Origin: an uncultured Alphaproteobacteria bacterium
GTDB taxonomy: Bacteria; Pseudomonadota; Alphaproteobacteria; Sphingomonadales; Sphingomonadaceae
Direction of reading: 5' to 3'
Assembly (NCBI GenBank): GCA_963838735.1
Contig: CAWISG010000004.1
Location: 83,928 to 147,927, forward strand
Length of the DNA stretch: 64,000 nt
Position numbers and translations under genes: made by a program. Below are positions 1 through 64,000 of this stretch, in pieces. How positions within the stretch are numbered: position 1 is the first letter of the stretch; each line of letters begins with the position of its first letter. The notes under the pieces were generated by a model, which saw only the letters and a program-made list of their open reading frames with translations, had not been told where the DNA came from and made no database searches.

Positions 1-2595
1 CACGCCATAGGTGCGCGGTGCGCCGCGTGTCAGGTAATCCTGGAAAAACGCGTTCAGGTTCAATCCGTACACGTAATAGAACTTGTCCGTCAGGTTGCGT
101 CCGTATGCGCTGATCGCAAAGTTGTCGCGTTCATAGGTCACGCGCGCATCGAACAGCCAGTAGCTTGGATTGCCACAGGCCAGCTCCGGCGTTGCGGCAA
201 GGATGTTCGACCCCGCCGCGGGCTGGTCGCACGGATCCTGGTTGTAGTCCCCGAACGGATCGAAGAAATAGCTTCCCATGTAGCTGGCGTCCCCACGCAA
301 GGTCAGCTTGTTGATCCCGTCGTCGAACGGCGTCAACTCGACGCCGGCATTGAATGTCAGTTCGGGCGCATTCGGGAAGTCGTTGCCATTTATATCGAGC
401 GTAAGTGCAGTCGGGTCCGTAGGATCGACTGCATTGCCCTGATACTCGCTGTTGAGATAACCAACAGAGCTGTCCACGCGCAGGAAATCGTTGGGCTGCC
501 ACGTCAATTCCGCTTCGCCGCCAAACAGCCGCCCGTCGGCACTGCGCAGGAAGCTGGTTGCGCCGATGATTTGTGCGATCTGCTGGCCCGAATAGTCGTA
601 GTAGAAGCCCGCGGCGTTCAGCTGGATCGTGTTGTTGGCGAACCGGCTCTTGAAGCCCGCTTCGTACGCATTCACCTTCTCCGGCTCGACGAAATAAACC
701 TGGCTGATATCCTGATAGGCCAACCCGTTATATGTCCCCGCGCGATAGCCGCGCGAATAGCTGGCATAGACCAGCACGTCGTCGGCCACTTCGTAATCGA
801 GGATGACGCGACCGGTGAACTGTCCGGTATCCTCGCTCTGGTTCACACGCCCTGGATCGCCGACCAGCGGGAATTCGTACGGCACCAGGCTGGCAAAAGC
901 GTTCTCGCCGCCCAGATCGAATAGAACCGACGAACCGTTAGAGTATATCACATCGTCATAGGTATATCGCGCGCCAATGGTGAGCGAGAGGCGGTCGGTC
1001 AGGTCCAGCGTGCCCTCGCCATAAATTGCGGTGGAGGGTCGCTCGATAGTAAACTCCTGCCGGGCAAGGATCGGCCCGAAAGGCGGCGCACCCGCTGCGG
1101 CACAGGCGGCCTGGAAAGTCGTGCCGCCCGCGCTGTTGGTGGCTGCCACATCGGCATTGAACGCGAGCAGCGAGCGCGCGTCGAAAAAGCCGTTGGGATT
1201 GATGACGACCGGCGCGCAGAACCCCGGATCGTTGGGCGTCAGTGCGGGATTGACCGCGAAGGCAGGCAGTGTCCCGAGCGAATTGCCGACGGCGATCGGG
1301 ATATTGTTGAACCCGTCCGGCACGCCGAAGCTCTGCAACAGGGGCCGCAGAAAGCCGAAGAAGTCGGGTTCGTTCAGCGTGTCGATCTTGTCGACCCCGT
1401 AATATCCCCCCACGATAGCGCGGAACGGTCCGCCATCGTCGAAACTCAACCTTACATCGGCGTTGAGATTGGTGCTGTCCGAATTGTAGCGGATGGCGCA
1501 CACATTGTTGGGCGACCCGTCGCAATCGAAGGGCGAGAGCGAGAAGCTGCTTTCATCGTAGCCGAAGATACCCGTCAGGGTCAGGCTGTCGGAAATGTCG
1601 CCTTCCACCGTCAGCGCCGCGCCGTAGCTGTCAGTGCGGTAGAACCCGGCGGTGTCCGCCTGCACCTCGTCCTCTTCCAGAATGCGCCCGCCAAGTTCGG
1701 GCCGTGGCTGGAACCGGGAATAGCCGCCCGCATCGGTGCGCCCCTGCAGATAGCCGATACCATAGGGCAGATCCTGCCGAGGATTGGCTTTTGCGCCGTG
1801 CAATTTCAGTGTGACGCGGAAATCGTCCGACGGCTCGAGCTGGAACGTCACGCGCCCGGCAATGCTGTCCTGCTCCGCAAAATCCTGGTTCAGCGTGGGA
1901 TTGAACGTGTAGCCATCCGCCGTCGCGTATGTGCCTGCGACGCGGATGCCGAGGACATCGTCGACAATCTCGCCTTCGATCGCACCTTCCAGCTTGATAG
2001 CGTTGAAATTGCCGTAACTGGCGGTGAGATAGCCCGATGCGCCATCCAGTTGAGGCTTGCGCGTGATGAAGTTGATTGCGCCGCCTGTCGTGTTGCGCCC
2101 GAACAGCGTGCCCTGCGGCCCGCGCAGCACCTCGACCCGCTCAAGATCGTAAAGCTGCTGCCCATGGCTGGCGCGGAAGCTCTGATAAACCTCGTCCACA
2201 TACACACCGATGGGGCTGGCGGTGGAGGCGGAGAATTCGTTGGCAACGCCGATCCCGCGCAGCGAGAAGTTGGGCTGCGTATCGGAATAGGCGCTGGTGA
2301 CCTGCAGGTTGGGCAGACTGCCCATCAGGTCGCTTGTTTCGCTGATACCGCGCGCGGCAAGCTCGTCGCCGCTGATGGCGGACACCGAGATCGGCACATC
2401 CTGCAAATTGGTTGCGCGTTTGGTGGCGGTGATGACGATGGCGTCGATACCGGTGCCCCGTTGCGCACCTTGGCCTTCACCAGGCAGGTCGGTAACGGTC
2501 GGGTCGCTCGATTGCGCCTGCGCGGTGGATAGCGGCAGCAGACAAGCGCCTGCAAGAAGTGCGGCCTTGGTTATCAGGGTGCTTTGCATTTTCAT
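1..2595 (-). CDS. TonB-dependent receptor; the last few C-terminal residues lie beyond the left edge
   Basis: Absent from the supplied ORF track because this frame has no stop inside the window. Read from ATG 2595 (GGAGAA 7 nt upstream) it gives MKMQSTLITKAALLAGACLLPLSTAQAQ (signal peptide). Plug motifs follow: DAIVITATKR and VEVLRGPQGTLFGRNTTGGAINF. Barrel motif YSRGYRAGTYNG is present and the frame ends ...RGAPRTYGV at position 1. No listed minus-strand ORF in 1-2595 shares this frame. Confidence 0.85.
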   Translation of the reverse strand, partial: MKMQSTLITKAALLAGACLLPLSTAQAQSSDPTVTDLPGEGQGAQRGTGIDAIVITATKRATNLQDVPISVSAISGDELAARGISETSDLMGSLPNLQVTSAYSDTQPNFSLRGIGVANEFSASTASPIGVYVDEVYQSFRASHGQQLYDLERVEVLRGPQGTLFGRNTTGGAINFITRKPQLDGASGYLTASYGNFNAIKLEGAIEGEIVDDVLGIRVAGTYATADGYTFNPTLNQDFAEQDSIAGRVTFQLEPSDDFRVTLKLHGAKANPRQDLPYGIGYLQGRTDAGGYSRFQPRPELGGRILEEDEVQADTAGFYRTDSYGAALTVEGDISDSLTLTGIFGYDESSFSLSPFDCDGSPNNVCAIRYNSDSTNLNADVRLSFDDGGPFRAIVGGYYGVDKIDTLNEPDFFGFLRPLLQSFGVPDGFNNIPIAVGNSLGTLPAFAVNPALTPNDPGFCAPVVINPNGFFDARSLLAFNADVAATNSAGGTTFQAACAAAGAPPFGPILARQEFTIERPSTAIYGEGTLDLTDRLSLTIGARYTYDDVIYSNGSSVLFDLGGENAFASLVPYEFPLVGDPGRVNQSEDTGQFTGRVILDYEVADDVLVYASYSRGYRAGTYNGLAYQDISQVYFVEPEKVNAYEAGFKSRFANNTIQLNAAGFYYDYSGQQIAQIIGATSFLRSADGRLFGGEAELTWQPNDFLRVDSSVGYLNSEYQGNAVDPTDPTALTLDINGNDFPNAPELTFNAGVELTPFDDGINKLTLRGDASYMGSYFFDPFGDYNQDPCDQPAAGSNILAATPELACGNPSYWLFDARVTYERDNFAISAYGRNLTDKFYYVYGLNLNAFFQDYLTRGAPRTYGV

Positions 2596-2635
2596 CGTCG
2601 TTCTCCCGGTTGCGTTTATGTTTTCGTGTAATTGT

Positions 2636-3994
2636 TCAAGGTACCAGTATTGTCGTCGTCTCAGTGTAGGATGCGATGCCCTCCGGCCCCAATTCGCGGC
2701 CCACGCCGCTTTCGCGCCAGCCGCCGAACGGACTGCCGAAATCAAGAATTTTCTTGCTGTTGATGCCGACGGTGCCGGTTTTCAGGTTGCGCGCCAGAAT
2801 GGCCGCGCGCTCGGGATTGCGAGACCAGACGGACCCGGACAGGCCATAGCGATGGTCGTTCGCCATCGCTATGGCTTCGGCTTCGGTGCGATAGGTCTGT
2901 ACGGTGGCGATCGGGCCGAACAGCTCCTCGGTCACGATGGCTGCGTCCGGGGCGGACGGGCGGATCAGGGCGGGTGCAACGTAAGCGTCATCGGGCAAAG
3001 CGCGGGGTGCCGTCAGCAGCGTGCCACCCGCAATAACGTCCGCGCTGACCATCGCGCCGATGCGTTCGGCGGCGTCAGCGGAAACGACCGGGCCAATTTG
3101 CGTCGCGGTATCCAGCGGATCGCCGAAGCGCATTTGATCGACCAGCGCGATTAGTGCTTCCTCATACGCCGCCGAATGCGCGGCAGGCACTAGAATGCGC
3201 GACTGGGCGCCGCACACTTGGCCGTTATTCTGCATCATCGCCAGCCAGAGTTCGTCCGGCAGGTTCGCCGGGTCTAGATCATCGACCAGGATCGCCGCGC
3301 CTTTGCCGCCGAGCTCCAGCGTGACGCGTGCAAACCGTTCCATTGCGGCCATGCCGACGTGACGCCCGGCGGTCGTCGAACCGGTGAAGCTGATCTTGGC
3401 GAAACGCCCATCGGCAACCATCGTGCGCCCGATGTCGGCATCGCCCGTTACACTCTGCACCGCGCCTTTCGGCAGTGGCAGTTCGGCAAGATGCGCAGCA
3501 AACCGCCCCATGCTGCCAATGCTTTCGGGCGACGGCTTCAGAACGATGGGACAGCCTGCGCAGATGGCGGGCGCAAGTTTCATGCACGCAAGGAACAGCG
3601 GCACGTTCCACGGCACGATGCCCAACGCCGCGCCGACGGGCTGGTGCAGGATATGCGTGGTCCCCCCACGCAAACCCGTCCGCCGTTCCTCAAAAACAAA
3701 GCCTTCGATCAGCTCGGCATAGGCTTTCAACAAGCTGACCGCGCTGCCCACTTGCAGTCCTGCTGCCTGTGCCAACGGGCAACCGTTCTCTATCGTCACC
3801 AGAGCAGCGAGCGTATCGCTGTCAGCCTCGAGCCGGGCCGCCAGATCGAGCAGGGCCGCGCGACGTTCCATGACGCCAAGCGCTGCCATTGCAGGCTGGG
3901 CCGCATGGGCGGTTTCGGTAGCTGCGACGGCCTGGGTCGCGCTCACAAAAGTGCCGACCAGCGGTGATTCCGTCCACGGGCGACTTGCGCGCAT
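2636..3994 (-). CDS. aldehyde dehydrogenase family protein; the true N-terminus appears to lie in another frame up to 4052 (frameshift)
   Basis: 452-aa ORF with ALDH-type features: FTGSTTAGRHV, ELGGKG, and the catalytic-Cys region NNGQVCGAQSR. The N-terminal 28 codons (MSDAEHLVTGALVTGEGDTYARKSPVDG) sit in the frame of ORF 3822..4052. Confidence 0.85.
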   Translation of the reverse strand: MRASRPWTESPLVGTFVSATQAVAATETAHAAQPAMAALGVMERRAALLDLAARLEADSDTLAALVTIENGCPLAQAAGLQVGSAVSLLKAYAELIEGFVFEERRTGLRGGTTHILHQPVGAALGIVPWNVPLFLACMKLAPAICAGCPIVLKPSPESIGSMGRFAAHLAELPLPKGAVQSVTGDADIGRTMVADGRFAKISFTGSTTAGRHVGMAAMERFARVTLELGGKGAAILVDDLDPANLPDELWLAMMQNNGQVCGAQSRILVPAAHSAAYEEALIALVDQMRFGDPLDTATQIGPVVSADAAERIGAMVSADVIAGGTLLTAPRALPDDAYVAPALIRPSAPDAAIVTEELFGPIATVQTYRTEAEAIAMANDHRYGLSGSVWSRNPERAAILARNLKTGTVGINSKKILDFGSPFGGWRESGVGRELGPEGIASYTETTTILVP

Positions 3995-4048
3995 AGGTGT
4001 CGCCCTCCCCCGTTACCAGCGCCCCTGTGACGAGATGCTCCGCATCGC

Positions 4049-5524
4049 TCATCGCGCCGCCTCCAGCGCTCGCGTTGCAAATCCGCGATGCGCAGGGTCG
4101 CGGTACGCCTCGACCAGATCGCGCTTGCGTACCTTGCCGCTGTCCATGCGCGGGACGTGATCGACAAAGGCGATGGCGCGGGGCAGTTTGTAGCTGGCGA
4201 CCTGTTCGCGCAACCGGTCAGCCATCCGTACTGCCGCCTGTGCATCGGACGCCTGACCAGCAGCTAGTTCGACCACCGCCTGCACTGCCTCGCCAAGATC
4301 GGCATCGGGGACGCCAAACACCGCGCAATCCACGACTACCGGATCGGCCATCAGCGCCTCCTCAACCTGCGCCGGGTAGATATTCGCGCCGCCCGATATG
4401 ATGGTGAAAGCCGCGCGGTCGGTCAGGTACAGATAACCGTCGGCGTCCATATGTCCGATATCGCCCATCGTGGCCCAGCCTTGCGCGCTGGTTGCCGCCG
4501 CCGCCTTGTGCGGGTCGCCGTGATAGGCGTGCGCCGTGCGGCCTTCGAAGTAGACGCGGCCCGTTTCGCCGATCGGGACTTCGCCATCGTCTGTGTCGAG
4601 AATATGGATCGTGGAACCATAAGCGCGGCCCACGCTGCCTGGTCGCTCCAGCCATTCGGCGCTGGTAATATGGGTGAAGCCGACCGCTTCGGTGCCGCTG
4701 TAATACTCGTGCAGGATCGGCCCCCACAGCGCAATCATGCGGCGCTTCATATCCTTCGGACACGGCGCACCGGCGTGAATGGCGCAAACATGATGGTCGT
4801 TCGCGGCAGGCCGGTCGGGCAAAGCGAGGATGCGCGAGAACATCGTCGGCACCCACTGGCTGTGTGTGACCTGTTCGGCTGCAATCAGTTCCAGCGCGCG
4901 GGCCGCATCGAACCGCTCCATCGCCACCACGGTGCCGCCCAGCCGCTGCACCGTCATCGCGTAGCGCAGCGGGGCGGCGTGATAGAGCGGTGCGGGGCTG
5001 AGAAAGACGGTCTGCTCGTTCATGCCGAACAAATCGCGCGCCCGGTCCGTGCGGCGGGCATCGCTACCCAATGGAGCATGGGCCAGCGGACGTTTCACGC
5101 CCTTCGGCTTGCCCGTCGTTCCAGACGTGTACAACATATCACTGCCCTCGATCCGTGCGAAATCAGCGGTCGGTCCGTCCCACTCTTCGGGCGGCAAGGC
5201 ATTGGCACAATTGCTGGCGCGCGTCAGGACGACGCGCGCGTTACTGTCCAACAGAATGTGATCGCGTTCCGCAGCGGGCGTCTTTTCGGACATCGGCACG
5301 AAATACAGGCCGGACATCTGTGCCGCCCACGCCGCGACGAAGAATTCCGGACTGTTGCCCAAGATGACCGCAACGGTGTCTCCAGTACCGCAGCCGCGCT
5401 GCGCTAGCACGCCCGCCAACCGTTCGGCGCGGCGCGCAAGTTCGCCATAGGTCATGCGCGCCGTGCCCAGCACCAGCGCAATGCGATCGGGCGTCCGCTC
5501 CGCTATCGCGCCGGGCCAACTCAT
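4049..5524 (-). CDS. AMP-dependent acyl-CoA synthetase/ligase
   Basis: 491-aa ORF with AMP-binding motif MLYTSGTTGKPKGV and later GDIGHMDADGYLYLTDR. Its stop overlaps the next start (ATGA at 4049-4052). Confidence 0.9.
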   Translation of the reverse strand: MSWPGAIAERTPDRIALVLGTARMTYGELARRAERLAGVLAQRGCGTGDTVAVILGNSPEFFVAAWAAQMSGLYFVPMSEKTPAAERDHILLDSNARVVLTRASNCANALPPEEWDGPTADFARIEGSDMLYTSGTTGKPKGVKRPLAHAPLGSDARRTDRARDLFGMNEQTVFLSPAPLYHAAPLRYAMTVQRLGGTVVAMERFDAARALELIAAEQVTHSQWVPTMFSRILALPDRPAANDHHVCAIHAGAPCPKDMKRRMIALWGPILHEYYSGTEAVGFTHITSAEWLERPGSVGRAYGSTIHILDTDDGEVPIGETGRVYFEGRTAHAYHGDPHKAAAATSAQGWATMGDIGHMDADGYLYLTDRAAFTIISGGANIYPAQVEEALMADPVVVDCAVFGVPDADLGEAVQAVVELAAGQASDAQAAVRMADRLREQVASYKLPRAIAFVDHVPRMDSGKVRKRDLVEAYRDPAHRGFATRALEAAR

Positions 5525-6114
5525 GCGCCGCCCGCCGGGAAATGGGTGGCCTCGTTGAAACTGAGCAACCGCAGATCGTCGATGCAGGTGCCCGCCATCC
5601 GCGTGATACTGGCATGCCGCGGGGCGAACCGCGCAAGACTGCCCGCACCCACCGCCCGCGCCAGCGCGACATTAATCGGCAGGCCATGCGTGAACACCGC
5701 CACCCGGTTGCCCGCGCCGCGCAAAACCGCATTCAGCGAAGCCTCGACCCCGGCAACGAAGCGGTCATGATCCCCACCCAGCGCCACCACCGGGTTATCG
5801 AGGAATGCCTGCCATTTTGCGCCGCCTTCGGCCCGCCATGCTTCAACCGCGACATATTGCGCGCCGCCCTGATCCACTTCAGCCATACCTGTTTCGCATT
5901 TAACGGACAGGCCAAGTGCGCCCGCCAGTGGCTGTGCGGTCTGCATGGCGCGACGCAGCGGGCTGGAAACGATCAGGTCCACTGGTTCTTCTGCCAGCCG
6001 CTCGCCGGTCAGCGCAGCCTGACGACGGCCGAGAGCATTCAGCGGCGGATCGACTTGCGGATTGGCCCCTTCGACGTCGGGTGCGCCGTGGCGGATCAAG
6101 AGGAGCTGTTTCAC
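5521..6114 (-). CDS. histidine phosphatase (phosphoglycerate mutase-like) family protein
   Basis: The RHG motif (VKQLLLIRHGAPD) directly follows GTG 6114, which overlaps the TetR stop (GTGA). The longer listed ORF (to 6369) has an Arg/Gly-rich, non-protein-like N-terminus. Confidence 0.8.
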   Translation of the reverse strand: MKQLLLIRHGAPDVEGANPQVDPPLNALGRRQAALTGERLAEEPVDLIVSSPLRRAMQTAQPLAGALGLSVKCETGMAEVDQGGAQYVAVEAWRAEGGAKWQAFLDNPVVALGGDHDRFVAGVEASLNAVLRGAGNRVAVFTHGLPINVALARAVGAGSLARFAPRHASITRMAGTCIDDLRLLSFNEATHFPAGGA

Positions 6115-6797
6115 GCCTGCCTGCCATCCCCGCCGGCCAGCGTGTTGAACCAGATCAGCCCACTGGTGTAGCCAAGCTGTTCTATCAGCGCATCGGTCGG
6201 CTCGGCTTTCGGCAGGCCGAGTTCCAGATACGCCATCTGTTCGGTCATCGCCCCCAGCGCCGCCGCCGTTGCGCCAGCATCCAGCGCCGCGCCGACATGC
6301 CCCTGCGTCTGGCATTGCAGGATCCAGCGGTTGCTGCGTTCGATGAACAGGCCGCGTACGGAAAGCCACATGGTGCGGAACAGGTCGGCTTCGGGACGCG
6401 CGGCAGCCTCCCGCGTGACCCGGAACAGGTGGCGGCGCTCCGCATAGTTGCGAAAAAACGCCGTGTTGCGTTGCACCAGCCCGTCGAGCGTGGGCTTCGT
6501 TACCGCTCCACCGCCGCCGCTGGCTTGCCGCAAATCGCCATACAAGTCGGCGACGACGGCGATGAGAATGGCGTCCTTGCCGGTGAAATGGCGGTAGAAA
6601 TTACCGTGACTGACCCCGGCCCGTGCCGTGATGCCTGCGACAGTTGTGCCATCGAACCCGGTCTGGGCAAAGCAGACCTCGGCTGCCGCCATCAACTTGC
6701 TGCGTGTCACCCGACCGCGCTCGGTCGGGGCATCGACGCGCGATTTGTCGAGAATGCCCAGCACCGTGTCGGCGGTCAGGTCTGCGGTTTCGTTCAT
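6111..6797 (-). CDS. TetR/AcrR family transcriptional regulator
   Basis: N-terminal HTH region KLMAAAEVCFAQTGFDGTTVAGITARAGVSHGNFYRHFTGKD. Start ATG 6797 overlaps the upstream stop (ATGA). Confidence 0.85.
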   Translation of the reverse strand: MNETADLTADTVLGILDKSRVDAPTERGRVTRSKLMAAAEVCFAQTGFDGTTVAGITARAGVSHGNFYRHFTGKDAILIAVVADLYGDLRQASGGGGAVTKPTLDGLVQRNTAFFRNYAERRHLFRVTREAAARPEADLFRTMWLSVRGLFIERSNRWILQCQTQGHVGAALDAGATAAALGAMTEQMAYLELGLPKAEPTDALIEQLGYTSGLIWFNTLAGGDGRQA

Positions 6798-7249
6798 CCG
6801 GCGAAACCCTGGTCGAAGCCCATTGCAGCGAACCAGGCACGGTCCTTGCCCGCACGCCGCGCGCCGTGCTCGCACACAATCCGCGCGATTTCGGCGGGGG
6901 GACCGCCAGCGGCGTCATAGCCGCGCAGGAAGCTGTCGATGGCGTTCTGCAAGGCGGCGGTGCGTTCGCGCGGGGTTGCATCGCCGGAATCGTCCAGCGC
7001 GGTTCTCAGTTCGCTCGCTTCTTCGTGCGTTGCATCCAGCAACGAATGCGCAATCGCCTCGATATCCCGAGCTTCCTCGGCCTCGAACGCGGGCGTCGCA
7101 TCGAGTTGCGCGCGGATGATCTGCACTTGCCCCATCACCAGCATTGCCTGCTCGCGGGCTAGCGCCGCGCTTTCGGGGAGGGCGGGCAGGATGACATGCT
7201 CCAATGCCCGTACGCAGCTGTCGAGGCGATCCTGTACGCTTGGGTTCAT
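6794..7249 (-). CDS. hypothetical protein (151 aa), translationally coupled partner of the upstream kinase
   Basis: ORF with a 4-nt overlap at both ends and acidic helical-looking composition. I recognise no motif. Confidence 0.6.
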   Translation of the reverse strand: MNPSVQDRLDSCVRALEHVILPALPESAALAREQAMLVMGQVQIIRAQLDATPAFEAEEARDIEAIAHSLLDATHEEASELRTALDDSGDATPRERTAALQNAIDSFLRGYDAAGGPPAEIARIVCEHGARRAGKDRAWFAAMGFDQGFAG

Positions 7250-8409
7250 GACGCATCTCCCTGTCCCAAGTCGATCGTCAGCAGGCGCGCCAGTTCGTCT
7301 ACGAATTGCGGGCCCGTGGCGGCGAGGAATGTCAGCAGCACGTCCTGATGATTGTGCGCCTCCTTCGCGGCGCGCATTCCCAGCACGCTGACGAGGATGT
7401 AGCTTTTCCAGTTATTGAAAACGGTGAAGTACTGCAGGCGCTTGCGGTCCACCGGTCGCCCGCCAGCCGCTTCGTAGGCCGCAATGAAATCATCTTCGCC
7501 AGCAAAGATGTCGCTGGCGCGGAACGTGCCGTCGATGACGGTGCCGAACACGGGTTGCAGCAACCAGCCGAAATCGGCGTGGCGATCCCCGATATAGCTC
7601 ATTTCCCAGTCGAGCATGGCGGTCACTTCGCCTGTCGCTTCGTCGAACAGGTAATTTCCGGTGCGAAAATCGCCATGCACGAGGCTCAGTTCGTCGCAGT
7701 CGGGAATGTTGGCTTCCAGCCATTGCGTCGCTAGCCGGATGACCGGCTCCTTCGCCACCGCATCCTGTTCCAACAGCTCCTTCCAGAATCCGATCAGCCA
7801 GCGGGTTGCCTGTTTCGGGTCGGCATCGCCCCCTTCTTCGGGCGCGGCAAAGGACGGCAGGTCTGCGCTGCGCCAGTCGAAATTGTGGATGGCGACCAGC
7901 ATGTCGAGATATTGCGGGCGGATTGTGTCGCGCAGCGGATCGCCCAGCACGGTACCCAGCCCTGTCACGCTGAGATCGAGCGACGTGGGTTTCGGGCTGC
8001 CCGGCATCATTTCCATGATAAGCGCCGGTCGCGGGAACGTGGAGCCCTCCGCGTCGATCCAGATCGGTTGCGGCACCGGCACCACACCCTTCATTGCGCG
8101 CAGCACATCCCATTCGCGGCTGCGGCTGGTTTCGGTAATTGCTTCTTCGGGGTCCATTCGCAGGACATAGCGCTGCGGCTCGCCGCCCTTTGTGGTCAGC
8201 GAGAAGACGAATTGCTCTTTAGACGCTCCACCGCCCAGCCGCGAAACGTCGCCAATGGTTGCGCCCGGCTCTTCCCTGGCGAAGAACTTTTCCAGCAGGC
8301 CGCGCACTTCGCTATCGACTTGCGGGATATAGGGCGGCGCGGCGCGGCGGGCCTTGCGCTGTTCCAGCAGCGCCGCAAGGTGCGGTTCGGTGTCGATGGG
8401 GCGTGTCAT
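7246..8409 (-). CDS. phosphotransferase family protein (APH/ACAD10-11 N-terminal kinase-like)
   Basis: 387-aa ORF with catalytic-loop motif LVHGDFRTGNYLF and Mg-binding DWEMSYIGD. Confidence 0.85.
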   Translation of the reverse strand: MTRPIDTEPHLAALLEQRKARRAAPPYIPQVDSEVRGLLEKFFAREEPGATIGDVSRLGGGASKEQFVFSLTTKGGEPQRYVLRMDPEEAITETSRSREWDVLRAMKGVVPVPQPIWIDAEGSTFPRPALIMEMMPGSPKPTSLDLSVTGLGTVLGDPLRDTIRPQYLDMLVAIHNFDWRSADLPSFAAPEEGGDADPKQATRWLIGFWKELLEQDAVAKEPVIRLATQWLEANIPDCDELSLVHGDFRTGNYLFDEATGEVTAMLDWEMSYIGDRHADFGWLLQPVFGTVIDGTFRASDIFAGEDDFIAAYEAAGGRPVDRKRLQYFTVFNNWKSYILVSVLGMRAAKEAHNHQDVLLTFLAATGPQFVDELARLLTIDLGQGDAS

Positions 8410-9185
8410 CGGGTCCCTTCCTGTTCAATTGAATTAACAAAACGAGCCGCGCCAAAGCCGCCGTCGCAGTCCAGCACGACACCGTTGACCCAGCGTGCGG
8501 CGGGCGACAGCAGAAACTGTATGGCGGCGGCGATTTCGTCGGGCGTGCCGTGCCGTCCGGCCAGCTTCTCGGCAGCGGCAATACGGTCTGCGCCCATCGA
8601 ACGGCGGAAATCATCGAGAATGGCGGTTTCGACAGGCCCTGGCGCGACGGCATTGACCCTGCATCCGGCACCGATCAACCGCGCGGCCTGCACCTTGGTC
8701 CAGACATTCAGCAGCTTCTTGGAAAAGGCATAGGCTGCCGTCCCGTCCATCGTGGCGGCTTCCCGCTGTATTTCTGCGGCGGGTGCATCGACCAGTTCCG
8801 CAAGGCGCGCATCGGGCAGATCGCAGCGGTGCGCAGTAATGCTGCTGACCGACACGATGGCCGGGCGGTCCGCCCGCATCAGTGCGTCGTGCAGCGCATC
8901 GCTAAGCTGCCGGATGGCTAGGAAATTGACCCTTACGATGCTCGCCGGATCGAACGTGCCGGGCACGCCTGCGACATGAGCGATGGCATCGACTGCGCCG
9001 CATTCCCGCGCCAGTGCCGCTATCGCGCTTTCATCCGACAGGTCGCACGCGATGATGCCATCGCCCGCGCGCCGATCGACACCAACGACTTCCTCGCCAG
9101 CGTCGGCAAGCCGCCCCGCCAACGCGGCACCAATGCCACTTGCCGCGCCGGTGACGAGGGTGCGGCGGGACGTCACTGCGACCAC
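8406..9185 (-). CDS. SDR family oxidoreductase
   Basis: Rossmann motif TGAASGIGAALA near the N-terminus. The alternative start GTG 9176 would give a GTGA overlap with the P450 stop. Confidence 0.85.
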   Translation of the reverse strand: MVAVTSRRTLVTGAASGIGAALAGRLADAGEEVVGVDRRAGDGIIACDLSDESAIAALARECGAVDAIAHVAGVPGTFDPASIVRVNFLAIRQLSDALHDALMRADRPAIVSVSSITAHRCDLPDARLAELVDAPAAEIQREAATMDGTAAYAFSKKLLNVWTKVQAARLIGAGCRVNAVAPGPVETAILDDFRRSMGADRIAAAEKLAGRHGTPDEIAAAIQFLLSPAARWVNGVVLDCDGGFGAARFVNSIEQEGTR

Positions 9186-10381
9186 TCCACCATCAGCCGG
9201 TCATACCCGCTGAACCAGTTGTTCGCCGCCCGCTGCGCCGGTTCCACCACGCGAATATGCCGCATCGTAGCGAACAGTTCTTCGAGGAATATCCTAGCCT
9301 CCAGCCGCGCCAGATGCGCGCCCATGCAGAAATGCGCGCCGATACCGAAGGCGAGATGCGGGTTGGGCTTGCGGTCGATGCGGAACTGCTCCGGCGCATT
9401 AAACACCCGCTCGTCGCGGTTGGCGGAGGCGAAATACAGCACCACCTTGTCACCTGCCGCGATTTGCGTGCCGAACAGGTCGCCATTCTCCACCGCCGTG
9501 CGCCGCATATGAATGACAGGCGACACCCACCGCGCCATTTCCTCCACCGCGCCCGGAATGGCGGACGCATCGTTGCGCAGCGTCTGCACCTGTTCGGGAT
9601 GCCGCAGCAGTTCCTCGAGCCCGCCGGTCAGCAAAAACCGGGTGGTCTCGTTGCCCGCCACGGTCAGCACCATGAAATAGGCGTCCAGTTCTTCTTCGGT
9701 GAACGGCGCTCCCGCGCCCTCCGCCTGCGCCAGGGCCGAAGCGACATCATCGCCTGGTGCGCCCTTCTTCTGCGAAACAAGCTGGCGAAAATAGGCGAAC
9801 AGATGTGCGCGCGAGTGCGCTTGGTCCGCTTCGGTCGCGCGCACGTCGCTCATCGTGTTGGCCCATGCGACCAGATCGCGCTGGCGGCTGCCGGGCACGC
9901 CCAGCACGCCTGCGAAGACGATCATCGGGATGGTGACGGCAATCCGCTCCACAAAGTCGAATGGTTCGCCTTGCGGGGCATCGAGAATGAGCTCGCGGAT
10001 TATATCGCGCACCCAGTCCTCGCGTCGCCCGACCGCACTGCGCGCAAAGGCGGCAACGCCCGGTGCGCGCAGGCGCGAATGGTGGGGCGCATCGCTGTTG
10101 TGAACGCTGTGTGCGCCCGATCCCTCGGCGCGTTTATTGCGGATTTGCGTGCCCTCGCCGTTGACGAAACCGCGATGGTCGCGTGCGATGGCGGCAACGT
10201 GTTCGTGCCGCGTCAGCGCCCAGAACCCGTCGCCCGGTACGGTGTTTGCTTCGGGACCGGCGTTCCAATGGACCGGCGCATGGTCGCGCAAATGGCGGAA
10301 GGCGGCATATTGATCGCCCGCGGCAAACGGCGCGACGTCGATCAGGTCGATATCCGCAGTCTCGCGTACGCTTGTCGCCAT
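9173..10381 (-). CDS. cytochrome P450
   Basis: Heme-binding loop FGIGAHFCMGAHLA, EETR-type motif AGNETTR, and ExxR region. Start chosen at MATSVRETADIDLIDV (ATG 10381); the listed ORF extends to 10438. Confidence 0.9.
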   Translation of the reverse strand: MATSVRETADIDLIDVAPFAAGDQYAAFRHLRDHAPVHWNAGPEANTVPGDGFWALTRHEHVAAIARDHRGFVNGEGTQIRNKRAEGSGAHSVHNSDAPHHSRLRAPGVAAFARSAVGRREDWVRDIIRELILDAPQGEPFDFVERIAVTIPMIVFAGVLGVPGSRQRDLVAWANTMSDVRATEADQAHSRAHLFAYFRQLVSQKKGAPGDDVASALAQAEGAGAPFTEEELDAYFMVLTVAGNETTRFLLTGGLEELLRHPEQVQTLRNDASAIPGAVEEMARWVSPVIHMRRTAVENGDLFGTQIAAGDKVVLYFASANRDERVFNAPEQFRIDRKPNPHLAFGIGAHFCMGAHLARLEARIFLEELFATMRHIRVVEPAQRAANNWFSGYDRLMVEWSQ

Positions 10382-10562
10382 GCGGCCATGCCTCCCAACA
10401 TGGGCCGGCCATGACAGATGCCCGACCGGCATCGCCACCTTTGCCCGTACTTGACACGATGCTCAGGAAGCGAACATGATATCATCGTCACATCTGATCG
10501 CGGGTCAAGGGCAAAGTGATATAGGTCCGGTAACTTCGCATCTTGCATTGGGAGAACACGTC

Positions 10563-11333
10563 ATGGATTTCACCGGAAAAACAGCTATCGTTACAGGTGG
10601 CAGCGGCGGGATCGGGCTGGCGGTTGCGCGCGTCCTGCTGGATGGCGGCGCGAATGTCATGCTGGCGGCGCGTGATGCAGGCAAGCTGGCAGACGCTGCC
10701 GCGCAACTCCATGGCGGGGACGCGGTGCAGCACCAGGTTACCGACATTTCCAGCGAGGAGGCCGTCAAGGCACTGGTCGCCGCGACCAAATCCGCCTTCG
10801 GACAGGTCGACATTTTTGTCGCAAATGCAGGGACCGAGGGTACGGTCAAGCCGTTGCTCGATCTGGAGCTGGAGGAATTCTCCTCGGTCCAGCGCATTAA
10901 TGTCGATGGCACCTTTCTGTGCATCAAGCACGGCGCGCTTGCCATGCTTGACAGCGGCGGTGGTGCAATCGTCGTGACGGGTTCTGTCGCCAGCATGGTC
11001 GGCGTGCCCGGCCTTGGTGCCTACACACCCAGCAAGCACGCGGTAGCCGGGCTGGTGCAGGTTGCCGCGCTGGAACTGGCCGAGGCGGGCGTGCGCGTGA
11101 ACGCCGTCGCGCCCGCTCCCATCGACAACGCGATGATGCGCAAGATCGAAAGCATGGTCGCCCCGCCCGAAGCACAGGCCGCCGCGCAAGCCGGGTTCGA
11201 GGCGCTTATCCCGATGAAGCGGTACGGCAAAAACGAGGAAGTGGCGCAGGCCGTCGCCTTCCTCGCCAGCGATGCGGCGTCGTTCGTGAACGGCGCGATC
11301 CTGCCGGTGGATGGCGGTTTCCTCGCTGCATAG
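10563..11333 (+). CDS. SDR family oxidoreductase
   Basis: MDFTGKTAIVTGGSGGIGLAVA after a GGAGAA ribosome-binding site, plus YTPSKHAV active-site motif. Confidence 0.9.
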   Translation: MDFTGKTAIVTGGSGGIGLAVARVLLDGGANVMLAARDAGKLADAAAQLHGGDAVQHQVTDISSEEAVKALVAATKSAFGQVDIFVANAGTEGTVKPLLDLELEEFSSVQRINVDGTFLCIKHGALAMLDSGGGAIVVTGSVASMVGVPGLGAYTPSKHAVAGLVQVAALELAEAGVRVNAVAPAPIDNAMMRKIESMVAPPEAQAAAQAGFEALIPMKRYGKNEEVAQAVAFLASDAASFVNGAILPVDGGFLAA

Positions 11334-11444
11334 GAGGACATGAGACCGCTTGGCGATATGCGCGCGGCCTACCATCATAAGTGTTACCGCCACACACATA
11401 CCAGGCGTTGATAATGATCGGCTTCTTGGGACAGATCGGCACAA

Positions 11445-12488
11445 TCAAAAAGCGTGTTTCACACTGGAATGGTCTTCTACCGCGCGGATTTCCTGGTCGA
11501 TCTGGCCACGGGCTATAGCACCGCCGCATTCGGCGATTGCGTACTTGTCGTTTTCGTTAATTGTTCCGGCAAGCAGAAGTTCGCCGAGCAGCCCGACGCC
11601 TATTAACTGCCCCCCTCCCAGTACGAGTAGCATACCGAAAAGCAAAAGCGGGCGGTCGCCGATGGGGCCAAAACCCAGTGCCCAGAGGCAGCTTAGATAG
11701 CCGATGATTGCGCCGCCCAACAGCAATGCCACAAAGCCAGCCCCCCCGAAAAAATGGAGCGGTCGAGCTCCATATCGCGTGGTTAGCCATACGGTGAGCA
11801 AATCCAATGCGCCCTTGACCAGGCGCTTGCTGCCAAATTTTGATTCCCCAAAGCGCCGCGGCCGATGCTGAACCGCAATCTCGGCCACTTGAAACCCCCG
11901 TGCATGAAGCAGCGCCGGTACGAACCTATGAAGTTCGCCGTACAGATTCAGTTCGGCAAGTGTCTCGCAGCGATAAGCCTTGAACCCGCAATTGTGATCG
12001 TTGAGCTTCAACCCGAATACGCGGTTGACCGCTCCGTTGAATAGCTTGGATGGCAGCGTCTTGTCGACCGGGTCGTTTCGGACCTGCTTCCAGCCCGATA
12101 CCACATCGGCGCCTGCCTCGATTGCTTTGAAGAACTTGCCAAGTTCCGACGGGTTATCCTGCAGGTCGGCGTCCATGCTGAAAACGACATCCCCTCGCGC
12201 CGCTGTAAAACCGGCAGACAGAGCTGCCGACTTCCCGAAGTTGCGGCGGAAGCGCAGGAACGAGACCCGTGAATCGGCCTTTGCGAGTTCCCGCACGATT
12301 TCGCTTCCTTTGTCTTTGCTTCCGTCATCGACAAAGATCAGCTCGAAGCGTTTACCCATCGCCTCGCATTGCTCTACGATTTCGCTGTAAAGCATGTGGA
12401 GGCTTTCGCGCTCGTCAAAAAAAGGAATGACAAAACTGCATTCGGGTTCGAGGTCGAACGTGGCTTCTATGTTTTGTGGAAAAGACAT
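11445..12488 (-). CDS. family 2 glycosyltransferase, polyprenyl-phosphate sugar synthase type (GtrB/ArnC/DPM1-like)
   Basis: VIPFFDERESL...LIFVDDGSKDKGSE and a DAD motif (FSMDADLQD). Two C-terminal hydrophobic helices (FFGGAGFVALLLGGAIIGYL, LLLFGMLLVLGGGQLIGVGLLG). Confidence 0.9.
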   Translation of the reverse strand: MSFPQNIEATFDLEPECSFVIPFFDERESLHMLYSEIVEQCEAMGKRFELIFVDDGSKDKGSEIVRELAKADSRVSFLRFRRNFGKSAALSAGFTAARGDVVFSMDADLQDNPSELGKFFKAIEAGADVVSGWKQVRNDPVDKTLPSKLFNGAVNRVFGLKLNDHNCGFKAYRCETLAELNLYGELHRFVPALLHARGFQVAEIAVQHRPRRFGESKFGSKRLVKGALDLLTVWLTTRYGARPLHFFGGAGFVALLLGGAIIGYLSCLWALGFGPIGDRPLLLFGMLLVLGGGQLIGVGLLGELLLAGTINENDKYAIAECGGAIARGQIDQEIRAVEDHSSVKHAF

Positions 12489-12556
12489 ACGTACGGCTCC
12501 CGTTTAAAGTCCGCTTCGTCGATACGGTCCGGCAGGAAAGAAAACGTTAATTCTAA

Positions 12557-14491
12557 TTGGTAAGGTTTGGCCGGGTGATCCTGACTATCGCCGCAACGCT
12601 TCTGGTTGGGCTTCTTGCCATGGCTCCGGGCTTCGTACTCGTGCACGGAAGAGTGAATGTGCCGGGGCAATATGCGGCTGCGTCCTGTGTATCGCTAACA
12701 GTAGTGTTGCTTGCGACGGCGCTTTTGGGGATGGCTTGGGGAGCACTTACCGGAAGCTCCATTCCGGCCTGGTCAGTCGTTCTGATAGCTTCGGCAGCCC
12801 TCGTAACCTGCATCGCGCTAAGACATGGCAAGTTACGCCCGCCTCTAAAAATAGAGTGGGAGGGGTGCGTACTGGCGCTTGTAATGATCGCTTTCGGCCT
12901 GATTATTCACGCTCTTGCCGTGCAAAACACCGATGATGGTGCGCTGCTTATACATGCATGGTATAATGCAGACTGGTTCAAACACATGGGTCATGTCGCT
13001 AGTTTGCGAAATAGCGGTATTCCGGCGCGCGATATTTTCAACGCGATGGAGCCGCTGCATTATTACTGGCTCAGCTATCTTCTCCCCGCGGCCGGAAGTT
13101 CGCTCGGCGGACACAATTCCGCAGCTCTCATCACCGCTCAGGCAATAATCGTAGGGTTGCTTTGTACGACACTCTACGGAACCTTGCGTGCTACCTTGAT
13201 AACACGCGCGATAGCGTTGGTGGGTGCGATATTGGCGTTCCTGCTCTGCGTTCCGCTCGATGTCTGGTTCGCCATCCTCTCGATAGGTTTCGAAGGTTAC
13301 GTGAACGCGCCTTTGCAACCGAACTTTCCGTCGCTGCTGGCAACGGCACTTTACATACCGCAACATACCCTTGTCCTAACCCTGTTTCTAAGCTGGTTTC
13401 TGCTCGATCGACCAAGCCACTATGCTCCTCGCCTTCTGCGACTGTTTGCGCTTCTCTCGCTAGCCAGTGCGTTAACAGTATCGACGCTCCTGGGAGCCTG
13501 CGTACTCGCGGCTTACGGATTACTGCAATTGTGGCGCCGTGGCGTCAGCAGCGTTGTGGAAGTCGCCTTCATGGCGTTTCTTTCGGCAGCGTTGACGTTC
13601 GCTTTGGGCGTTATCAGCTTGGACAATCCCGCTTCTGCCATCGATAGCCCGCTGCTTACTGATGCTTCGGGATCGGCTTCGCTTGCGACACTAATGCTGC
13701 AACAGGTGTTGAAGGCGATATCGGAAGGCGGCCTCCCCTTGGCGCTGGCACTTGTGATCCTAGTACTATCGCGAAACGACCGTCGTACGTTAGTTGAAAC
13801 CGATGGCCGTAGACTGGCGATTGTGCTTTTGGCCATCGCATTGACAGCCCCCGCGTTGGCCGAAGCGCTGTTGAGCCCGCGTCTAGCTTTCGAACTAAGC
13901 ATCCGCGCCGCCTATCTTTCCGCCATTGCTGTCGCGATCGTCCTGACTTCGGTTTTCGACAAGGCCTGGAGAAACGGCCAAAAGCAGCGATCCCGTGCTC
14001 TGTGCGTGCTTGTCGTTTTAATCGTTATCGCTGCGCCGAGCTTTGTGGCTCTGACGGTTTGGCACGGGAACACAAGCGATAACTTTACTACTGAAGTACC
14101 CGGAGACGATCGGAAGGTTCTAGCGCTAATTTCGCAGCGTGCAGCGCCCAACGACCTGGTTTGGCAATACCCCGAGCCACCCTTTCTCGCCCGTCCCTCT
14201 GGGCGCGATGCATGGGTTGCGACCATCGCCGGAAGGGCTGTTACGGGATCGCTTCGCGCCACCGACTACAAGTTGACGGAGCCGCGTATCGCCGCTGCGC
14301 GCACATTCTATGGTGGTAAGTCTGACATGGAGATCGATGAAGACGTGTCGTGGATATACCTGTCCCGCACCCTGCATCCACTTACCTTCGAACGCCTCGT
14401 CGTTCGAATGCAATCGCAGCAGGGGTGGTCGCAGATTATGTGTTACCCGGATGCCTGCCTGTTCAAGCGCGAACGTAGCGATAGCCCGTAG
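12557..14491 (+). CDS. large polytopic membrane protein, probable GT-C-fold glycosyltransferase
   Basis: 644-aa ORF with 12 or more hydrophobic spans. Acidic first-loop motif AVQNTDDGALLIHAWYNADW. About 140-aa soluble C-terminal domain. The start is uncertain (TTG 12557 or GTG 12575). Confidence 0.6.
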   Translation: MVRFGRVILTIAATLLVGLLAMAPGFVLVHGRVNVPGQYAAASCVSLTVVLLATALLGMAWGALTGSSIPAWSVVLIASAALVTCIALRHGKLRPPLKIEWEGCVLALVMIAFGLIIHALAVQNTDDGALLIHAWYNADWFKHMGHVASLRNSGIPARDIFNAMEPLHYYWLSYLLPAAGSSLGGHNSAALITAQAIIVGLLCTTLYGTLRATLITRAIALVGAILAFLLCVPLDVWFAILSIGFEGYVNAPLQPNFPSLLATALYIPQHTLVLTLFLSWFLLDRPSHYAPRLLRLFALLSLASALTVSTLLGACVLAAYGLLQLWRRGVSSVVEVAFMAFLSAALTFALGVISLDNPASAIDSPLLTDASGSASLATLMLQQVLKAISEGGLPLALALVILVLSRNDRRTLVETDGRRLAIVLLAIALTAPALAEALLSPRLAFELSIRAAYLSAIAVAIVLTSVFDKAWRNGQKQRSRALCVLVVLIVIAAPSFVALTVWHGNTSDNFTTEVPGDDRKVLALISQRAAPNDLVWQYPEPPFLARPSGRDAWVATIAGRAVTGSLRATDYKLTEPRIAAARTFYGGKSDMEIDEDVSWIYLSRTLHPLTFERLVVRMQSQQGWSQIMCYPDACLFKRERSDSP

Positions 14492-15313
14492 GATAGCAAA
14501 CCGAAGCCGGCATCTCCGATAATAGTCATGGCGCGTGTAAGTATTGCTAGGACAGCTAGGTCGGCCAAGGGGGCAAGAGCGCCTGCGAGTAGCAGAAAAG
14601 CGCTTTCGCGTACGCCGATCCCACCAGGCGCAATGGGGACCACGAAGGATAATATCCATGCTGTCATGAAGGCGCCAACAATCAGTGGCGCTGACGACAT
14701 GGACAGGACATCCGCAGCAAGCCAGCAAACGCAAAGTGCAAGCCCTGCGAAAGCGCATAGCTGAAGGCCCGCAGCGCGTAAAAGCGGTTGGCGTCCGGCT
14801 ACCGCCGCAACGGAACCCAGAGCAATAGCCAACATACCCCCGTACGCGCCCCCCAAAACGACGATCGAGGCGCCGGCTATGGCCGCACAAACGATATGCA
14901 GGGCGGCCTCTGAAAATGTCGCACGTAGCATCATTGCGTGGGACCATCCCCGGCGCGCTCCGAGCACATGGCGTGAAGCATACTGAAGCACGGCACCGGG
15001 TACGTATTTTGCGACAACGCCCATACCATAAACCTGGACTGCGACAGACCATTCTACGCGAGCGTCGTCCTGCCGCGGTTATGGACCATGCCTGGGCAAG
15101 CAAGGCCAGCAGACCGACATAGATCGCCCCGGTTGCCAGGATGCCTGCGACACCTTCGGGTCCGACACCATCGAGGGCTTCTTTGAAATCGATCTTCGCA
15201 AAAGCCGCGACCAGATAGGCAATGGCCATGAGCATGAGGGCGTAGCCGCCATAATGCAGCAGTTTGTTCCAAGGTTCGGCCAGTGCTGGACGGGCCTTGG
15301 CCGTGTTAGCCAT
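14443..15313 (-). pseudogene. UPF0104 / MprF-type flippase-like membrane protein, split by a frameshift near 15055-15081
   Basis: The N-terminal 80 or so codons (MANTAKARPALAEPWNKLLHYGGYALMLMAIAYLV...AQAWSITAAG) are in the frame of ORF 14126..15313, which then turns into Arg-rich nonsense. The rest (..VVAKYVPGAVLQYASRHVL...IAPGGIGVRESAFLLL) is in the frame of ORF 14443..15024. Together they give about 290 aa, a normal length for this family. Confidence 0.7.
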
Positions 15314-15956
15314 GTCGGCTTAACAAGCTTGTATGATCGGGATAAGGCACGCAATATGTTCGCCCAAAGAAACGTCGCTCTACCAGTCCGCAGCCTGTAA
15401 TTCCCTGACGATAGCGCGCCCGGCCCGAGTTATCGAACAGGATGAGCCCTCCTGGCCTCAGTTTCTGCACTGCTTGTTGCAGACAGGCGGTTCGCTGCCG
15501 ACCATCGACGATGATAAGGTCGAAATCCCCCTCCACATCGTGAATGGCGTCGACATAATCACCGTTCGTCAGGTCATGCCTCTGAAGCGTAACCTGCGGC
15601 AGGGTAGCTACCCTCTTAGCCACCAACTCATGCCAGTCCGCATCGTGCTCAACAGAGAAGACTTGTCGCGACCGTCGAGCCAGCCAGATCGTGCTCGCGC
15701 CTGATCCCCATTCGAAGGCTCTAGCGTTAGGCCGTGCGCGCAAAAATTTTTCAGCCTCGATGGTTGCCGCCACGTTCCACCACGGCAGATCCAGCCGTAT
15801 CATTTCATCGGCATCGTAAATGGCAAACAGCGATGCGACCCAACGCCGCCAGCCATGAGCATGCGCGCTTCCTGAGCTATGACGCAGGCGGGAAAGCGGC
15901 TGATAATCGCCTAGATGCCGTACGGCCGTAAGATAGTTTGACTTAATGGTCTGCAA
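15306..15956 (-). CDS. class I SAM-dependent methyltransferase
   Basis: Motif I-like FEWGSGASTIWLA and DLIIVDG. TTG start. The stop overlaps the next start by 8 nt (ATGGCTAA). Confidence 0.7.
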   Translation of the reverse strand: MQTIKSNYLTAVRHLGDYQPLSRLRHSSGSAHAHGWRRWVASLFAIYDADEMIRLDLPWWNVAATIEAEKFLRARPNARAFEWGSGASTIWLARRSRQVFSVEHDADWHELVAKRVATLPQVTLQRHDLTNGDYVDAIHDVEGDFDLIIVDGRQRTACLQQAVQKLRPGGLILFDNSGRARYRQGITGCGLVERRFFGRTYCVPYPDHTSLLSRHG

Positions 15957-16064
15957 CGCCCGTCTCCTGTAAAATGGGCGCTACCAAGCAAATATTAACC
16001 AAAGAATAATTAACGTTGCGGCCAGACTAGCACTGTCACGACCAGGGCCACAGAGCCAAGATAG

Positions 16065-16154
16065 TGGCGGAGACGGTGGGATTCGAACCCACGAAAGAGT
16101 TGCCCCTTTACACACTTTCCAGGCGTGCGCCTTCGACCACTCGGCCACGTCTCC
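16065..16154 (-). tRNA. tRNA-Ser (anticodon GGA)
   Basis: 90-nt cloverleaf folded by hand. Acceptor GGAGACG/CGTCTCC, anticodon stem CACGC/GTGTG with loop CTGGAAA, long variable arm, T-arm GTGGG TTCGAAT CCCAC, encoded CCA. Confidence 0.95.
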
Positions 16155-16269
16155 GCAAGCTGCGCGCCCTAGCGGGGCGGTGCGGCCGGTGCAAGGCGTC
16201 GATGCGTGTTCGCATTCGCCAATACGTATCACGTTGCATGCAGCCACCAACATCCCCAACACAGGGCAC

Positions 16270-16677
16270 ATGACCCGGACCTTCGGCATCGCCTGCACGG
16301 CCAATGAAATGGAAGCGATGGCGCGGCGCGCGCTGGCGTGTTTGCCAAGCGCGTTCCGCGAACAGATGCACGACATCGTGTTCGACGTGCAGGATTTCGC
16401 CACGCCGGAGGTGCTGGCCGACCTCGGCATCGACCACCCGTTTGCGCTGACCGGCCTTTACGAAGGCGAGCCGCTGACCGAACGCAGCATCGAGCATTCC
16501 GGGCGGATGCCGCCGCGCGTCTTCCTCTATCGCCGCCCCATCTTGGACGAATGGGCCGAACGCGGCGACGAGACGCTGGAGCATCTCGTGGCGCATGTCG
16601 TCATCCACGAGATCGGGCACCATTTCGGCCTGTCGGACGAAGACATGCACGCGCTGGAGGAACAGGTGACGGAATAA
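16270..16677 (+). CDS. small zincin-like metallopeptidase family protein
   Basis: HEIGHHFG zinc-binding motif near the C-terminus. Start chosen at MTRTFGIA. Confidence 0.8.
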   Translation: MTRTFGIACTANEMEAMARRALACLPSAFREQMHDIVFDVQDFATPEVLADLGIDHPFALTGLYEGEPLTERSIEHSGRMPPRVFLYRRPILDEWAERGDETLEHLVAHVVIHEIGHHFGLSDEDMHALEEQVTE

Positions 16678-16704
16678 GGGGACCGTTTGTCCCGCGCTCA
16701 ATAA

Positions 16705-16799
16705 CCGTTCGTCCTGAGCTTGTCGAAGGATCGTATTGTCATTTTAGCACGACCTGCAAAGCGAAGGGCAACCCCCTTCGACAAGCTCAGGGCGAACGG
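16705..16799. repeat. REP/MITE-like palindromic element (25-bp arms, 45-nt spacer)
   Basis: 16705-16729 CCGTTCGTCCTGAGCTTGTCGAAGG is the reverse complement of 16775-16799 with one mismatch (24/25). Confidence 0.8.
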
Positions 16800-16841
16800 A
16801 TCGGGTTTGATAACGCCGCAAATGCTGGCAGACAGGACGCC

Positions 16842-17867
16842 ATGAAACACGTTATCGCTGCCACCGCCGCACTCGTCCTCGCCACGTCCGCCACTGCGCA
16901 GGACGGCCCCGCCCCCAGCCCCAACACAATCGTCGCCGGTGCGTCGCAAGCCGAATGGATCGCCATCGCACCCGACGACCTGCTGGTCATGACCCTTGCC
17001 CCCGACCGCGACGGCAATGTGCGCCGGGTCGTCATCCAGCTCATGCCTGCGCCCTTCTCGCAAGGGTGGGTAAAGAACATCCGCACCCTCGCCCGCGCGC
17101 AATGGTACGACGGCACCAGCATTAACCGCGTGCAGGACAATTACGTCGTTCAGTGGGGCGATGTTGACGGCGAGGATGCGGCTAAGGCCAAACCTCTGCC
17201 GGAGGGGCTACAGGTTATGGGGGAAGACGAATATGCTCGAAGCGATGCCGTAAAACTTTTCGACGTGGTATGGGGGCAGTTGGGTTGGCGGTCGTCGAGT
17301 GAAATAGTACAATCTATTAGAACGCAGCTAGGTCCTCGCGCTGATTTTGACGATGCTTATAGCGCGACCGTTGGGTTTCATTCTGGTTTTCCGTTCGGAC
17401 AGTCGAGCGAAATACGGCACCAGTCAGACGCTATGTATATAAGAACGGCCGATGCTTGGCCCGTCCACTGCTACGGCATGGTGGGCGTCGGGCGTAGCTA
17501 TTCGCCTGACACTGGCAGTGGAGCCGAACTCTACACCGTGATTGGCCACGCACCGCGCCACCTCGACCGGAACACCGCGCTAGTCGGGCGAGTGATCGAG
17601 GGGATCGAGCATTTGTCCAGCCTGCCGCGCGGCACTGGCGAACTGGGCTTCTATGAAAGCGCCGACGAGCGCGTGACGATCGAGAGCATCCGCATGGGTA
17701 CCGAAGCCGAGGTCGCGCCGTTCGAATATCTTGACACCGAGAGCGCAACCTTCGCGCGCTATGCCGAAGCGCGTGCCAACCGTCGCGATCCGTTCTTCAT
17801 CGTACCAGCTGGCGGGGCGGATATCTGCAATATCCCGGTGCCGGTGCGGCGGGTCGATGCGCAGTAA
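16842..17867 (+). CDS. secreted cyclophilin-type peptidylprolyl isomerase
   Basis: Signal peptide MKHVIAATAALVLATSATAQ. Cyclophilin-like INRVQDNYVVQWGD and LVGRVIEGIEHL. Confidence 0.75.
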   Translation: MKHVIAATAALVLATSATAQDGPAPSPNTIVAGASQAEWIAIAPDDLLVMTLAPDRDGNVRRVVIQLMPAPFSQGWVKNIRTLARAQWYDGTSINRVQDNYVVQWGDVDGEDAAKAKPLPEGLQVMGEDEYARSDAVKLFDVVWGQLGWRSSSEIVQSIRTQLGPRADFDDAYSATVGFHSGFPFGQSSEIRHQSDAMYIRTADAWPVHCYGMVGVGRSYSPDTGSGAELYTVIGHAPRHLDRNTALVGRVIEGIEHLSSLPRGTGELGFYESADERVTIESIRMGTEAEVAPFEYLDTESATFARYAEARANRRDPFFIVPAGGADICNIPVPVRRVDAQ

Positions 17868-17877
17868 GGGCGAAGAA

Positions 17878-17955
17878 ACCCCTCCACCAGCTTCGCTAGT
17901 CCCCTCCTCCATTTGCAATGATGAGGGGGACCATCCGTCAGGATGGTGGAGGGGT
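17878..17955. repeat. nested GC-rich palindromic element
   Basis: The outer 12-bp arms ACCCCTCCACCA (17878-17889) and TGGTGGAGGGGT (17944-17955) are exact reverse complements. There is an inner imperfect stem GTCCCCTC / GAGGGGGAC. Confidence 0.6.
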
Positions 17956-18182
17956 CTTCTACCGAAATAAGGGTGACGAAGGTTACACCGTGTCACCTTT
18001 GCCATCCCTAATTACTGTATGCAATTCAAAAACTTGGAGGCATTCTCGTAAAAGGCGACACGTCCAGGCGGGGCTCGAAACCGCTATTTGTAACCGGCGG
18101 GGGCGGACATCCGGTTTCACTCTACGGCTCTAACTTGTCCTGAGTAGGAAAACGCTTTCCCGCGCCGCTCGCGCCATCTGTT

Positions 18183-18368
18183 CGCTCGCAAAGGCGCAGG
18201 GGCACGGAGGGGTTGCGCTTTGCTCTAGCCTCGTACCGTTTGCCTCGAGCGAAGAGAGAACCGTCTGCGGCGCAGCCGCCTTCAAACTGTGCTCTTACGC
18301 TTTATGCTCGCGCAGGATTTAATAGGCTTGCGGCGCACCCCCTCCGCGCCATTGCGCCTCTGCGAGCG
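18183..18368. repeat. inverted pair of a 36-nt repeat (MITE-like)
   Basis: 18183-18218 matches the reverse complement of 18333-18368 at 31/36 positions (CGCTCGCA[A/G]AGGCGCA..GGC.CGGAGGGG.TGCGC). Confidence 0.6.
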
Positions 18369-18437
18369 CCCCTACGACACCGCGTTGGATTGCCGCGCTA
18401 CGCTCGCAATAATGGGAAGGGTAGAAACAAGTCCCCG

Positions 18438-20528
18438 CTACACCCGTTCCGCCTGCGCCACCGGATCGCTGGCGCGCAGGGCGCTTAGGATGCGGGTGAG
18501 GTGTGCCAGGTCCTGCACTTCCAGATCGATCTCGTACACGCCGAAGGGCGGCTCCACCTGGCTCAGCTCCAGCGCGCGGATGTTGGCCATGTTCTGCGCG
18601 AAGATGGCCGCCATCTCGGCCAGCGCACCGGGCCGGTCGTACAGCGTGGCGCGCATCCGCCCGACCGCGCCCCTGGACTTGCTGCCCCAGCTGAGGTCCA
18701 GCCAGTCGGCGTCGATCCCGGTCGCCAGAGCAAGGCAGTCGACCGTGTGCACCTCCACCGCCTCGCCCGTCTTGCGCAGGCCCACGATGCGGTCGCCGGG
18801 CACCGGTCGGCAGCAGTCCGCCAACGTGAAACCCACCCCCGGCGTCAGCCCGCGAATGCTGATCGCGCGCTCCTGTTTGTTCCAGTCCTCCTCCGTCATC
18901 ATGTCCGCCGTGCAGCCCGGCACCAGCGCTTCCATGACCTCGCGGTTCTCGATGCGTGCCGCACCGATGGCGTACATCAGCGCCTCTTCGTCCGCCATGT
19001 CGAGCCGCTTCACCGCCTCGCGCAGTGCCTTCTTGCCGATCTTGGCGGGCACGCGCAGCGCGATATCGTCGAACAGCTTGGCGCCGATCTCGGCGATTTC
19101 GGCGCGTTCCTTCAACCGTACCGCGCGCCGGATGCCCGCGCGTGCCTTGCCTGTTACCACGAAGCCGAGCCACCCCATCTGCGGTTCGGCAGTATCGCTC
19201 TTGATGATCTCCACCACGTCGCCATTGGCCAGCTGCGTGCGCAGCGGCATGTGCCGTCCGTTGATCTTGACCCCCACCGTCTGTCCGCCCAGATCGGTGT
19301 GGACAGCAAAGGCGAAATCCACCGCTGTCGATCCCTTGGGCAACTGGAACAGCGCGCCCTTGGGCGTAAAGGCGAAGATGCGGTCCTGGTATATCGCCAG
19401 CCGGGTATGCTCCAGCAGCTCCTCGGCATCGTGGCTGGCATCGACGATCTCGATAAGGTCGCGCAGCCAGCTGACTTGCCCGTCGGGCCGGTCGCCCTGC
19501 TTGTAGGCCCAGTGCGCGGCGAGGCCGAATTCGTTGCGCTGGTTCATGTCGGCGGTCCGGATCTGCACTTCGACCCGCATCGAATTTTCGTAAATCAGCG
19601 AGGTGTGAAGCGAGCGATAGCCATTGGTCTTGGGCGTCGAGAGGTAGTCCTTGAAGCGGCCGGGAATGAACTGCCACGCGCGATGCAGCACACCCAGCGC
19701 GGCGTAGCAATCGGCTTCGCTGTCGGTGATGACACGAAAAGCCATGATGTCGCTGACCTGTTCGAACGGCAGGTGGCGCTCCGCCATTTTGCGCCAGATG
19801 GAATAGGGGTGTTTCTCGCGCCCCGATACCTCGACCCGCAGCCCCGCTTCGGCCAGCGCCTGCTTGATGGCGAGCGCGATGGCGTCGACTTCCCTGCCAC
19901 CGCCTTCCCTGAGTTGCTCCAGCCGGCCGGTGATGGTGGCGTAGGCTTCCGGCTCCAGCTGTTCGAAGGCGAGCAGCTGCATCTCGCGCATGTATTCGTA
20001 CATGCCGACCCGCTCCGCCAGCGGAGCATAGATATCCATCGTCTCGCGTGCGATGCGGCGGCGCTTGTCCGGGTTGGCAATGAAATGCAGGGTACGCATA
20101 TTGTGCAGCCGGTCCGCCAGCTTGACCAGCAGCACGCGGATATCCTCGCTCATCGCGAGCAGGAACTTCCTGAGGTTCTCCGCTGCCCGCTCGTCTTCGG
20201 GCATGGTCTCGATCTTGCTCAGCTTGGTGACGCCATCCACCAGCCGCGCGACGTCGGGGCCGAAATTGGCCTCGATATCCTCGATAGTCGCCAGCGTATC
20301 CTCCACGGTATCGTGAAGCAGCGCGGTCATGATGGTTTCCTGATCCAGTTTCAGGTCGGTCATCAGCCCGGCGACCTCGACCGGGTGGCTGAAATAGGGA
20401 TCGCCGCTGGCGCGTTTCTGGCTGCCGTGCTTCTGTACGGTATAGACGTAGGCGCGGTTCAGCGCCGCCGCGTCGGCATCCGGGTCGTACGCCTGGACCC
20501 TTTCCACAAGTTCGTATTGCCGCAGCAT
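18438..20528 (-). CDS. spoT: bifunctional (p)ppGpp synthetase/hydrolase (RelA/SpoT homologue)
   Basis: HD-domain motifs HGSQKRASGDPYFSHPVEV and LLHDTVEDT, synthetase region YRSLHTSL, and TGS and ACT-like C-terminus. Start chosen at MLRQYELVERV. Confidence 0.95.
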   Translation of the reverse strand: MLRQYELVERVQAYDPDADAAALNRAYVYTVQKHGSQKRASGDPYFSHPVEVAGLMTDLKLDQETIMTALLHDTVEDTLATIEDIEANFGPDVARLVDGVTKLSKIETMPEDERAAENLRKFLLAMSEDIRVLLVKLADRLHNMRTLHFIANPDKRRRIARETMDIYAPLAERVGMYEYMREMQLLAFEQLEPEAYATITGRLEQLREGGGREVDAIALAIKQALAEAGLRVEVSGREKHPYSIWRKMAERHLPFEQVSDIMAFRVITDSEADCYAALGVLHRAWQFIPGRFKDYLSTPKTNGYRSLHTSLIYENSMRVEVQIRTADMNQRNEFGLAAHWAYKQGDRPDGQVSWLRDLIEIVDASHDAEELLEHTRLAIYQDRIFAFTPKGALFQLPKGSTAVDFAFAVHTDLGGQTVGVKINGRHMPLRTQLANGDVVEIIKSDTAEPQMGWLGFVVTGKARAGIRRAVRLKERAEIAEIGAKLFDDIALRVPAKIGKKALREAVKRLDMADEEALMYAIGAARIENREVMEALVPGCTADMMTEEDWNKQERAISIRGLTPGVGFTLADCCRPVPGDRIVGLRKTGEAVEVHTVDCLALATGIDADWLDLSWGSKSRGAVGRMRATLYDRPGALAEMAAIFAQNMANIRALELSQVEPPFGVYEIDLEVQDLAHLTRILSALRASDPVAQAERV

Positions 20529-20660
20529 TGCATCCGCGAATGTGCGCGGCGCGGGGCACGGGGGCAAGCGGAAACGTGCGTCGGGGTTATGCGGCGCACC
20601 AAACGTTCCCGTAACCTATGTCGTCAAGACTACCAGATTGGGCGCGCGTAGAAACGCGAC

Positions 20661-21206
20661 ATGGAACGCGAGTTTTCCCTGTTCGAAACCAGTTTCCCGC
20701 AACTGGCGGAAGTGGCGCTGACGGCGGTTCTGGCCTATTTCGCCATCATCCTGATCGTACGCGTGAACGGGTCGCGCACGACGGCGGAACTCAACAGTTT
20801 CGACTGGTTAATCAACGTGATGATCGGCAGCCTGGCGGCCAGCGGGGTCGTTCTGGAAGCGGTCTCACTACTCGATGCCCTGCTCGCGATCGTGGTGCTG
20901 ACCGGGCTGCAATTTGCGCTCACCTGGCTGACGCAGCGTTACGAGGTGGCCAACGATATCGTGAAGGCGCAGCCGGTTCTCTTGTCGCACAAGGGCGAAT
21001 ACCTGGAAGACGCCATGCGTGAGACGCGGGTGTCAAAGGACGAAATCATGACCGTCCTGCGCGAAAACGGCATGACCTCGCTGGCGGACGCCAACTGGGT
21101 CATCCTGGAAACCAATGGCCAGCTTAGCGTCATCCCTGCAAACGCCGCGCAATCCATCGACGCAGTCGATACGTTGCGTCAGGTAAAGAAGCCCGACTTG
21201 GACTAG
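20661..21206 (+). CDS. DUF421 (YetF-like) membrane protein
   Basis: 181-aa ORF with two N-terminal TM helices and ELNSFDWLINVMIGSLAA, resembling the YetF family. Confidence 0.75.
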   Translation: MEREFSLFETSFPQLAEVALTAVLAYFAIILIVRVNGSRTTAELNSFDWLINVMIGSLAASGVVLEAVSLLDALLAIVVLTGLQFALTWLTQRYEVANDIVKAQPVLLSHKGEYLEDAMRETRVSKDEIMTVLRENGMTSLADANWVILETNGQLSVIPANAAQSIDAVDTLRQVKKPDLD

Positions 21207-21238
21207 CGGCGAGTCTACCGTGCCGGCCGAACCGCGGT

Positions 21239-23182
21239 TTACCGGCCCAGCACCCTGTCCACCCCCAGCTGCGTTATCGAATGGTAGCGCGGGCGTGCTT
21301 TGGCGTAGATGCGCTGCGCATTGCGCCGGCCCCAGTCGCCCTGCGCCGCCAGTGTCGCGAACAGCGGGCGCACGAATTTGGCGCGGCCCACGCGGGTCAG
21401 GAACTCCTCCGCCAACGGCAGCACGCGTTCGTTGCGGTTCTCCAGCGCCAGTTCCAGCCACAGGAACAGGATTTCGTTGTTCTCGCTGTCCGACAGGCGC
21501 AGCGCCTCGTCCAGCGCGGCCAGCTCCGCCTCGTCCAGCTCGCGTGGCAGGTTGGCGAGGAACCGCTGGCGTTCCGCGGATGTCCAGCCCTGCCACGCGT
21601 CGTCCGCCAGTTCGCGCCGGTCGGTGAACGCCTTTGCCGCCGCGTCCACTTCGGCAAACGCCTTGGGATTGGGTCGATGCACATTGGACGGCAGGCCCGG
21701 CTCGAAAATCCATTCGCGCAACATCAACGCCTCGGCTTCTTCCTCGTCCGCCACCAGATTCTCCTGCATGTCGGACAGCATCATGGCCGACGTCGCGGGC
21801 TGGAACGCATGGTTGTCGAACCACTGGCGCAGCCATGCATCGAACCGCTCGCGCCCGACGATGTGTTCCACTGTCCGCATGAAATAGGCGCCCTTGTCGT
21901 AGGCGATGGCGCTGCCGACCAGCTCGCCCTGCCCGTCATTATGCAGCGCGGTGCCGGGCGCATCCTCGCCGACATCGGCCAGCGTTTCCTCGATACTGGT
22001 GAAACTGAGCGCCGCTTCCTGTTCCGCGCGTTTCTTGCCGTAGACTTCCTCGACGATGCGGTTCTCGAAATAGCTGGTAACACCTTCGTTCAACCAGCCA
22101 TCGCCCCACACCGCATTGGTAACGAGATTTCCCGACCAGCTATGCGCCAGCTCGTGCGCGATCAGGCCGTTGTTCGACTTGTCGCCCGCGATGAAGGTGG
22201 GCGTCAGGAAGTTCATTACCGGGTTTTCCATCCCCCCGTAGGGGAAGGCGGGCGGCAGCACGATCATGTCGTATCGACCCCAGCGATAGGAGCCGTATAG
22301 CGCCTCGGCGGCATCGATCAGCGCCTCGGTATCGGACAGTTCCGCCGCCGCCGCCTCGATCTGCGCCGGTTCGGACCAGACGCCCGAGCGCGGGCCGAGT
22401 TCGCGGAACACGATATCTCCCGCCGCGATGGCAATCAGGTAGGGCGCAACGGGCTTGTCCATTGCAAAGCTGAAGGCGCGACGCGCACCCCGCGCCTCAT
22501 CGCCTGCCTCGTCGATGGTCTCTGCTGCAATCTTTTCAGGCTCGCCCTGCGACAGGCCGGACATCACCACCGTCAGGTCCGCCGGCGCAGTGATGCGCGC
22601 CGACCAAGTCTGGCGAATGCCGGGGCTGTCCTGTGTGGGAATCCAGGTGCGGTTGAGGATCGGTTGGCCTTGGCTGAACAGATAGGGCTTTTCGCCACCC
22701 AGCGTCTGTTCCGGCGTCAGCCATTGCAGCGCCTCGGCCTCGCTCGCGGAATAGCCGATGGTCAGCTCGCGCGCCTGCCCCATGGTTACCGTCACCGGTT
22801 CACCCATCCCCTTGACACGCGCACCGATCTCGAACGGCAGCGGGCGACCGTCCTTGTCGGTGATCGACGCGATATCGAGGCCGTCGCTGTCGAGCACGAT
22901 TGTGTCCACGTCCGCCTTCGCGATAACGTCCAGCATCGCCGTGCCCGCCACTAGCTCGCGGTCGAAATCCAGATCGAGATCGAGATCGACATGCACCACC
23001 CGCGCTTCCAGCGGACGCGCGAAGCTCTGGTCATCGACCGCGTCCGGTGTGGTCAGGACCGGCGCGACCTGTGGGCCGCCCCCACCTGCATTGTCAGGCA
23101 CATCGCACGCGACGAGCGACAGGGCGGAGAGAAGTGCGAGGTTGCGCAGCTTGGAGAAGGTCATGGATAGCAATCTAGCCAA
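21239..23182 (-). CDS. M1 family metallopeptidase (aminopeptidase N / LTA4 hydrolase-like), secreted
   Basis: HELAHSWSGNLVTNAVWGDGWLNEG (HEXXH-X18-E) and a GGMENP (GxMEN) motif, with a signal peptide. Confidence 0.9.
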   Translation of the reverse strand: MARLLSMTFSKLRNLALLSALSLVACDVPDNAGGGGPQVAPVLTTPDAVDDQSFARPLEARVVHVDLDLDLDFDRELVAGTAMLDVIAKADVDTIVLDSDGLDIASITDKDGRPLPFEIGARVKGMGEPVTVTMGQARELTIGYSASEAEALQWLTPEQTLGGEKPYLFSQGQPILNRTWIPTQDSPGIRQTWSARITAPADLTVVMSGLSQGEPEKIAAETIDEAGDEARGARRAFSFAMDKPVAPYLIAIAAGDIVFRELGPRSGVWSEPAQIEAAAAELSDTEALIDAAEALYGSYRWGRYDMIVLPPAFPYGGMENPVMNFLTPTFIAGDKSNNGLIAHELAHSWSGNLVTNAVWGDGWLNEGVTSYFENRIVEEVYGKKRAEQEAALSFTSIEETLADVGEDAPGTALHNDGQGELVGSAIAYDKGAYFMRTVEHIVGRERFDAWLRQWFDNHAFQPATSAMMLSDMQENLVADEEEAEALMLREWIFEPGLPSNVHRPNPKAFAEVDAAAKAFTDRRELADDAWQGWTSAERQRFLANLPRELDEAELAALDEALRLSDSENNEILFLWLELALENRNERVLPLAEEFLTRVGRAKFVRPLFATLAAQGDWGRRNAQRIYAKARPRYHSITQLGVDRVLGR

Positions 23183-23206
23183 TCCGCCTCCGCAAGGACA
23201 GGGGGT

Positions 23207-24064
23207 TCAGGACCACATCGCCATCGGCGGCAGGCTCATCAGGATCGCGTCGATATTGCCGCCCGTCTTCAGCCCGAACAGCGTGCCGCGATCGTAAACC
23301 AGGTTGAATTCGGCATAGCGCCCCCGCCACTCGAGCTGGTGCTGGCGGTTGGCCTCATCGAACGGCGTGTCCATCCGGCGGCGGACCAGTTGCGGAAAGA
23401 TGTCGAGGAATGCCTCGCCCACGTCCTTCGTGAAGGCGAAGTGCCGGTTGAACGCGGGTAGGTCATCGCATTCCAGATGGTCGAAGAAGATACCGCCGAC
23501 GCCGCGATGCACCTTGCGGTGGGGAATATAGAAATAGTCGTCCGCCCATTTCTTGAACCGTTCGTGATAGGTCGGGTTGTGCGCAGCGCAGGTTGCCCGC
23601 AGGCAGGCGTGGAAATCGGCGGTATCTTCTTCATACGGGATCGGCGGATTGAGGTCCGCACCGCCGCCGAACCATGCCTTGCCTGTCGTCAGGAACCGGC
23701 AATTCATATGCACGGCGGGCACGTGCGGGTTGACCATATGCGCCACCAGGCTGATGCCGGTTGCGGTGAAGCCGGGTTCCTCCGCGCTCGCCCCGTGCAC
23801 GCTGGCGGCGAAATCGGGTGCAAAGCTGCCGCGCACGGTGGAGACGTTGACGCCGACCTTTTCGAACACCTGCCCCTTCATCGCGCCCTGCACCCCGCCG
23901 CCGGGATCGTCATTGCCCGCTTCCTCGCGGTTCCATGCGGTAAAGGCGAAGGCGGCATCGGACCCCGCCTCGCGCTCGATGGCCTCGAACTCGGCGCAGA
24001 TGCGGTCGCGCAGGGCTTCGAACCAGGTGCGGGCGGCGTGTGTCTGTTCGTCCATCGTCGTCAT
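23207..24064 (-). CDS. hemF: oxygen-dependent coproporphyrinogen III oxidase
   Basis: C-terminal 285 codons of ORF 23207..24739 starting MTTMDEQTHAARTWFEALRD. Characteristic motifs HMVNPHVPAVHMNCRFL, WFGGGADLNP, RGVGGIFFD, RGRYAEFNLVYDRGTLFGL. Confidence 0.95.
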   Translation of the reverse strand: MTTMDEQTHAARTWFEALRDRICAEFEAIEREAGSDAAFAFTAWNREEAGNDDPGGGVQGAMKGQVFEKVGVNVSTVRGSFAPDFAASVHGASAEEPGFTATGISLVAHMVNPHVPAVHMNCRFLTTGKAWFGGGADLNPPIPYEEDTADFHACLRATCAAHNPTYHERFKKWADDYFYIPHRKVHRGVGGIFFDHLECDDLPAFNRHFAFTKDVGEAFLDIFPQLVRRRMDTPFDEANRQHQLEWRGRYAEFNLVYDRGTLFGLKTGGNIDAILMSLPPMAMWS

Positions 24065-24109
24065 GCGCGCGACCTTGCCAAAGCCATTCCGGCACGGCAA
24101 TAGGCGGTC

Positions 24110-24817
24110 ATGGTTCCCGTTTCGTTCGCCCCTCTCGATTTTGCCGGTGACGAGTTCATCCTGACGCGCAGCAATGCGCTGTTCTGGCCGCGCGAGAATG
24201 CACTGCTGCTGGCGGACCTTCATCTGGAAAAGGGCAGCTTCTTCGCGCGGCACGGGCAGATGGTGCCGCCCTATGATTCGCGCGAGACGCTGGAACGGGT
24301 GGCGTTGGCGATCCGCCAGACGGGGGCGCGACGCGTCTATACGCTTGGTGACAATTTCCACGACAGCGATGGGTCGCGGCGGCTGGAGGAACATGCCGCG
24401 GGCATGCTCGCGGCGCTGACCCGCGCGGTGGACTGGGTGTGGGTTACCGGTAATCACGACCCGTCGATGGAAGCGCGCAATGGTGGCGCGATTGCGGAAG
24501 AGCTGGCAGTGGGCGGCATGATCCTGCGCCACGAAGCGAAGGCGGGTGAAAAGCGGCCCGAACTGAGCGGCCATTTCCACCCCCGCCTCGAACTGACCGT
24601 CCACCGCCGTCGCATCCGTCGCCCCTGCGCCGTCCGCAGTCGTGACATCGCATCGGGCGGACGCATGATCCTGCCCGCCTTCGGCACCTATACCGGCGGC
24701 ATGCCCGCTGGCGATCCCGCCATCGTCAAGGCGTTGCAACCCGCACAGGCGATCGACGCGGTGGCGGTGGCAGGGAGCAAACTTGTACGGTTCGAACTGT
24801 GGCGCGAAGCGGCCTGA
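24110..24817 (+). CDS. pdeM: metallophosphoesterase, ligase-associated DNA damage response endonuclease PdeM-like
   Basis: LLADLHLEKG, GDNFHD, TGNHD and GHFHP motifs in a 235-aa protein. Confidence 0.7.
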   Translation: MVPVSFAPLDFAGDEFILTRSNALFWPRENALLLADLHLEKGSFFARHGQMVPPYDSRETLERVALAIRQTGARRVYTLGDNFHDSDGSRRLEEHAAGMLAALTRAVDWVWVTGNHDPSMEARNGGAIAEELAVGGMILRHEAKAGEKRPELSGHFHPRLELTVHRRRIRRPCAVRSRDIASGGRMILPAFGTYTGGMPAGDPAIVKALQPAQAIDAVAVAGSKLVRFELWREAA

Positions 24818-24909
24818 CTGCTCGCAGGCGATCTGAAATAGCCCCTAGCGCCGCGCCCGGGTTGCTCCTACATGGGCGCGTTCACTTTGCATCAACAGGA
24901 GCCTGCCCC

Positions 24910-25452
24910 ATAGCCCGTCCACCACGTCGTTCCATGCAACCGCCGATCAAGAGCGGCCCGCGCTACGACAATCTCATCCAGAGCGACAAGGTTCGCGTCA
25001 TCGATCACGAGGGCGAAAACCTGGGCGTCATGTACACCCGCGAAGCGGTCGAGCAGGCGAACGCGGTCGGCCTTAACCTGGTTGAAGTTTCGCCCAGCGC
25101 CGTGCCGCCGGTCTGCAAGTTCCTCGATGTGGGCAAGCATCGCTACGAGGCGCAGAAGAAAGCCAACGCCGCACGCAAGACGCAGAAAACGCAGGATATC
25201 AAGGAAGTGAAGATGCGCCCGAACATCGACACCCATGATTACGATGTAAAAATGCGCAATGTGAACAAGTTCATCGACAATGGCGACAAGGTGAAGGTGA
25301 CGTTGCGCTTTCGCGGGCGCGAAATGGCGCACCAGCAGCTCGGCATGGATTTGCTGAAGCGGGTGCAGGACGACACGCAGGAAACCGCCAAGGTCGAGGC
25401 TTTCCCACGCCTTGAAGGTCGCCAGATGCTGATGGTACTGTCTCCGCGATAG
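24910..25452 (+). CDS. infC: translation initiation factor IF-3, probable ATA start
   Basis: Conserved IF-3 sequence VRVIDHEGENLGVMYTREAVEQANAVGLNLVEVSPSAVPPVCKFLDVGKHRYE. AGGAG (24897-24901) lies 8 nt before in-frame ATA 24910. The first ATG (24934) has no Shine-Dalgarno sequence. Confidence 0.85.
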   Translation: MARPPRRSMQPPIKSGPRYDNLIQSDKVRVIDHEGENLGVMYTREAVEQANAVGLNLVEVSPSAVPPVCKFLDVGKHRYEAQKKANAARKTQKTQDIKEVKMRPNIDTHDYDVKMRNVNKFIDNGDKVKVTLRFRGREMAHQQLGMDLLKRVQDDTQETAKVEAFPRLEGRQMLMVLSPR

Positions 25453-25593
25453 CTTCGTCGCGGCGTCGCATTTGGTCGGCTTGCTCCCCCACTTCGTCGA
25501 ACGGTCGTGTCGGTAATCGTCAAGGATGGATAAAGCCTCCAGAACGTTCACAACACGCTGAATAGTTGCACAAAGCTGAAAATAGGGGATCGC

Positions 25594-26784
25594 ATGTCGT
25601 ACCGCGTACCAACTCGCACGGTGCTCGCCGCAACGGCGGCCGCCCTTGCTTGCACATTGTCGCCTGTCGCCATCGCTCAGGACGACGACGATGCCGTTTC
25701 GGTTACGCGCCCTGCGGCAGATCCGGCGTTCGCCCGCTTCACCCCAAGTCCGGCACCCGTCAAAACCACGCGTATCGATTATACCTTGTGGGACGATGCG
25801 CTTGATTTCTTTGTCTTCCCGATGGGACGCTCCATTCGCGAAGGCGCGCCGAGTGTGGAACCCGGCACCGGCACCCGCCGTGTCTACGGGCACGACTCGC
25901 GTTTCCGGATGGAAGGCAACCGAATCGGCTTCTCCTTCCTGTCGGACGAAGTCATTGCATCGCTGACCGAATATCGCCGCGATCTGGAAAGCCTACCCGA
26001 TCAGCTCGATATTACGACGTTGTCGCGCAACGAACAGCTCGCGTTTTGGATCAACCTCCATAACGTCGCCGTTATCGAACAGATCGCGTTGAATTATCCG
26101 CTGTCGCAGCCGCGCCTTATGAAACTGGGTACGCAGGAATTGCCGCTCGACGAAGCGAAGATGGTAACCGTCAGCGGTGTGGCGATGAGCCCGCGCGATA
26201 TTCGCGAACAGATCGTCTATCCCAACTGGAGCGATCCACGCATCATCTACGGCTTTTTCCGTGGCGACATCGGTGGGCCATCGATCCAGCGCGAAGCCTT
26301 CACGGCGCGCAATCTAACCGAACAACTCAACAAATCCGCGAACGAGTTCGTCAATTCACTGCGAGGCGTTGAGAAAACCGGACGCACGATGCGCGTCTCC
26401 AGGATCTATGCCGAAGCGGCTCCTTTCTATTTTCCGAACTGGCCTGCCGATCTGCGCACCCATCTGGCAACGCAGGCCGAGGACGATGTTATGGCGATCC
26501 TTGCAGAAACGCGGGAAACGCGCGCAACTACCTATGAATTTGACATCGCCGACCTCCAGAAGGGAGAACGCGACCCCGGCCTCGTGACGGTAGATGCGGA
26601 CTATGGCGACGGTAGTGGTTCGCAATTTAACCAAACACGCGTCAACCGCGCCATTGCGCGGCTGGTCGGAGAGCGTGACCGCAAGATCCAGAAGGCGTTC
26701 AAACGCGGCGAACTGGTTGGCCGTGTTACCGTCGTTCCGCTGGACCTCGGCATCGAAGCACCGCCGCCCAAGGAAATCGAATAA
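25594..26784 (+). CDS. secreted DUF547 domain protein
   Basis: Signal peptide, then LAFWINLHNVAVIEQ, typical of DUF547. Confidence 0.75.
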   Translation: MSYRVPTRTVLAATAAALACTLSPVAIAQDDDDAVSVTRPAADPAFARFTPSPAPVKTTRIDYTLWDDALDFFVFPMGRSIREGAPSVEPGTGTRRVYGHDSRFRMEGNRIGFSFLSDEVIASLTEYRRDLESLPDQLDITTLSRNEQLAFWINLHNVAVIEQIALNYPLSQPRLMKLGTQELPLDEAKMVTVSGVAMSPRDIREQIVYPNWSDPRIIYGFFRGDIGGPSIQREAFTARNLTEQLNKSANEFVNSLRGVEKTGRTMRVSRIYAEAAPFYFPNWPADLRTHLATQAEDDVMAILAETRETRATTYEFDIADLQKGERDPGLVTVDADYGDGSGSQFNQTRVNRAIARLVGERDRKIQKAFKRGELVGRVTVVPLDLGIEAPPPKEIE

Positions 26785-26829
26785 CGCGAAATCGAATAGC
26801 GCGAGATCGAATACCGCGACATCGAATAG
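26770..26829. repeat. 15-bp tandem repeat, about 4 copies (CGCGANATCGAATAN)
   Basis: Units at 26770-26784 (degenerate, the last codons of the DUF547 gene), 26785-26799, 26800-26814 and 26815-26829. Confidence 0.8.
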
Positions 26830-26832
26830 CGG

Positions 26833-27282
26833 TTATTCGAACACGGCGGCGGTGTCGGCATCGGTTGTCTCGACGATCGGCTTGCGGCCCCACTTCCACC
26901 AGAAATGCCCTACCGAAGCACCCGTTATCAGGCCGAACAGCCCGAGCAGTATGCCCGATGTGGTTCCACCGAACACGAAGAACACCAGGACCGGCATTCC
27001 CGCCCCGCCAATTCCGCTAAAGAGGGAATAGGTGTTCGCGCCTTCCGTCTGACGGCGCTTGAGAACGGCCGTCAGCGGCAGCACGACGACAAGAAAGCCG
27101 ACCGAAGCGCAGGCCAGCGTCACCATCAGGGGAAAGGCGGCAAGCAGCAGCGCTTCGCCCGGGTTTTCCGACACCATGGACAGGCCGACAAGTACGGTAG
27201 CGATGGACGGCAGGGCGCTGCCCACCAGCGAGCCTGCACCTACGGCTTTCGTGGCGGCGACATACTGGTTCGGCACAGCCAT
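26833..27282 (-). CDS. small membrane protein (149 aa), hypothetical
   Basis: Only the 3-prime 149 codons of the 724-aa ORF look real. They carry four hydrophobic helices (e.g. VGFLVVVLPLTAVL, GMPVLVFFVFGG). The rest is antisense to the PLP-enzyme gene. Confidence 0.55.
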   Translation of the reverse strand: MAVPNQYVAATKAVGAGSLVGSALPSIATVLVGLSMVSENPGEALLLAAFPLMVTLACASVGFLVVVLPLTAVLKRRQTEGANTYSLFSGIGGAGMPVLVFFVFGGTTSGILLGLFGLITGASVGHFWWKWGRKPIVETTDADTAAVFE

Positions 27283-27486
27283 ATCCCGCGCGTGTAATCG
27301 CATCGCGGCGCGGTTACAAACGACATGTTGCAACCGCTTGAACGACGCGGCGCAGGGCGATATTGCGGCACGGACCACACGGCCCCGGCACGGGGAAGCG
27401 TTCCTGCGGAGGTTAGGAACGGGCACCGCGCCGCGCGCTTTTACCGCAACCCCGCCTCCCTGGGGTCTTGCAGGAAGCGACGTGCC

Positions 27487-28815
27487 ATGACCGATGCACC
27501 CATCACCCCCGACACTGCCGAAACCCCGACCCCGCGCCGCAAGGCCAAGCCATCTGTCACAACCATTGCGGGGCGCGAGATGAAGCCCTCGACCTTGATG
27601 ATGGGCCACGGCTTCGACCCGGCCCTGTCCGAAGGATCGCTGAAGGCGCCGATCTTCCTCACCTCGACCTTCGCCTTCGAGAACGCGGCGGCGGGCAAGC
27701 GCCATTTCGAAGGGATCACCGGGCAACGGCCCGGCGGCGCGGAAGGGCTGGTCTATTCCCGCTTCAACGGCCCCAATCAGGAAATTCTCGAGGACCGGTT
27801 GGCAATCTGGGACGGAGCGGAGGATGCGTTGTGCTTTTCGAGCGGCATGACCGCAATCTGCGTGCTGATGCTGGCCTATTGCAATGCGGGAGACGTGATC
27901 GTGCATTCCGGCCCGCTCTATGCCGCGTCCGAAGGGTTCGTGGCCAAGGTGCTGAACCGTTTCGACGTTGGTTATGTCGCCTTTCCCGCCGGTGCCGACC
28001 GCACCGGTCTGGATAACGCATTGGCCGAAGCGCAGGCCGAAGCCACCAAGCGCGGCGGCAAGGTGGCGATGGTCTATCTGGAAAGCCCCGGCAATCCGAC
28101 CAACGCGCTGGTCGATATTGAGGCAGTGCGCGACGCGCGCGACGCTGCGCTCGATCCCGATGCCTGCCCCATCGCCATCGACAACACGTTCCTGGGGCCG
28201 CTGTGGCAGCGCCCGCTGGATAATGGCGCGGACATCGTGTGCTATTCGCTGACCAAATATGTCGGCGGCCATTCGGACCTCGTGGCAGGCTCGGTCGCAG
28301 GCGCGAAGAAGTGGATGGACCCGGTCCGCAGTCTGCGCAACACGATGGGCGGCATTGCCGATCCGAACACGGCGTGGATGCTGTTGCGCAGCCTGGAAAC
28401 CGTCGAACTGCGGATGCAACGCGCGGGCGAGAACGCGGCCAAGGTCTGCGCTTTTCTGCGCGACCATCCCAAGGTGTCGGGCCTTGGCTATCTCGGCATG
28501 ATCGAGGATACCCGGCAGCAGGACATCTACGACCGCCACTGCCTTGGCGCAGGCTCCACCTTCTCCGTCTTTATCGACGGCGGCGAGGCGGAGTGTTTCG
28601 CGTTTCTCGACGCGTTGAAGGTTGCCAAGCTGGCCGTCAGCCTGGGAGGCACCGAGACGCTGGCGAGCCATCCGGCCAGCATGACGCACCTCTCGGTCGC
28701 GCATGGCCGACGGCAGGAACTGGGCATTTCGGACAATCTCGTTCGGATCAGCGTCGGCATCGAGGATGCGGACGACCTCATCGCCGACTTCGCGCAGGCG
28801 CTGGACGCGGTTTGA
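27487..28815 (+). CDS. PLP-dependent Cys/Met-metabolism enzyme (cystathionine gamma-synthase / methionine gamma-lyase family)
   Basis: YSRFNGPNQEILEDRLA, and SLTKYVGGHSDL (PLP-lysine motif S-x-T-K). Start chosen at MTDAPITPD. Confidence 0.85.
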   Translation: MTDAPITPDTAETPTPRRKAKPSVTTIAGREMKPSTLMMGHGFDPALSEGSLKAPIFLTSTFAFENAAAGKRHFEGITGQRPGGAEGLVYSRFNGPNQEILEDRLAIWDGAEDALCFSSGMTAICVLMLAYCNAGDVIVHSGPLYAASEGFVAKVLNRFDVGYVAFPAGADRTGLDNALAEAQAEATKRGGKVAMVYLESPGNPTNALVDIEAVRDARDAALDPDACPIAIDNTFLGPLWQRPLDNGADIVCYSLTKYVGGHSDLVAGSVAGAKKWMDPVRSLRNTMGGIADPNTAWMLLRSLETVELRMQRAGENAAKVCAFLRDHPKVSGLGYLGMIEDTRQQDIYDRHCLGAGSTFSVFIDGGEAECFAFLDALKVAKLAVSLGGTETLASHPASMTHLSVAHGRRQELGISDNLVRISVGIEDADDLIADFAQALDAV

Positions 28816-29567
28816 GCGTTGCGTTGGTCGTAGGCGCGGGCGCGGGTATCGGCGGCCATGTCGCGGCACGGTTTGCGCGGGAGGGCTGCCACGCGGTGCT
28901 GTGCCGCCGTTCGGACGAGGCGGGATTGCAGCGACTGGTAGCGGATATTCGGGCGGATGGCGACATGGCGAGCGGGCATTTGCTCGATGTGACAGACGAG
29001 GGCGCAATCGAAGCTTTGGTCGATACTGTGGAACGTGATATCGGCCCGATCACTACAGCAGTTTACAATATCGGCGCTCAGATCGGGAACCGCCCGCTTG
29101 CCGATACGCCGCTGCGCACGTTCGAGCTGGGTTGGCGGCTGGGCACATTCGGCCTGTTCCGCCTTGCCCACGCGCTATTCCCGCGCATGGTACAGCGCGG
29201 TGGCGGCACGCTGATCGTCACCAGCGCCACGGCGGCGGTTCGTGGCAATGCGGGGCAGCACAGCCATGCCGCCGCAATGGGCGGACGCCGGATGCTTTGC
29301 CAAACTCTCAATGCCGAATTCGCGCCACAGGGCATCCATGTTGCGCATGTGCTGATCGATGGCCCGGTCGATGCACCCGATACGCTGGGCCGGATGCTGG
29401 GCGACGCATTCGAACCCTTCAAACAGGCGAAAGGTGCGGACGGCCTGATCGACCCGGCGGCGGTGGCGGAAACCTACTGGCAGCTCGCGGGGCAGCCGCG
29501 CTCCGCCTGGACTCACGAGATCGACTTGCGCCCGTGGCGCGATACGCCCTGGTGGAACGACACTTAG
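28812..29567 (+). CDS. SDR family oxidoreductase
   Basis: TTG 28812 overlaps the upstream stop (TTGA). VVGAGAGIGGHVA Rossmann motif. Confidence 0.75.
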   Translation: MSVALVVGAGAGIGGHVAARFAREGCHAVLCRRSDEAGLQRLVADIRADGDMASGHLLDVTDEGAIEALVDTVERDIGPITTAVYNIGAQIGNRPLADTPLRTFELGWRLGTFGLFRLAHALFPRMVQRGGGTLIVTSATAAVRGNAGQHSHAAAMGGRRMLCQTLNAEFAPQGIHVAHVLIDGPVDAPDTLGRMLGDAFEPFKQAKGADGLIDPAAVAETYWQLAGQPRSAWTHEIDLRPWRDTPWWNDT

Positions 29568-29644
29568 GCGCGCAAGAGGTTGTCTGCGAACGCCGGTTGA
29601 CCGATGAGCGCGATTGTCGCGTCATGCCGCCCAACCGATAGAAG

Positions 29645-31771
29645 ATGCCCGCAATGAATATCGTCAAAAGCGTCGGTGCCGTCATTTCGCTTGGCGCTTT
29701 TACGGTTGCCCCGGCCCAAGCGCAGGACGCGCAGGCCGCGCAGGACACGCAGCCGCCCCTTCCCACAGAAGCCACCGCCATCGATCCGCAAACCGCGACA
29801 CGGCGCAGTTTCACGCCCGCCGATTTCACGCATTTCGCGCCGCGTACCGCGCTGGACATGGTGCAGCGCATTCCCGGCTTCACCATCGAACAGGGTGGCG
29901 GCGACCGTGGCTTGGGTCAGGCAGACGCCAATGTCCTCATCAATGGCCAGCGCATATCGGGCAAGTCGAACGGCCCGGTGGAGGCGCTGTCACGTATTTC
30001 TGCGGAAAGTGTCGTCCGGCTGGATATCGTCGATGGAGCAAGTCTCGATATTGGCGGGCTGTCGGGACAGGTGCTCAATGTTATCGCCGACAGCAGCGGC
30101 GGCGTGTCGGGCCAGTTCCGCTATTCCCCGCAATTTCGCACCAGCGGAACGTCGTTTCGCTGGGGCGATGCCGAGGTGTCGCTGTCCGGCGGCGGAGAGC
30201 AGGACAGCTGGACGCTTGGCCTGGAAAACAGCCAGAACAAGTTCGGCGATGCCGGCCCGGAATTTGCGTTCGACGGCGCGGATGTTCTGATCGACACGCG
30301 GCAGGAACAGGACCGCCGCATTTTCGACCGGTTCGGCGTGTCCGGCACCTATGCCCGCAACGCCGCCAACGGCAATGTGCTGAACCTCAACGGTCAGGTG
30401 AATGGCTTCATCTTCCGCAGCGTGGAATTGTCCGAACGCACCGGCATCGGGCAGCCCGACCGCACGCGCAGCTTCCGTTCTACCGAAGACGAATTCAATT
30501 TCGAAGTCGGCGCTGATTATGCTTTCGCCACATCAGCGGGGCGACTGAAGCTGATCGGCTATCACCGGTACGAAAACAGCCCGACCACATCGGGCGTGCT
30601 GACGAGCTTCGCCGACGGCAGCGCCGACGCCGGATCGCTCTTCACGCGGCAGGCGAACGAGGCCGAAACCATTGTGCGGTCCGAACTGACCTTCAATGCA
30701 TTGGACGGCGACTGGCAGGCATCGGCGGAAGGCGTGCGCAATTTCCTCGATATCGTGTCGCAGCTGGAACAGCGCGATGCCGCCGGAACGCTGCAACCCG
30801 TCGTGTTCCCCGGCGCAACGGCGCGCGTGGACGAGGACCGGGTCGAAGCGACGCTTACCTATGGCCGCACGCTGGCACCGGAGCTGCGGCTGCAAGTTAC
30901 CGGCGGCGCCGAGTATTCGCAGATCAGCCAGTCGGGCCAATTCGGCAAGACGCGCAGCTTTCTGCGGCCGAAAGGCTCGGTGTCGCTGGACTGGCAGGCA
31001 AGCGAGGAACTGGGCCTGTCGTTCAAGATCGAGCGTAGCGTGGGCCAGCTCGATTTCTTCGATTTCATATCCACGGTGAACGTCAATCAGGGCGAGGTCG
31101 ATGTGACCAATGCCGATCTGGTGCCGCCGCAAAGCTGGTTCTACGAAGTGGAAGCCCGCGAGAATTTGGGCGCTCTGGGGTCGCTGACCATGCGCGGGTT
31201 CTACGAGGCGGTCAGCGATATCGTGGACCAGGTGCCGATTGCAGGGGCCGATGGCATTACCGGTCAGGCCCCCGGCAATATCGATGCGGCGCGGCGCTAT
31301 GGCGTGACGCTGGATGCGACGCTGCTGTCCGAACCACTGGGGTGGAAGGGCGGCCGCGTGAACGTCCTGCTTGAACTGCTGGAAACCGAAGTGGCCGACC
31401 CGCTGCTCGGCACAAAACGGCGCATTTCCAACACTGATTATGTCGAACTTGAGGCAGGCTATCGGCAGGACTTGACCGGCACCGACTGGGCGGCAGGGTT
31501 CGATATCAATTTCGAACGGCAATCGCCCGAAGTGCGGCTGGACCAGATCGGTCTGAGGCGCGAGAGTTTCGCCTTTGCTTCGATCTTCGTCGAAAACAAG
31601 GATATTGCCGGACTGACGCTGCGCGCGCGCATCGCCAATGTGCTGGACCGCAAGAACGACTTCGCGCGCGTGGTGTTCGACGATCGCCGCGCAGGCAGCG
31701 TAGCTTTTCGCGAAGAACGGTTCCGCACCTTCGGCACGATCTTCACGCTGGATATCGAGGGCAGTTTCTAG
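29645..31771 (+). CDS. TonB-dependent receptor
   Basis: Signal peptide ..APAQAQ, plug region ALDMVQRIPGFTIE and VRLDIVDGAS, and the terminal aromatic ending ...TLDIEGSF. Confidence 0.9.
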   Translation: MPAMNIVKSVGAVISLGAFTVAPAQAQDAQAAQDTQPPLPTEATAIDPQTATRRSFTPADFTHFAPRTALDMVQRIPGFTIEQGGGDRGLGQADANVLINGQRISGKSNGPVEALSRISAESVVRLDIVDGASLDIGGLSGQVLNVIADSSGGVSGQFRYSPQFRTSGTSFRWGDAEVSLSGGGEQDSWTLGLENSQNKFGDAGPEFAFDGADVLIDTRQEQDRRIFDRFGVSGTYARNAANGNVLNLNGQVNGFIFRSVELSERTGIGQPDRTRSFRSTEDEFNFEVGADYAFATSAGRLKLIGYHRYENSPTTSGVLTSFADGSADAGSLFTRQANEAETIVRSELTFNALDGDWQASAEGVRNFLDIVSQLEQRDAAGTLQPVVFPGATARVDEDRVEATLTYGRTLAPELRLQVTGGAEYSQISQSGQFGKTRSFLRPKGSVSLDWQASEELGLSFKIERSVGQLDFFDFISTVNVNQGEVDVTNADLVPPQSWFYEVEARENLGALGSLTMRGFYEAVSDIVDQVPIAGADGITGQAPGNIDAARRYGVTLDATLLSEPLGWKGGRVNVLLELLETEVADPLLGTKRRISNTDYVELEAGYRQDLTGTDWAAGFDINFERQSPEVRLDQIGLRRESFAFASIFVENKDIAGLTLRARIANVLDRKNDFARVVFDDRRAGSVAFREERFRTFGTIFTLDIEGSF

Positions 31772-31790
31772 CGCGCGCCCTGTCGCGGCA

Positions 31791-32324
31791 TCAGCCCTTC
31801 CACACGCGCCGATCTTCGGCGGCTTTCAGCACTTCATAGGCCAGCTGGATTTTCTGGAACTCCGCCGCTGCTTCGGCATCACCGGGCTTTACGTCGGGAT
31901 GCACCGCCTTGGCGCGAACGCGGAAGCTGCGCTTGACCTGTTCGAACTCGACGTCCGCTTCCAGGTCGAATACGTCGAGCGCGCGCATCTCGTCCGCCGT
32001 GCGGCTGCCGTCGCCACTCGCGCTCCAGCCATAATGCTGTGCCTCGGCATAGCCAGCGTTTTCGGCCTGCTCCGACTTGGCGCGCGCCGCTTTTTCCGCC
32101 TTGTCGAGCCCTTCGAAATAGTCCCACTTGCGGTTGTATTCCGCCGCATGCGTTTGGCAGAAATACCAGCGATCGGGGCTGTTCGGGGCCTTGGGCGCGG
32201 GGCAATCGCCGGGCTGGTCGCAGCCATGCCGGTCGCATTCGCGCACGGTGACGGTATCGCGCGACGCGCTGTAGCCACGCCAGCGCGGGAAGCCCCAATC
32301 GTTGGATCGACGCGCGCCTACCAC
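31791..32324 (-). CDS. J-domain (DnaJ-like) protein with Cys-rich N-terminal region
   Basis: C-terminal J domain with HPD (SFRVRAKAVHPDVKPGD). GTG start as listed. Confidence 0.8.
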   Translation of the reverse strand: MVGARRSNDWGFPRWRGYSASRDTVTVRECDRHGCDQPGDCPAPKAPNSPDRWYFCQTHAAEYNRKWDYFEGLDKAEKAARAKSEQAENAGYAEAQHYGWSASGDGSRTADEMRALDVFDLEADVEFEQVKRSFRVRAKAVHPDVKPGDAEAAAEFQKIQLAYEVLKAAEDRRVWKG

Positions 32325-32575
32325 GATGAAAACTGCACTGCTGAAAAGGAAGCAAACATGGCCCGAGGTCTACGCGGTTCGGCGCGCGATTGAAAGGCGG
32401 GAACGAAGCGGGCCGTTAAACGCTTGGCAGGCTTATGCTGCGATGCAGCGCAATCATTCCCGCCGAAAGACCGACTATGTCCACGTCCTTGCGTATTTCC
32501 GCTCTGGTCAGTTCCGCTATGATGGCAGGCCTGGCGCTAGTCGCCAGCCTACCATCCATTACCGCGTTCTAGCGG

Positions 32576-33097
32576 CTAGCCAATAACGACCGTTACCGCG
32601 CGTCGGTTGCGGCTCCAGGCATTCTCGTTGGAGCCAAGTGCTTCGGGGCGTTCCTTGCCATAGCTGACGGTGCGGATGCGATTGGCCGCAATGCCCAGGC
32701 TGACAAGGTAGTTCTTGGCCGCATTGGCGCGCCGTTCGCCCAGCGCGAGGTTGTATTCGCGAGTGCCGCGTTCGTCGCAATGGCCTTCGACCGTGACGGA
32801 CAGGCTGGGAAACTGGCTGAGATACTGCGCCTGGGTTTGCAGGGCGGCGGCATCGGCGCTGTCGATATTGTAGCGGTCGGTATCGAACAGGATGACGTTC
32901 TGCCCCTGTACCGCATCGACGAAGTGCTCTTGCGAGCCGGGCTGCGGCACGCCCGCATTCGGATCAAACGGTGTGGTGTTCACAGTGCTGGCGCTTTGCA
33001 CCGGTTCGGGCGGCAGTACGTCGGGTGCTTTGGGCTTGCACGCTCCCAGCGCCAGCGTTCCGGTCAGCAGCGACGCGACAATAAGACGGCTATTCAT
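32576..33097 (-). CDS. pal: peptidoglycan-associated lipoprotein Pal
   Basis: Lipobox LALGAC and OmpA-like domain VTVEGHCDERGTREYNLALGERRANA. Lies downstream of tolB. Confidence 0.95.
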   Translation of the reverse strand: MNSRLIVASLLTGTLALGACKPKAPDVLPPEPVQSASTVNTTPFDPNAGVPQPGSQEHFVDAVQGQNVILFDTDRYNIDSADAAALQTQAQYLSQFPSLSVTVEGHCDERGTREYNLALGERRANAAKNYLVSLGIAANRIRTVSYGKERPEALGSNENAWSRNRRAVTVVIG

Positions 33098-33128
33098 CGG
33101 CTCTCTCCTTGAAAAACAATCGCACACG

Positions 33129-34511
33129 TCACGGCAGGATCGGCCCCCAGCTGGGGTCCGACGCCGCAACCGGCGTGGGCAGGCGGCGTTCGTTGTCGCC
33201 GGTCAGATCGACCTGGTACAGACCGGTATCGCCCGTCCCGCGTTCGGTGCGGAAGAACTGGACGATGCGGCCGTTGGGCGCCCAGGTCGGTGCTTCGTCC
33301 TGCCAGCTATCGGTCAGATGGCGCAGCGATCCACCGCCCGGGCTCATGACCGCGATACGGAAATTGCCTGCGATGTGGGTAAACGCGATCTGGTCCCCGC
33401 GCGGCGACCATTCGGGCGTGGCGGCGCGCCCGCCGAAGAAGGACAGCCGCTTCTGGTTCGATCCGTCGGCGTCCATCACATAGATCTGCTGGCTGCCCGA
33501 ACGGTCGGACTCGAACACGATGCGCGCGCCATCTGGCGAATAGCTGCCGCCGATATCGATGCCCGGCGTATTGGTCAGGCGTGTCGCAGGGCCGCCGCTT
33601 GCGGGCACGCGGTAGATATCTGTATTACCCGCCACTGCCATCGAATACAGGATACTGCGCCCGTCCGGGCTCCAGCGCGGTGCGAAGGTGGGGTTGGTGT
33701 TCTCCGTCACCAGCGTCTGGCGCCCGCTGCCGATATCGTAGATGTAGATGCGCGGATTGCCGTCGACATAGGACAGGTACAAAAGCTTGGAGTAATCGGG
33801 CGAATAGCGCGGCGTCAGCGCGGTCGCGCCGCCGGTGGTCACGAAACGGTGATTGGCCCCGTCGCTGTCCATGATGGCCAGCCGCTTCGTGCGGTTATCC
33901 TTCGGCCCGGTTTCGGCGATGTAAGCGATGCGGCTGTCGAAGAACGGGCTTTCCCCGGTCAGGCGCGAATATATAAGGTCCGCACACTTGTGCGCGGCGC
34001 GGCGCCAGTCGCGTGGTGGCACGATCCAGCCTGCCCGCGCCAGTTCGTCCTGCAAGGCAACATCGTACAGATAACACCCGACCGTCAGCCGACCATCGCC
34101 TCGCGCCTGGACATAGCCATGCACCAGCATCTCGGTGCTGCGCTGGGACCAGCCGCTCCACGCCGGAGCGGTGATTTGCGCGAAGCTGGGGCGCGGCAGG
34201 GCGTCGGGGCCGGTCGGTTCGAACAGGCCGTTATTGCGCAGATCGTTAAAGACCACGCGCGCCAGTTCCGTGCCCAGTGCCGACGTTCCGCTGGCATTGG
34301 CGGGCGTCGATACGTCGCGGTCGGTTGCGAAGGCGGCAATCGCGATTTCGAGATTGCGGTAATCGCTATCGTCGGTGACGCTGCCCGACAGGCCGATGTC
34401 CTCATCCACGGTCTCCACCGCTTCGGTGACGGGCTGCGGCGGAGCAAGATCCTGCGCCTGCGCCGCCATGGGCGCACTCAGCAAAACGGCGAACATCCAG
34501 ATACGCATCAT
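33129..34511 (-). CDS. tolB: Tol-Pal system beta-propeller protein TolB
   Basis: Repeated propeller motifs PRYSPDY, PRWSPDGRS, YSPDGARI, PEWSPRGDQ. Has a signal peptide. Confidence 0.95.
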   Translation of the reverse strand: MMRIWMFAVLLSAPMAAQAQDLAPPQPVTEAVETVDEDIGLSGSVTDDSDYRNLEIAIAAFATDRDVSTPANASGTSALGTELARVVFNDLRNNGLFEPTGPDALPRPSFAQITAPAWSGWSQRSTEMLVHGYVQARGDGRLTVGCYLYDVALQDELARAGWIVPPRDWRRAAHKCADLIYSRLTGESPFFDSRIAYIAETGPKDNRTKRLAIMDSDGANHRFVTTGGATALTPRYSPDYSKLLYLSYVDGNPRIYIYDIGSGRQTLVTENTNPTFAPRWSPDGRSILYSMAVAGNTDIYRVPASGGPATRLTNTPGIDIGGSYSPDGARIVFESDRSGSQQIYVMDADGSNQKRLSFFGGRAATPEWSPRGDQIAFTHIAGNFRIAVMSPGGGSLRHLTDSWQDEAPTWAPNGRIVQFFRTERGTGDTGLYQVDLTGDNERRLPTPVAASDPSWGPILP

Positions 34512-34514
34512 TCG

Positions 34515-35405
34515 TTACAGCCTTCTGTCGAAACGCCAGTCGCGCACGCGCTTCCACTTATCGTAAAACTCTGGCGGCAAATTGAAAGGGGCAGCCAGTT
34601 TAACCGCCGCAATGGCAACCTCGGCATGGCGGTCCGCTTGCGCGCGATTGGCATCCGTAATGCCGGATTGCGTGACGACGCGCGGCGTGCCGCGCAGCGA
34701 GCCGTCCGCGTTCATGTCCCAGGTAAGCACCGTGACCAGCCGCTCCGCTTCAAGCCCCGAAGGTGCCTTGCCGCGCCAGTGCGGCTTGAGCTGGCGGTTG
34801 ATCGCGGAACTCAGCGCCGCCTGCTCGCGCGCACCGAAGGCCGCAGCGGGGGCGCGGGTTTCGCTGCTGGTGGCGGAAGAGCCGATGCCGGCGGTAAAGG
34901 CATCGTCGAGACGGCTGGCACCGCTGCGCGCAGCGGGTGTGGAAGCTTTTGCCGCGGGGGCGCTTCTGGCGCTGGGCTGCGAGCGGGGCTGGTTGCGCGA
35001 CTGGGTGGGCGGCTTGGTGGCCGCCTGGGCGCGGCGGGTAGGTCGCGCGATTGGACGACTTCGCGGCGTCGCCCGTGCTGTCGGACGGGTAACGGGCCGC
35101 GAAGGGGCGACGGTTTCGACGGCACGCGGAGCCGGATCGACTTGCGCGGGTGCAGGCACCAGTGCCGGTGCGGGCGTATCGTTCAGGGTCGGCGCGGCAG
35201 CAGCGCGGCTTTCGGGAACGGGCTGCGGCGCGGCGCTGGTTAGGCCGACCTCCTGCGACAGGCTGACCGTAACGCGTTGTTCGCGCGGCGGCGCAGGCTC
35301 GGCGGTGGCAAATTGCAAAGCAAGCGCTGCTAGCAAGGCCAAATGCAGCACCACGGCCACCGCCAATCCGGCGATCTCTTCTGGGCGAAGGCGTGCGGTG
35401 TCCAT
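34515..35405 (-). CDS. tolA: TolA-like cell envelope integrity protein
   Basis: N-terminal TM anchor, long Ala/Pro/Arg-rich linker and a small C-terminal domain. Sits between tolR and tolB. Confidence 0.7.
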   Translation of the reverse strand: MDTARLRPEEIAGLAVAVVLHLALLAALALQFATAEPAPPREQRVTVSLSQEVGLTSAAPQPVPESRAAAAPTLNDTPAPALVPAPAQVDPAPRAVETVAPSRPVTRPTARATPRSRPIARPTRRAQAATKPPTQSRNQPRSQPSARSAPAAKASTPAARSGASRLDDAFTAGIGSSATSSETRAPAAAFGAREQAALSSAINRQLKPHWRGKAPSGLEAERLVTVLTWDMNADGSLRGTPRVVTQSGITDANRAQADRHAEVAIAAVKLAAPFNLPPEFYDKWKRVRDWRFDRRL

Positions 35406-35415
35406 CGGTCCGGCG

Positions 35416-35922
35416 CTATTCCTCGTCGTCTGAACCGGCGATGGCTACGTCCGGCGCGTCTGCCACGGCGACGGGCGCCGATGCCGCAGCTTGCGTGACC
35501 AGCGCAATGCGGGTGAACCCGGCACGGTTCAACTCGCCCATCACGCCCATCACACGTCCGTAATCGAGCGTGCGGTCGGCGCGCAGCGTCACCGCCGGTC
35601 GCTGTCCGTCGCCACCCGGTCCGATCGCCGCGAGCGCAGCAGGCAAAGCGCCTGCGCCAAGCGGTTCCTCGTCGATATAGATTACGCCATTATTGGCAAT
35701 GCTCAGCGTGACCGGTTCGGTTTCTTCGGGCAGCGCATCGGCGCGGCTATCGGGCAGGTCCACCGGCACACCGGTGGTCAGCAGCGGCGCGGTGACCATG
35801 AAGATAATCAGCAGCACCAACATCACGTCCACGAACGGTGTGACGTTGATCTCCGCCATCGGCGCACGCCGCGCCCCGCGCGTTCGTCGTCCACCGCCGA
35901 CCGTGGCCACGCCCATCGCCAT
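35416..35922 (-). CDS. tolR: TolR (ExbD/TolR family)
   Basis: INVTPFVDVMLVLLIIFMVTAP motif. Confidence 0.9.
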   Translation of the reverse strand: MAMGVATVGGGRRTRGARRAPMAEINVTPFVDVMLVLLIIFMVTAPLLTTGVPVDLPDSRADALPEETEPVTLSIANNGVIYIDEEPLGAGALPAALAAIGPGGDGQRPAVTLRADRTLDYGRVMGVMGELNRAGFTRIALVTQAAASAPVAVADAPDVAIAGSDDEE

Positions 35923-35923
35923 G

Positions 35924-36646
35924 TCACAACCGCTCCAGCTGGCGGCTCAGCGCAGCGTGCAGCCGGTCCGCGAAGCGGTGCAGCCGCGCTTCGTAGGCGT
36001 TCACCGAATGGCTGAACCGGTTATAGGCGATGACGGCGGGAATGGCAGCGAACAGGCCGATGGCGGTGGCGAACAGCGCCTCCGAAATGCCTGGCGCAAC
36101 CACCGCAAGCGAGCTGTTCTGCTGCGCCCCGATCTGGAAGAAGCTGTTCATGATGCCCCACACCGTGCCGAACAGGCCGACAAAAGGCGCAACCGAACCT
36201 ACCGTGGCGAGAAAGGTCAGGCGCGTCGCGAGCCCTTCGGCTTCCTCGGCAACCTGGCTTTCCATCGCCTGCGCCAGCCGTTGCCGCACCCCGTCGCGGT
36301 CGCGGTCGGCGGGCGCGGTCTTGGTGGAACGCCGCCATTCGGCAAACGCCACGCCCGCTACGCGCGCCGACGGGATGTTGTCGCGCGCCTTGTCCCGTGC
36401 CAGCGCTTCGAAATCGTCGCTTTGCCAAAAGGTGTTCTCGAACGCGATACTCTTGGCGCGCACGCGCCGCATCCGCAGGACGAACCCGACGATGATCATC
36501 CAGCTCCAGATGCTGGCGAGGATCAGGCCAACCATCACTGCCTGCACCACGATGTCGGCATCGAGGAACAGTTCCAGCGGATCGAGCCGCGTCGATGGCG
36601 TGGCGGCGATGGGGGCGGCAGCGGCGAGTAAGTCGAAAGCGGTCAT
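35924..36646 (-). CDS. tolQ: TolQ (MotA/TolQ/ExbB proton channel)
   Basis: 240 aa with three TM helices and [20 protein letters not shown]. Confidence 0.95.
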
Positions 36647-37119
36647 CGTGTTCCGGTATCCAGGGCGGGTTCTTCAAGGAAGGTGGCAAAGGCGTCGCAC
36701 CATGCTTCGGGCTGGCGGACCGGGCGGCCATCGGGGGCAACGAAGCCGACGCGAAGGTCTATATCTGCCAGAAGGGTCTCGTCGTCGATCCGCATCGCGC
36801 GCTGCATCATTCGCACGCTGGCAGCGCGCATTTGCGTGCATCGGGTCTCGATCAGAACGTCATCATCCAGCCTTGCCGGGCGGCGATAGCGGATGGCGAG
36901 GTCGGCCACGGCATAGGCACCCGTCCCCGCTTCGATCGCCGCGCGCTGGTCGATCTGCAGGCATCGCAGCAGGTCCGACCGCGCGCGTTCGAACCAGCGC
37001 AGGTAGTTGGCGTGATAGACCACGCCCGACAGGTCCGTATCCTCGTAATAGGCGCGCACGGCGTAGAGGTGGCGGGTGCCATCGATCAGACCGTCAGGGG
37101 TGGTTGGAAGTGCGGACAT
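36643..37119 (-). CDS. ybgC: tol-pal-associated acyl-CoA thioesterase (YbgC/FadM family)
   Basis: Hotdog-fold motif [24 protein letters not shown]. 4-nt overlap with tolQ. Confidence 0.85.
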
Positions 37120-37245
37120 TGCGGTTTGTGCATTAGCGACTGCGCTGGCGCCGCGGCAAACGAAAGATACGCTGCACCCGTGTTCCGGCGGTCAGGCCGT
37201 GCCGCACCTGCGGCAAGGCCGTATCCGCGGCCGGTTACTCGGTGC

Positions 37246-37629
37246 CTAGCTGCGGCGCGCCAGCATCGGCCCAAGCGTCTCGCCGCCGAACAGGTGGACA
37301 TGCAGATGCGGCACTTCCTGATGGCCATGCGCGCCGATATTGGCGAGCAGGCGATATCCCGGCTCCACCAGTTTCAGGTCGCGAGCGACAGTGCCGACCG
37401 CGCGCATGAAGCCCACAATTTCCGCTTCGCTGGCGGTGCGTGAAAAGTCGTCGAAACTGACATACCGGCCCTTCGGAATGACCAGCACATGCACCGGTGC
37501 CTGCGGGTTGATGTCTTCGAACGCGAGCGCGTGGTCGTCCTCGTAGACCGTCTTGGCCGGTATTTCGCCGCGCAGGATCTTCGCGAAGATATTGTCATCG
37601 TCATACGGCTCGGTGGCATCGATTGGCAT
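37246..37629 (-). CDS. HIT family (histidine triad) protein
   Basis: HLHVHLFGG triad motif. Confidence 0.9.
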   Translation of the reverse strand: MPIDATEPYDDDNIFAKILRGEIPAKTVYEDDHALAFEDINPQAPVHVLVIPKGRYVSFDDFSRTASEAEIVGFMRAVGTVARDLKLVEPGYRLLANIGAHGHQEVPHLHVHLFGGETLGPMLARRS

Positions 37630-37958
37630 CAGCTTTGCCTCGCAGCTTTTTCATCAAGGCCGGATAGTCCGTCGCGCCGGTCCAGTTCAGCCAGCACATC
37701 GGCCAGCGGCACATCGTTCGCGCGCAGCAGCACCAACAGGTGGAACAGCAGGTCCGCCGCCTCCGAAGTCAGCTCGGCGCGCGAACCGCTTAGCGCAGCG
37801 ACAACCGTTTCGACCGCCTCCTCGCCCAGCTTGCGCGCTGGCAGTGCAGGCGCATCGGCCAGTAGCCTGGCGACGTAGGACGATGCGGCGTCGCCCGTGC
37901 TGCGGTCGGCAATCACCCGTTCAAGGCGGGTCAGAGTTTCGGGTGCGGGTGTATCCAT
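37629..37958 (-). CDS. hisE: phosphoribosyl-ATP pyrophosphatase
   Basis: 109 aa with EAADLLFHLLVLL motif. Sits in the his string. Confidence 0.9.
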   Translation of the reverse strand: MDTPAPETLTRLERVIADRSTGDAASSYVARLLADAPALPARKLGEEAVETVVAALSGSRAELTSEAADLLFHLLVLLRANDVPLADVLAELDRRDGLSGLDEKAARQS

Positions 37959-37991
37959 CGCATATGACCATGCTGGCCGTGATGCGATCGG

Positions 37992-38174
37992 TCAATCGCC
38001 GGAGGGCGGTTCGTCCCGGTCGATGCGCGATTTGGCGAACTGGCGTCCTACCACCAGGCCGAGCAGTCCCAGCCCGAACAGCGCTATATTGCTGGGTTCG
38101 GGGATCGCCGCGCTGTCCTTGGCGGCCAGAGGCGCGGCGGTCAGCAGCAGGACGATAGTGGGAAGGTGGCGCAT
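37992..38174 (-). CDS. minimal PEP-CTERM sorting-domain protein (60 aa)
   Basis: Signal peptide MRHLPTIVLLLTAAPLAA, a 5-aa spacer, then IPEPSNIALFGLGLLGLVVGRQFAKSR (PEP motif + TM + basic cluster). GC-rich third codon positions. Confidence 0.7.
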   Translation of the reverse strand: MRHLPTIVLLLTAAPLAAKDSAAIPEPSNIALFGLGLLGLVVGRQFAKSRIDRDEPPSGD

Positions 38175-38242
38175 GGCCGCTTGATGGCATTGCGGCGGCC
38201 GCGGACAAGCGCGCCTGTGCGACTGTCCCGGCTTGGCACCGC

Positions 38243-39019
38243 TTAGCGGTCAGGCATTACTTCTCGCGCAGGAAGTCCGGCGGCACGTAAGGCAGCGTGC
38301 GCTTCGGCGATCGAGTGTTCGCCGAAATGGAAGATCGAGGCGGCAAGCACAGCACTGGCGTGGCCCTTCGTTACCCCTTCTACGAGGTGATCCAGAGTGC
38401 CCACGCCGCCGCTGGCGATAACCGGGACCGATACCGCATCGGCGATGGTGCGCGTCAGGTCGAGGTCGTAGCCTGTCTTGGTGCCGTCCCCGTCCATCGA
38501 GGTGACCAGCAATTCGCCCGCGCCCAGTTCCGCAAGTTGTATCGCATGGGCCACCGCGTCGATACCGGTCGGTTTGCGCCCGCCATGCGTAAAGATTTCC
38601 CAGCTTCCCGCCGATACCGCGCGTGCATCGACGCTGGCGACCACGCACTGGCTGCCGAAGCGCGCGGCGATTTCGCCGACCAGTTCGGGCCGCGCCACTG
38701 CCGCACTGTTCACCGCAACCTTGTCCGCGCCTGCCAGCAGCAGCGCGCGCGCATCGTCGACGCTGCGCACCCCGCCCCCCACAGTCAGCGGCATGAAGCA
38801 CACCGCCGCGGTGCGCCGCACGATATCGAGCAGTGTGCCGCGCCCCTCATGCGTGGCCGAAATATCCAGAAAACACAGCTCGTCCGCCCCGGCCGCATCA
38901 TAGGCGCGCGCCTGTTCCACCGGATCGCCCGCATCGACCAGATCGACGAAATTCACCCCCTTCACCACGCGCCCCTCCGCCATGTCGAGGCACGGTATGA
39001 CGCGCACGCGGACGGTCAT
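38243..39019 (-). CDS. hisF: imidazole glycerol phosphate synthase cyclase subunit
   Basis: [24 protein letters not shown]... and [20 protein letters not shown]. Confidence 0.95.
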
Positions 39020-39291
39020 GTCCGGGCCGACATGTCGATGGTGACGCTCGTGTTCCGTTCGCCGTTTCCGAACGAAGGAACGAGACCGGCGACGATGAAC
39101 GGCCCAAGCAAACCGAAGCCCGCCGCCAATATGCCCGGCGACGGCACACCATACCGCTCGCCCAGCAGATAGGCCGACACTGCGAGGACGAAGGATAGCA
39201 ATCCTGTCAGCAATCCGGCGGCAAGACCCATCGTTCCCCAGCCGACTGCGAACCACGCGAACGCGCTGGCAAGGAACCACGCCCTGCTCAC
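39016..39291 (-). CDS. small hydrophobic protein (about 91 aa), hypothetical
   Basis: Fills the hisA-hisF gap. GTG 39291 lies 1 nt after the hisA stop, and its own stop overlaps the hisF ATG (ATGA). It has three hydrophobic helices. Confidence 0.5.
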
Positions 39292-39292
39292 G

Positions 39293-40033
39293 CTACGCCC
39301 CCGCCCCGGCCTTTCGGGCCATCGCCAGCGCCGCCGCCAAGTCCAGCCGCCCGTCATACAGCGCGCGGCCCGTAATCACGCCCTCGATCCCATCCTGCGT
39401 GTGCATCGACAGGATGTGAATATCGTCCAGCCCCTTCACCCCGCCACTGGCGATCACGGGCAAGTCGGTGCGGTGCGCGAGTTCCAGCGTCGCGTCGATA
39501 TTGCAGCCCTTGAGCATTCCGTCGCGCCCGATATCTGTGAACAGCAGCGCGGCGACGCCTGCATCCTCGAACCGGCGGGCCATGTCGTGCACCGGCACGT
39601 CGGACTGCGCGGCCCAGCCGTCGGTGGCCACCATGCCGTCGCGCGCATCGACCGCGACCACGATGCCGCCTTCGTATTCGCGCGCCATCGTCTTGACGAA
39701 ACCGGGATCTTTCAGCGCCGCGGTGCCGATGACGATGCGCGCGACGCCTGCCTCGAACCAGCCTGCCACATCGGCAGGCGTGCGAATGCCACCACCCAGT
39801 TGCACATGGCCGGGAAACGTCGCGACAATTCCCTCCACCGCCGTACGGTTTACCGCGCTGCCAGCAAACGATCCGTCGAGATCGACAACATGCAGATGCT
39901 CGGCTCCGGCGTCTGCGAACAGCACCGCCTGCGCAGCAGGATCGTCGCCATAGACGGTCGCGCGGTCCATATCCCCTTCGGCAAGGCGGACCACCTGTCC
40001 GGACTTCAGGTCGATTGCGGGAAACACGATCAT
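39293..40033 (-). CDS. hisA: ProFAR isomerase
   Basis: MIVFPAIDLKSGQVVRL... and VIASGGVKGLDDI. Confidence 0.95.
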   Translation of the reverse strand: MIVFPAIDLKSGQVVRLAEGDMDRATVYGDDPAAQAVLFADAGAEHLHVVDLDGSFAGSAVNRTAVEGIVATFPGHVQLGGGIRTPADVAGWFEAGVARIVIGTAALKDPGFVKTMAREYEGGIVVAVDARDGMVATDGWAAQSDVPVHDMARRFEDAGVAALLFTDIGRDGMLKGCNIDATLELAHRTDLPVIASGGVKGLDDIHILSMHTQDGIEGVITGRALYDGRLDLAAALAMARKAGAGA

Positions 40034-40046
40034 GCCAATGTCTCCA

Positions 40047-40649
40047 TCACGGTCGCCACTCCAGAAACCTCTTCAGAAACGCCAGCCCGTACCCTTGGCT
40101 CTTTTCCGGATGGAACTGCACACCAATGGCCGTGCCGGTCCGGACCGCTGCCGTCACCGGACTGCCGTGATCAGTCGTGGCGCAGACTGCCCCGCGCCCG
40201 CGAAAAGCGTAGCCATGCAGGAAATACGCCTCACCCGCCGCGACCAGCGTTTCCCCGTCGACGGGTTGCACCTCGTTCCAGCCCATATGCGGCACTTTCA
40301 CCCTTTGCGAAGGTTGCAGCGGTTCGACCGTGCCCGGCACCCAGCCCAGCCCGCGATGTCGGCCCTGTTCCAGCCCTTCCTCCGCCATAAGCTGCATTCC
40401 TACGCAAATGCCAAGAAACGGCACGCCATGCTCCAAAACGCGCCGCTCCATCGTTTCCACCATATCGGGCAGCGCGGACAGACCCTGCATACAGGCAGCA
40501 AACGAGCCGACACCGGGCAGCACGATACGATCCGCCCTGGCAACATGCGTCGCATCGTCCGTCACCAGCACGGGCGAGCCGACGGCTTTCAAGGCATTCT
40601 CGACGGAGTGCAAGTTGCCGGCGCCATAGTCGATGAGGGCGAGGGTCAT
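40047..40649 (-). CDS. hisH: imidazole glycerol phosphate synthase glutamine amidotransferase subunit
   Basis: MTLALIDYGAGNLHSV and GICVGMQL (catalytic Cys). The listed ORF extends upstream into the repeat region. Confidence 0.95.
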   Translation of the reverse strand: MTLALIDYGAGNLHSVENALKAVGSPVLVTDDATHVARADRIVLPGVGSFAACMQGLSALPDMVETMERRVLEHGVPFLGICVGMQLMAEEGLEQGRHRGLGWVPGTVEPLQPSQRVKVPHMGWNEVQPVDGETLVAAGEAYFLHGYAFRGRGAVCATTDHGSPVTAAVRTGTAIGVQFHPEKSQGYGLAFLKRFLEWRP

Positions 40650-40660
40650 GAAGTCAGCTT

Positions 40661-40909
40661 GCTCGCTGACGCTCGTCGCAGTGCCATCCCGCTCCCCCTC
40701 CCGGAGTCTTTGTTTGGTGCGGTCGGCCATCCGGCCTCCCTCGCTGTGCCGTCCCGCTCCCTCTCAAAAAGTCTTTGTTGGGTGCGCTCCGGACATCCGT
40801 CCTCCGCTTGCTGTGCCATCCCACTCCCCCTCCCGACCACCCATTTAGGATAATCCCATGGGTGGTCGGGAGGGGGCGTGGGACGGCACAGCACTCGAGC
40901 GTCAGCGAG
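40661..40909. repeat. composite REP/MITE-like element: three direct and one inverted copy of a 65-70-nt unit
   Basis: Core CTGTGCC[A/G]TCCC[G/A]CTCCC occurs at about 40680, 40744 and 40811, and inverted at about 40870-40892. A 35-bp stem pairs 40810-40844 with 40858-40892 (33/35). The terminal 14-mers 40662-40675 and 40896-40909 are exact reverse complements. Confidence 0.8.
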
Positions 40910-40919
40910 TAAAAAACAA

Positions 40920-41528
40920 CTACCCACCCAGCACACCCTTCGTGCTGGGCACCGCGTTGCCCTTGCGCGCGTCGCGTTCGACCGCCTGGCGCAGCGCGCG
41001 GGCAAAGCCCTTGTAGATCGCCTCGCAGATGTGGTGGTTGTTTACACCATACAGCAGCTCGATATGCAGGGTCAGCCCCGCTGCCTGTGCGACCGAATGG
41101 AACCAGTGCTCGATCAGTTCGGTGTCCCATTCGCCCAGCTTTTCCTGGCTGAAGCCCGCGCGCCAGACCAGGAACGGGCGGCCCGAAATGTCCAGCGCCA
41201 CGCGCGCCAGTGTTTCATCCATCGGCGAATAGGCCAGGCCATATCGCCCGATGCCCGCCTTCTCGCCCAGCGCCTGCGCCAGAGCCTGCCCCAGCGCAAG
41301 CGCGCTGTCTTCCGTCGTGTGGTGCTGGTCCACATGCAGGTCGCCCTCGATTCGCATGGTGATATCGATCAGCGAGTGGCGGCTGACCTGTTCGACCATG
41401 TGATCGAGAAAGCCGATGCCGGTGGAGACGTCGTATTGCCCGGTACCGTCCAGATCGACGGTGATCGCGATCCTTGTTTCGGCGGTATCGCGGCGGATGG
41501 TTGCGGTTCGTCGGGCGGAGGGGTGCAT
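40920..41528 (-). CDS. hisB: imidazoleglycerol-phosphate dehydratase
   Basis: [39 protein letters not shown]. Confidence 0.95.
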
Positions 41529-41645
41529 GCCAGTTTCGGTAGCGGGTGCTGCACGGGTTGGGCAACCGCAGATACGATAGTCTGTTGGCCCTCGGCATCA
41601 TTTGCGCACTTGACCCCGCCCCCGCCCGCCGCCACCTGCTGTGCC

Positions 41646-42146
41646 ATGAGCGACGAGACGCCCGACAGCCTGATCCCCTACGACGATATCGTGCAGGAGG
41701 CCCTGCGCGCCGTGGTCGGCAACGTGCTGCGCGAGATACAGGACGGCGGCAGCGAATTGCCGGGCGCGCACCATTTCTACATTACGTTCAAGACCGCAGC
41801 GGAAGGCGTCGATATTCCCGACTCGCTGCGCGAACGCTTCCCCGATGAAATGACCATCGTGTTGCAGAACAAGTTCTGGGATCTGGAAGTTGGCGAAGAC
41901 GAATTCGGCGTCGGCCTGACCTTCAATCAGATCCCCGCCAAGCTGACCGTGCCTTACGCCGCCATCACCAGCTTCGTCGATCCGGCGGTAGATTTCGGCC
42001 TGCAATTCCAGGCGAGTGTAGCCGACATGGCACCGGAGCATACCGATGCGGGCGAAAATGACGCGATCGACGCAAGTCCTGCCGAGGCCGAGCCGGTCGA
42101 AGACGGCAGCAATGTCGTAACCGTCGATTTCGGGCGGAAGAAATAA
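41646..42146 (+). CDS. sspB: ClpXP adaptor SspB (alphaproteobacterial type)
   Basis: 166 aa: YDDIVQEALRAVVGNVLREI, HHFYITFKT, FPDEMTIVLQNKFWDLEV, and an acidic tail ending FGRKK. Confidence 0.8.
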   Translation: MSDETPDSLIPYDDIVQEALRAVVGNVLREIQDGGSELPGAHHFYITFKTAAEGVDIPDSLRERFPDEMTIVLQNKFWDLEVGEDEFGVGLTFNQIPAKLTVPYAAITSFVDPAVDFGLQFQASVADMAPEHTDAGENDAIDASPAEAEPVEDGSNVVTVDFGRKK

Positions 42147-42508
42147 TGGCGCGGAGCAGGCGAACCAAAAAGGGCAATGTCCCTGGACCGTCCGACAATC
42201 CGGCGGCAAACCTGCTGTTCGCCGATATCCTGATGCGCACCGGCTCCTATGCGGTCAAAGAAATCGTACAGCGGCGGATGCTCAAGGACCGCTATGACAA
42301 GCAGACCGCCAAAGAGATTGTGCACAAACGGTCGCTGGCGAAAACCGCGACGTCGTTCGTCGTGGCAAAGGTCGCCACCAGATCATTGCCCGGCGCGCTG
42401 GTGGTCGGCGGCGGGATGCTGGTGAAGACGCTGTTCGACCGCAGCCAGTCGCATCGCGCAGCGAAGAAGGCGGGCGATGCCGAACTGGCGGAACGTATCG
42501 AGGACTAG
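42146..42508 (+). CDS. hypothetical protein (120 aa)
   Basis: The ATG overlaps the sspB stop (TAATG). Basic N-terminus and one hydrophobic segment. Confidence 0.55.
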   Translation: MARSRRTKKGNVPGPSDNPAANLLFADILMRTGSYAVKEIVQRRMLKDRYDKQTAKEIVHKRSLAKTATSFVVAKVATRSLPGALVVGGGMLVKTLFDRSQSHRAAKKAGDAELAERIED

Positions 42509-42562
42509 CACGCCTTTTCGCGCGCAGTTGATATCCGGCCCCGCTTGCTGGCATGGGGGCGC

Positions 42563-43237
42563 ATGACCGCCCCTCCTGCATCCGAACCGGTTCACAGTCC
42601 GCCCGCCAACCACACCAGGCTTCACCGGCGCGGGCTGATGTTCATCCTGTCCTCCCCGTCGGGCGCGGGCAAAACCACCATTTCGCGCATGTTGCTCGAG
42701 AAAGACGAACGGATCAGGCTGTCCGTATCCGTTACCACGCGCCCGCCCCGCCCCGGCGAGGTCGACGGGGTGCATTACCATTTCGTGTCCGATGCCGAAT
42801 TCGACGCGATGGTGGCGGAGGACGATTTCTACGAATATGCGCCCGTCTTCGGCTATCGCTACGGCACGCCCAAGGGCCACATCCGCAATGCGCTGAAGGA
42901 CGGACAGGATTTCCTGTTCGACATCGACTGGCAAGGGACGCAGCAGCTTTACCAGAAGGACCAGCAGGACGTCGTGCGCGTCTTCATCCTGCCCCCCAGC
43001 ATCGACGAACTGCGCCGCCGCCTGGAGTCCCGCGCGCAGGATGCCAGCGACATAATAGACGCCCGCATGGAACGCGCCCGCAGCGAAATCAGCCACTGGG
43101 ACGCCTATGACTATGTGGTCATCAACGACGACGTGGACACATGCTTCGCCAAGGTCGCGCGAATATTAGCGGCGGAGCGGATGAAGCGGCAACGGCAGAC
43201 GGGGCTGATCCCGTTTGTGCGGGAATTGATGGGGTAG
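42563..43237 (+). CDS. gmk: guanylate kinase
   Basis: P-loop SSPSGAGKTT, plus TTRPPRPGEVDGVHYHF. Confidence 0.95.
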   Translation: MTAPPASEPVHSPPANHTRLHRRGLMFILSSPSGAGKTTISRMLLEKDERIRLSVSVTTRPPRPGEVDGVHYHFVSDAEFDAMVAEDDFYEYAPVFGYRYGTPKGHIRNALKDGQDFLFDIDWQGTQQLYQKDQQDVVRVFILPPSIDELRRRLESRAQDASDIIDARMERARSEISHWDAYDYVVINDDVDTCFAKVARILAAERMKRQRQTGLIPFVRELMG

Positions 43238-43239
43238 CG

Positions 43240-43995
43240 TTGGTGGAACATAAAGCCGAAACGCTAACCGAGCGCGAGAAGCAGGTTCTTCGCCTGCTGC
43301 TCGCAGGGCATACGGCAAAGACGGCAGCTTCCACGCTCGACCTGTCGGTTCACACGGTGAACGATTATCTACGCGACGCCCGCAGAAAGCTGGGGGTCGC
43401 CAGCAGCCGGGAGGCAGCACGCGTCCTCGCGCAACATGAAATTTCGCCCCCTCAAAAAGTTGCGACCCAACAAATCAGGTTGGGCAAAGAGCCTACGCTT
43501 GCCGATACTTCCGAACATCCAACACGGCGGCCCCTCGCCCTGTGGGTCATAGGAGTGCTTGTTATGCTTTCGATCATCCTTGCCGCCGCATTGGCGACAA
43601 ACAGCTTCGCACCCGACCGGGCCGAAACTGCCCAAGTGGAAACCATGGTGAGGAATGGCGTGGAGGTCGAGGCCCATGCCCTGACTTGGCTCGAGCTGAT
43701 CGATACGAGACAGTATCGCGAAAGCTGGGATCGGGCAGGCCCGGTGTTCCAGTCCGCCGTAACCGCCGAGCAGTGGTCCACCCAGGTCGATAACATTCGC
43801 AAACCGCTTGGCACGTTAGTTTCACGCCAGATACAAGTGTTTGAAACGTCCACGCAGCTGCCGGGTACCGCGGTCGGCAATTATGTCGTCATGCAGTTCA
43901 AGAGCGATTTTGCTCAGCGTTCCGATAAGGTTGAAACAATCGTCATGTCCCAGCTGGATGACGAATGGTTCGTCGTCGGCTATTTCATCCGCTGA
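43240..43995 (+). CDS. membrane-anchored LuxR/GerE-type HTH regulator with DUF4019-like C-terminal domain
   Basis: LTEREKQVLRLLLAGHTAKTAASTLDLSVHTVNDYLRDARRKLG, then the TM helix LALWVIGVLVMLSIILAAALA, then WLELIDTRQYRESWDRAGPVF. TTG/GTG start just after the gmk stop. Confidence 0.8.
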   Translation: MVEHKAETLTEREKQVLRLLLAGHTAKTAASTLDLSVHTVNDYLRDARRKLGVASSREAARVLAQHEISPPQKVATQQIRLGKEPTLADTSEHPTRRPLALWVIGVLVMLSIILAAALATNSFAPDRAETAQVETMVRNGVEVEAHALTWLELIDTRQYRESWDRAGPVFQSAVTAEQWSTQVDNIRKPLGTLVSRQIQVFETSTQLPGTAVGNYVVMQFKSDFAQRSDKVETIVMSQLDDEWFVVGYFIR

Positions 43996-44134
43996 AGAAA
44001 CAACAGCCAATTACGGCCAGGCCGACGTTTTAGAACAATCGCGACAAGCGCATGCAGCAAAAACGAACGCCGGCTACCCACTCTTTTGCGAAGGATCGTG
44101 GATCCGCTAGCCCAGAGTAATTTGAGGATACGGG

Positions 44135-44464
44135 ATGGCCAGTATATTCGTCAGCATAGCAGTTGTTGTCATATTAGTTTTCATGTCGTGGCTAGCAAAC
44201 GATCGCTTGTCAGACGAGACTAAATTGCCAATGCAATGGTCTTTGAGTGGCAAGGTAACTTGGTCAGCTCCTCGAAGGCTGGCTTTGGCGTTTACTCCGA
44301 TCCTAGCTGCTACGATCCTTCTGGTATTAATTTTCTTGCCAAGGGTGAATGTCGCTGGAATGAGTTCAAAGACTGTTGAACTGCCGACCTTGTTTATAAT
44401 CGCAGCAACATTCATCGTTTTTCATTCGGTCTATCTTTGGGTAGTGAACCGAAGCCTTAGCTAG
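44135..44464 (+). CDS. DUF1648/SdpI-like small membrane protein
   Basis: 109 aa with three TM helices and KLPMQWSLSGKVTWSAPRR after TM1. G+C is very low (about 41-45% by spot count). Confidence 0.6.
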   Translation: MASIFVSIAVVVILVFMSWLANDRLSDETKLPMQWSLSGKVTWSAPRRLALAFTPILAATILLVLIFLPRVNVAGMSSKTVELPTLFIIAATFIVFHSVYLWVVNRSLS

Positions 44465-44507
44465 GTAGGCAGCTAACCCCACTTCCCATTCTTACGTTCG
44501 GAACACG

Positions 44508-45398
44508 ATGCCAGTTTTTTCCCTCTTTCGTGGCTTGCCCGTAGCCGCACTCGCCCTGTCCACTCTGGCGCTCGGCGCGTGCTCGCCACTGGGCGCTTTC
44601 AATTCCCTCATTCCCAAGGACGGGGGAACGCAGCAGTCTGCGAAGGACGTATCGTTCGGACCGCTGGAGCGGCAGAAGCTGGACCTCTACCGGCCCGACC
44701 GAGCGGACGGCGATACACCCGACGCCGACCTACCGATCATCGTCTTCATCCACGGTGGTTCGTGGCAGGATGGAAACAAGGACGGCTATTCCTTCGTCGG
44801 TCGCGCGCTTGCCTCTAGCGGATTTCTGGTCGCGGTTCCCAATTACCGTCTGGTTCCCGACGTCCGTTATCCATCGTTTCTGGAAGACAATGCCGCGGCG
44901 GTGCGGTGGGTGATCGACAATGCCGCCGCCTATGGTGGCGATCCCTCCCGCATCGTGCTCGTCGGCCATTCGGCGGGGGCTTACAATGCCGCCATGCTGA
45001 CGCTCGACGAACGCTGGCTGGGCAGCGCGCGGCGACATGTGAAGGGGTTTGTCGGGTTGGCCGGCCCCTACGATTTCCTGCCACTGGATGGCGACGTCAC
45101 TCGCGCGGCGTTCGGGAATGCGGAGAAGCCGGAAACCACACAGCCGATCGCTTTTGCCACGGCAGACGATCCGCCGGTGCTTCTCCTGCACGGCGCGAAG
45201 GACACGACCGTTTACACACGCAACAGCGAAACACTGCGCAACCGGCTGGTGCAAGCGGGGGCCGAGGCGCGGATCGAGATCTATCCCGACCTCGGGCATA
45301 TCGAGATACTGACCGCCCTGTCCCGCCCGTTCCGCGGCAAGGCGCCGGTGCTGAACGACACGGCGACATTTGCAAAAGACGTTTCGCACCGACCATGA
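44508..45398 (+). CDS. alpha/beta hydrolase (esterase/lipase family), lipoprotein-like signal
   Basis: Oxyanion-hole motif VFIHGGSW, nucleophile elbow GHSAGA, and lipobox-like LALGAC. Confidence 0.85.
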   Translation: MPVFSLFRGLPVAALALSTLALGACSPLGAFNSLIPKDGGTQQSAKDVSFGPLERQKLDLYRPDRADGDTPDADLPIIVFIHGGSWQDGNKDGYSFVGRALASSGFLVAVPNYRLVPDVRYPSFLEDNAAAVRWVIDNAAAYGGDPSRIVLVGHSAGAYNAAMLTLDERWLGSARRHVKGFVGLAGPYDFLPLDGDVTRAAFGNAEKPETTQPIAFATADDPPVLLLHGAKDTTVYTRNSETLRNRLVQAGAEARIEIYPDLGHIEILTALSRPFRGKAPVLNDTATFAKDVSHRP

Positions 45399-45665
45399 GC
45401 CAAGCGATTGACGCGTCTGGCTAAACCATTTTCCTACACGGCCGCCGCCTGCCATATTCGAAACGCTCTTTCAAAACCGAATATGCCGCAACGAAAAAGC
45501 TCTGCTGGAAGGCAAGGCTCTCGTGTATTTTATTGAACTGCCAAGGCGCTTGGAAAGCAACGCGCTGTATGTATTTCGTCAACGTGCCGTGCCGCAGCCG
45601 ACAAACGAATAATAACCCGATCCAGGTCTAAACTTCCCTAAACTTCCGACGCAATCCCGCTTTGA

Positions 45666-46481
45666 TCAGTCCCCCGCCGGATCGACGAAATTGCCCGCGC
45701 CGACATTGGCATTCACCACGCCACCGTCGATCGGGATGGTGGTGCCGACCACGTAGTCGCCAGCACGGCTGAGGAGGTAGATCGCTCCCGCCGCCATGTC
45801 CTCGGTCACCCCGATGCGGCGGCTGGGGATGCCTTTTTCGACCATGTCGGCATTGTCGCGCGCGGCGCGGTTCATGGCGCTGGGGAAGGCGCCGGGGCCG
45901 ATGCCGTTGACCACGATGTGCTGCCCGATCAGTTCCGCCGCCATGCGCCGCGTGAGGTGGATGAGGCCCGCCTTCGATGCCTGATAGGGATAGGTCGGCC
46001 AAGGGTTGGATTTCATCCCGTCGATGCTGGCGATCATCAGCACCTTGGCGGGACGGTCCTTGGTCGCCGCGGCCTTTAGCAGCGGCAACAGCTTCTGGGT
46101 CAGGAAGAACGGCGTCTTCACATTGAGGTCCATCGTGCGGTCCCAGCCTGCCTCGGTAAACTTCTCGAACGGCTCACCCCACGCCGCGCCGGCATTGTTG
46201 ACCAGCAAGTCGAGCTTGTCCTCGCGTTCGCTCAGCTCGTCCACAAGTCGCGCGATCCCGTCCATCTGCGACAGGTCTCCCGTCAACCCGACGACCTTGT
46301 CACCCAGCTCCGCGGACGTGGCGTCCACCTGCTCCTTCTTGCGGGCGACGATGTAGATCCTGGCGCAGCCTGCCTCCAGCAAGCCCTCCACGATCATCTT
46401 GCCGATACCGCGCGATCCACCCGTCACCAGTGCTATCTTGTCTTCGAGGCCGAACAGGTCCGTCAGTTTCATCATCGTCAA
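45666..46481 (-). CDS. SDR family oxidoreductase
   Basis: VTGGSRGIGKMI, plus YQASKAG active site. 4-nt overlap with the upstream ACAD. Confidence 0.9.
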   Translation of the reverse strand: MTMMKLTDLFGLEDKIALVTGGSRGIGKMIVEGLLEAGCARIYIVARKKEQVDATSAELGDKVVGLTGDLSQMDGIARLVDELSEREDKLDLLVNNAGAAWGEPFEKFTEAGWDRTMDLNVKTPFFLTQKLLPLLKAAATKDRPAKVLMIASIDGMKSNPWPTYPYQASKAGLIHLTRRMAAELIGQHIVVNGIGPGAFPSAMNRAARDNADMVEKGIPSRRIGVTEDMAAGAIYLLSRAGDYVVGTTIPIDGGVVNANVGAGNFVDPAGD

Positions 46482-47617
46482 TACCCCTGCAACTGCGCCA
46501 CGCGCTGGGTGTGATAATAGGCATCGCCGAGGAACTCCTGCAACGCGCGATCGCGTTTCATGTAGAGGCCGATGTCGTATTCGTCGGTCATGCCGATGCC
46601 GCCATGCATCTGCACGCCTTCCTTGACGGCGAGGCCCGCTGCGGTGGCGACCTTGGCCTTGGCGACGGAGACCATCAGCTCGGCCTTGTCGCTTCCGGCG
46701 TCCAATAGCTGCTGCGCCTTGATCGTCACGGCGCGGGCAATTTCGACTTCGGAATAGAGGTGGGCGGCGCGATGCTGCAATGCCTGGAACTCGCCGATCA
46801 GCTTGCCGAACTGCTTGCGCTGTTTCAGGTAATCGACGGTCATGTCCATCGCCCCGCGCGCCACGCCGACACCCTCCGCAGCCGCGCCGATGCGACCTGC
46901 GTTCAGCATCGCGTTCAGGATTTCGCGCCCGCCATCGACTTCGCCGATAACCGCGTCGCCGTCCAGCTCCACCCCGTCGAAGGTGGTGTGCGTCGCCATC
47001 GAACTGTCGACCAGCCGCACGCTGTCATGGCGCATGCCATTGGCGTCTTTCGGCACGGCGAACAGGGTAATACCGTTGGCGTCGCTGTCCGACCCGGATG
47101 TACGCGCGGCGACCACCAGCATATCGGCGCTGGCGCCCTGCACCACGAAGTCCTTCTTGCCCGACAGCCTGAAGCCGTTGCCTGATTTTTCGGCTTTGGT
47201 CGCAATCCGTTCGGGCCGGTGCTTCGCGCTTTCGTCGATTGCGACGGCATAGACCGACTTGCCCTCGATCACGCCGGGCAGATAGCGTTCGCGCAGTTCC
47301 GCGCTGCCGTGCTTCAGCGCGGTGGTGGCCAGCACCGAAGTGGTCAGGAACGGCGACGGCGTCAGGTTGCGGCCGATCTCTTCCAATACGATGCCCGCTT
47401 CGACATGGCCCATGCCCAGTCCGCCATCGTCTTCGCTGACAAGGATACCATTCAGGCCCAGCTCCGCGAACTGTCCCCACAGGCCGTGGCCGAAGCCATC
47501 CTTGCAATCCCGGTCGCGCCAGTGGCGCAGCTGTTTCGCGATGCTGCCTTCTTCCGCCATAAAGTTGCTGGCAGTTTCGGCCAGCATGGCCTGATCGTCG
47601 TCGTGATAAAGGGGCAT
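46478..47617 (-). CDS. acyl-CoA dehydrogenase family protein
   Basis: 379 aa with ACAD C-terminal signature QMHGGIGMTDEYDIGLYMKR. Confidence 0.9.
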   Translation of the reverse strand: MPLYHDDDQAMLAETASNFMAEEGSIAKQLRHWRDRDCKDGFGHGLWGQFAELGLNGILVSEDDGGLGMGHVEAGIVLEEIGRNLTPSPFLTTSVLATTALKHGSAELRERYLPGVIEGKSVYAVAIDESAKHRPERIATKAEKSGNGFRLSGKKDFVVQGASADMLVVAARTSGSDSDANGITLFAVPKDANGMRHDSVRLVDSSMATHTTFDGVELDGDAVIGEVDGGREILNAMLNAGRIGAAAEGVGVARGAMDMTVDYLKQRKQFGKLIGEFQALQHRAAHLYSEVEIARAVTIKAQQLLDAGSDKAELMVSVAKAKVATAAGLAVKEGVQMHGGIGMTDEYDIGLYMKRDRALQEFLGDAYYHTQRVAQLQGY

Positions 47618-47671
47618 GATCTCTCCGTGCGCGGACTTGTGTCGCGTTGTAATTACAAAGGTTTTCGCCGC

Positions 47672-48835
47672 TTAACCGCCCGGCAGTTCCAGAATGCGCT
47701 TGCTGATGACGTTGAGCATGACTTCGCTGGTGCCGCCCTCGATGCTGTTGGCCTTGGTCCGCAGCCAGCCGCGCGGGGCCTTGCCGCCGCCCGTCTCCTC
47801 GCTGTTCCATTCCAGACTGCGCGAGCCCCCGGCACTCATCATCAGCTCGTGGCGGCGCTTGTTCAACTCGGTGCCGACATATTTCATCATGTTGGGTTGA
47901 GCGGGATGCGCCTTGCCGACCTTGATCTCGTCCAGAAACTTTTCGCCCATTGCGCCATAGGCAAGCGCATCGACATCGAACGCGGCGAGGTCGGCGCGCA
48001 ATATCGGATCGAGTTCTCCCGCATGGCGCAGCATCGCCGCCCCGATGGCACTGGTCCGGTCGCCACCCTCGGCTCCCGAAATCATCTCGCGTTCGTGGCC
48101 CAGCAGGTATTTCGCCACATCCCAGCCGCGATTGATCTCTCCAACGAATTGGTCTTTCGGCACTTTCACATCGTCGAAAAAGGTTTCACAGAACGGGCTG
48201 TTGCCGCTGATCAGCAGAATGGGCTTGGTGCTGACCCCTTCGCTGGCCATGTCGAACAGCATGAAGGTGATGCCCTTGTACTTGTCCGTTTTGTCGGTGC
48301 GGACCAGACAGAATATCCAGTCGGCTTCATCGGCGTAGCTGGTCCAGATCTTCTGGCCATTCACGACCCAGTGGTCGCCCGCATCCTCGCCGAAGGTCTG
48401 CATCGACACGAGGTCAGAGCCGCTGCCAGGTTCGGAATAGCCCTGGCACCAGCGGATCTCGCCGCGCGCAATTTCGCCGAGATAATGGACCTTTTGTTCT
48501 TCGGTGCCGAATTTCAGCAATGCGGGGCCAAGCATCCAGATGCCGAAGCTGCTGAGGGGCGAGCGCGCGTTGATCGCCGCCATTTCCTGCCGCAGCACCT
48601 TGGCTTCGGCGGCGGACAGGCCCGCGCCGCCATAGGCTTTCGGCCAGGCGGGAACGGTGTAGCCCTTCGCGACGCACGCCTCGAACCAGTCCTTTTGCGC
48701 GTCGCTTTTGAACGTAGCGTTGCGGCCGCCCCAATAGACGTCTTCCTCGTCACGCACCGGCTCGCGCATTTCGGGCGGACAGTTGGCTTCCAGCCAAGCG
48801 CGGGTTTCGGTGCGGAAGGTGTCGATATCGGTCAT
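47672..48835 (-). CDS. acyl-CoA dehydrogenase family protein
   Basis: Start at MTDIDTFRTETRAWLEAN. Motifs WCQGYSEPGSGSDL and IEGGTSEVMLNVI. Confidence 0.9.
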   Translation of the reverse strand: MTDIDTFRTETRAWLEANCPPEMREPVRDEEDVYWGGRNATFKSDAQKDWFEACVAKGYTVPAWPKAYGGAGLSAAEAKVLRQEMAAINARSPLSSFGIWMLGPALLKFGTEEQKVHYLGEIARGEIRWCQGYSEPGSGSDLVSMQTFGEDAGDHWVVNGQKIWTSYADEADWIFCLVRTDKTDKYKGITFMLFDMASEGVSTKPILLISGNSPFCETFFDDVKVPKDQFVGEINRGWDVAKYLLGHEREMISGAEGGDRTSAIGAAMLRHAGELDPILRADLAAFDVDALAYGAMGEKFLDEIKVGKAHPAQPNMMKYVGTELNKRRHELMMSAGGSRSLEWNSEETGGGKAPRGWLRTKANSIEGGTSEVMLNVISKRILELPGG

Positions 48836-49012
48836 CGCTGCGCTCTCCTGAATGTGTTCCTTTCCGCCGAATGTGCGGCAGGCGGGCGCTTGACGCAAGC
48901 GTAAAGCAAACGGGCCGTGGCACACCGGCAATGCCGTAGCGGCATCGCGTTTGCGTTTGACGCAGGGCACGCCTCGGCTACGCTGCATCACCTTACGCGA
49001 GGGGAGAATTGC

Positions 49013-50457
49013 ATGGCCTTCACAACCGGAAAGCTGCCGCTGGGTCTTGCGCTGGCACATGGTTCGGGTGCTGTTGCATTCGGTATCAAGGACAGCGGGT
49101 TCTCATTCTTCCTGCTGCCATTCTACAACCTCGTCCTTGGCGTCGATGCCGCCGTCGTCGGCGCAGCACTTGCAACAGCTCTTGTTGTCGATGCACTTGA
49201 TCGATCCGCTACTGGGACATCTTGTCGGACCGCACCTACACCCGCTGGGGCAAGCGCTTGCCGTGGTTCTATGTCTGCGCCGATCCCGCTCGCGTTCTGT
49301 GGACGCTGCTGTGGTCGCCGCCATTCACCGGCACTCCCGGCTTCTGGGACATCTTGGCGATTGCGGTGGGGGTGCGGTTCTTGCTGTCGGCCTGCGAGGT
49401 GCCGTCGGTCAGGGCTGGTGCCGGAAATTACCGACGATTACGACGAGCGCACCACGCTCTTCCGGTTCCGCTTTCTGTCGGTTGGCTCGGCGGACTGCCG
49501 ATGATGGTGCTTGCGTTCAGCGTCTTCCTGCCCGACACCGGAGGCGCAATTGCAGCCCGATGGCTATGCTGCAGTACGGCCTGTTGCGGCGCTATCTTGA
49601 TCGCGATATCGGTGATGGGATCGGCCGCATGCAGCATCGGGTCGTCGCGCATCGCCCACCCAAACGCCCGCCGCCATTCTCGCTCGACAGGCGCGTTTGC
49701 CGAGATATTCGATGCGTTTCGCGGAACGGGCCTTCGTCATCTTCGCGCTGGGAGCCTTGCCGCCTATGTCGGTCAGGGGATGACCTTTTCGATCACCCAA
49801 TATGTGAACCTGTATGTCTGGCAGTTCGACCGAGACGGCTTTCCAGTTCTATCCCGCCATGCTGTTCTCATCGGTGGTGGCCGATGTTCGTGCTGGTCGC
49901 GCCGCTGCACACCATTGGGGAAAGCCCGGTACCGCTTGGCGCACGGCGCTTGCGGCGCAGCGTTCTATTTCATCCCATATGTGCTCTACTTGGCCGATGT
50001 GTGGCCCATCCCCGGCACGTTCGCCAGCACAGCGGCAATTTATGTTTCCTACTATCTTGCCAATACAAGCCAGCGTCATCGCGCTGATTTCAGCGCAACG
50101 TCGATGGTTGCCGAAATCGTCGAGGCGTTCGAAGAGCGAACCGACAAGCGCGCGGAGGGAACGTTCTTTTCGGGCAACTGGTTGGTGCAGAAATGCGCGA
50201 CTGGCGGCGGTATCCTGCTTACCAGTTTCATCGTCGGTCAGGCGGGAATTGCGCCCGGAACACGACGCAGCCGTCGGAGACGATGCCGTGCGGACCATCG
50301 TGCTGCTGTATCTGGTCTTCGCCGTCGTCCTGGCGGGCATTGCAGCATTCTGGCTGGCCGGTTTCCCATCACACGCGAACAGCACGAAGCGCGGCTGGCA
50401 CGACGTGGTTCGGCCGCCGGTGTTCCGCCGATCGAGAAACCAGAACCCTTGGCGTGA
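49013..50457 (+). pseudogene. MFS (glycoside-pentoside-hexuronide-like) transporter, decayed by multiple frameshifts
   Basis: Transporter-like segments hop among all three plus frames. MAFTTGKLPLGLALAHG...FYNLVLGVDAAVVGAALATALVVDAL is in the 48917 frame. SDRTYTRWGKRLPWFYV...FWDILAIAVGVRFLLSACEVPS is in the 49222 frame. LVPEITDDYDERTTLFRFRFLSVG returns to the 48917 frame. AAYVGQGMTFSITQYVNLYVWQFD is in the 49222 frame and TAFQFYPAMLFSSVV in the 49814 frame. ...IVLLYLVFAVVLAGIAAFWLAGFP is in the 49814 frame and ITREQHEARLA in the 49222 frame. Confidence 0.7.
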
Positions 50458-50514
50458 GCGCCCAAGCGTGCGACGATGGTTTCAACACATTTATTCTGAA
50501 GAGGAAGAGGCACC

Positions 50515-51840
50515 ATGAATTTCGAACCCACCGACCGGCAGACCCATTGGCGCGACCGCGTGCGCGATTTTATCGAAGCGAATGTCCGTCCCAATCTCGA
50601 CACCTACGCAAAACAGGACGCCGAAGGCGAACGCTGGAAGGTGTTGCAGGTGATCGAGGACCAGAAAGCCAAGGCCAGGGACGCCGGTATCTGGAACCTG
50701 TTCATGCCGCCGCGCGGGCAACTGAGCCATGTCGACGACACGTATGAGTTCGAAGGACCGGGCCTGACCAATTTGGAATACGCGCTGTGCGCCGAGGAAA
50801 TGGGCCGTATCGGCTGGGCCAGCGAAGTGTTCAACTGCTCCGCCCCTGATACCGGCAATATGGAAGTGTTCCACCGTTATGGCACGCGCGCGCAAAAGGA
50901 CGAATGGCTGACGCCGCTGATGAACGGCGAGATCCGCAGCGCCTTCCTGATGACCGAACCTTTCGTCGCCAGTTCCGACGCGACGAATATCGAAACCCGG
51001 ATCGAGCGCGATGGCGACGAATACGTCATCAACGGCCGCAAATGGTGGTCCAGCGGCTTGGGCGATCCGCGCTGCAAGGTCGCCATCGTGATGGGCAAGA
51101 CCGATCTGGAAGCCAACCGGCACCAGCAGCAATCGATGATCCTGATGCCGATCGAGGCGAAGGGCGTAAACATCATCCGGCACCTGCCCGTATTCGGTTA
51201 CGACGATGCACCGCACGGCCATATGGAAGTCGAGATGACCGACGTGCGGGTGCCTGCCACCAATCTGCTGCTGGGCGAAGGGCGCGGGTTCGAAATTGCG
51301 CAGGGCCGCCTCGGGCCGGGCCGCATCCATCACTGCATGCGTACCATTGGCGTTGCCGAGGAGGCGCTGGCGAAAATGTGCAGCCGCCTGCAATCGCGCG
51401 AGGCGTTCGGCAAACCGATCTACAAGCATTCGGTCTGGGAAGAACGCGTCGCGCGCGCCCGGATCGATATCGACATGACGCGCCTTCTGTGCCTGAAAGC
51501 CGCCGACATGATGGACAAGGTCGGCAACAAATCCGCCAAGCAGGAAATCGCCATGATCAAGGTGCAGGCGCCCAACATGGCGTTGAGCATTATCGATGAC
51601 GCAATCCAGGCACATGGCGGCGGCGGCGTGTCCAACGATTACGGTCTGGCGCAGGCTTACGCCCACCAGCGCACGCTGCGGCTGGCGGACGGCCCGGACG
51701 AGGTGCATGCCCGCTCCATCGCCCGAATCGAGTTTGCCCGCCATGCGCCCATACCGGACGACACGAAAAGTGCGATGGGCGAAGGCATGGCGGCGGGCTC
51801 GGGCGCGGGCGGTGCCGCCGCGAGCGCCGGTGCTGCGTAG
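50515..51840 (+). CDS. acyl-CoA dehydrogenase, ACAD10/11-type
   Basis: 441 aa: [70 protein letters not shown]. Confidence 0.9.
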
Positions 51841-51852
51841 GCTGGCGCGACC

Positions 51853-52938
51853 ATGACGAGAGCCGCCGTTCTGGAAACGCCGGGCGAACCGCTGGTTATC
51901 GCGGATATCACATTGGCCGACCCGATGCCGCACGAGGTGCTGATCGACACGCGCGCGTGCGGGCTGTGCCATTCGGACCTGCACTTCATCGATGGTGCCT
52001 ATCCTCACGCCCTGCCCCTGGTGCCGGGTCACGAAGCGGCGGGCGTGGTGCGCGCCGTGGGCGGCGAAGTGCGTTCGGTGAAACCCGGCGATCACGTCGT
52101 CACCTGCCTCTCCGCCTTTTGCGGCCAGTGCGAATTCTGCGTCACCGGGCACATGGCGCTTTGCCTCGGCGGCGCAACCCGCAGGCCGAAGGACGCCTCG
52201 CCCCGCCTGTCCCGTGACGGACAGGCGATACAGCAACTGCTCAACCTGTCGGCGCTATCCGAACAGATGCTTATCCACGAAAACGCCTGCGTTGCCATCG
52301 ACAAGGACATGCCGCTGGACCGCGCCGCGATCTTGGGTTGCGCGGTGACTACGGGTGCAGGCGCGGTGTTCAACGCCGCAAAGATTGTGCCGGGCGAAAC
52401 CGTGGCGGTAGTCGGCTGCGGCGGGGTCGGGCTGGCAACGGTCAATGCGGCGAGGATAGCGGGTGCGGGCAAAGTCATTGCGCTCGATCCCCTGCCGGAA
52501 AAACGCGTGCTGGCCGAAACGCTTGGCGCGACGCACAGCTTCGATCCGGCGGCGGAGGGCGTGACAAAAGAGATTGTCGGATTGACCGGGGGCGGTGTGC
52601 ATTACGCCATAGAGGCGGTCGGGCGGCAAGCCAGCGCGGATATAGCGGTAAAGCTGCTGCGGCGCGGCGGCACGGCTATTGTGCTGGGCATGATGCCGTT
52701 GGACTGCAAGGTGGGGCTTGGGGCGATGGACTTGCTCGGCGGCAAGAAACTGCAAGGCGCGATTATGGGCTTCAACCACTTCCCGGTCGACTTGCCGCGC
52801 CTCGTCGATTTCTACCTGCGCGGCTTGCTCGATCTCGATACGATCATTGCCGAACGCATCGGGCTGGACGAGGTCAATTCCGGATTCGACAAGCTGCGCG
52901 AAGGACACGCTGCGCGCAGTGTGGTGATGTTCGACTGA
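51853..52938 (+). CDS. zinc-dependent alcohol dehydrogenase
   Basis: ACGLCHSDLH and PLVPGHEAAGVV zinc-ligand motifs, plus GCGGVGLA Rossmann motif. Confidence 0.9.
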   Translation: MTRAAVLETPGEPLVIADITLADPMPHEVLIDTRACGLCHSDLHFIDGAYPHALPLVPGHEAAGVVRAVGGEVRSVKPGDHVVTCLSAFCGQCEFCVTGHMALCLGGATRRPKDASPRLSRDGQAIQQLLNLSALSEQMLIHENACVAIDKDMPLDRAAILGCAVTTGAGAVFNAAKIVPGETVAVVGCGGVGLATVNAARIAGAGKVIALDPLPEKRVLAETLGATHSFDPAAEGVTKEIVGLTGGGVHYAIEAVGRQASADIAVKLLRRGGTAIVLGMMPLDCKVGLGAMDLLGGKKLQGAIMGFNHFPVDLPRLVDFYLRGLLDLDTIIAERIGLDEVNSGFDKLREGHAARSVVMFD

Positions 52939-54020
52939 TGCCGGGAGAAGACGCAATCGATTACCAGGCGGAAATGGTCGGCACCATCGCGGTGCCCAAG
53001 AGGGACAGGCTGGACGAAGCGGTCCTGACCGAATGGTTCTCGGCCAATGTGGACGGATTTGGCGGGCCCTTGTCGATGACCAAGTTCAAGGGCGGCCAGT
53101 CCAATCCCACCTATCGTATCGATACTCCCGAACGTCGCTATGTCCTGCGCCGCCAGCCGTTCGGAAAGCTGCTGCCTTCCGCCCATGCGGTGGACCGCGA
53201 GTATCGCGCAATGGCGGGCCTGCACCCCACCGGCTATCCTGTGCCGCAACCCTTCGCCCTGTGCGAGGATGCGAACGTCATCGGGTCCAAATTTTTCGTG
53301 ATGAGCATGGCGGACGGGCGCAACCTGTGGGACGGCGCGCTGCCCGACAGCACGCCGGACCAACGCCGCGCCATCTACCATGCCATGATCGACACGATGG
53401 CAGACCTGCACCTGAAGGATCCTGCGGCCATTGGCTTGGGCGATTTCGGCAAGCCGCAGGATTATTGCGCGCGGCAGATCGCCCGCTGGTCCAAGCAGTA
53501 CAAGCTGTCCGAAACCGAAACCATGCCGCACATGGACCGGTTGATCGAATGGCTGCCGAAAACGATCCCGCCGCAGCAGGCCTCAAGCGTGGTGCACGGC
53601 GACTACCGGCTCGACAATCTGATTTTCGCCGCCGACGTGCCCGAAGTCATCGCCGTGCTGGACTGGGAGCTTTCGACGCTGGGCGATCCGGTGGCGGATT
53701 TCTCCTATCTCATGCTCAACTGGTTCCAGCCGGCCGATGGCCGTGCCGGTCTGGAGGGGCTGGACCTAACGGCACTGGGCATCCCGACGGTTGCCGAAGC
53801 GGTGGACCGCTATGTTGCCAAGACCGGTTACGATGTGCCGCCGATGGACTGGTATTTCGCCTACAACCTGTTCCGGCTGGCCGGCATCATGCAAGGCATC
53901 AAGAAACGCGTCATCGACGGTACGGCGTCCTCCGCCCATGCCAAGACAATGTCAGAACGCGTCGCCCCGCTCGTGGCACGCGCGCACCAGTTCGCGATCG
54001 CAGCGGGAATGCCCGACTAA
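52938..54020 (+). CDS. phosphotransferase family protein (APH/ACAD10-11 kinase-like)
   Basis: KFKGGQSNPTYRI, VVHGDYRLDNLIF, LDWELSTLGDP. The ATG overlaps the ADH stop (TGATG). Confidence 0.9.
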   Translation: MPGEDAIDYQAEMVGTIAVPKRDRLDEAVLTEWFSANVDGFGGPLSMTKFKGGQSNPTYRIDTPERRYVLRRQPFGKLLPSAHAVDREYRAMAGLHPTGYPVPQPFALCEDANVIGSKFFVMSMADGRNLWDGALPDSTPDQRRAIYHAMIDTMADLHLKDPAAIGLGDFGKPQDYCARQIARWSKQYKLSETETMPHMDRLIEWLPKTIPPQQASSVVHGDYRLDNLIFAADVPEVIAVLDWELSTLGDPVADFSYLMLNWFQPADGRAGLEGLDLTALGIPTVAEAVDRYVAKTGYDVPPMDWYFAYNLFRLAGIMQGIKKRVIDGTASSAHAKTMSERVAPLVARAHQFAIAAGMPD

Positions 54021-54029
54021 CCTCTCGCC

Positions 54030-56444
54030 CTAGAATGCGCGCGACCAGCGCAACGCCAAACCCATGTCATCCTGCGCAGTGCTGTAATGCCCCGGTTCGC
54101 GCCGGAGATAGGCACTGGCCTGCGCATCGCCGCCCACAACAGTGCCGCGCCAAGTCACTTCGCCCATAATTTCGCGTCCGTCCGGCGAAAGCGGCAGCGC
54201 ACGGGTGCCGTATACTGCACTCTCCGTTGCATAGTCATAGGCAATGGGGAGATCGAACAGCAGGCCGCCACTTTCGACGCGCAAGGGCTGCGACATTCGA
54301 AACCCGATACTGTCCGCTTGCTGAAATACGCCAGCGCGATCGACATCGAAAGACCACGCCGCCGTATCGAACGATGACCCCGCCCCGACCAAGCCGGTTT
54401 GCGCCGCGACGGTCCGGCCATACCGCATTGCCCCGCCTATCCGCCATCGCGCGAACATCTTCGCGGACCATTGCGCATCGACGAATATCGACCGCGCACC
54501 GCGCGCGCCGAACCCTGTATCGAAAGCAGCGCCAAGGATTGTGCGCTTTTCATCGAGCAGGGTCAGTCCGGCCGAAGCATCCAGACCACCGAACCTGCGA
54601 TCTGCTGTCAGCGAAAACGTCTGCACGGCCAGCCCGTCGCGCGTAGTGTCGATTACGAGATCGGTGCCCGTCCGGAATTGCTGCACCAGCGCGTTTCCAG
54701 TGCTCGCGCTGGCGGTCAGGCCCCATGCGCCCAGCCTGTGACGCACCGCGATGGCGGCATCGCTGCGGCTCGTCATGCCCATGTCGCCGCTGGCATCCGA
54801 CGCGACCATGAACGCAGGTTGCGATCGGCCCTGCAGCTGCGCGGACAGACTGTCTCCGGATGTAGCGAAGCCCAGCGCCAGCTGCGTATCCGACGAGAAC
54901 CGCGCGGCAACCCGTCCCGCCAGAACGCGCGCCTGTTCCACGTTATCCGGTGACAGGCTTAACGGCGCCATTTCACGCGATCCGGATGCGTCGATAGTGA
55001 AGGCAAGCGCAACGCCCGGACCGCCCGCCGATACCTGCCGCGTCCCGGACGAGACCGCACCGTGCAGCCGCTGGCGAACCGCGCCGCTTCGCAACCGCGA
55101 ACCAAGATCAAAATTGTAGGCCCGACCGTATTTGTCGGTAATAACGGTGTCCAACGGCACATGGGTGAGGGCCCCGCCCATAGACGCGGACCCTGTGCCG
55201 CCAACCCCCGTTAGCGCCACGGCGACCGTGCTGCCCGCCAATGTCGTGGCGCCCGCCGGTTGCAGCGCGCGAGCGATATCCAGAATACCCCGTCCATAAA
55301 TCGCGTCGGCCCCTGCCTCGCCAGCATCGCGTGCGCTGTCGAGCAGGATTTCTACAATTTGCTCGCCCGTCAGGTTCGGGAATGCCTGCGCCAGCAAGGC
55401 CACCGCACCTGTTACCTGCGGCGCGGAGAAACTGGTGCCGGAAAACAGGGTGACGAAACGACCGCCATCGTCGCGCGTAGTGATGCGCACCTCCCCGTCT
55501 TCGTAGGTGCAGCAGATACGCTCGCCGCGGGCTGTGAGATAGCTGGCCGAGAGACTGCCCGCGCGGTTGCTGAATCCGGAAATAATGCCATCGTCGTCGA
55601 CCGACCCGACGATGATGACGCTGTCGCCGCCCGCCTGCAACACGTCAGCGGCAAACTGGTCGGGCTGGTTGGGGTCGATATCGGGGTCGTCATCTACATC
55701 TCCGTCGTTTCCGGCAGACACGATGATAACCAGGCCCGCTTCACGAGCCTGTTCGATGGCACTGATCGTGGAGCGGCTTGCCTCGCCGCCGCCAAGGCTC
55801 AGATTGACGACGCGGGCGCCGCTGCTGACGGCCTGATCAATCCCTTCTGCAATGGCGCGGCCCGAAAAGAGACATCCATCGAGCGTTGCATCGGTTTCCG
55901 TCGCACACGTGCCGGGCCGGTCGGCGCGCAAAGCGAGGATGGTCGCATCATACGCGATGCCGACCACGCCGGTATTGTCGCGCGCAGCCGCCGCGATCAA
56001 CGCGACATTGGTGCCGTGGTCATCCTCCGCCTCGACCGTGCCGTTGCCGGCCACGTCGCGGGAATCGGGATGGAGTTGTCCGGCAAACTCGGGGCTGTCG
56101 CTGTCGATGCCGGTATCGATTATGGCGATGGTCGCGCCCGCACCCGTGATGCCAGAACGCCATGCCGTCACGGCATTGTGAAAATCGGGACCGTCCGAAC
56201 GCCGGAATTCCGACGTATTGAAATTGGTGCCCCCGGATGTGGGCGTTGGAGTTGGAGTAGGCAACGGAGTTGGTGTTGGACTTGGCGTGGGCGCAGGGGC
56301 TGGCGCAGGCAGGCTAACCGGTGGCGGACGTGTTGCTCCACCCCCGCCGCCACAGGCAGACAGCATCGCCAGTGCAGCCAGGCTCGCCCCTGTCGCCAGA
56401 ACATGCGCAGACCGGTGCGACCCTTTACGCTTCGTCAAAACCAT
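54030..56444 (-). CDS. S8 (subtilisin) peptidase with autotransporter-type C-terminal beta-barrel
   Basis: Catalytic triad contexts IAIIDTGID, DDHGTNVA, GTSFSAPQVTGA. Lipobox-like AMLSAC, Pro/Thr linker, and a C-terminal 280 or so aa ending ..LALRWSRAF. Confidence 0.85.
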   Translation of the reverse strand: MVLTKRKGSHRSAHVLATGASLAALAMLSACGGGGGATRPPPVSLPAPAPAPTPSPTPTPLPTPTPTPTSGGTNFNTSEFRRSDGPDFHNAVTAWRSGITGAGATIAIIDTGIDSDSPEFAGQLHPDSRDVAGNGTVEAEDDHGTNVALIAAAARDNTGVVGIAYDATILALRADRPGTCATETDATLDGCLFSGRAIAEGIDQAVSSGARVVNLSLGGGEASRSTISAIEQAREAGLVIIVSAGNDGDVDDDPDIDPNQPDQFAADVLQAGGDSVIIVGSVDDDGIISGFSNRAGSLSASYLTARGERICCTYEDGEVRITTRDDGGRFVTLFSGTSFSAPQVTGAVALLAQAFPNLTGEQIVEILLDSARDAGEAGADAIYGRGILDIARALQPAGATTLAGSTVAVALTGVGGTGSASMGGALTHVPLDTVITDKYGRAYNFDLGSRLRSGAVRQRLHGAVSSGTRQVSAGGPGVALAFTIDASGSREMAPLSLSPDNVEQARVLAGRVAARFSSDTQLALGFATSGDSLSAQLQGRSQPAFMVASDASGDMGMTSRSDAAIAVRHRLGAWGLTASASTGNALVQQFRTGTDLVIDTTRDGLAVQTFSLTADRRFGGLDASAGLTLLDEKRTILGAAFDTGFGARGARSIFVDAQWSAKMFARWRIGGAMRYGRTVAAQTGLVGAGSSFDTAAWSFDVDRAGVFQQADSIGFRMSQPLRVESGGLLFDLPIAYDYATESAVYGTRALPLSPDGREIMGEVTWRGTVVGGDAQASAYLRREPGHYSTAQDDMGLALRWSRAF

Positions 56445-56600
56445 GTTTCCTTCTTTTTCCAGGATCTTGTACCATCGTGCTTAACGTTTTGCTGAACGCG
56501 ATCTTCACGCCTTTTGCTGCGGCTTGGTTGTCCGCCTCCCCTGCCTTGGCTAGCACGGTGCAGTAACGACCTGCCTCTTTGAATGGAGCTTTGTCCACCC

Positions 56601-57452
56601 ATGACTGCCCAAACCCACGCCGATCTTGCCGCCGCCATCGAACAGGCATGGGACCGGCGCGCCGATATTACCCCTGCCAGCAGTGAGTGCCGTGAACCGG
56701 TACGGGCCGCATTGGACTTGCTGGACACCGGCGAGGCGCGGGTCGCGCAGCCGGACGGCAAGGGCGGGTGGCGGGTTAATCAATGGCTTAAGAAAGCCGT
56801 ATTGCTGTCCTTCCGCATTAACGACAATACGAAGGTCGAGAACGGGTCTGCTGGAACGCCCGGCTTCGACAAGGTGCCCAGCAAGTTCGCCGGATGGGAC
56901 ACAGACCGCTTTGCCACTGCGGGTTTCCGTGTCGTGCCCGGCGCAATCGCCCGTCGCGGCAGCCATATCGCACCGGGCGTTGTGCTTATGCCAAGCTTCG
57001 TGAATATCGGCGCCTATATCGGTACGGGCACGATGGTCGATACTTGGGCTACCGTCGGCAGTTGCGCGCAAATCGGCGAGAATGTCCATATTTCCGGCGG
57101 CGCAGGCATTGGCGGTGTGCTGGAGCCGTTGCAGGCGGAACCCGTCATTATCGGCGACAAAGCGTTTATCGGCGCACGGTCCGAAGTGGCTGAGGGAGTG
57201 CGGGTCGGCGAAGGTGCGGTGCTGTCGATGGGCGTTTATTTGGGCGCCTCGACCAAGATAGTGGACCGCGCGACCGGTGAGGTGCATCGTGGCAGCGTAC
57301 CACCATACTCCGTTGTGGTTCCTGGCACCTTGCCCGGAGTGCCATTGCCCGACGGCACACCAGGCCCGTCGCTCTATTGCGCCGTGATCGTCAAGACGGT
57401 CGATGCGCAGACGCGCTCGAAGACCGGTATTAACGAATTGCTGCGCGACTGA
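56601..57452 (+). CDS. dapD: 2,3,4,5-tetrahydropyridine-2,6-dicarboxylate N-succinyltransferase
   Basis: Hexapeptide-repeat region [34 protein letters not shown] and the typical N-terminus [12 protein letters not shown]. Confidence 0.95.
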
Positions 57453-57458
57453 CTGGGC

Positions 57459-57483
57459 GGAACCGCCGCACGACGCTAACGTT
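57459..57483 (+). promoter_or_regulatory. EcfG-type (general stress response sigma factor) promoter motif GGAAC-N16-CGTT
   Basis: GGAAC at 57459-57463, an exact 16-nt spacer, and CGTT at 57480-57483. This is 32 nt upstream of ATG 57515 in a 62-nt intergenic gap. Confidence 0.55.
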
Positions 57484-57514
57484 GATTACATAGCAAATTA
57501 CACAGGATCGAACC

Positions 57515-57820
57515 ATGCATACCGAAGGCAACGAAGTTCACGCCAGCGAAACCGAAGCCAGCGGCGGTCAGAAAACCGGCCATGTTCGCTGGATCCTGGG
57601 TATCGGCACATTGCTAGCAATCGTCGGACTGTCCGCAATCTGGATATTTGGCGCGGCTTCACAGGGCGACGTCGAAGGACAAGCCACGGTCAGCGGCAAG
57701 ATCAGCGCGCAGGAAGCGGGTGACGATACCGACGGCATCCGCATCGACAACGTCGATGAGGACGTGGACGCGCCTGAAACCGAGCAGGAACGCGATGCCG
57801 TCCCAACCATCGAGAACTAA
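57515..57820 (+). CDS. small acidic membrane-anchored protein (101 aa), hypothetical
   Basis: One TM helix (WILGIGTLLAIVGLSAIWIFGA) followed by an Asp/Glu-rich tail. Confidence 0.6.
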   Translation: MHTEGNEVHASETEASGGQKTGHVRWILGIGTLLAIVGLSAIWIFGAASQGDVEGQATVSGKISAQEAGDDTDGIRIDNVDEDVDAPETEQERDAVPTIEN

Positions 57821-57850
57821 ACGTTAATTCTCAAACGGAAGGGCAATATC

Positions 57851-58084
57851 ATGAGCAACAGCAACAGCTTTCAGACTAGCCAGTATGTGAAATGGAACTG
57901 GGGCAACGGCACCGGCAAGGGCCAGATCGAAGACCGTTTCGAAGAAGAAGTCACCCGCACGCTGCAGGGCAGCGAAGTGACCAAAAACGGCGACAGCGAC
58001 AATCCTGCCTACCTCATCAAGCAGGAAGATGGCGACAAGGTCCTGAAACGCGGATCCGAACTCAGCGCCTGGGACAAGGACTGA
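57851..58084 (+). CDS. DUF2945 (Tudor-like) small protein
   Basis: 77 aa: VKWNWGNGTGKGQIEDRF...NPAYLIKQEDGDKVLKRGSEL resembles DUF2945. Confidence 0.75.
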   Translation: MSNSNSFQTSQYVKWNWGNGTGKGQIEDRFEEEVTRTLQGSEVTKNGDSDNPAYLIKQEDGDKVLKRGSELSAWDKD

Positions 58085-58094
58085 TGCCGGTTCG

Positions 58095-58430
58095 ATGACT
58101 GACGAAAAGCAGGAAACCTACGACGCATTTTACGATTGCGTGAACATGCAGCCCAAGGAAATCGAGGACTGGCTGGACACCGATCAGTCGAAATCGGTGG
58201 GCCAGGATAGTGGTGACGGTGAAAGCAAGGGGCGCAAATCGGCCAAGCGAATCATCGAAATCAAGCGTACCGATAAAGACGACCTGACCGACGATGATTA
58301 CGATCACATGAGCAAGGTCGTCGGCTACGTCCATCGCCATACCGCGCAGCGCCCCGATGGCGACGTCGAGGATTCCGACTGGCGTTACAGCCTAATGAAT
58401 TGGGGCCATGACCCCTGCAAGGATGACTGA
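58095..58430 (+). CDS. DUF3140 family protein
   Basis: 111 aa: FYDCVNMQPKEIEDWLDT..SKSVG...HMSKVVGYVHRH...WRYSLMNWGHDP resembles DUF3140. Confidence 0.75.
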   Translation: MTDEKQETYDAFYDCVNMQPKEIEDWLDTDQSKSVGQDSGDGESKGRKSAKRIIEIKRTDKDDLTDDDYDHMSKVVGYVHRHTAQRPDGDVEDSDWRYSLMNWGHDPCKDD

Positions 58431-58433
58431 CGA

Positions 58434-59711
58434 TCAATTCTTGCGCGAGATGACCGTTTCATAAGGCGCGGTGTCCGCCATTTCCTCAGCCGCACGCTCC
58501 GCCGCTCGCATGACCCGCATCATGTTGCCGAAACTTATCTGTTCCAACTGCGCCTGCGTATAACCGCGGCGCGCCAGCTCTGCGAACAGTGCGGGATAAC
58601 CCGAGACGTCTTCCATACCGACAGGTCCGGTAGGCATCCCGTCATAGTCACCGCCGATCCCGATGGCGTCCAATCCGGCAACACTGCGCACGTGGTCGAT
58701 GTGATCCGCCATATCCGAAATTGTCGCGAGCGGGAGCGGATTGGCCTCGTCCCATGCAATCATGCGAGACGATACGGCTTTGGGCTGCCCTTGCCATAAT
58801 GCCTGCAGACGCGCTTGCTCCGCCTGGCGATTGCCATACCATTGGCGGGCATCTTCATTCAGGAAGCCCGGCAACCCCACCACCATCACGATGCCCCCGT
58901 TTTGGGGCAGGCGCCGCAGCACAGTGTCGGGCACATTACGGGCGTGCCCGTTGATCGCACGCGCGCCGGAATGACTGAAAATGACCGGTGCGGTGGTCAC
59001 GTCCAGCACATCCAGCATCGTCGCCTCGCTAACATGACTAAGGTCGGCCAACATCCCCAGCCGGTTCATCTCGCGGATAACGTCGCGGCCAAAATCGGTC
59101 AGTCCGTCGTGCTCCGGCGTATCTGTTGCGCTGTCGGCCCAAGGCGTGTTTTTCGAATGCGTCAGCGTCATGTAACGCGCACCAAGAGCGTAAGTCTGTC
59201 GCAAAACGCCTAGGCTCGACCCGATGGAATGGCCGCCCTCCATTCCGATCAGAGAAGCAATCCGGCCATCCCCGCGCGCCTGCATGACATCGTCGGCGGA
59301 TAGCGCCAGCGACAGTTCGGCAGGATATTTGTCAATCAGCCGCTTGGTAACGTCGATCTGTTCGATCACCGTCTGTACCGCTTCGGGTTCGCTTAGGGCG
59401 GCCGACACATAAACCGACCAGAATTGCGCACCGACCTTTCCCTCGCGCAGTCGGATCAGGTCGGTATGCATGGTGCGGCCCTCCGAATGTCGGGCGCCCG
59501 TATCGGTCGTGTCCTCGAAATCGAAACTGGCAAGCTGGTTGTCGAACCTGGCGCGCAGCTGGATCGGCACGTCGTTGTGCCCGTCCCAGACCGGCGCCGC
59601 CTCCAGCGCAGCGGCCGCCACCTGTTCCGGCGTGCGGATAACCTGTGCAGCAACAGGCACTGATGTTCCCGCCAGCAGCGCGGCGGTCAGAAGATATCGG
59701 CTGGTGCGCAT
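58434..59711 (-). CDS. membrane dipeptidase (peptidase M19)
   Basis: WDGHNDVPIQLR, LTHSKNTPWADS, FSHSGARA. Has a signal peptide. Confidence 0.9.
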   Translation of the reverse strand: MRTSRYLLTAALLAGTSVPVAAQVIRTPEQVAAAALEAAPVWDGHNDVPIQLRARFDNQLASFDFEDTTDTGARHSEGRTMHTDLIRLREGKVGAQFWSVYVSAALSEPEAVQTVIEQIDVTKRLIDKYPAELSLALSADDVMQARGDGRIASLIGMEGGHSIGSSLGVLRQTYALGARYMTLTHSKNTPWADSATDTPEHDGLTDFGRDVIREMNRLGMLADLSHVSEATMLDVLDVTTAPVIFSHSGARAINGHARNVPDTVLRRLPQNGGIVMVVGLPGFLNEDARQWYGNRQAEQARLQALWQGQPKAVSSRMIAWDEANPLPLATISDMADHIDHVRSVAGLDAIGIGGDYDGMPTGPVGMEDVSGYPALFAELARRGYTQAQLEQISFGNMMRVMRAAERAAEEMADTAPYETVISRKN

Positions 59712-59797
59712 GAAATCCTCTTCATGTATAACGGCGGGCTGGATTACGGGCCTGTGTGCTTCTACCCGATTTCAGCGTGCAGGAAAGGAACCAATCA

Positions 59798-60088
59798 ATG
59801 CCGATGGAAGCCCGCTGGAATGGCGTAACGATCGCCCGGTCCGAGGACACGGTGGTTGTTGAGAGCAACCATTATTTCCCCGCATCCGATATCCACGACA
59901 CATTCCTGAAACCGAGCGACCACACCAGTTTCTGTCCATGGAAGGGCGAGGCCAGTTATTGCTCGCTTGTGGTCGACGGTGCCGTCAACGAGAACGCAGC
60001 GTGGGTTTATCGCGAGCCGAAAGAGGCGGCAAAACAGATCACCGGGCGGTATGCCTTCTGGAAAGGCGTGGAGGTTGTTTCGGCGTGA
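59798..60088 (+). CDS. DUF427 domain protein
   Basis: MPMEARWNGVTIARSEDTVVVESNHYFP....CPWKGEASYCSL....NAAWVYREP. RBS AGGAAAGGAA. Confidence 0.8.
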   Translation: MPMEARWNGVTIARSEDTVVVESNHYFPASDIHDTFLKPSDHTSFCPWKGEASYCSLVVDGAVNENAAWVYREPKEAAKQITGRYAFWKGVEVVSA

Positions 60089-60324
60089 ACGCTGAGGCGG
60101 TGCGCCAAGCTGTAAATGCCCTATTGGACGCGCGGCAGTCAGGGGCAACGATATGTCCCAGCGAAGTGGCGCGCGCTTTGTCCAAAACCGGATGGCGCGA
60201 CCTGATGCCTGATGTGCACGATGCGGTGGACGCGATGGTGGCGGAGCGTGCGGTGGCCATTAGCTGGAAAGGCCGGCCTCTTACTGCACGCAATGGCCCC
60301 TATCGCATCGGAAAGCCGACGTGA
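60085..60324 (+). CDS. DUF3253-like small protein
   Basis: GTG 60085 overlaps the upstream stop (GTGA). ICPSEVARAL...WRDLMPDVHDAVDAMVAERAVAISWKG. Confidence 0.65.
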   Translation: MNAEAVRQAVNALLDARQSGATICPSEVARALSKTGWRDLMPDVHDAVDAMVAERAVAISWKGRPLTARNGPYRIGKPT

Positions 60325-60752
60325 TCCGCACCGTTCTTCGCTGGCTGCTCGCCATCTTCTACGGTCTGGCGGGAGTCATCCATCTGGTCCGTCCCGAACC
60401 GTTTCTGCGTATCATGCCGGATGCGGTGCCGTTTCCCTATGAGGTCGTCCTGTTGACGGGTGTGGCGGAACTGGCGGGCGCCTTTGCCATCGCCCAGCCC
60501 TGGTCCCCCAAATTGCGCCGCGCCGGTGGTGCGGCACTAGCGATCTATGCGCTGTGCGTTTGGCCCGCCAATGTGAACCACATGCTTCTGGATTTGCGAG
60601 GCGCGATGGAGGGGCCGGGGCTTGCCTACCATTTGCCGCGTCTTGTTATCGGACAGCCATTGCTGATCTGGCTGGCGTTGTGGACCAGCGGATGCATTGG
60701 GGCACGGACTGGCGGAACGACACGAGCGCCGTTCCGCCGAAATCCGGAGTAA
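60321..60752 (+). CDS. DoxX-like membrane protein
   Basis: GTG 60321 overlaps the upstream stop (GTGA). Four TM helices, VAELAGAFAI. Confidence 0.65.
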   Translation: MIRTVLRWLLAIFYGLAGVIHLVRPEPFLRIMPDAVPFPYEVVLLTGVAELAGAFAIAQPWSPKLRRAGGAALAIYALCVWPANVNHMLLDLRGAMEGPGLAYHLPRLVIGQPLLIWLALWTSGCIGARTGGTTRAPFRRNPE

Positions 60753-60754
60753 CG

Positions 60755-61006
60755 TCAGCTAAGGTGCTTCGACACCGCAGCCGTCATCTTGAACATCGAA
60801 ATCTGATCCTTGCCGATTACGGCACCCAGCTTCGCGTCTGGATTGATCTGGCGCCTGTCCTTGCTGTCCTGAAGGTCATGCTTCTTGATGTATTCCCATA
60901 CCTTCGAAGTGACCTGCGCGCGCGTCATCGGGCCTTTGCCGATTACATTTTCCAGATCGCCCGATACGGTGACCGGTTTCTGCAATGCGTTGTTCTTACC
61001 TGCCAT
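60755..61006 (-). CDS. SWIB/MDM2 domain protein
   Basis: 83 aa: LENVIGKGPMTRAQVTSKVWEYIKKHDLQD..DRRQINPDAKL. Confidence 0.85.
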   Translation of the reverse strand: MAGKNNALQKPVTVSGDLENVIGKGPMTRAQVTSKVWEYIKKHDLQDSKDRRQINPDAKLGAVIGKDQISMFKMTAAVSKHLS

Positions 61007-61066
61007 AATGTGTTCCTTTCGTCTGGCACTTTACGTATTCGCCGCCCCCTCGTTCATTCGAGGTAT

Positions 61067-61675
61067 TCAGGCGTCGTCGTCCTCTACCCAACTTTCTTCC
61101 GACTCGGCCCTTTTATAGGTGCCGACCAATACCGCAGCAGCCATGATATGGCCCTCGATTGCCGCGACCAGCGTAGCACGGTCAATACCCGGCATCAGGG
61201 TCAACGGCAAATCGAGCGCGAATAGCTGGAAGACATAACGATGCGCCGTATCGCCATGCGCCGGTGCAGGAAGCAGCCATTCCGAGTTGCGCTGCGAATT
61301 CTTGCCGACGCGCGGCGGTGTCTCGCCTTCGAGCAACTGCCCCTTCTGCCCGGGCAACCCCCAGACCAGCCAGTGACAGGTCGGATCGTCCGCATTGTCA
61401 CCGGCCTTGCCATCGGCATCCTCGACGATCAGGACCATTTCCTGCGTCCCGGGCGGCGGCGCCGTCCACTCGAGCGGCGGCGCTACGGCATCTTCCTCGT
61501 CGGCGGTGAAGCATGGGTCCAGTTCCGCGCCGGGTGCAAACGCCGCGCTGCTCAGCGATAACCGCCCCTTGCCGAGCGTCTCGCCGGACGCGATGCGCGC
61601 GACCGCAAGGTGGCCCAAACCGTCGGACCGGCCTGAAATCGCTTCGGCCAACCAGCCTGGCGTGACCTGTGTCAT
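61067..61675 (-). CDS. YbhB/YbcL (PEBP, Raf-kinase-inhibitor-like) family protein
   Basis: PPLEWTAPPPGTQEMVLIVEDAD, HWLVWGLP, GDTAHRYVFQLFALD. Confidence 0.85.
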   Translation of the reverse strand: MTQVTPGWLAEAISGRSDGLGHLAVARIASGETLGKGRLSLSSAAFAPGAELDPCFTADEEDAVAPPLEWTAPPPGTQEMVLIVEDADGKAGDNADDPTCHWLVWGLPGQKGQLLEGETPPRVGKNSQRNSEWLLPAPAHGDTAHRYVFQLFALDLPLTLMPGIDRATLVAAIEGHIMAAAVLVGTYKRAESEESWVEDDDA

Positions 61676-61949
61676 TTGGCCTGTATCATTTGATCTGTGT
61701 CATCCGGTATTCCTGCATATCGTGAATTGTTCTAGGCAAGATAGACGGTCCGCACGAGGGTAAACTTGCTCCCGGAACCCCGTTTTCCCCCACTCACCTG
61801 CCGTTCAGCCCCGTAAAGCCAATGATACGGCACCTTTGTCGTGCAGCTCGCGAACCTTTGCAGCTTGCTAACCTCCCGTTTGCACGGCACTTTCGTTTTA
61901 TCTTGGCCGGATGTCCCGGCTTTCGACATCTCTGTGGAGTTATCACCCC

Positions 61950-63425
61950 ATGCCTATCGGTCGCACCGCCTTTTCCTTCACGTTGGCACCTGCAATGGCG
62001 CTCGCCCTTGCCGCCTGCGGCGGTGGCGATGGCGGCTTTACCGCACCTCCGGTCATCGGGGGCGGGGGCGGTGGCGGGGGTGGCACCCCCACCCCGACAG
62101 CTGGCTCCGGCACCTGCTCGCTTTCGGCGCGCCAGGACTTCGTGAAGGACGTGATCGACGAATGGTATCTGTTCCCCGACCTCGTCGACAACACGGTGCA
62201 GAAGTCGGCCTTCGGCGATGTGCAATCCTATATCGATGCGCTGGTGGCGCCGGCCCGCGCGCAGTCGAAGGACCGCAACTTCACCTTCATCACCTCGCTC
62301 GCCGAAGAGAATGCGTTCTTCGAAAACGGCTCCAGCGCCGGGTTCGGCATCCGTCTGGGCTATGACACGGGCGCGAACCGCGTCTTCGTTATCGAAGCTT
62401 TCGAAAGCGCCCCCGCTTTCCCGCAAGGATTCGACCGCGGCACCGAGTTGCTTTCCATCGGTACCAGCGCCGGCACGCTCGAAAGCGTTTCCGCCATTAT
62501 GGCTGCCGAGGGGCCGCAGGGCATCATCGACCGGCTCGGCCCGTCCGATCCTGGCGTCACTCGCGTTTTCGACATCCGCAGCCGCGCCGGAACCGAAACG
62601 CGTGTCACCGTGACCAAGGCTGACTACTCGCTGGATCCGGTATCGGACCGCTATGGCGCGAAGATACTGAACGATAACGGCAAGCAGGTCGGTTACGTCA
62701 ACCTGCGCACCTTCATCGACAGCGCCGACCCCGACCTGAAAGCGGCCTTTGCCAGTTTCCGGCAGGCAGGTGTTACCGAAGTCATCGTCGACTTCCGCTA
62801 CAATGGCGGCGGACTGGTCCGCATCGCCGAATTGATGGGCGACCTGCTGGGTGCCGACAAGGGGGGCCGCGTGTTCAGCCGGACGACGCTTCGCCCGAGT
62901 AAATCAAGCGAGAACGAAACCGATTTCTTCTCGACCCGGCCCGAAGCCATCGCTGCCACAAAGATCGCCTTTATCGGGCGAGGCGGCACGGCTTCGGCAA
63001 GCGAGCTGGTTACGAATGCTTTCATTCCCTACCTCGGCAACGACATGGCGCTGGTCGGCACCAACACGTTCGGCAAGCCGGTGGGCCAGTTCGGCTTCGA
63101 CCGCGAGGAATGCGACGACCGCTTGCGGGTGGTGACCTTCAAGACCGAAAACGCCGCCGGTCAGGGCGAATATTTTACCGGCCTGGCATCTGTGGTGCCT
63201 ACCACCTGTCAGGCGGCAGACGATATCAATGCGCAACTCGGCGATGCCGATGAAGCGTCCGTTGCTCAGGCGTTGTCATTCTTGCGCGATGGTGCCGCCG
63301 TATGCACGCCGATCGCGGGCAATGGCGATCAGGGCACCCTGAGCCGTCGCACGACTGAGCGGCGCGAATTGCTGCAACCTGTCACGCCGTCCACCGCACA
63401 GCGCGAAGTGCCTGGCTTGTTCTAG
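61950..63425 (+). CDS. S41 family peptidase lipoprotein
   Basis: Lipobox LALAAC after MPIGRTAFSF, a Gly8 run, VIVDFRYNGGGLV, and GTASASELV. The listed ORF starts at ATG 61911. Confidence 0.85.
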   Translation: MPIGRTAFSFTLAPAMALALAACGGGDGGFTAPPVIGGGGGGGGGTPTPTAGSGTCSLSARQDFVKDVIDEWYLFPDLVDNTVQKSAFGDVQSYIDALVAPARAQSKDRNFTFITSLAEENAFFENGSSAGFGIRLGYDTGANRVFVIEAFESAPAFPQGFDRGTELLSIGTSAGTLESVSAIMAAEGPQGIIDRLGPSDPGVTRVFDIRSRAGTETRVTVTKADYSLDPVSDRYGAKILNDNGKQVGYVNLRTFIDSADPDLKAAFASFRQAGVTEVIVDFRYNGGGLVRIAELMGDLLGADKGGRVFSRTTLRPSKSSENETDFFSTRPEAIAATKIAFIGRGGTASASELVTNAFIPYLGNDMALVGTNTFGKPVGQFGFDREECDDRLRVVTFKTENAAGQGEYFTGLASVVPTTCQAADDINAQLGDADEASVAQALSFLRDGAAVCTPIAGNGDQGTLSRRTTERRELLQPVTPSTAQREVPGLF

Positions 63426-63450
63426 GCTCGCCTTTACTTAAAAGCAGAAA

Positions 63451-63479
63451 GGGCGGCTGTCGAAGATCGACAGTCGCCC
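63451..63479. terminator. bidirectional rho-independent terminator hairpin
   Basis: GGGCGGCTGTCGA (63451-63463) pairs with TCGACAGTCGCCC (63467-63479), 13 bp with one G-T pair. It is flanked by an A-rich run upstream and TTCT downstream, and lies between convergent genes. Confidence 0.7.
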
Positions 63480-63504
63480 TTCTGGTATAGAAATGCAGAC
63501 GCTT

Positions 63505-64000
63505 TTAAGAGGGCATCAGCACTGTGTCGATGGCGTGGATGACGCCATTCGACGCGGCGACATCCGTTGCAGAAATCGTCGATGTATTGCCGGCTGCATC
63601 GGTAAGGATGACATTTTCGCCGTCCATCGATGCCGTCAGCACCGCGCCATTAACCGTGGTAAGTTCCGCCGTGCCTCCGCCATCGGTAATGGCCTGTGCC
63701 AATGCTGCGCCCGATGTGTTGCCTGCCACCACATGATAGGTAAGAATGCCGGTCAGGGTTGCCTTGCCTTCGTCGGACATCAATTCCGTCATAGTTGCCT
63801 CGTCCACCTTTTCAAAGGCGGCGTTGGTCGGTGCAAACACCGTGAACGGACCTTCGCCCGACAGTGTTTCGCCAAGGCCGGCCTGCGTTACGGCAGATAC
63901 CAGCGTGGAAAAGTCGGGATTGCCGCCAGCGACATCCACGATCGTGCCGGTATCGGCCATCGTATCGGTTGCAGGTTCCATCGTCTCGACCGGCTCGACC
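63505..64000 (-). CDS. fasciclin domain protein (N-terminus probably beyond the right edge)
   Basis: FTVFAPTNAAFEK, LTYHVVAG, NGVIHAIDTVLMP. The frame stays open to position 64000. Confidence 0.85.
   Translation of the reverse strand, partial: VEPVETMEPATDTMADTGTIVDVAGGNPDFSTLVSAVTQAGLGETLSGEGPFTVFAPTNAAFEKVDEATMTELMSDEGKATLTGILTYHVVAGNTSGAALAQAITDGGGTAELTTVNGAVLTASMDGENVILTDAAGNTSTISATDVAASNGVIHAIDTVLMPS

Follow-up and report, generated by a model that had tools for sequence, protein, structure and literature searches.

A predicted four-gene extracytoplasmic glycosylation cassette with an MprF-type flippase-like gene in a variable slot beside tRNA-Ser(GGA)

What is encoded by the block of unusual base composition that adjoins the tRNA-Ser(GGA) gene, and how might it have come to lie there? 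The window (the whole 64,000-nucleotide stretch of DNA analysed here) has a G+C content of 62.4%, and the block at 11340–16064 has one of 56.3%, below that of all 593 same-size windows sampled. The tetranucleotide distance of the block from the window average is larger than that of all 238 windows sampled, and GC3 is 0.57–0.64 in its four genes versus 0.72–0.85 in the flanking genes. The low-G+C islet that the original prediction had placed beside this tRNA gene is therefore real, and its coordinates for the GT2, polytopic protein and methyltransferase genes were correct. The features of the block and its borders are as follows.

11339–11444: left junction, unique sequence from the SDR stop (11333) to the GT2 stop; homology with the closest relatives, L006 and L007, ends at 11338 or 11334
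11445–12488, minus strand: GT2 polyprenyl-phosphate glycosyltransferase of the ArnC/GtrB/DPM1 type, 347 aa, with two C-terminal TM helices
12489–12574: divergent intergenic region between the GT2 and GT-C genes, read directly from the sequence; presumed shared promoter region of the two genes
12557–14491, plus strand: predicted GT-C-fold membrane glycosyltransferase of an uncharacterised family (AF2/Foldseek), about 14 TM helices
14443–14491: 49 nt at which the convergent GT-C and flippase-like genes overlap with their 3′ ends, compared across loci
14443–15313, minus strand: MprF-flippase-domain-like (UPF0104/PplT) membrane protein, 289 aa if intact, frameshifted in the window
15306–15956, minus strand: class I SAM-dependent methyltransferase (Methyltransf_24; PF13578, 1.6e-9), 216 aa, without a TM segment
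15957–16016: upstream region of the methyltransferase gene, which travels with the cassette (colinear 71.7% nucleotide homology with L024) and may contain a promoter
16017–16064: right junction; these 48 nt separate the cassette from the 3′ end of the tRNA gene and are unique, being common to neither L024 nor L006/L007
16065–16154, minus strand: tRNA-Ser(GGA), the right boundary of the variable slot (ARAGORN; Rfam RF00005, 59.5 bits)

Because the tRNA gene lies on the minus strand, it is its 3′ end that abuts the block. No promoter-like match above chance was found in 12489–12574.

We first consider the GT2 protein. Its N-terminal GT-A (GT2) catalytic domain (residues 18–177) matches PF00535 at 1.8e-31, and residues 17–305 match NCBIfam ArnC at 3.2e-49 (model positions 8–293 of 316), with PgfS at 1.9e-42. 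Among PDB sequences, the protein matches ArnC (8e-48), GtrB sll0501 (1.6e-28) and DPMS (1e-18); residues 16–305 align with ArnC 9–295 and GtrB sll0501 25–311, and the full-length colinearity with characterised members includes the juxtamembrane region and the two C-terminal TM helices. Because its score of 167.7 bits is below the ArnC equivalog cut-off of 529 bits, the protein is a member of this family and not an ArnC orthologue. The end-to-end alignment with ArnC, GtrB and DPMS agrees with the earlier assignment to the polyprenyl-phosphate enzymes, and no grouping with cytoplasmic-product enzymes was seen.

Is the divergently transcribed 644-aa protein a glycosyltransferase? Read from the TTG at 12557 it has 644 residues, and public gene calls start six codons later (638 aa). 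Neither Pfam/NCBIfam nor a profile search of PDB sequences gave any match even at E ≤ 10, and weak precomputed PF10060 (DUF2298) matches occur in some homologues. Its AF2 model (pLDDT 92.7, pTM 0.94) was compared with the PDB by Foldseek: ranks 1–11 except 9, together with rank 23, were GT-C enzymes (AftA, DPY19, STT3, PglB and Pmt) at a probability of 0.95–1.00, the best match being AftA (E 3.4e-7), whereas the non-GT-C matches ranked among them, which are transporters, had probabilities of at most 0.2 and TM-scores near 0.1. The TM-scores to the known GT-C enzymes were 0.24–0.49, all below 0.5. On the evidence of this model, the protein has a GT-C fold, as had been proposed from the sequence. 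The detail of the acidic residues had, however, been wrong: the acidic pair of the proposed 'DD-containing first loop' (D126 and D127) is not conserved, and the invariant acids, which are putatively catalytic, are D139 (in N-A-D-W-F-K-H) and D159. They belong to a loop (residues 122–171) that comes after the fourth TM helix and not the first, that is placed in the periplasm by the positive-inside rule, and that carries the invariant residues N137-A-D139-x-F-K-H143, H146 and D159. The periplasmic C-terminal domain (505–644) has two invariant cysteines, C629 and C634. The family, with the signature NAD[WF]FKH, has 248 members at E ≤ 1e-3 and 71 representatives at E ≤ 1e-30 (1.84 billion representatives searched); a sister GT-C family retains FNADFFKH. 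No match to the protein was found in 50,697 phage records and 72,556 plasmid records.

It might be argued that the 644-aa protein is some other polytopic envelope enzyme or transporter, for example one that is polymerase- or ligase-like, and that its likeness to GT-C enzymes is that of helical-bundle architecture. The TM-scores below 0.5, the want of a Pfam/NCBIfam family and the want of a sequence-level link to any solved GT-C would fit this explanation. We nevertheless consider it very unlikely, because 10 of the first 11 Foldseek matches, as well as rank 23, are GT-C enzymes at high probability, because invariant acidic and histidine residues occupy a loop predicted to be periplasmic, a possible counterpart of the canonical EL1 of GT-C enzymes, because the gene is always the divergent partner of a polyprenyl-phosphate sugar synthase, which makes the donor for GT-C enzymes, and because the UniRef name of the E. 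litoralis homologue is that of an RgtA/B/C/D-like glycosyltransferase domain.

The remaining two genes form a minus-strand pair. The methyltransferase shows weak matches to O-methyltransferase family 3 structures. As was read in the original prediction, the last 8 nt of its gene, ATGGCTAA, are also the first 8 nt of the flippase-like gene. A correction is needed for the flippase-like gene, which is not a single intact open reading frame in the window: its N-terminal ~82 codons (15313 to ~15065) and its C-terminal part (~15051 to 14443) lie in different frames. Comparison with contig L023, in which the gene is intact (289 aa), traces this to one inserted nucleotide near 15062; the window and L023 are 99.43% identical over 6483 nt, and this insertion is the only gap between them. 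Therefore, either the module may be crippled in this strain or the extra base is an assembly error. The repaired protein scores 32.5 bits against PF03706, for which the cut-off is 33.4, and matches TIGR00374 at E 0.0046; precomputed PF03706 matches are present in many of its homologues. A structure was modelled on a public homologue that is 99% identical to the intact L023 protein (AF2, pLDDT 91.2). The top five Foldseek matches of this model were all MprF (probability 1.00, TMq 0.58–0.63), from P. aeruginosa, R. etli and, presumably, R. tropici (structure 7DUW); the next match had a probability of 0.21. The modelled protein thus has the fold of the MprF membrane (flippase) domain, and the proposal of an MprF-type flippase holds at the level of the fold. 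We know of no experimental demonstration that any UPF0104 protein flips a polyprenyl-phosphate sugar, an activity predicted since 2015.

Is this combination of genes peculiar to the islet? Nine further loci (L001, L002/L003, L004, L005, L023, L024, L026, L027 and L028) carry the four genes with order and orientation unchanged, at GT-C identities from 35% to about 100%, and the start-stop overlap of the methyltransferase and flippase-like genes recurs in most of them. The convergent overlap at 14443–14491, in which the D-A-C-L-F codons of the plus strand are antisense to the N-R-Q-A-S codons of the minus strand, has counterparts of 46–52 nt that encode the same two motifs in nine of the nine loci compared; among the further cassette loci it was examined in eight (all but L024) and found in each. 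The cassette is therefore a conserved chromosomal module in Erythrobacteraceae-like genomes and is not unique to the islet. The archaeal precedent discussed below also qualifies the earlier impression that the combination is not a described one. All seven loci with enough flanking DNA have a T2SSE ATPase gene near the cassette, at a chromosomal site that differs from that in the window, and six of these seven also have an EamA gene near it, on either side. Because the cassette lies beside T2SSE elsewhere, the copy in the window appears to be a displaced or horizontally acquired core.

The composition of these copies bears on the origin of the block. It might be native, that is, an ancestral surface-glycan locus with a low G+C content due to membrane-protein composition or local mutation bias, which the relatives have lost or replaced. 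In the four loci measured (L001, L002, L004 and L005), however, the G+C content of the cassette differs from that of its flanks by at most 4 points, so that the low G+C content is specific to the copy in the window. Furthermore, in L001, L002 and L004 both G+C and GC3 are at least equal to those of the flanks, and the composition is therefore not intrinsic to the proteins. A native block also fits poorly with GC3, a measure on which the amino-acid sequence places little constraint and which falls from about 0.8 to near 0.6, and with the different chromosomal site near T2SSE in the seven other loci with enough flanking DNA. The nearest relative of the cassette, L024, lies on a contig with a G+C content of about 57% and a GC3 of 0.65, similar to the island. 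Colinear nucleotide homology with L024 (71.7%) spans 11480 to 16016, so that on the left it begins only within the GT2 gene.

The closest relatives of the window at this site, L006 and L007, have SDR genes 94% and 91% identical to that of the window, and they have the APH-SDR-P450-SDR flank and the tRNA in common with it. Synteny breaks at 11338/11339 and is back exactly at 16065, and the tRNA is 100% identical to that of L006. Between the SDR flank and the tRNA, both relatives hold a different 6.5-kb cargo that includes an AglJ/DPM-like GT2 with C-terminal TM helices, GtrA (in L006 at 12190–12588; PF04138, 5e-17) and a polytopic protein of 614–633 aa. The block is thus not syntenic in these close relatives. 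What they have in its place is a canonical system of GT2, GtrA and polytopic protein, so that the difference looks like a cassette swap. The common GT2 and polytopic-protein genes of the relatives' cargo lie in DNA of 62–67% G+C, like the flanks, which also argues against low G+C as a product of membrane-protein composition or local mutation bias.

How might the cassette have entered this slot? Among the features of a tRNA-associated genomic island, the block shows deviant composition, tRNA adjacency and absence from close relatives, and it has neither an integrase nor direct repeats of the tRNA 3′ end at its borders. In agreement with the original prediction, a search of the block and its neighbouring DNA gave no integrase ORF, and the tRNA 3′ end is not repeated; the sole repeat is a degenerate 32-nt similarity between the left junction (11378–11408) and an internal part of the tRNA, its anticodon/variable-arm part (local alignment score 14; 0.15% of shuffles and 0.26% of other windows score at least as high). 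Because the content of the slot varies in every relative examined, we infer the direction of change, and because the searches for an integrase, for a clear att repeat and for copies on plasmids or phages gave nothing, we infer the route of acquisition as well; these same two circumstances are what a native block would have in its favour. Weighed with the composition and the sites of the other copies, a native origin seems quite improbable to us. We consider it probable that the block is a self-contained extracytoplasmic glycosylation module that was moved or horizontally acquired into the SDR/tRNA-Ser(GGA) slot. Its source would likely be a relative of lower G+C content, and its route would likely be recombination in the conserved flanks rather than the action of an integrase.

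The products of the four genes most likely act in series: a sugar is coupled to a lipid carrier, crosses the inner membrane in this lipid-linked form by flipping, and is then transferred to a target in the cell envelope. First, by homology, the ArnC/GtrB-type GT2 would act at the cytoplasmic face, where it would charge polyprenyl phosphate with a sugar taken from a nucleotide-sugar donor. Second, the cytoplasmic Methyltransf_24 enzyme, the gene for which is probably translationally coupled to the flippase-like gene that follows it, may methylate the sugar, whether already bound to the lipid carrier or still part of its nucleotide precursor. Third, the protein with the modelled MprF fold could move the lipid-linked sugar to the periplasmic leaflet in place of GtrA. 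Fourth, the GT-C protein, with its NADWFKH...D loop and periplasmic C-terminal domain, would transfer the sugar to an envelope acceptor, for which a glycolipid (e.g., a glycosphingolipid), a polysaccharide or a protein are candidates.

A different division of labour should also be weighed, in which the genes are two separate pairs: the GT2 and GT-C proteins would glycosylate by means of another flippase (e.g., EamA/DMT), and the methyltransferase and MprF-like protein would make and flip a different, methylated lipid. The UPF0104 systems characterised or proposed so far (MprF, GpgF and HexF) act on phospholipids or glycolipids and not on polyprenyl carriers; the methyltransferase and UPF0104 genes are their own translationally coupled pair; and EamA, presumably of the same superfamily as ArnE/F, accompanies the cassette in six of the seven loci whose flanks are long enough to show it. 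In addition, contig L032 has the GT2, GT-C and methyltransferase genes with no detectable UPF0104 gene, so that the system may be able to do without the flippase-like protein. The same contig also speaks against two pairs, however, in that its methyltransferase stays with the GT2 and GT-C genes and not with a UPF0104 gene. Moreover, all four genes entered the tRNA-Ser slot together, without EamA, and the conserved dual-coding 3′ overlap physically locks the GT-C gene to the UPF0104 gene. At L030, a member of the sister GT-C family adjoins a 343-aa GT2, a methyltransferase of another family and a Polysacc_synt-like protein; these are the four functions of the cassette built from different parts, and they join the same GT-C, GT2 and methyltransferase functions to another flippase-type protein. 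We thus regard the division into two pairs as rather unlikely and retain a single module of four components.

Could the acceptor be specified further? The bacterial group is poor in LPS and has glycosphingolipid, and the grouping of a sister-family member (L031) with LpxL-like, PAP2 and deacetylase genes suggests glycolipid acceptors. The cassette might then modify an outer-membrane glycolipid (glycosphingolipid), to which the founder of a new GT-C family would add a methylated sugar made on polyprenyl phosphate and flipped by an MprF-type protein. In this full form the proposal is an unlikely one.

How does the cassette compare with known systems? The gtrABC clusters of Shigella and Salmonella serotype conversion (O-antigen glucosylation) have the same scheme of GtrB-like GT2, flippase and periplasmic GT-C, and are likewise compact, tRNA-adjacent and variable between close relatives. 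In contrast, no gene of the cassette in the window has a PF04138 match, an MprF-fold UPF0104 protein being present instead; a methyltransferase is added; the GT-C protein is from a different, unclassified family; and there is no prophage or integrase. To our knowledge, the host group is also not known for O-antigen. The identities of the components support the gtrABC-like logic with an MprF-type replacement of GtrA that was originally predicted, and none of the three results that would have refuted it was obtained. Of the characterised homologues of the GT2, the best-scoring is ArnC, from the ArnC/ArnT/ArnEF pathway of lipid A aminoarabinose modification, to which the Lgm, Flm and Rgt systems of lipid A glycosylation are related. 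The logic of that pathway is similar, in that the lipid-linked sugar is modified on the cytoplasmic side (by ArnD) before flipping and GT-C transfer. The cassette differs in that its GT-C protein has no detectable similarity to ArnT, its flippase is not of the SMR/DMT type, and its modifying enzyme is a methyltransferase and not a deformylase/deacetylase.

A precedent for the flippase is archaeal. A neighbourhood of an AglD-type GT2, UPF0104 (arCOG00899) and the PMT/STT3-like arCOG00563 has been predicted (Makarova et al. 2015, PMC5898192); it holds the same three protein classes and is a direct precedent for MprF-type flipping of a lipid-linked sugar, itself only predicted, although fusion of the flippase to the GT2 is common there and the neighbourhood as described has no methyltransferase. 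UPF0104 proteins have been predicted to be flippases of lipids or dolichol-sugars (PMC5898192, PMC12713373). In the gpgSDF/hexSDF glycolipid operons (PMC12713373), a stand-alone UPF0104 protein 'F', a proposed flippase, is encoded with sugar-lipid enzymes, but a GT4 acts directly on phosphatidylglycerol or diacylglycerol and there is no GT-C step. Three-component systems with a varying flippase family have been described (Kelly et al. 2024, PMC11127046): in the GT136 pentofuranose system of Citrobacter youngae, the interchangeable flippase is of the MATE family (SMR in Gtr and in mycobacteria), and new GT-C families keep appearing in such a role, but the donor is made from PRPP by a phosphoribosyltransferase and not a GT2, and the GT-C family is different. 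The best structural match, the mycobacterial arabinofuranosyltransferase AftA (PDB 8IF8, TM about 0.48), has a GT-C membrane domain and a C-terminal periplasmic domain as the 644-aa protein does; the two are only 13–14% identical, with no sequence-level match, and the decaprenyl-phosphate arabinose donor of AftA comes from a different pathway.

The cassette is thus predicted to be a case of three-component periplasmic glycosylation in which the flippase is of the MprF type, a methyltransferase has been added and the GT-C protein represents a new family; the logic of such a system is already known. Because the mechanism of lipid-linked donor, flippase and GT-C is well established, the advance is incremental. 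It defines a small, taxonomically narrow GT-C family without a relative in Pfam, in NCBIfam or among solved structures, and provides a clean genetic setting for testing the flipping of polyprenyl-phosphate sugars by stand-alone UPF0104/PplT proteins; the GtrA-type system in the same slot of sister genomes constitutes a natural experiment in functional equivalence. Should the glycolipid reading prove true, the flippase-like protein would be the first UPF0104 protein with a polyprenyl-phosphate-sugar substrate, and the swap with a GtrA-type system at the tRNA-Ser slot would be a natural serotype-like switch. Our observations suggest that envelope glycans vary by cassette exchange in a bacterial group with little-studied surface glycoconjugates.

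Does the block beside the tRNA-Ser(GGA) gene, which the original prediction described as an islet of lower G+C, stand apart from the DNA around it? The G+C profile drops to 0.52-0.58 over about 11.3-16.1 kb, down from 0.63-0.68 outside. Over positions 11340-16064 the G+C content is 56.3%, compared with 62.4% for the whole window, a value below that of all 593 of the 593 sampled windows of the same length. The tetranucleotide distance of this stretch from the window average exceeds that of each of the 238 windows sampled (238/238), and GC3 is 0.57-0.64 in the four cassette genes versus 0.72-0.85 in the neighbouring genes. These comparisons, and the placement of the tRNA by both ARAGORN and Rfam, bear out the islet; the ORFs of the prediction were also recovered, with the exception of a UPF0104-like gene for a putative flippase, which is split over two frames. 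The features are as follows.

11445-12488, minus strand: GT2, with a match to PF00535
12557-14491, plus strand: GT-C protein of 644 aa (638 aa in public calls), assigned with AF2 and Foldseek
15306-15956, minus strand: methyltransferase, Methyltransf_24, a soluble class I enzyme
16065-16154, minus strand: tRNA-Ser(GGA), from ARAGORN and Rfam

Because the tRNA gene lies on the minus strand, its 3′ end faces the block. The Rfam scan found nothing but this tRNA, and the promoter and terminator scan found nothing above shuffles.

One rival reading is that the cassette consists of two independent gene pairs. The GT-C gene was found at nine other loci (L001, L002/L003, L004, L005, L023, L024, L026, L027 and L028), with identities from 35% to approximately 100%, and all nine (9/9) keep the order GT2 (minus), GT-C (plus), UPF0104 (minus) and methyltransferase (minus). 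The GT-C and UPF0104 genes run towards each other and share 46-52 nt at their 3′ ends in the window and in L001, L002, L004, L005, L023, L026, L027 and L028. In the window this overlap spans 14443-14491, where the stretch GAYGCNTGCCTGTTC encodes the conserved D-A-C-L-F of the GT-C protein and, on the opposite strand, the conserved N-R-Q-A-S of the UPF0104 protein. The methyltransferase stop and the UPF0104 start overlap in most loci. In L024, which comes from a stromatolite metagenome, the GT-C gene (2159-4348) is without the usual stop, is called as 729 aa and extends across the overlap; on the other strand lies an intact UPF0104 gene that gene calling missed.

A second rival is that the cassette is native, not foreign, in origin. 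Seven of the other loci have enough flanking DNA for comparison (L001, L002, L004, L005, L026, L027 and L028). In all seven (7/7), the methyltransferase end has a stand-alone gene for a T2SSE-family ATPase (484-514 aa) within about 0.2-1.8 kb; an EamA/DMT gene adjoins the cassette, on either side, in six of the seven, and NAD_binding_10 and HD genes downstream are common to five. This T2SSE-side location looks like a stable native chromosomal site. None of the T2SSE-side loci has a tRNA near the cassette, and no EamA, T2SSE or GlmS homologue was found within the 64-kb window. At the four loci measured, the G+C content of the cassette differs from that of its flanks by at most 4 points (4/4), and in three of the four it is at or above them. 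Because these orthologous cassettes match their own flanks, low G+C as an intrinsic property of such membrane-protein genes is ruled out. That the window has the four-gene core alone, at a different site and with unusual base composition, marks out the functional unit and speaks for transfer or translocation of the window cassette. The nearest cassette with context is that of L024, whose proteins are 65-83% identical to those of the window and whose colinear nucleotide identity is 71.7% across window 11480-16016; its contig, at about 57% G+C and a GC3 of 0.65, is near the island values.

Two close relatives, L006 (SDR 94%) and L007 (SDR 91%), were identified by scanning genomes with the SDR protein from the flank. 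In both, the APH-SDR-P450-SDR flank is conserved as far as window position 11338 or 11334 (about 89% nucleotide identity), and so is the tRNA-Ser(GGA) gene, 100% identical in the case of L006; homology starts again at exactly 16065. The block itself is absent from both, and 6.5 kb of different genes stand in its place (L006 10864-17339; L007 10860-17514). This cargo encodes a GT2 (411-416 aa; AglJ / dolichyl-phosphate-hexose / PpgS type) that has C-terminal TM helices, a protein of the GtrA family (PF04138, 5e-17), methyltransferases and a polytopic protein of 614-633 aa that matches nothing in Pfam, as well as a GT4 in L006 only; the set resembles a canonical three-component system. In its middle part the cargo differs between the two relatives (L006 ~12155-15591; G+C 51-60% over 12000-14500), and the end genes that they have in common are flank-like in composition (62-67%). 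An hhalign comparison of the GT-C family with the 633-aa polytopic protein of the relatives found no relationship, so the cassettes of the window and of the relatives are analogous, not homologous. We read these observations as the replacement of one periplasmic glycosylation module by another at this slot, probably by recombination in the conserved flanks.

As originally reported, there is no integrase at the island and no repeat of the tRNA 3′ end, and a tblastn search of plasmid and phage collections with the GT-C protein gave no match. At the left junction, 32 nt match the anticodon/variable-arm region of tRNA-Ser imperfectly, with a score reached by about 0.2% of shuffles and other windows. 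As this similarity is internal to the tRNA and degenerate, an att duplication of the classical type, made from the tRNA 3′ end, is ruled out; the match could be a relic, though it is not a classical att site. Only one other site in the window, at ~50546-50711 (score 16), resembles tRNA-Ser locally as well as or better than the left junction does. To the right of the tRNA, an intergenic palindrome with 25-nt arms (96% complementary) and a 45-nt spacer occupies 16705-16799, between the Zincin_1 and PPIase genes, and has no second copy in the window. The 509-aa ORF listed at 16338-17867 is a composite whose N-terminal part runs over the palindrome and the Zincin_1 gene; the true gene probably begins near 16843 (MKHVIAATAALVLATSATAQ...) and encodes a cyclophilin-type PPIase with a signal peptide.

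What might the four proteins do? From end to end, and through both C-terminal TM helices, the GT2 is colinear with ArnC (NCBIfam 3.2e-49; PDB 8e-48), PgfS (1.9e-42) and GtrB sll0501 (1.6e-28), and it matches DPMS (~1e-18) in the catalytic domain only (residues 16-223). By these alignments, it is a predicted polyprenyl-phosphate sugar synthase of the ArnC/GtrB-type family. Because its score is far under the ArnC equivalog cut-off, the sugar is not predictable.

The assignment of the third gene to a UPF0104 protein related to MprF held for the fold, whereas the gene is not one intact ORF in the window. Repaired, the protein scores 32.5 bits against PF03706 (cut-off 33.4). An AF2 model of the intact form, a public homologue 99% identical to the L023 protein, had a pLDDT of 91.2, and its top five Foldseek matches were all MprF structures (probability 1.00, TMq 0.58-0.63), the next match having a probability of 0.21. 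A search of PDB sequences with the family profile (A2) gave no meaningful relative; it was the fold comparison that found MprF. In the window, homologue residues 1-83 lie at 15313-15065 and residues 88-288 at 15051-14449. L023, an independent short-read contig with the same SDR-cassette-tRNA arrangement, is 99.43% identical over 6483 nt with a single gap, at ~15062, and its flippase-like gene is intact (289 aa). Relative to L023, the frameshift at 15051-15065 is a 1-nt insertion beside a substitution, outside any homopolymer run, and the extra base reflects either an assembly error or a mutation that makes the gene a pseudogene in this strain. The P450 gene of L006 (8704-9960) aligns to the window protein in four pieces in different frames, so that this MAG carries indel errors or pseudogenes, which bears on how frameshifts in such assemblies are judged.

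The 644-aa protein had been thought to look like a GT-C transferase; a rival reading gives it a role other than glycosyl transfer. At no threshold does it match a Pfam or NCBIfam family, and only 44 relatives turned up when 5.8 billion proteins were searched with a word index. All are ~630-650 aa long, and those with names come from Erythrobacter, Parerythrobacter and Novosphingobium. The AF2 model built from their alignment (pLDDT 92.7, pTM 0.94) supports the GT-C fold: GT-C enzymes make up 10 of the first 11 Foldseek matches in the PDB, together with rank 23, at probabilities of 0.95-1.00. The best match is AftA (3.4e-7, TM ~0.48), the others being DPY19, yeast and human STT3, PglB, Pmt1/2 and Pmt4; transporters ranked amid them have probabilities of at most 0.2. 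The link came from the fold comparison only, as PDB sequences searched with the family profile (A1) gave no meaningful relative. Loops 89-100, 405-411 and 466-480 are cytoplasmic by charge distribution, so that loop 122-171 and the C-terminal domain (505-644) fall on the periplasmic side. Most of the invariant residues are in loop 122-171, namely N137, A138, D139, F141, K142, H143, H146, G154, P156, A157, D159 and an L-x-YYWL-x-Y stretch; C629 and C634 are invariant in the C-terminal domain. The DD to which the original prediction drew attention is not conserved.

A profile search of 1.84 billion representatives gave 248 proteins at E<=1e-3 and 71 at E<=1e-30, and a sister group of 650-710 aa keeps the F-N-A-D-F-F-K-H and LHYYWL motifs. 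In L030 (7926-13104), one of three sister-family contexts, the GT-C gene is followed by a 343-aa GT2 44% identical to that of the window, a methyltransferase of another family and a weak Polysacc_synt (Wzx-like) protein: the same four functions from other parts. In L031 (5931-11879), the sister GT-C accompanies LpxL-like acyltransferase, PAP2 phosphatase, polysaccharide deacetylase and GNAT genes, a set resembling lipid A amino-sugar modification, and L032 has GT2, GT-C and methyltransferase genes with no detectable UPF0104 gene. These contexts indicate that the methyltransferase is a recurrent partner and that the flippase type varies, and they make a membrane glycolipid a plausible, though unproven, acceptor.

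The best-supported reading of the cassette is one of charging, methylation, flipping and transfer. First, the GT2 would charge polyprenyl phosphate with a sugar, as its sequence relatives suggest. Second, the methyltransferase may modify this sugar in the cytoplasm, by analogy with ArnD and LgmC, which act on lipid-linked sugars, and with AglP, which methylates a dolichol-phosphate-linked glycan. Third, the protein modelled with an MprF fold would flip the lipid-linked sugar; and fourth, the GT-C protein, given its modelled fold and its topology, would transfer the sugar in the periplasm.

Periplasmic glycosylation by three-component systems is well established, and the family of their flippase varies (GtrA, SMR, MATE; PMC11127046). 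A role as lipid flippases is widely predicted for UPF0104 proteins (bioRxiv 10.1101/2022.03.11.483950; PMC12713373). A 2015 study described an archaeal neighbourhood of an AglD-like GT2, a UPF0104 protein and a PMT/STT3-like enzyme (PMC5898192). In the literature on UPF0104, DUF2298 and Erythrobacter glycosphingolipid glycosyltransferases, we found no description of the bacterial cassette or of the GT-C family. What is new here is the uncharacterised GT-C family, the MprF-type flippase in a bacterial system and the integral methyltransferase, in a cassette that seems to have taken over, from a canonical GtrA-type module, a variable slot bordered by a tRNA gene. The logic of the system is already familiar, and the cassette gives a testable handle on the function of UPF0104.
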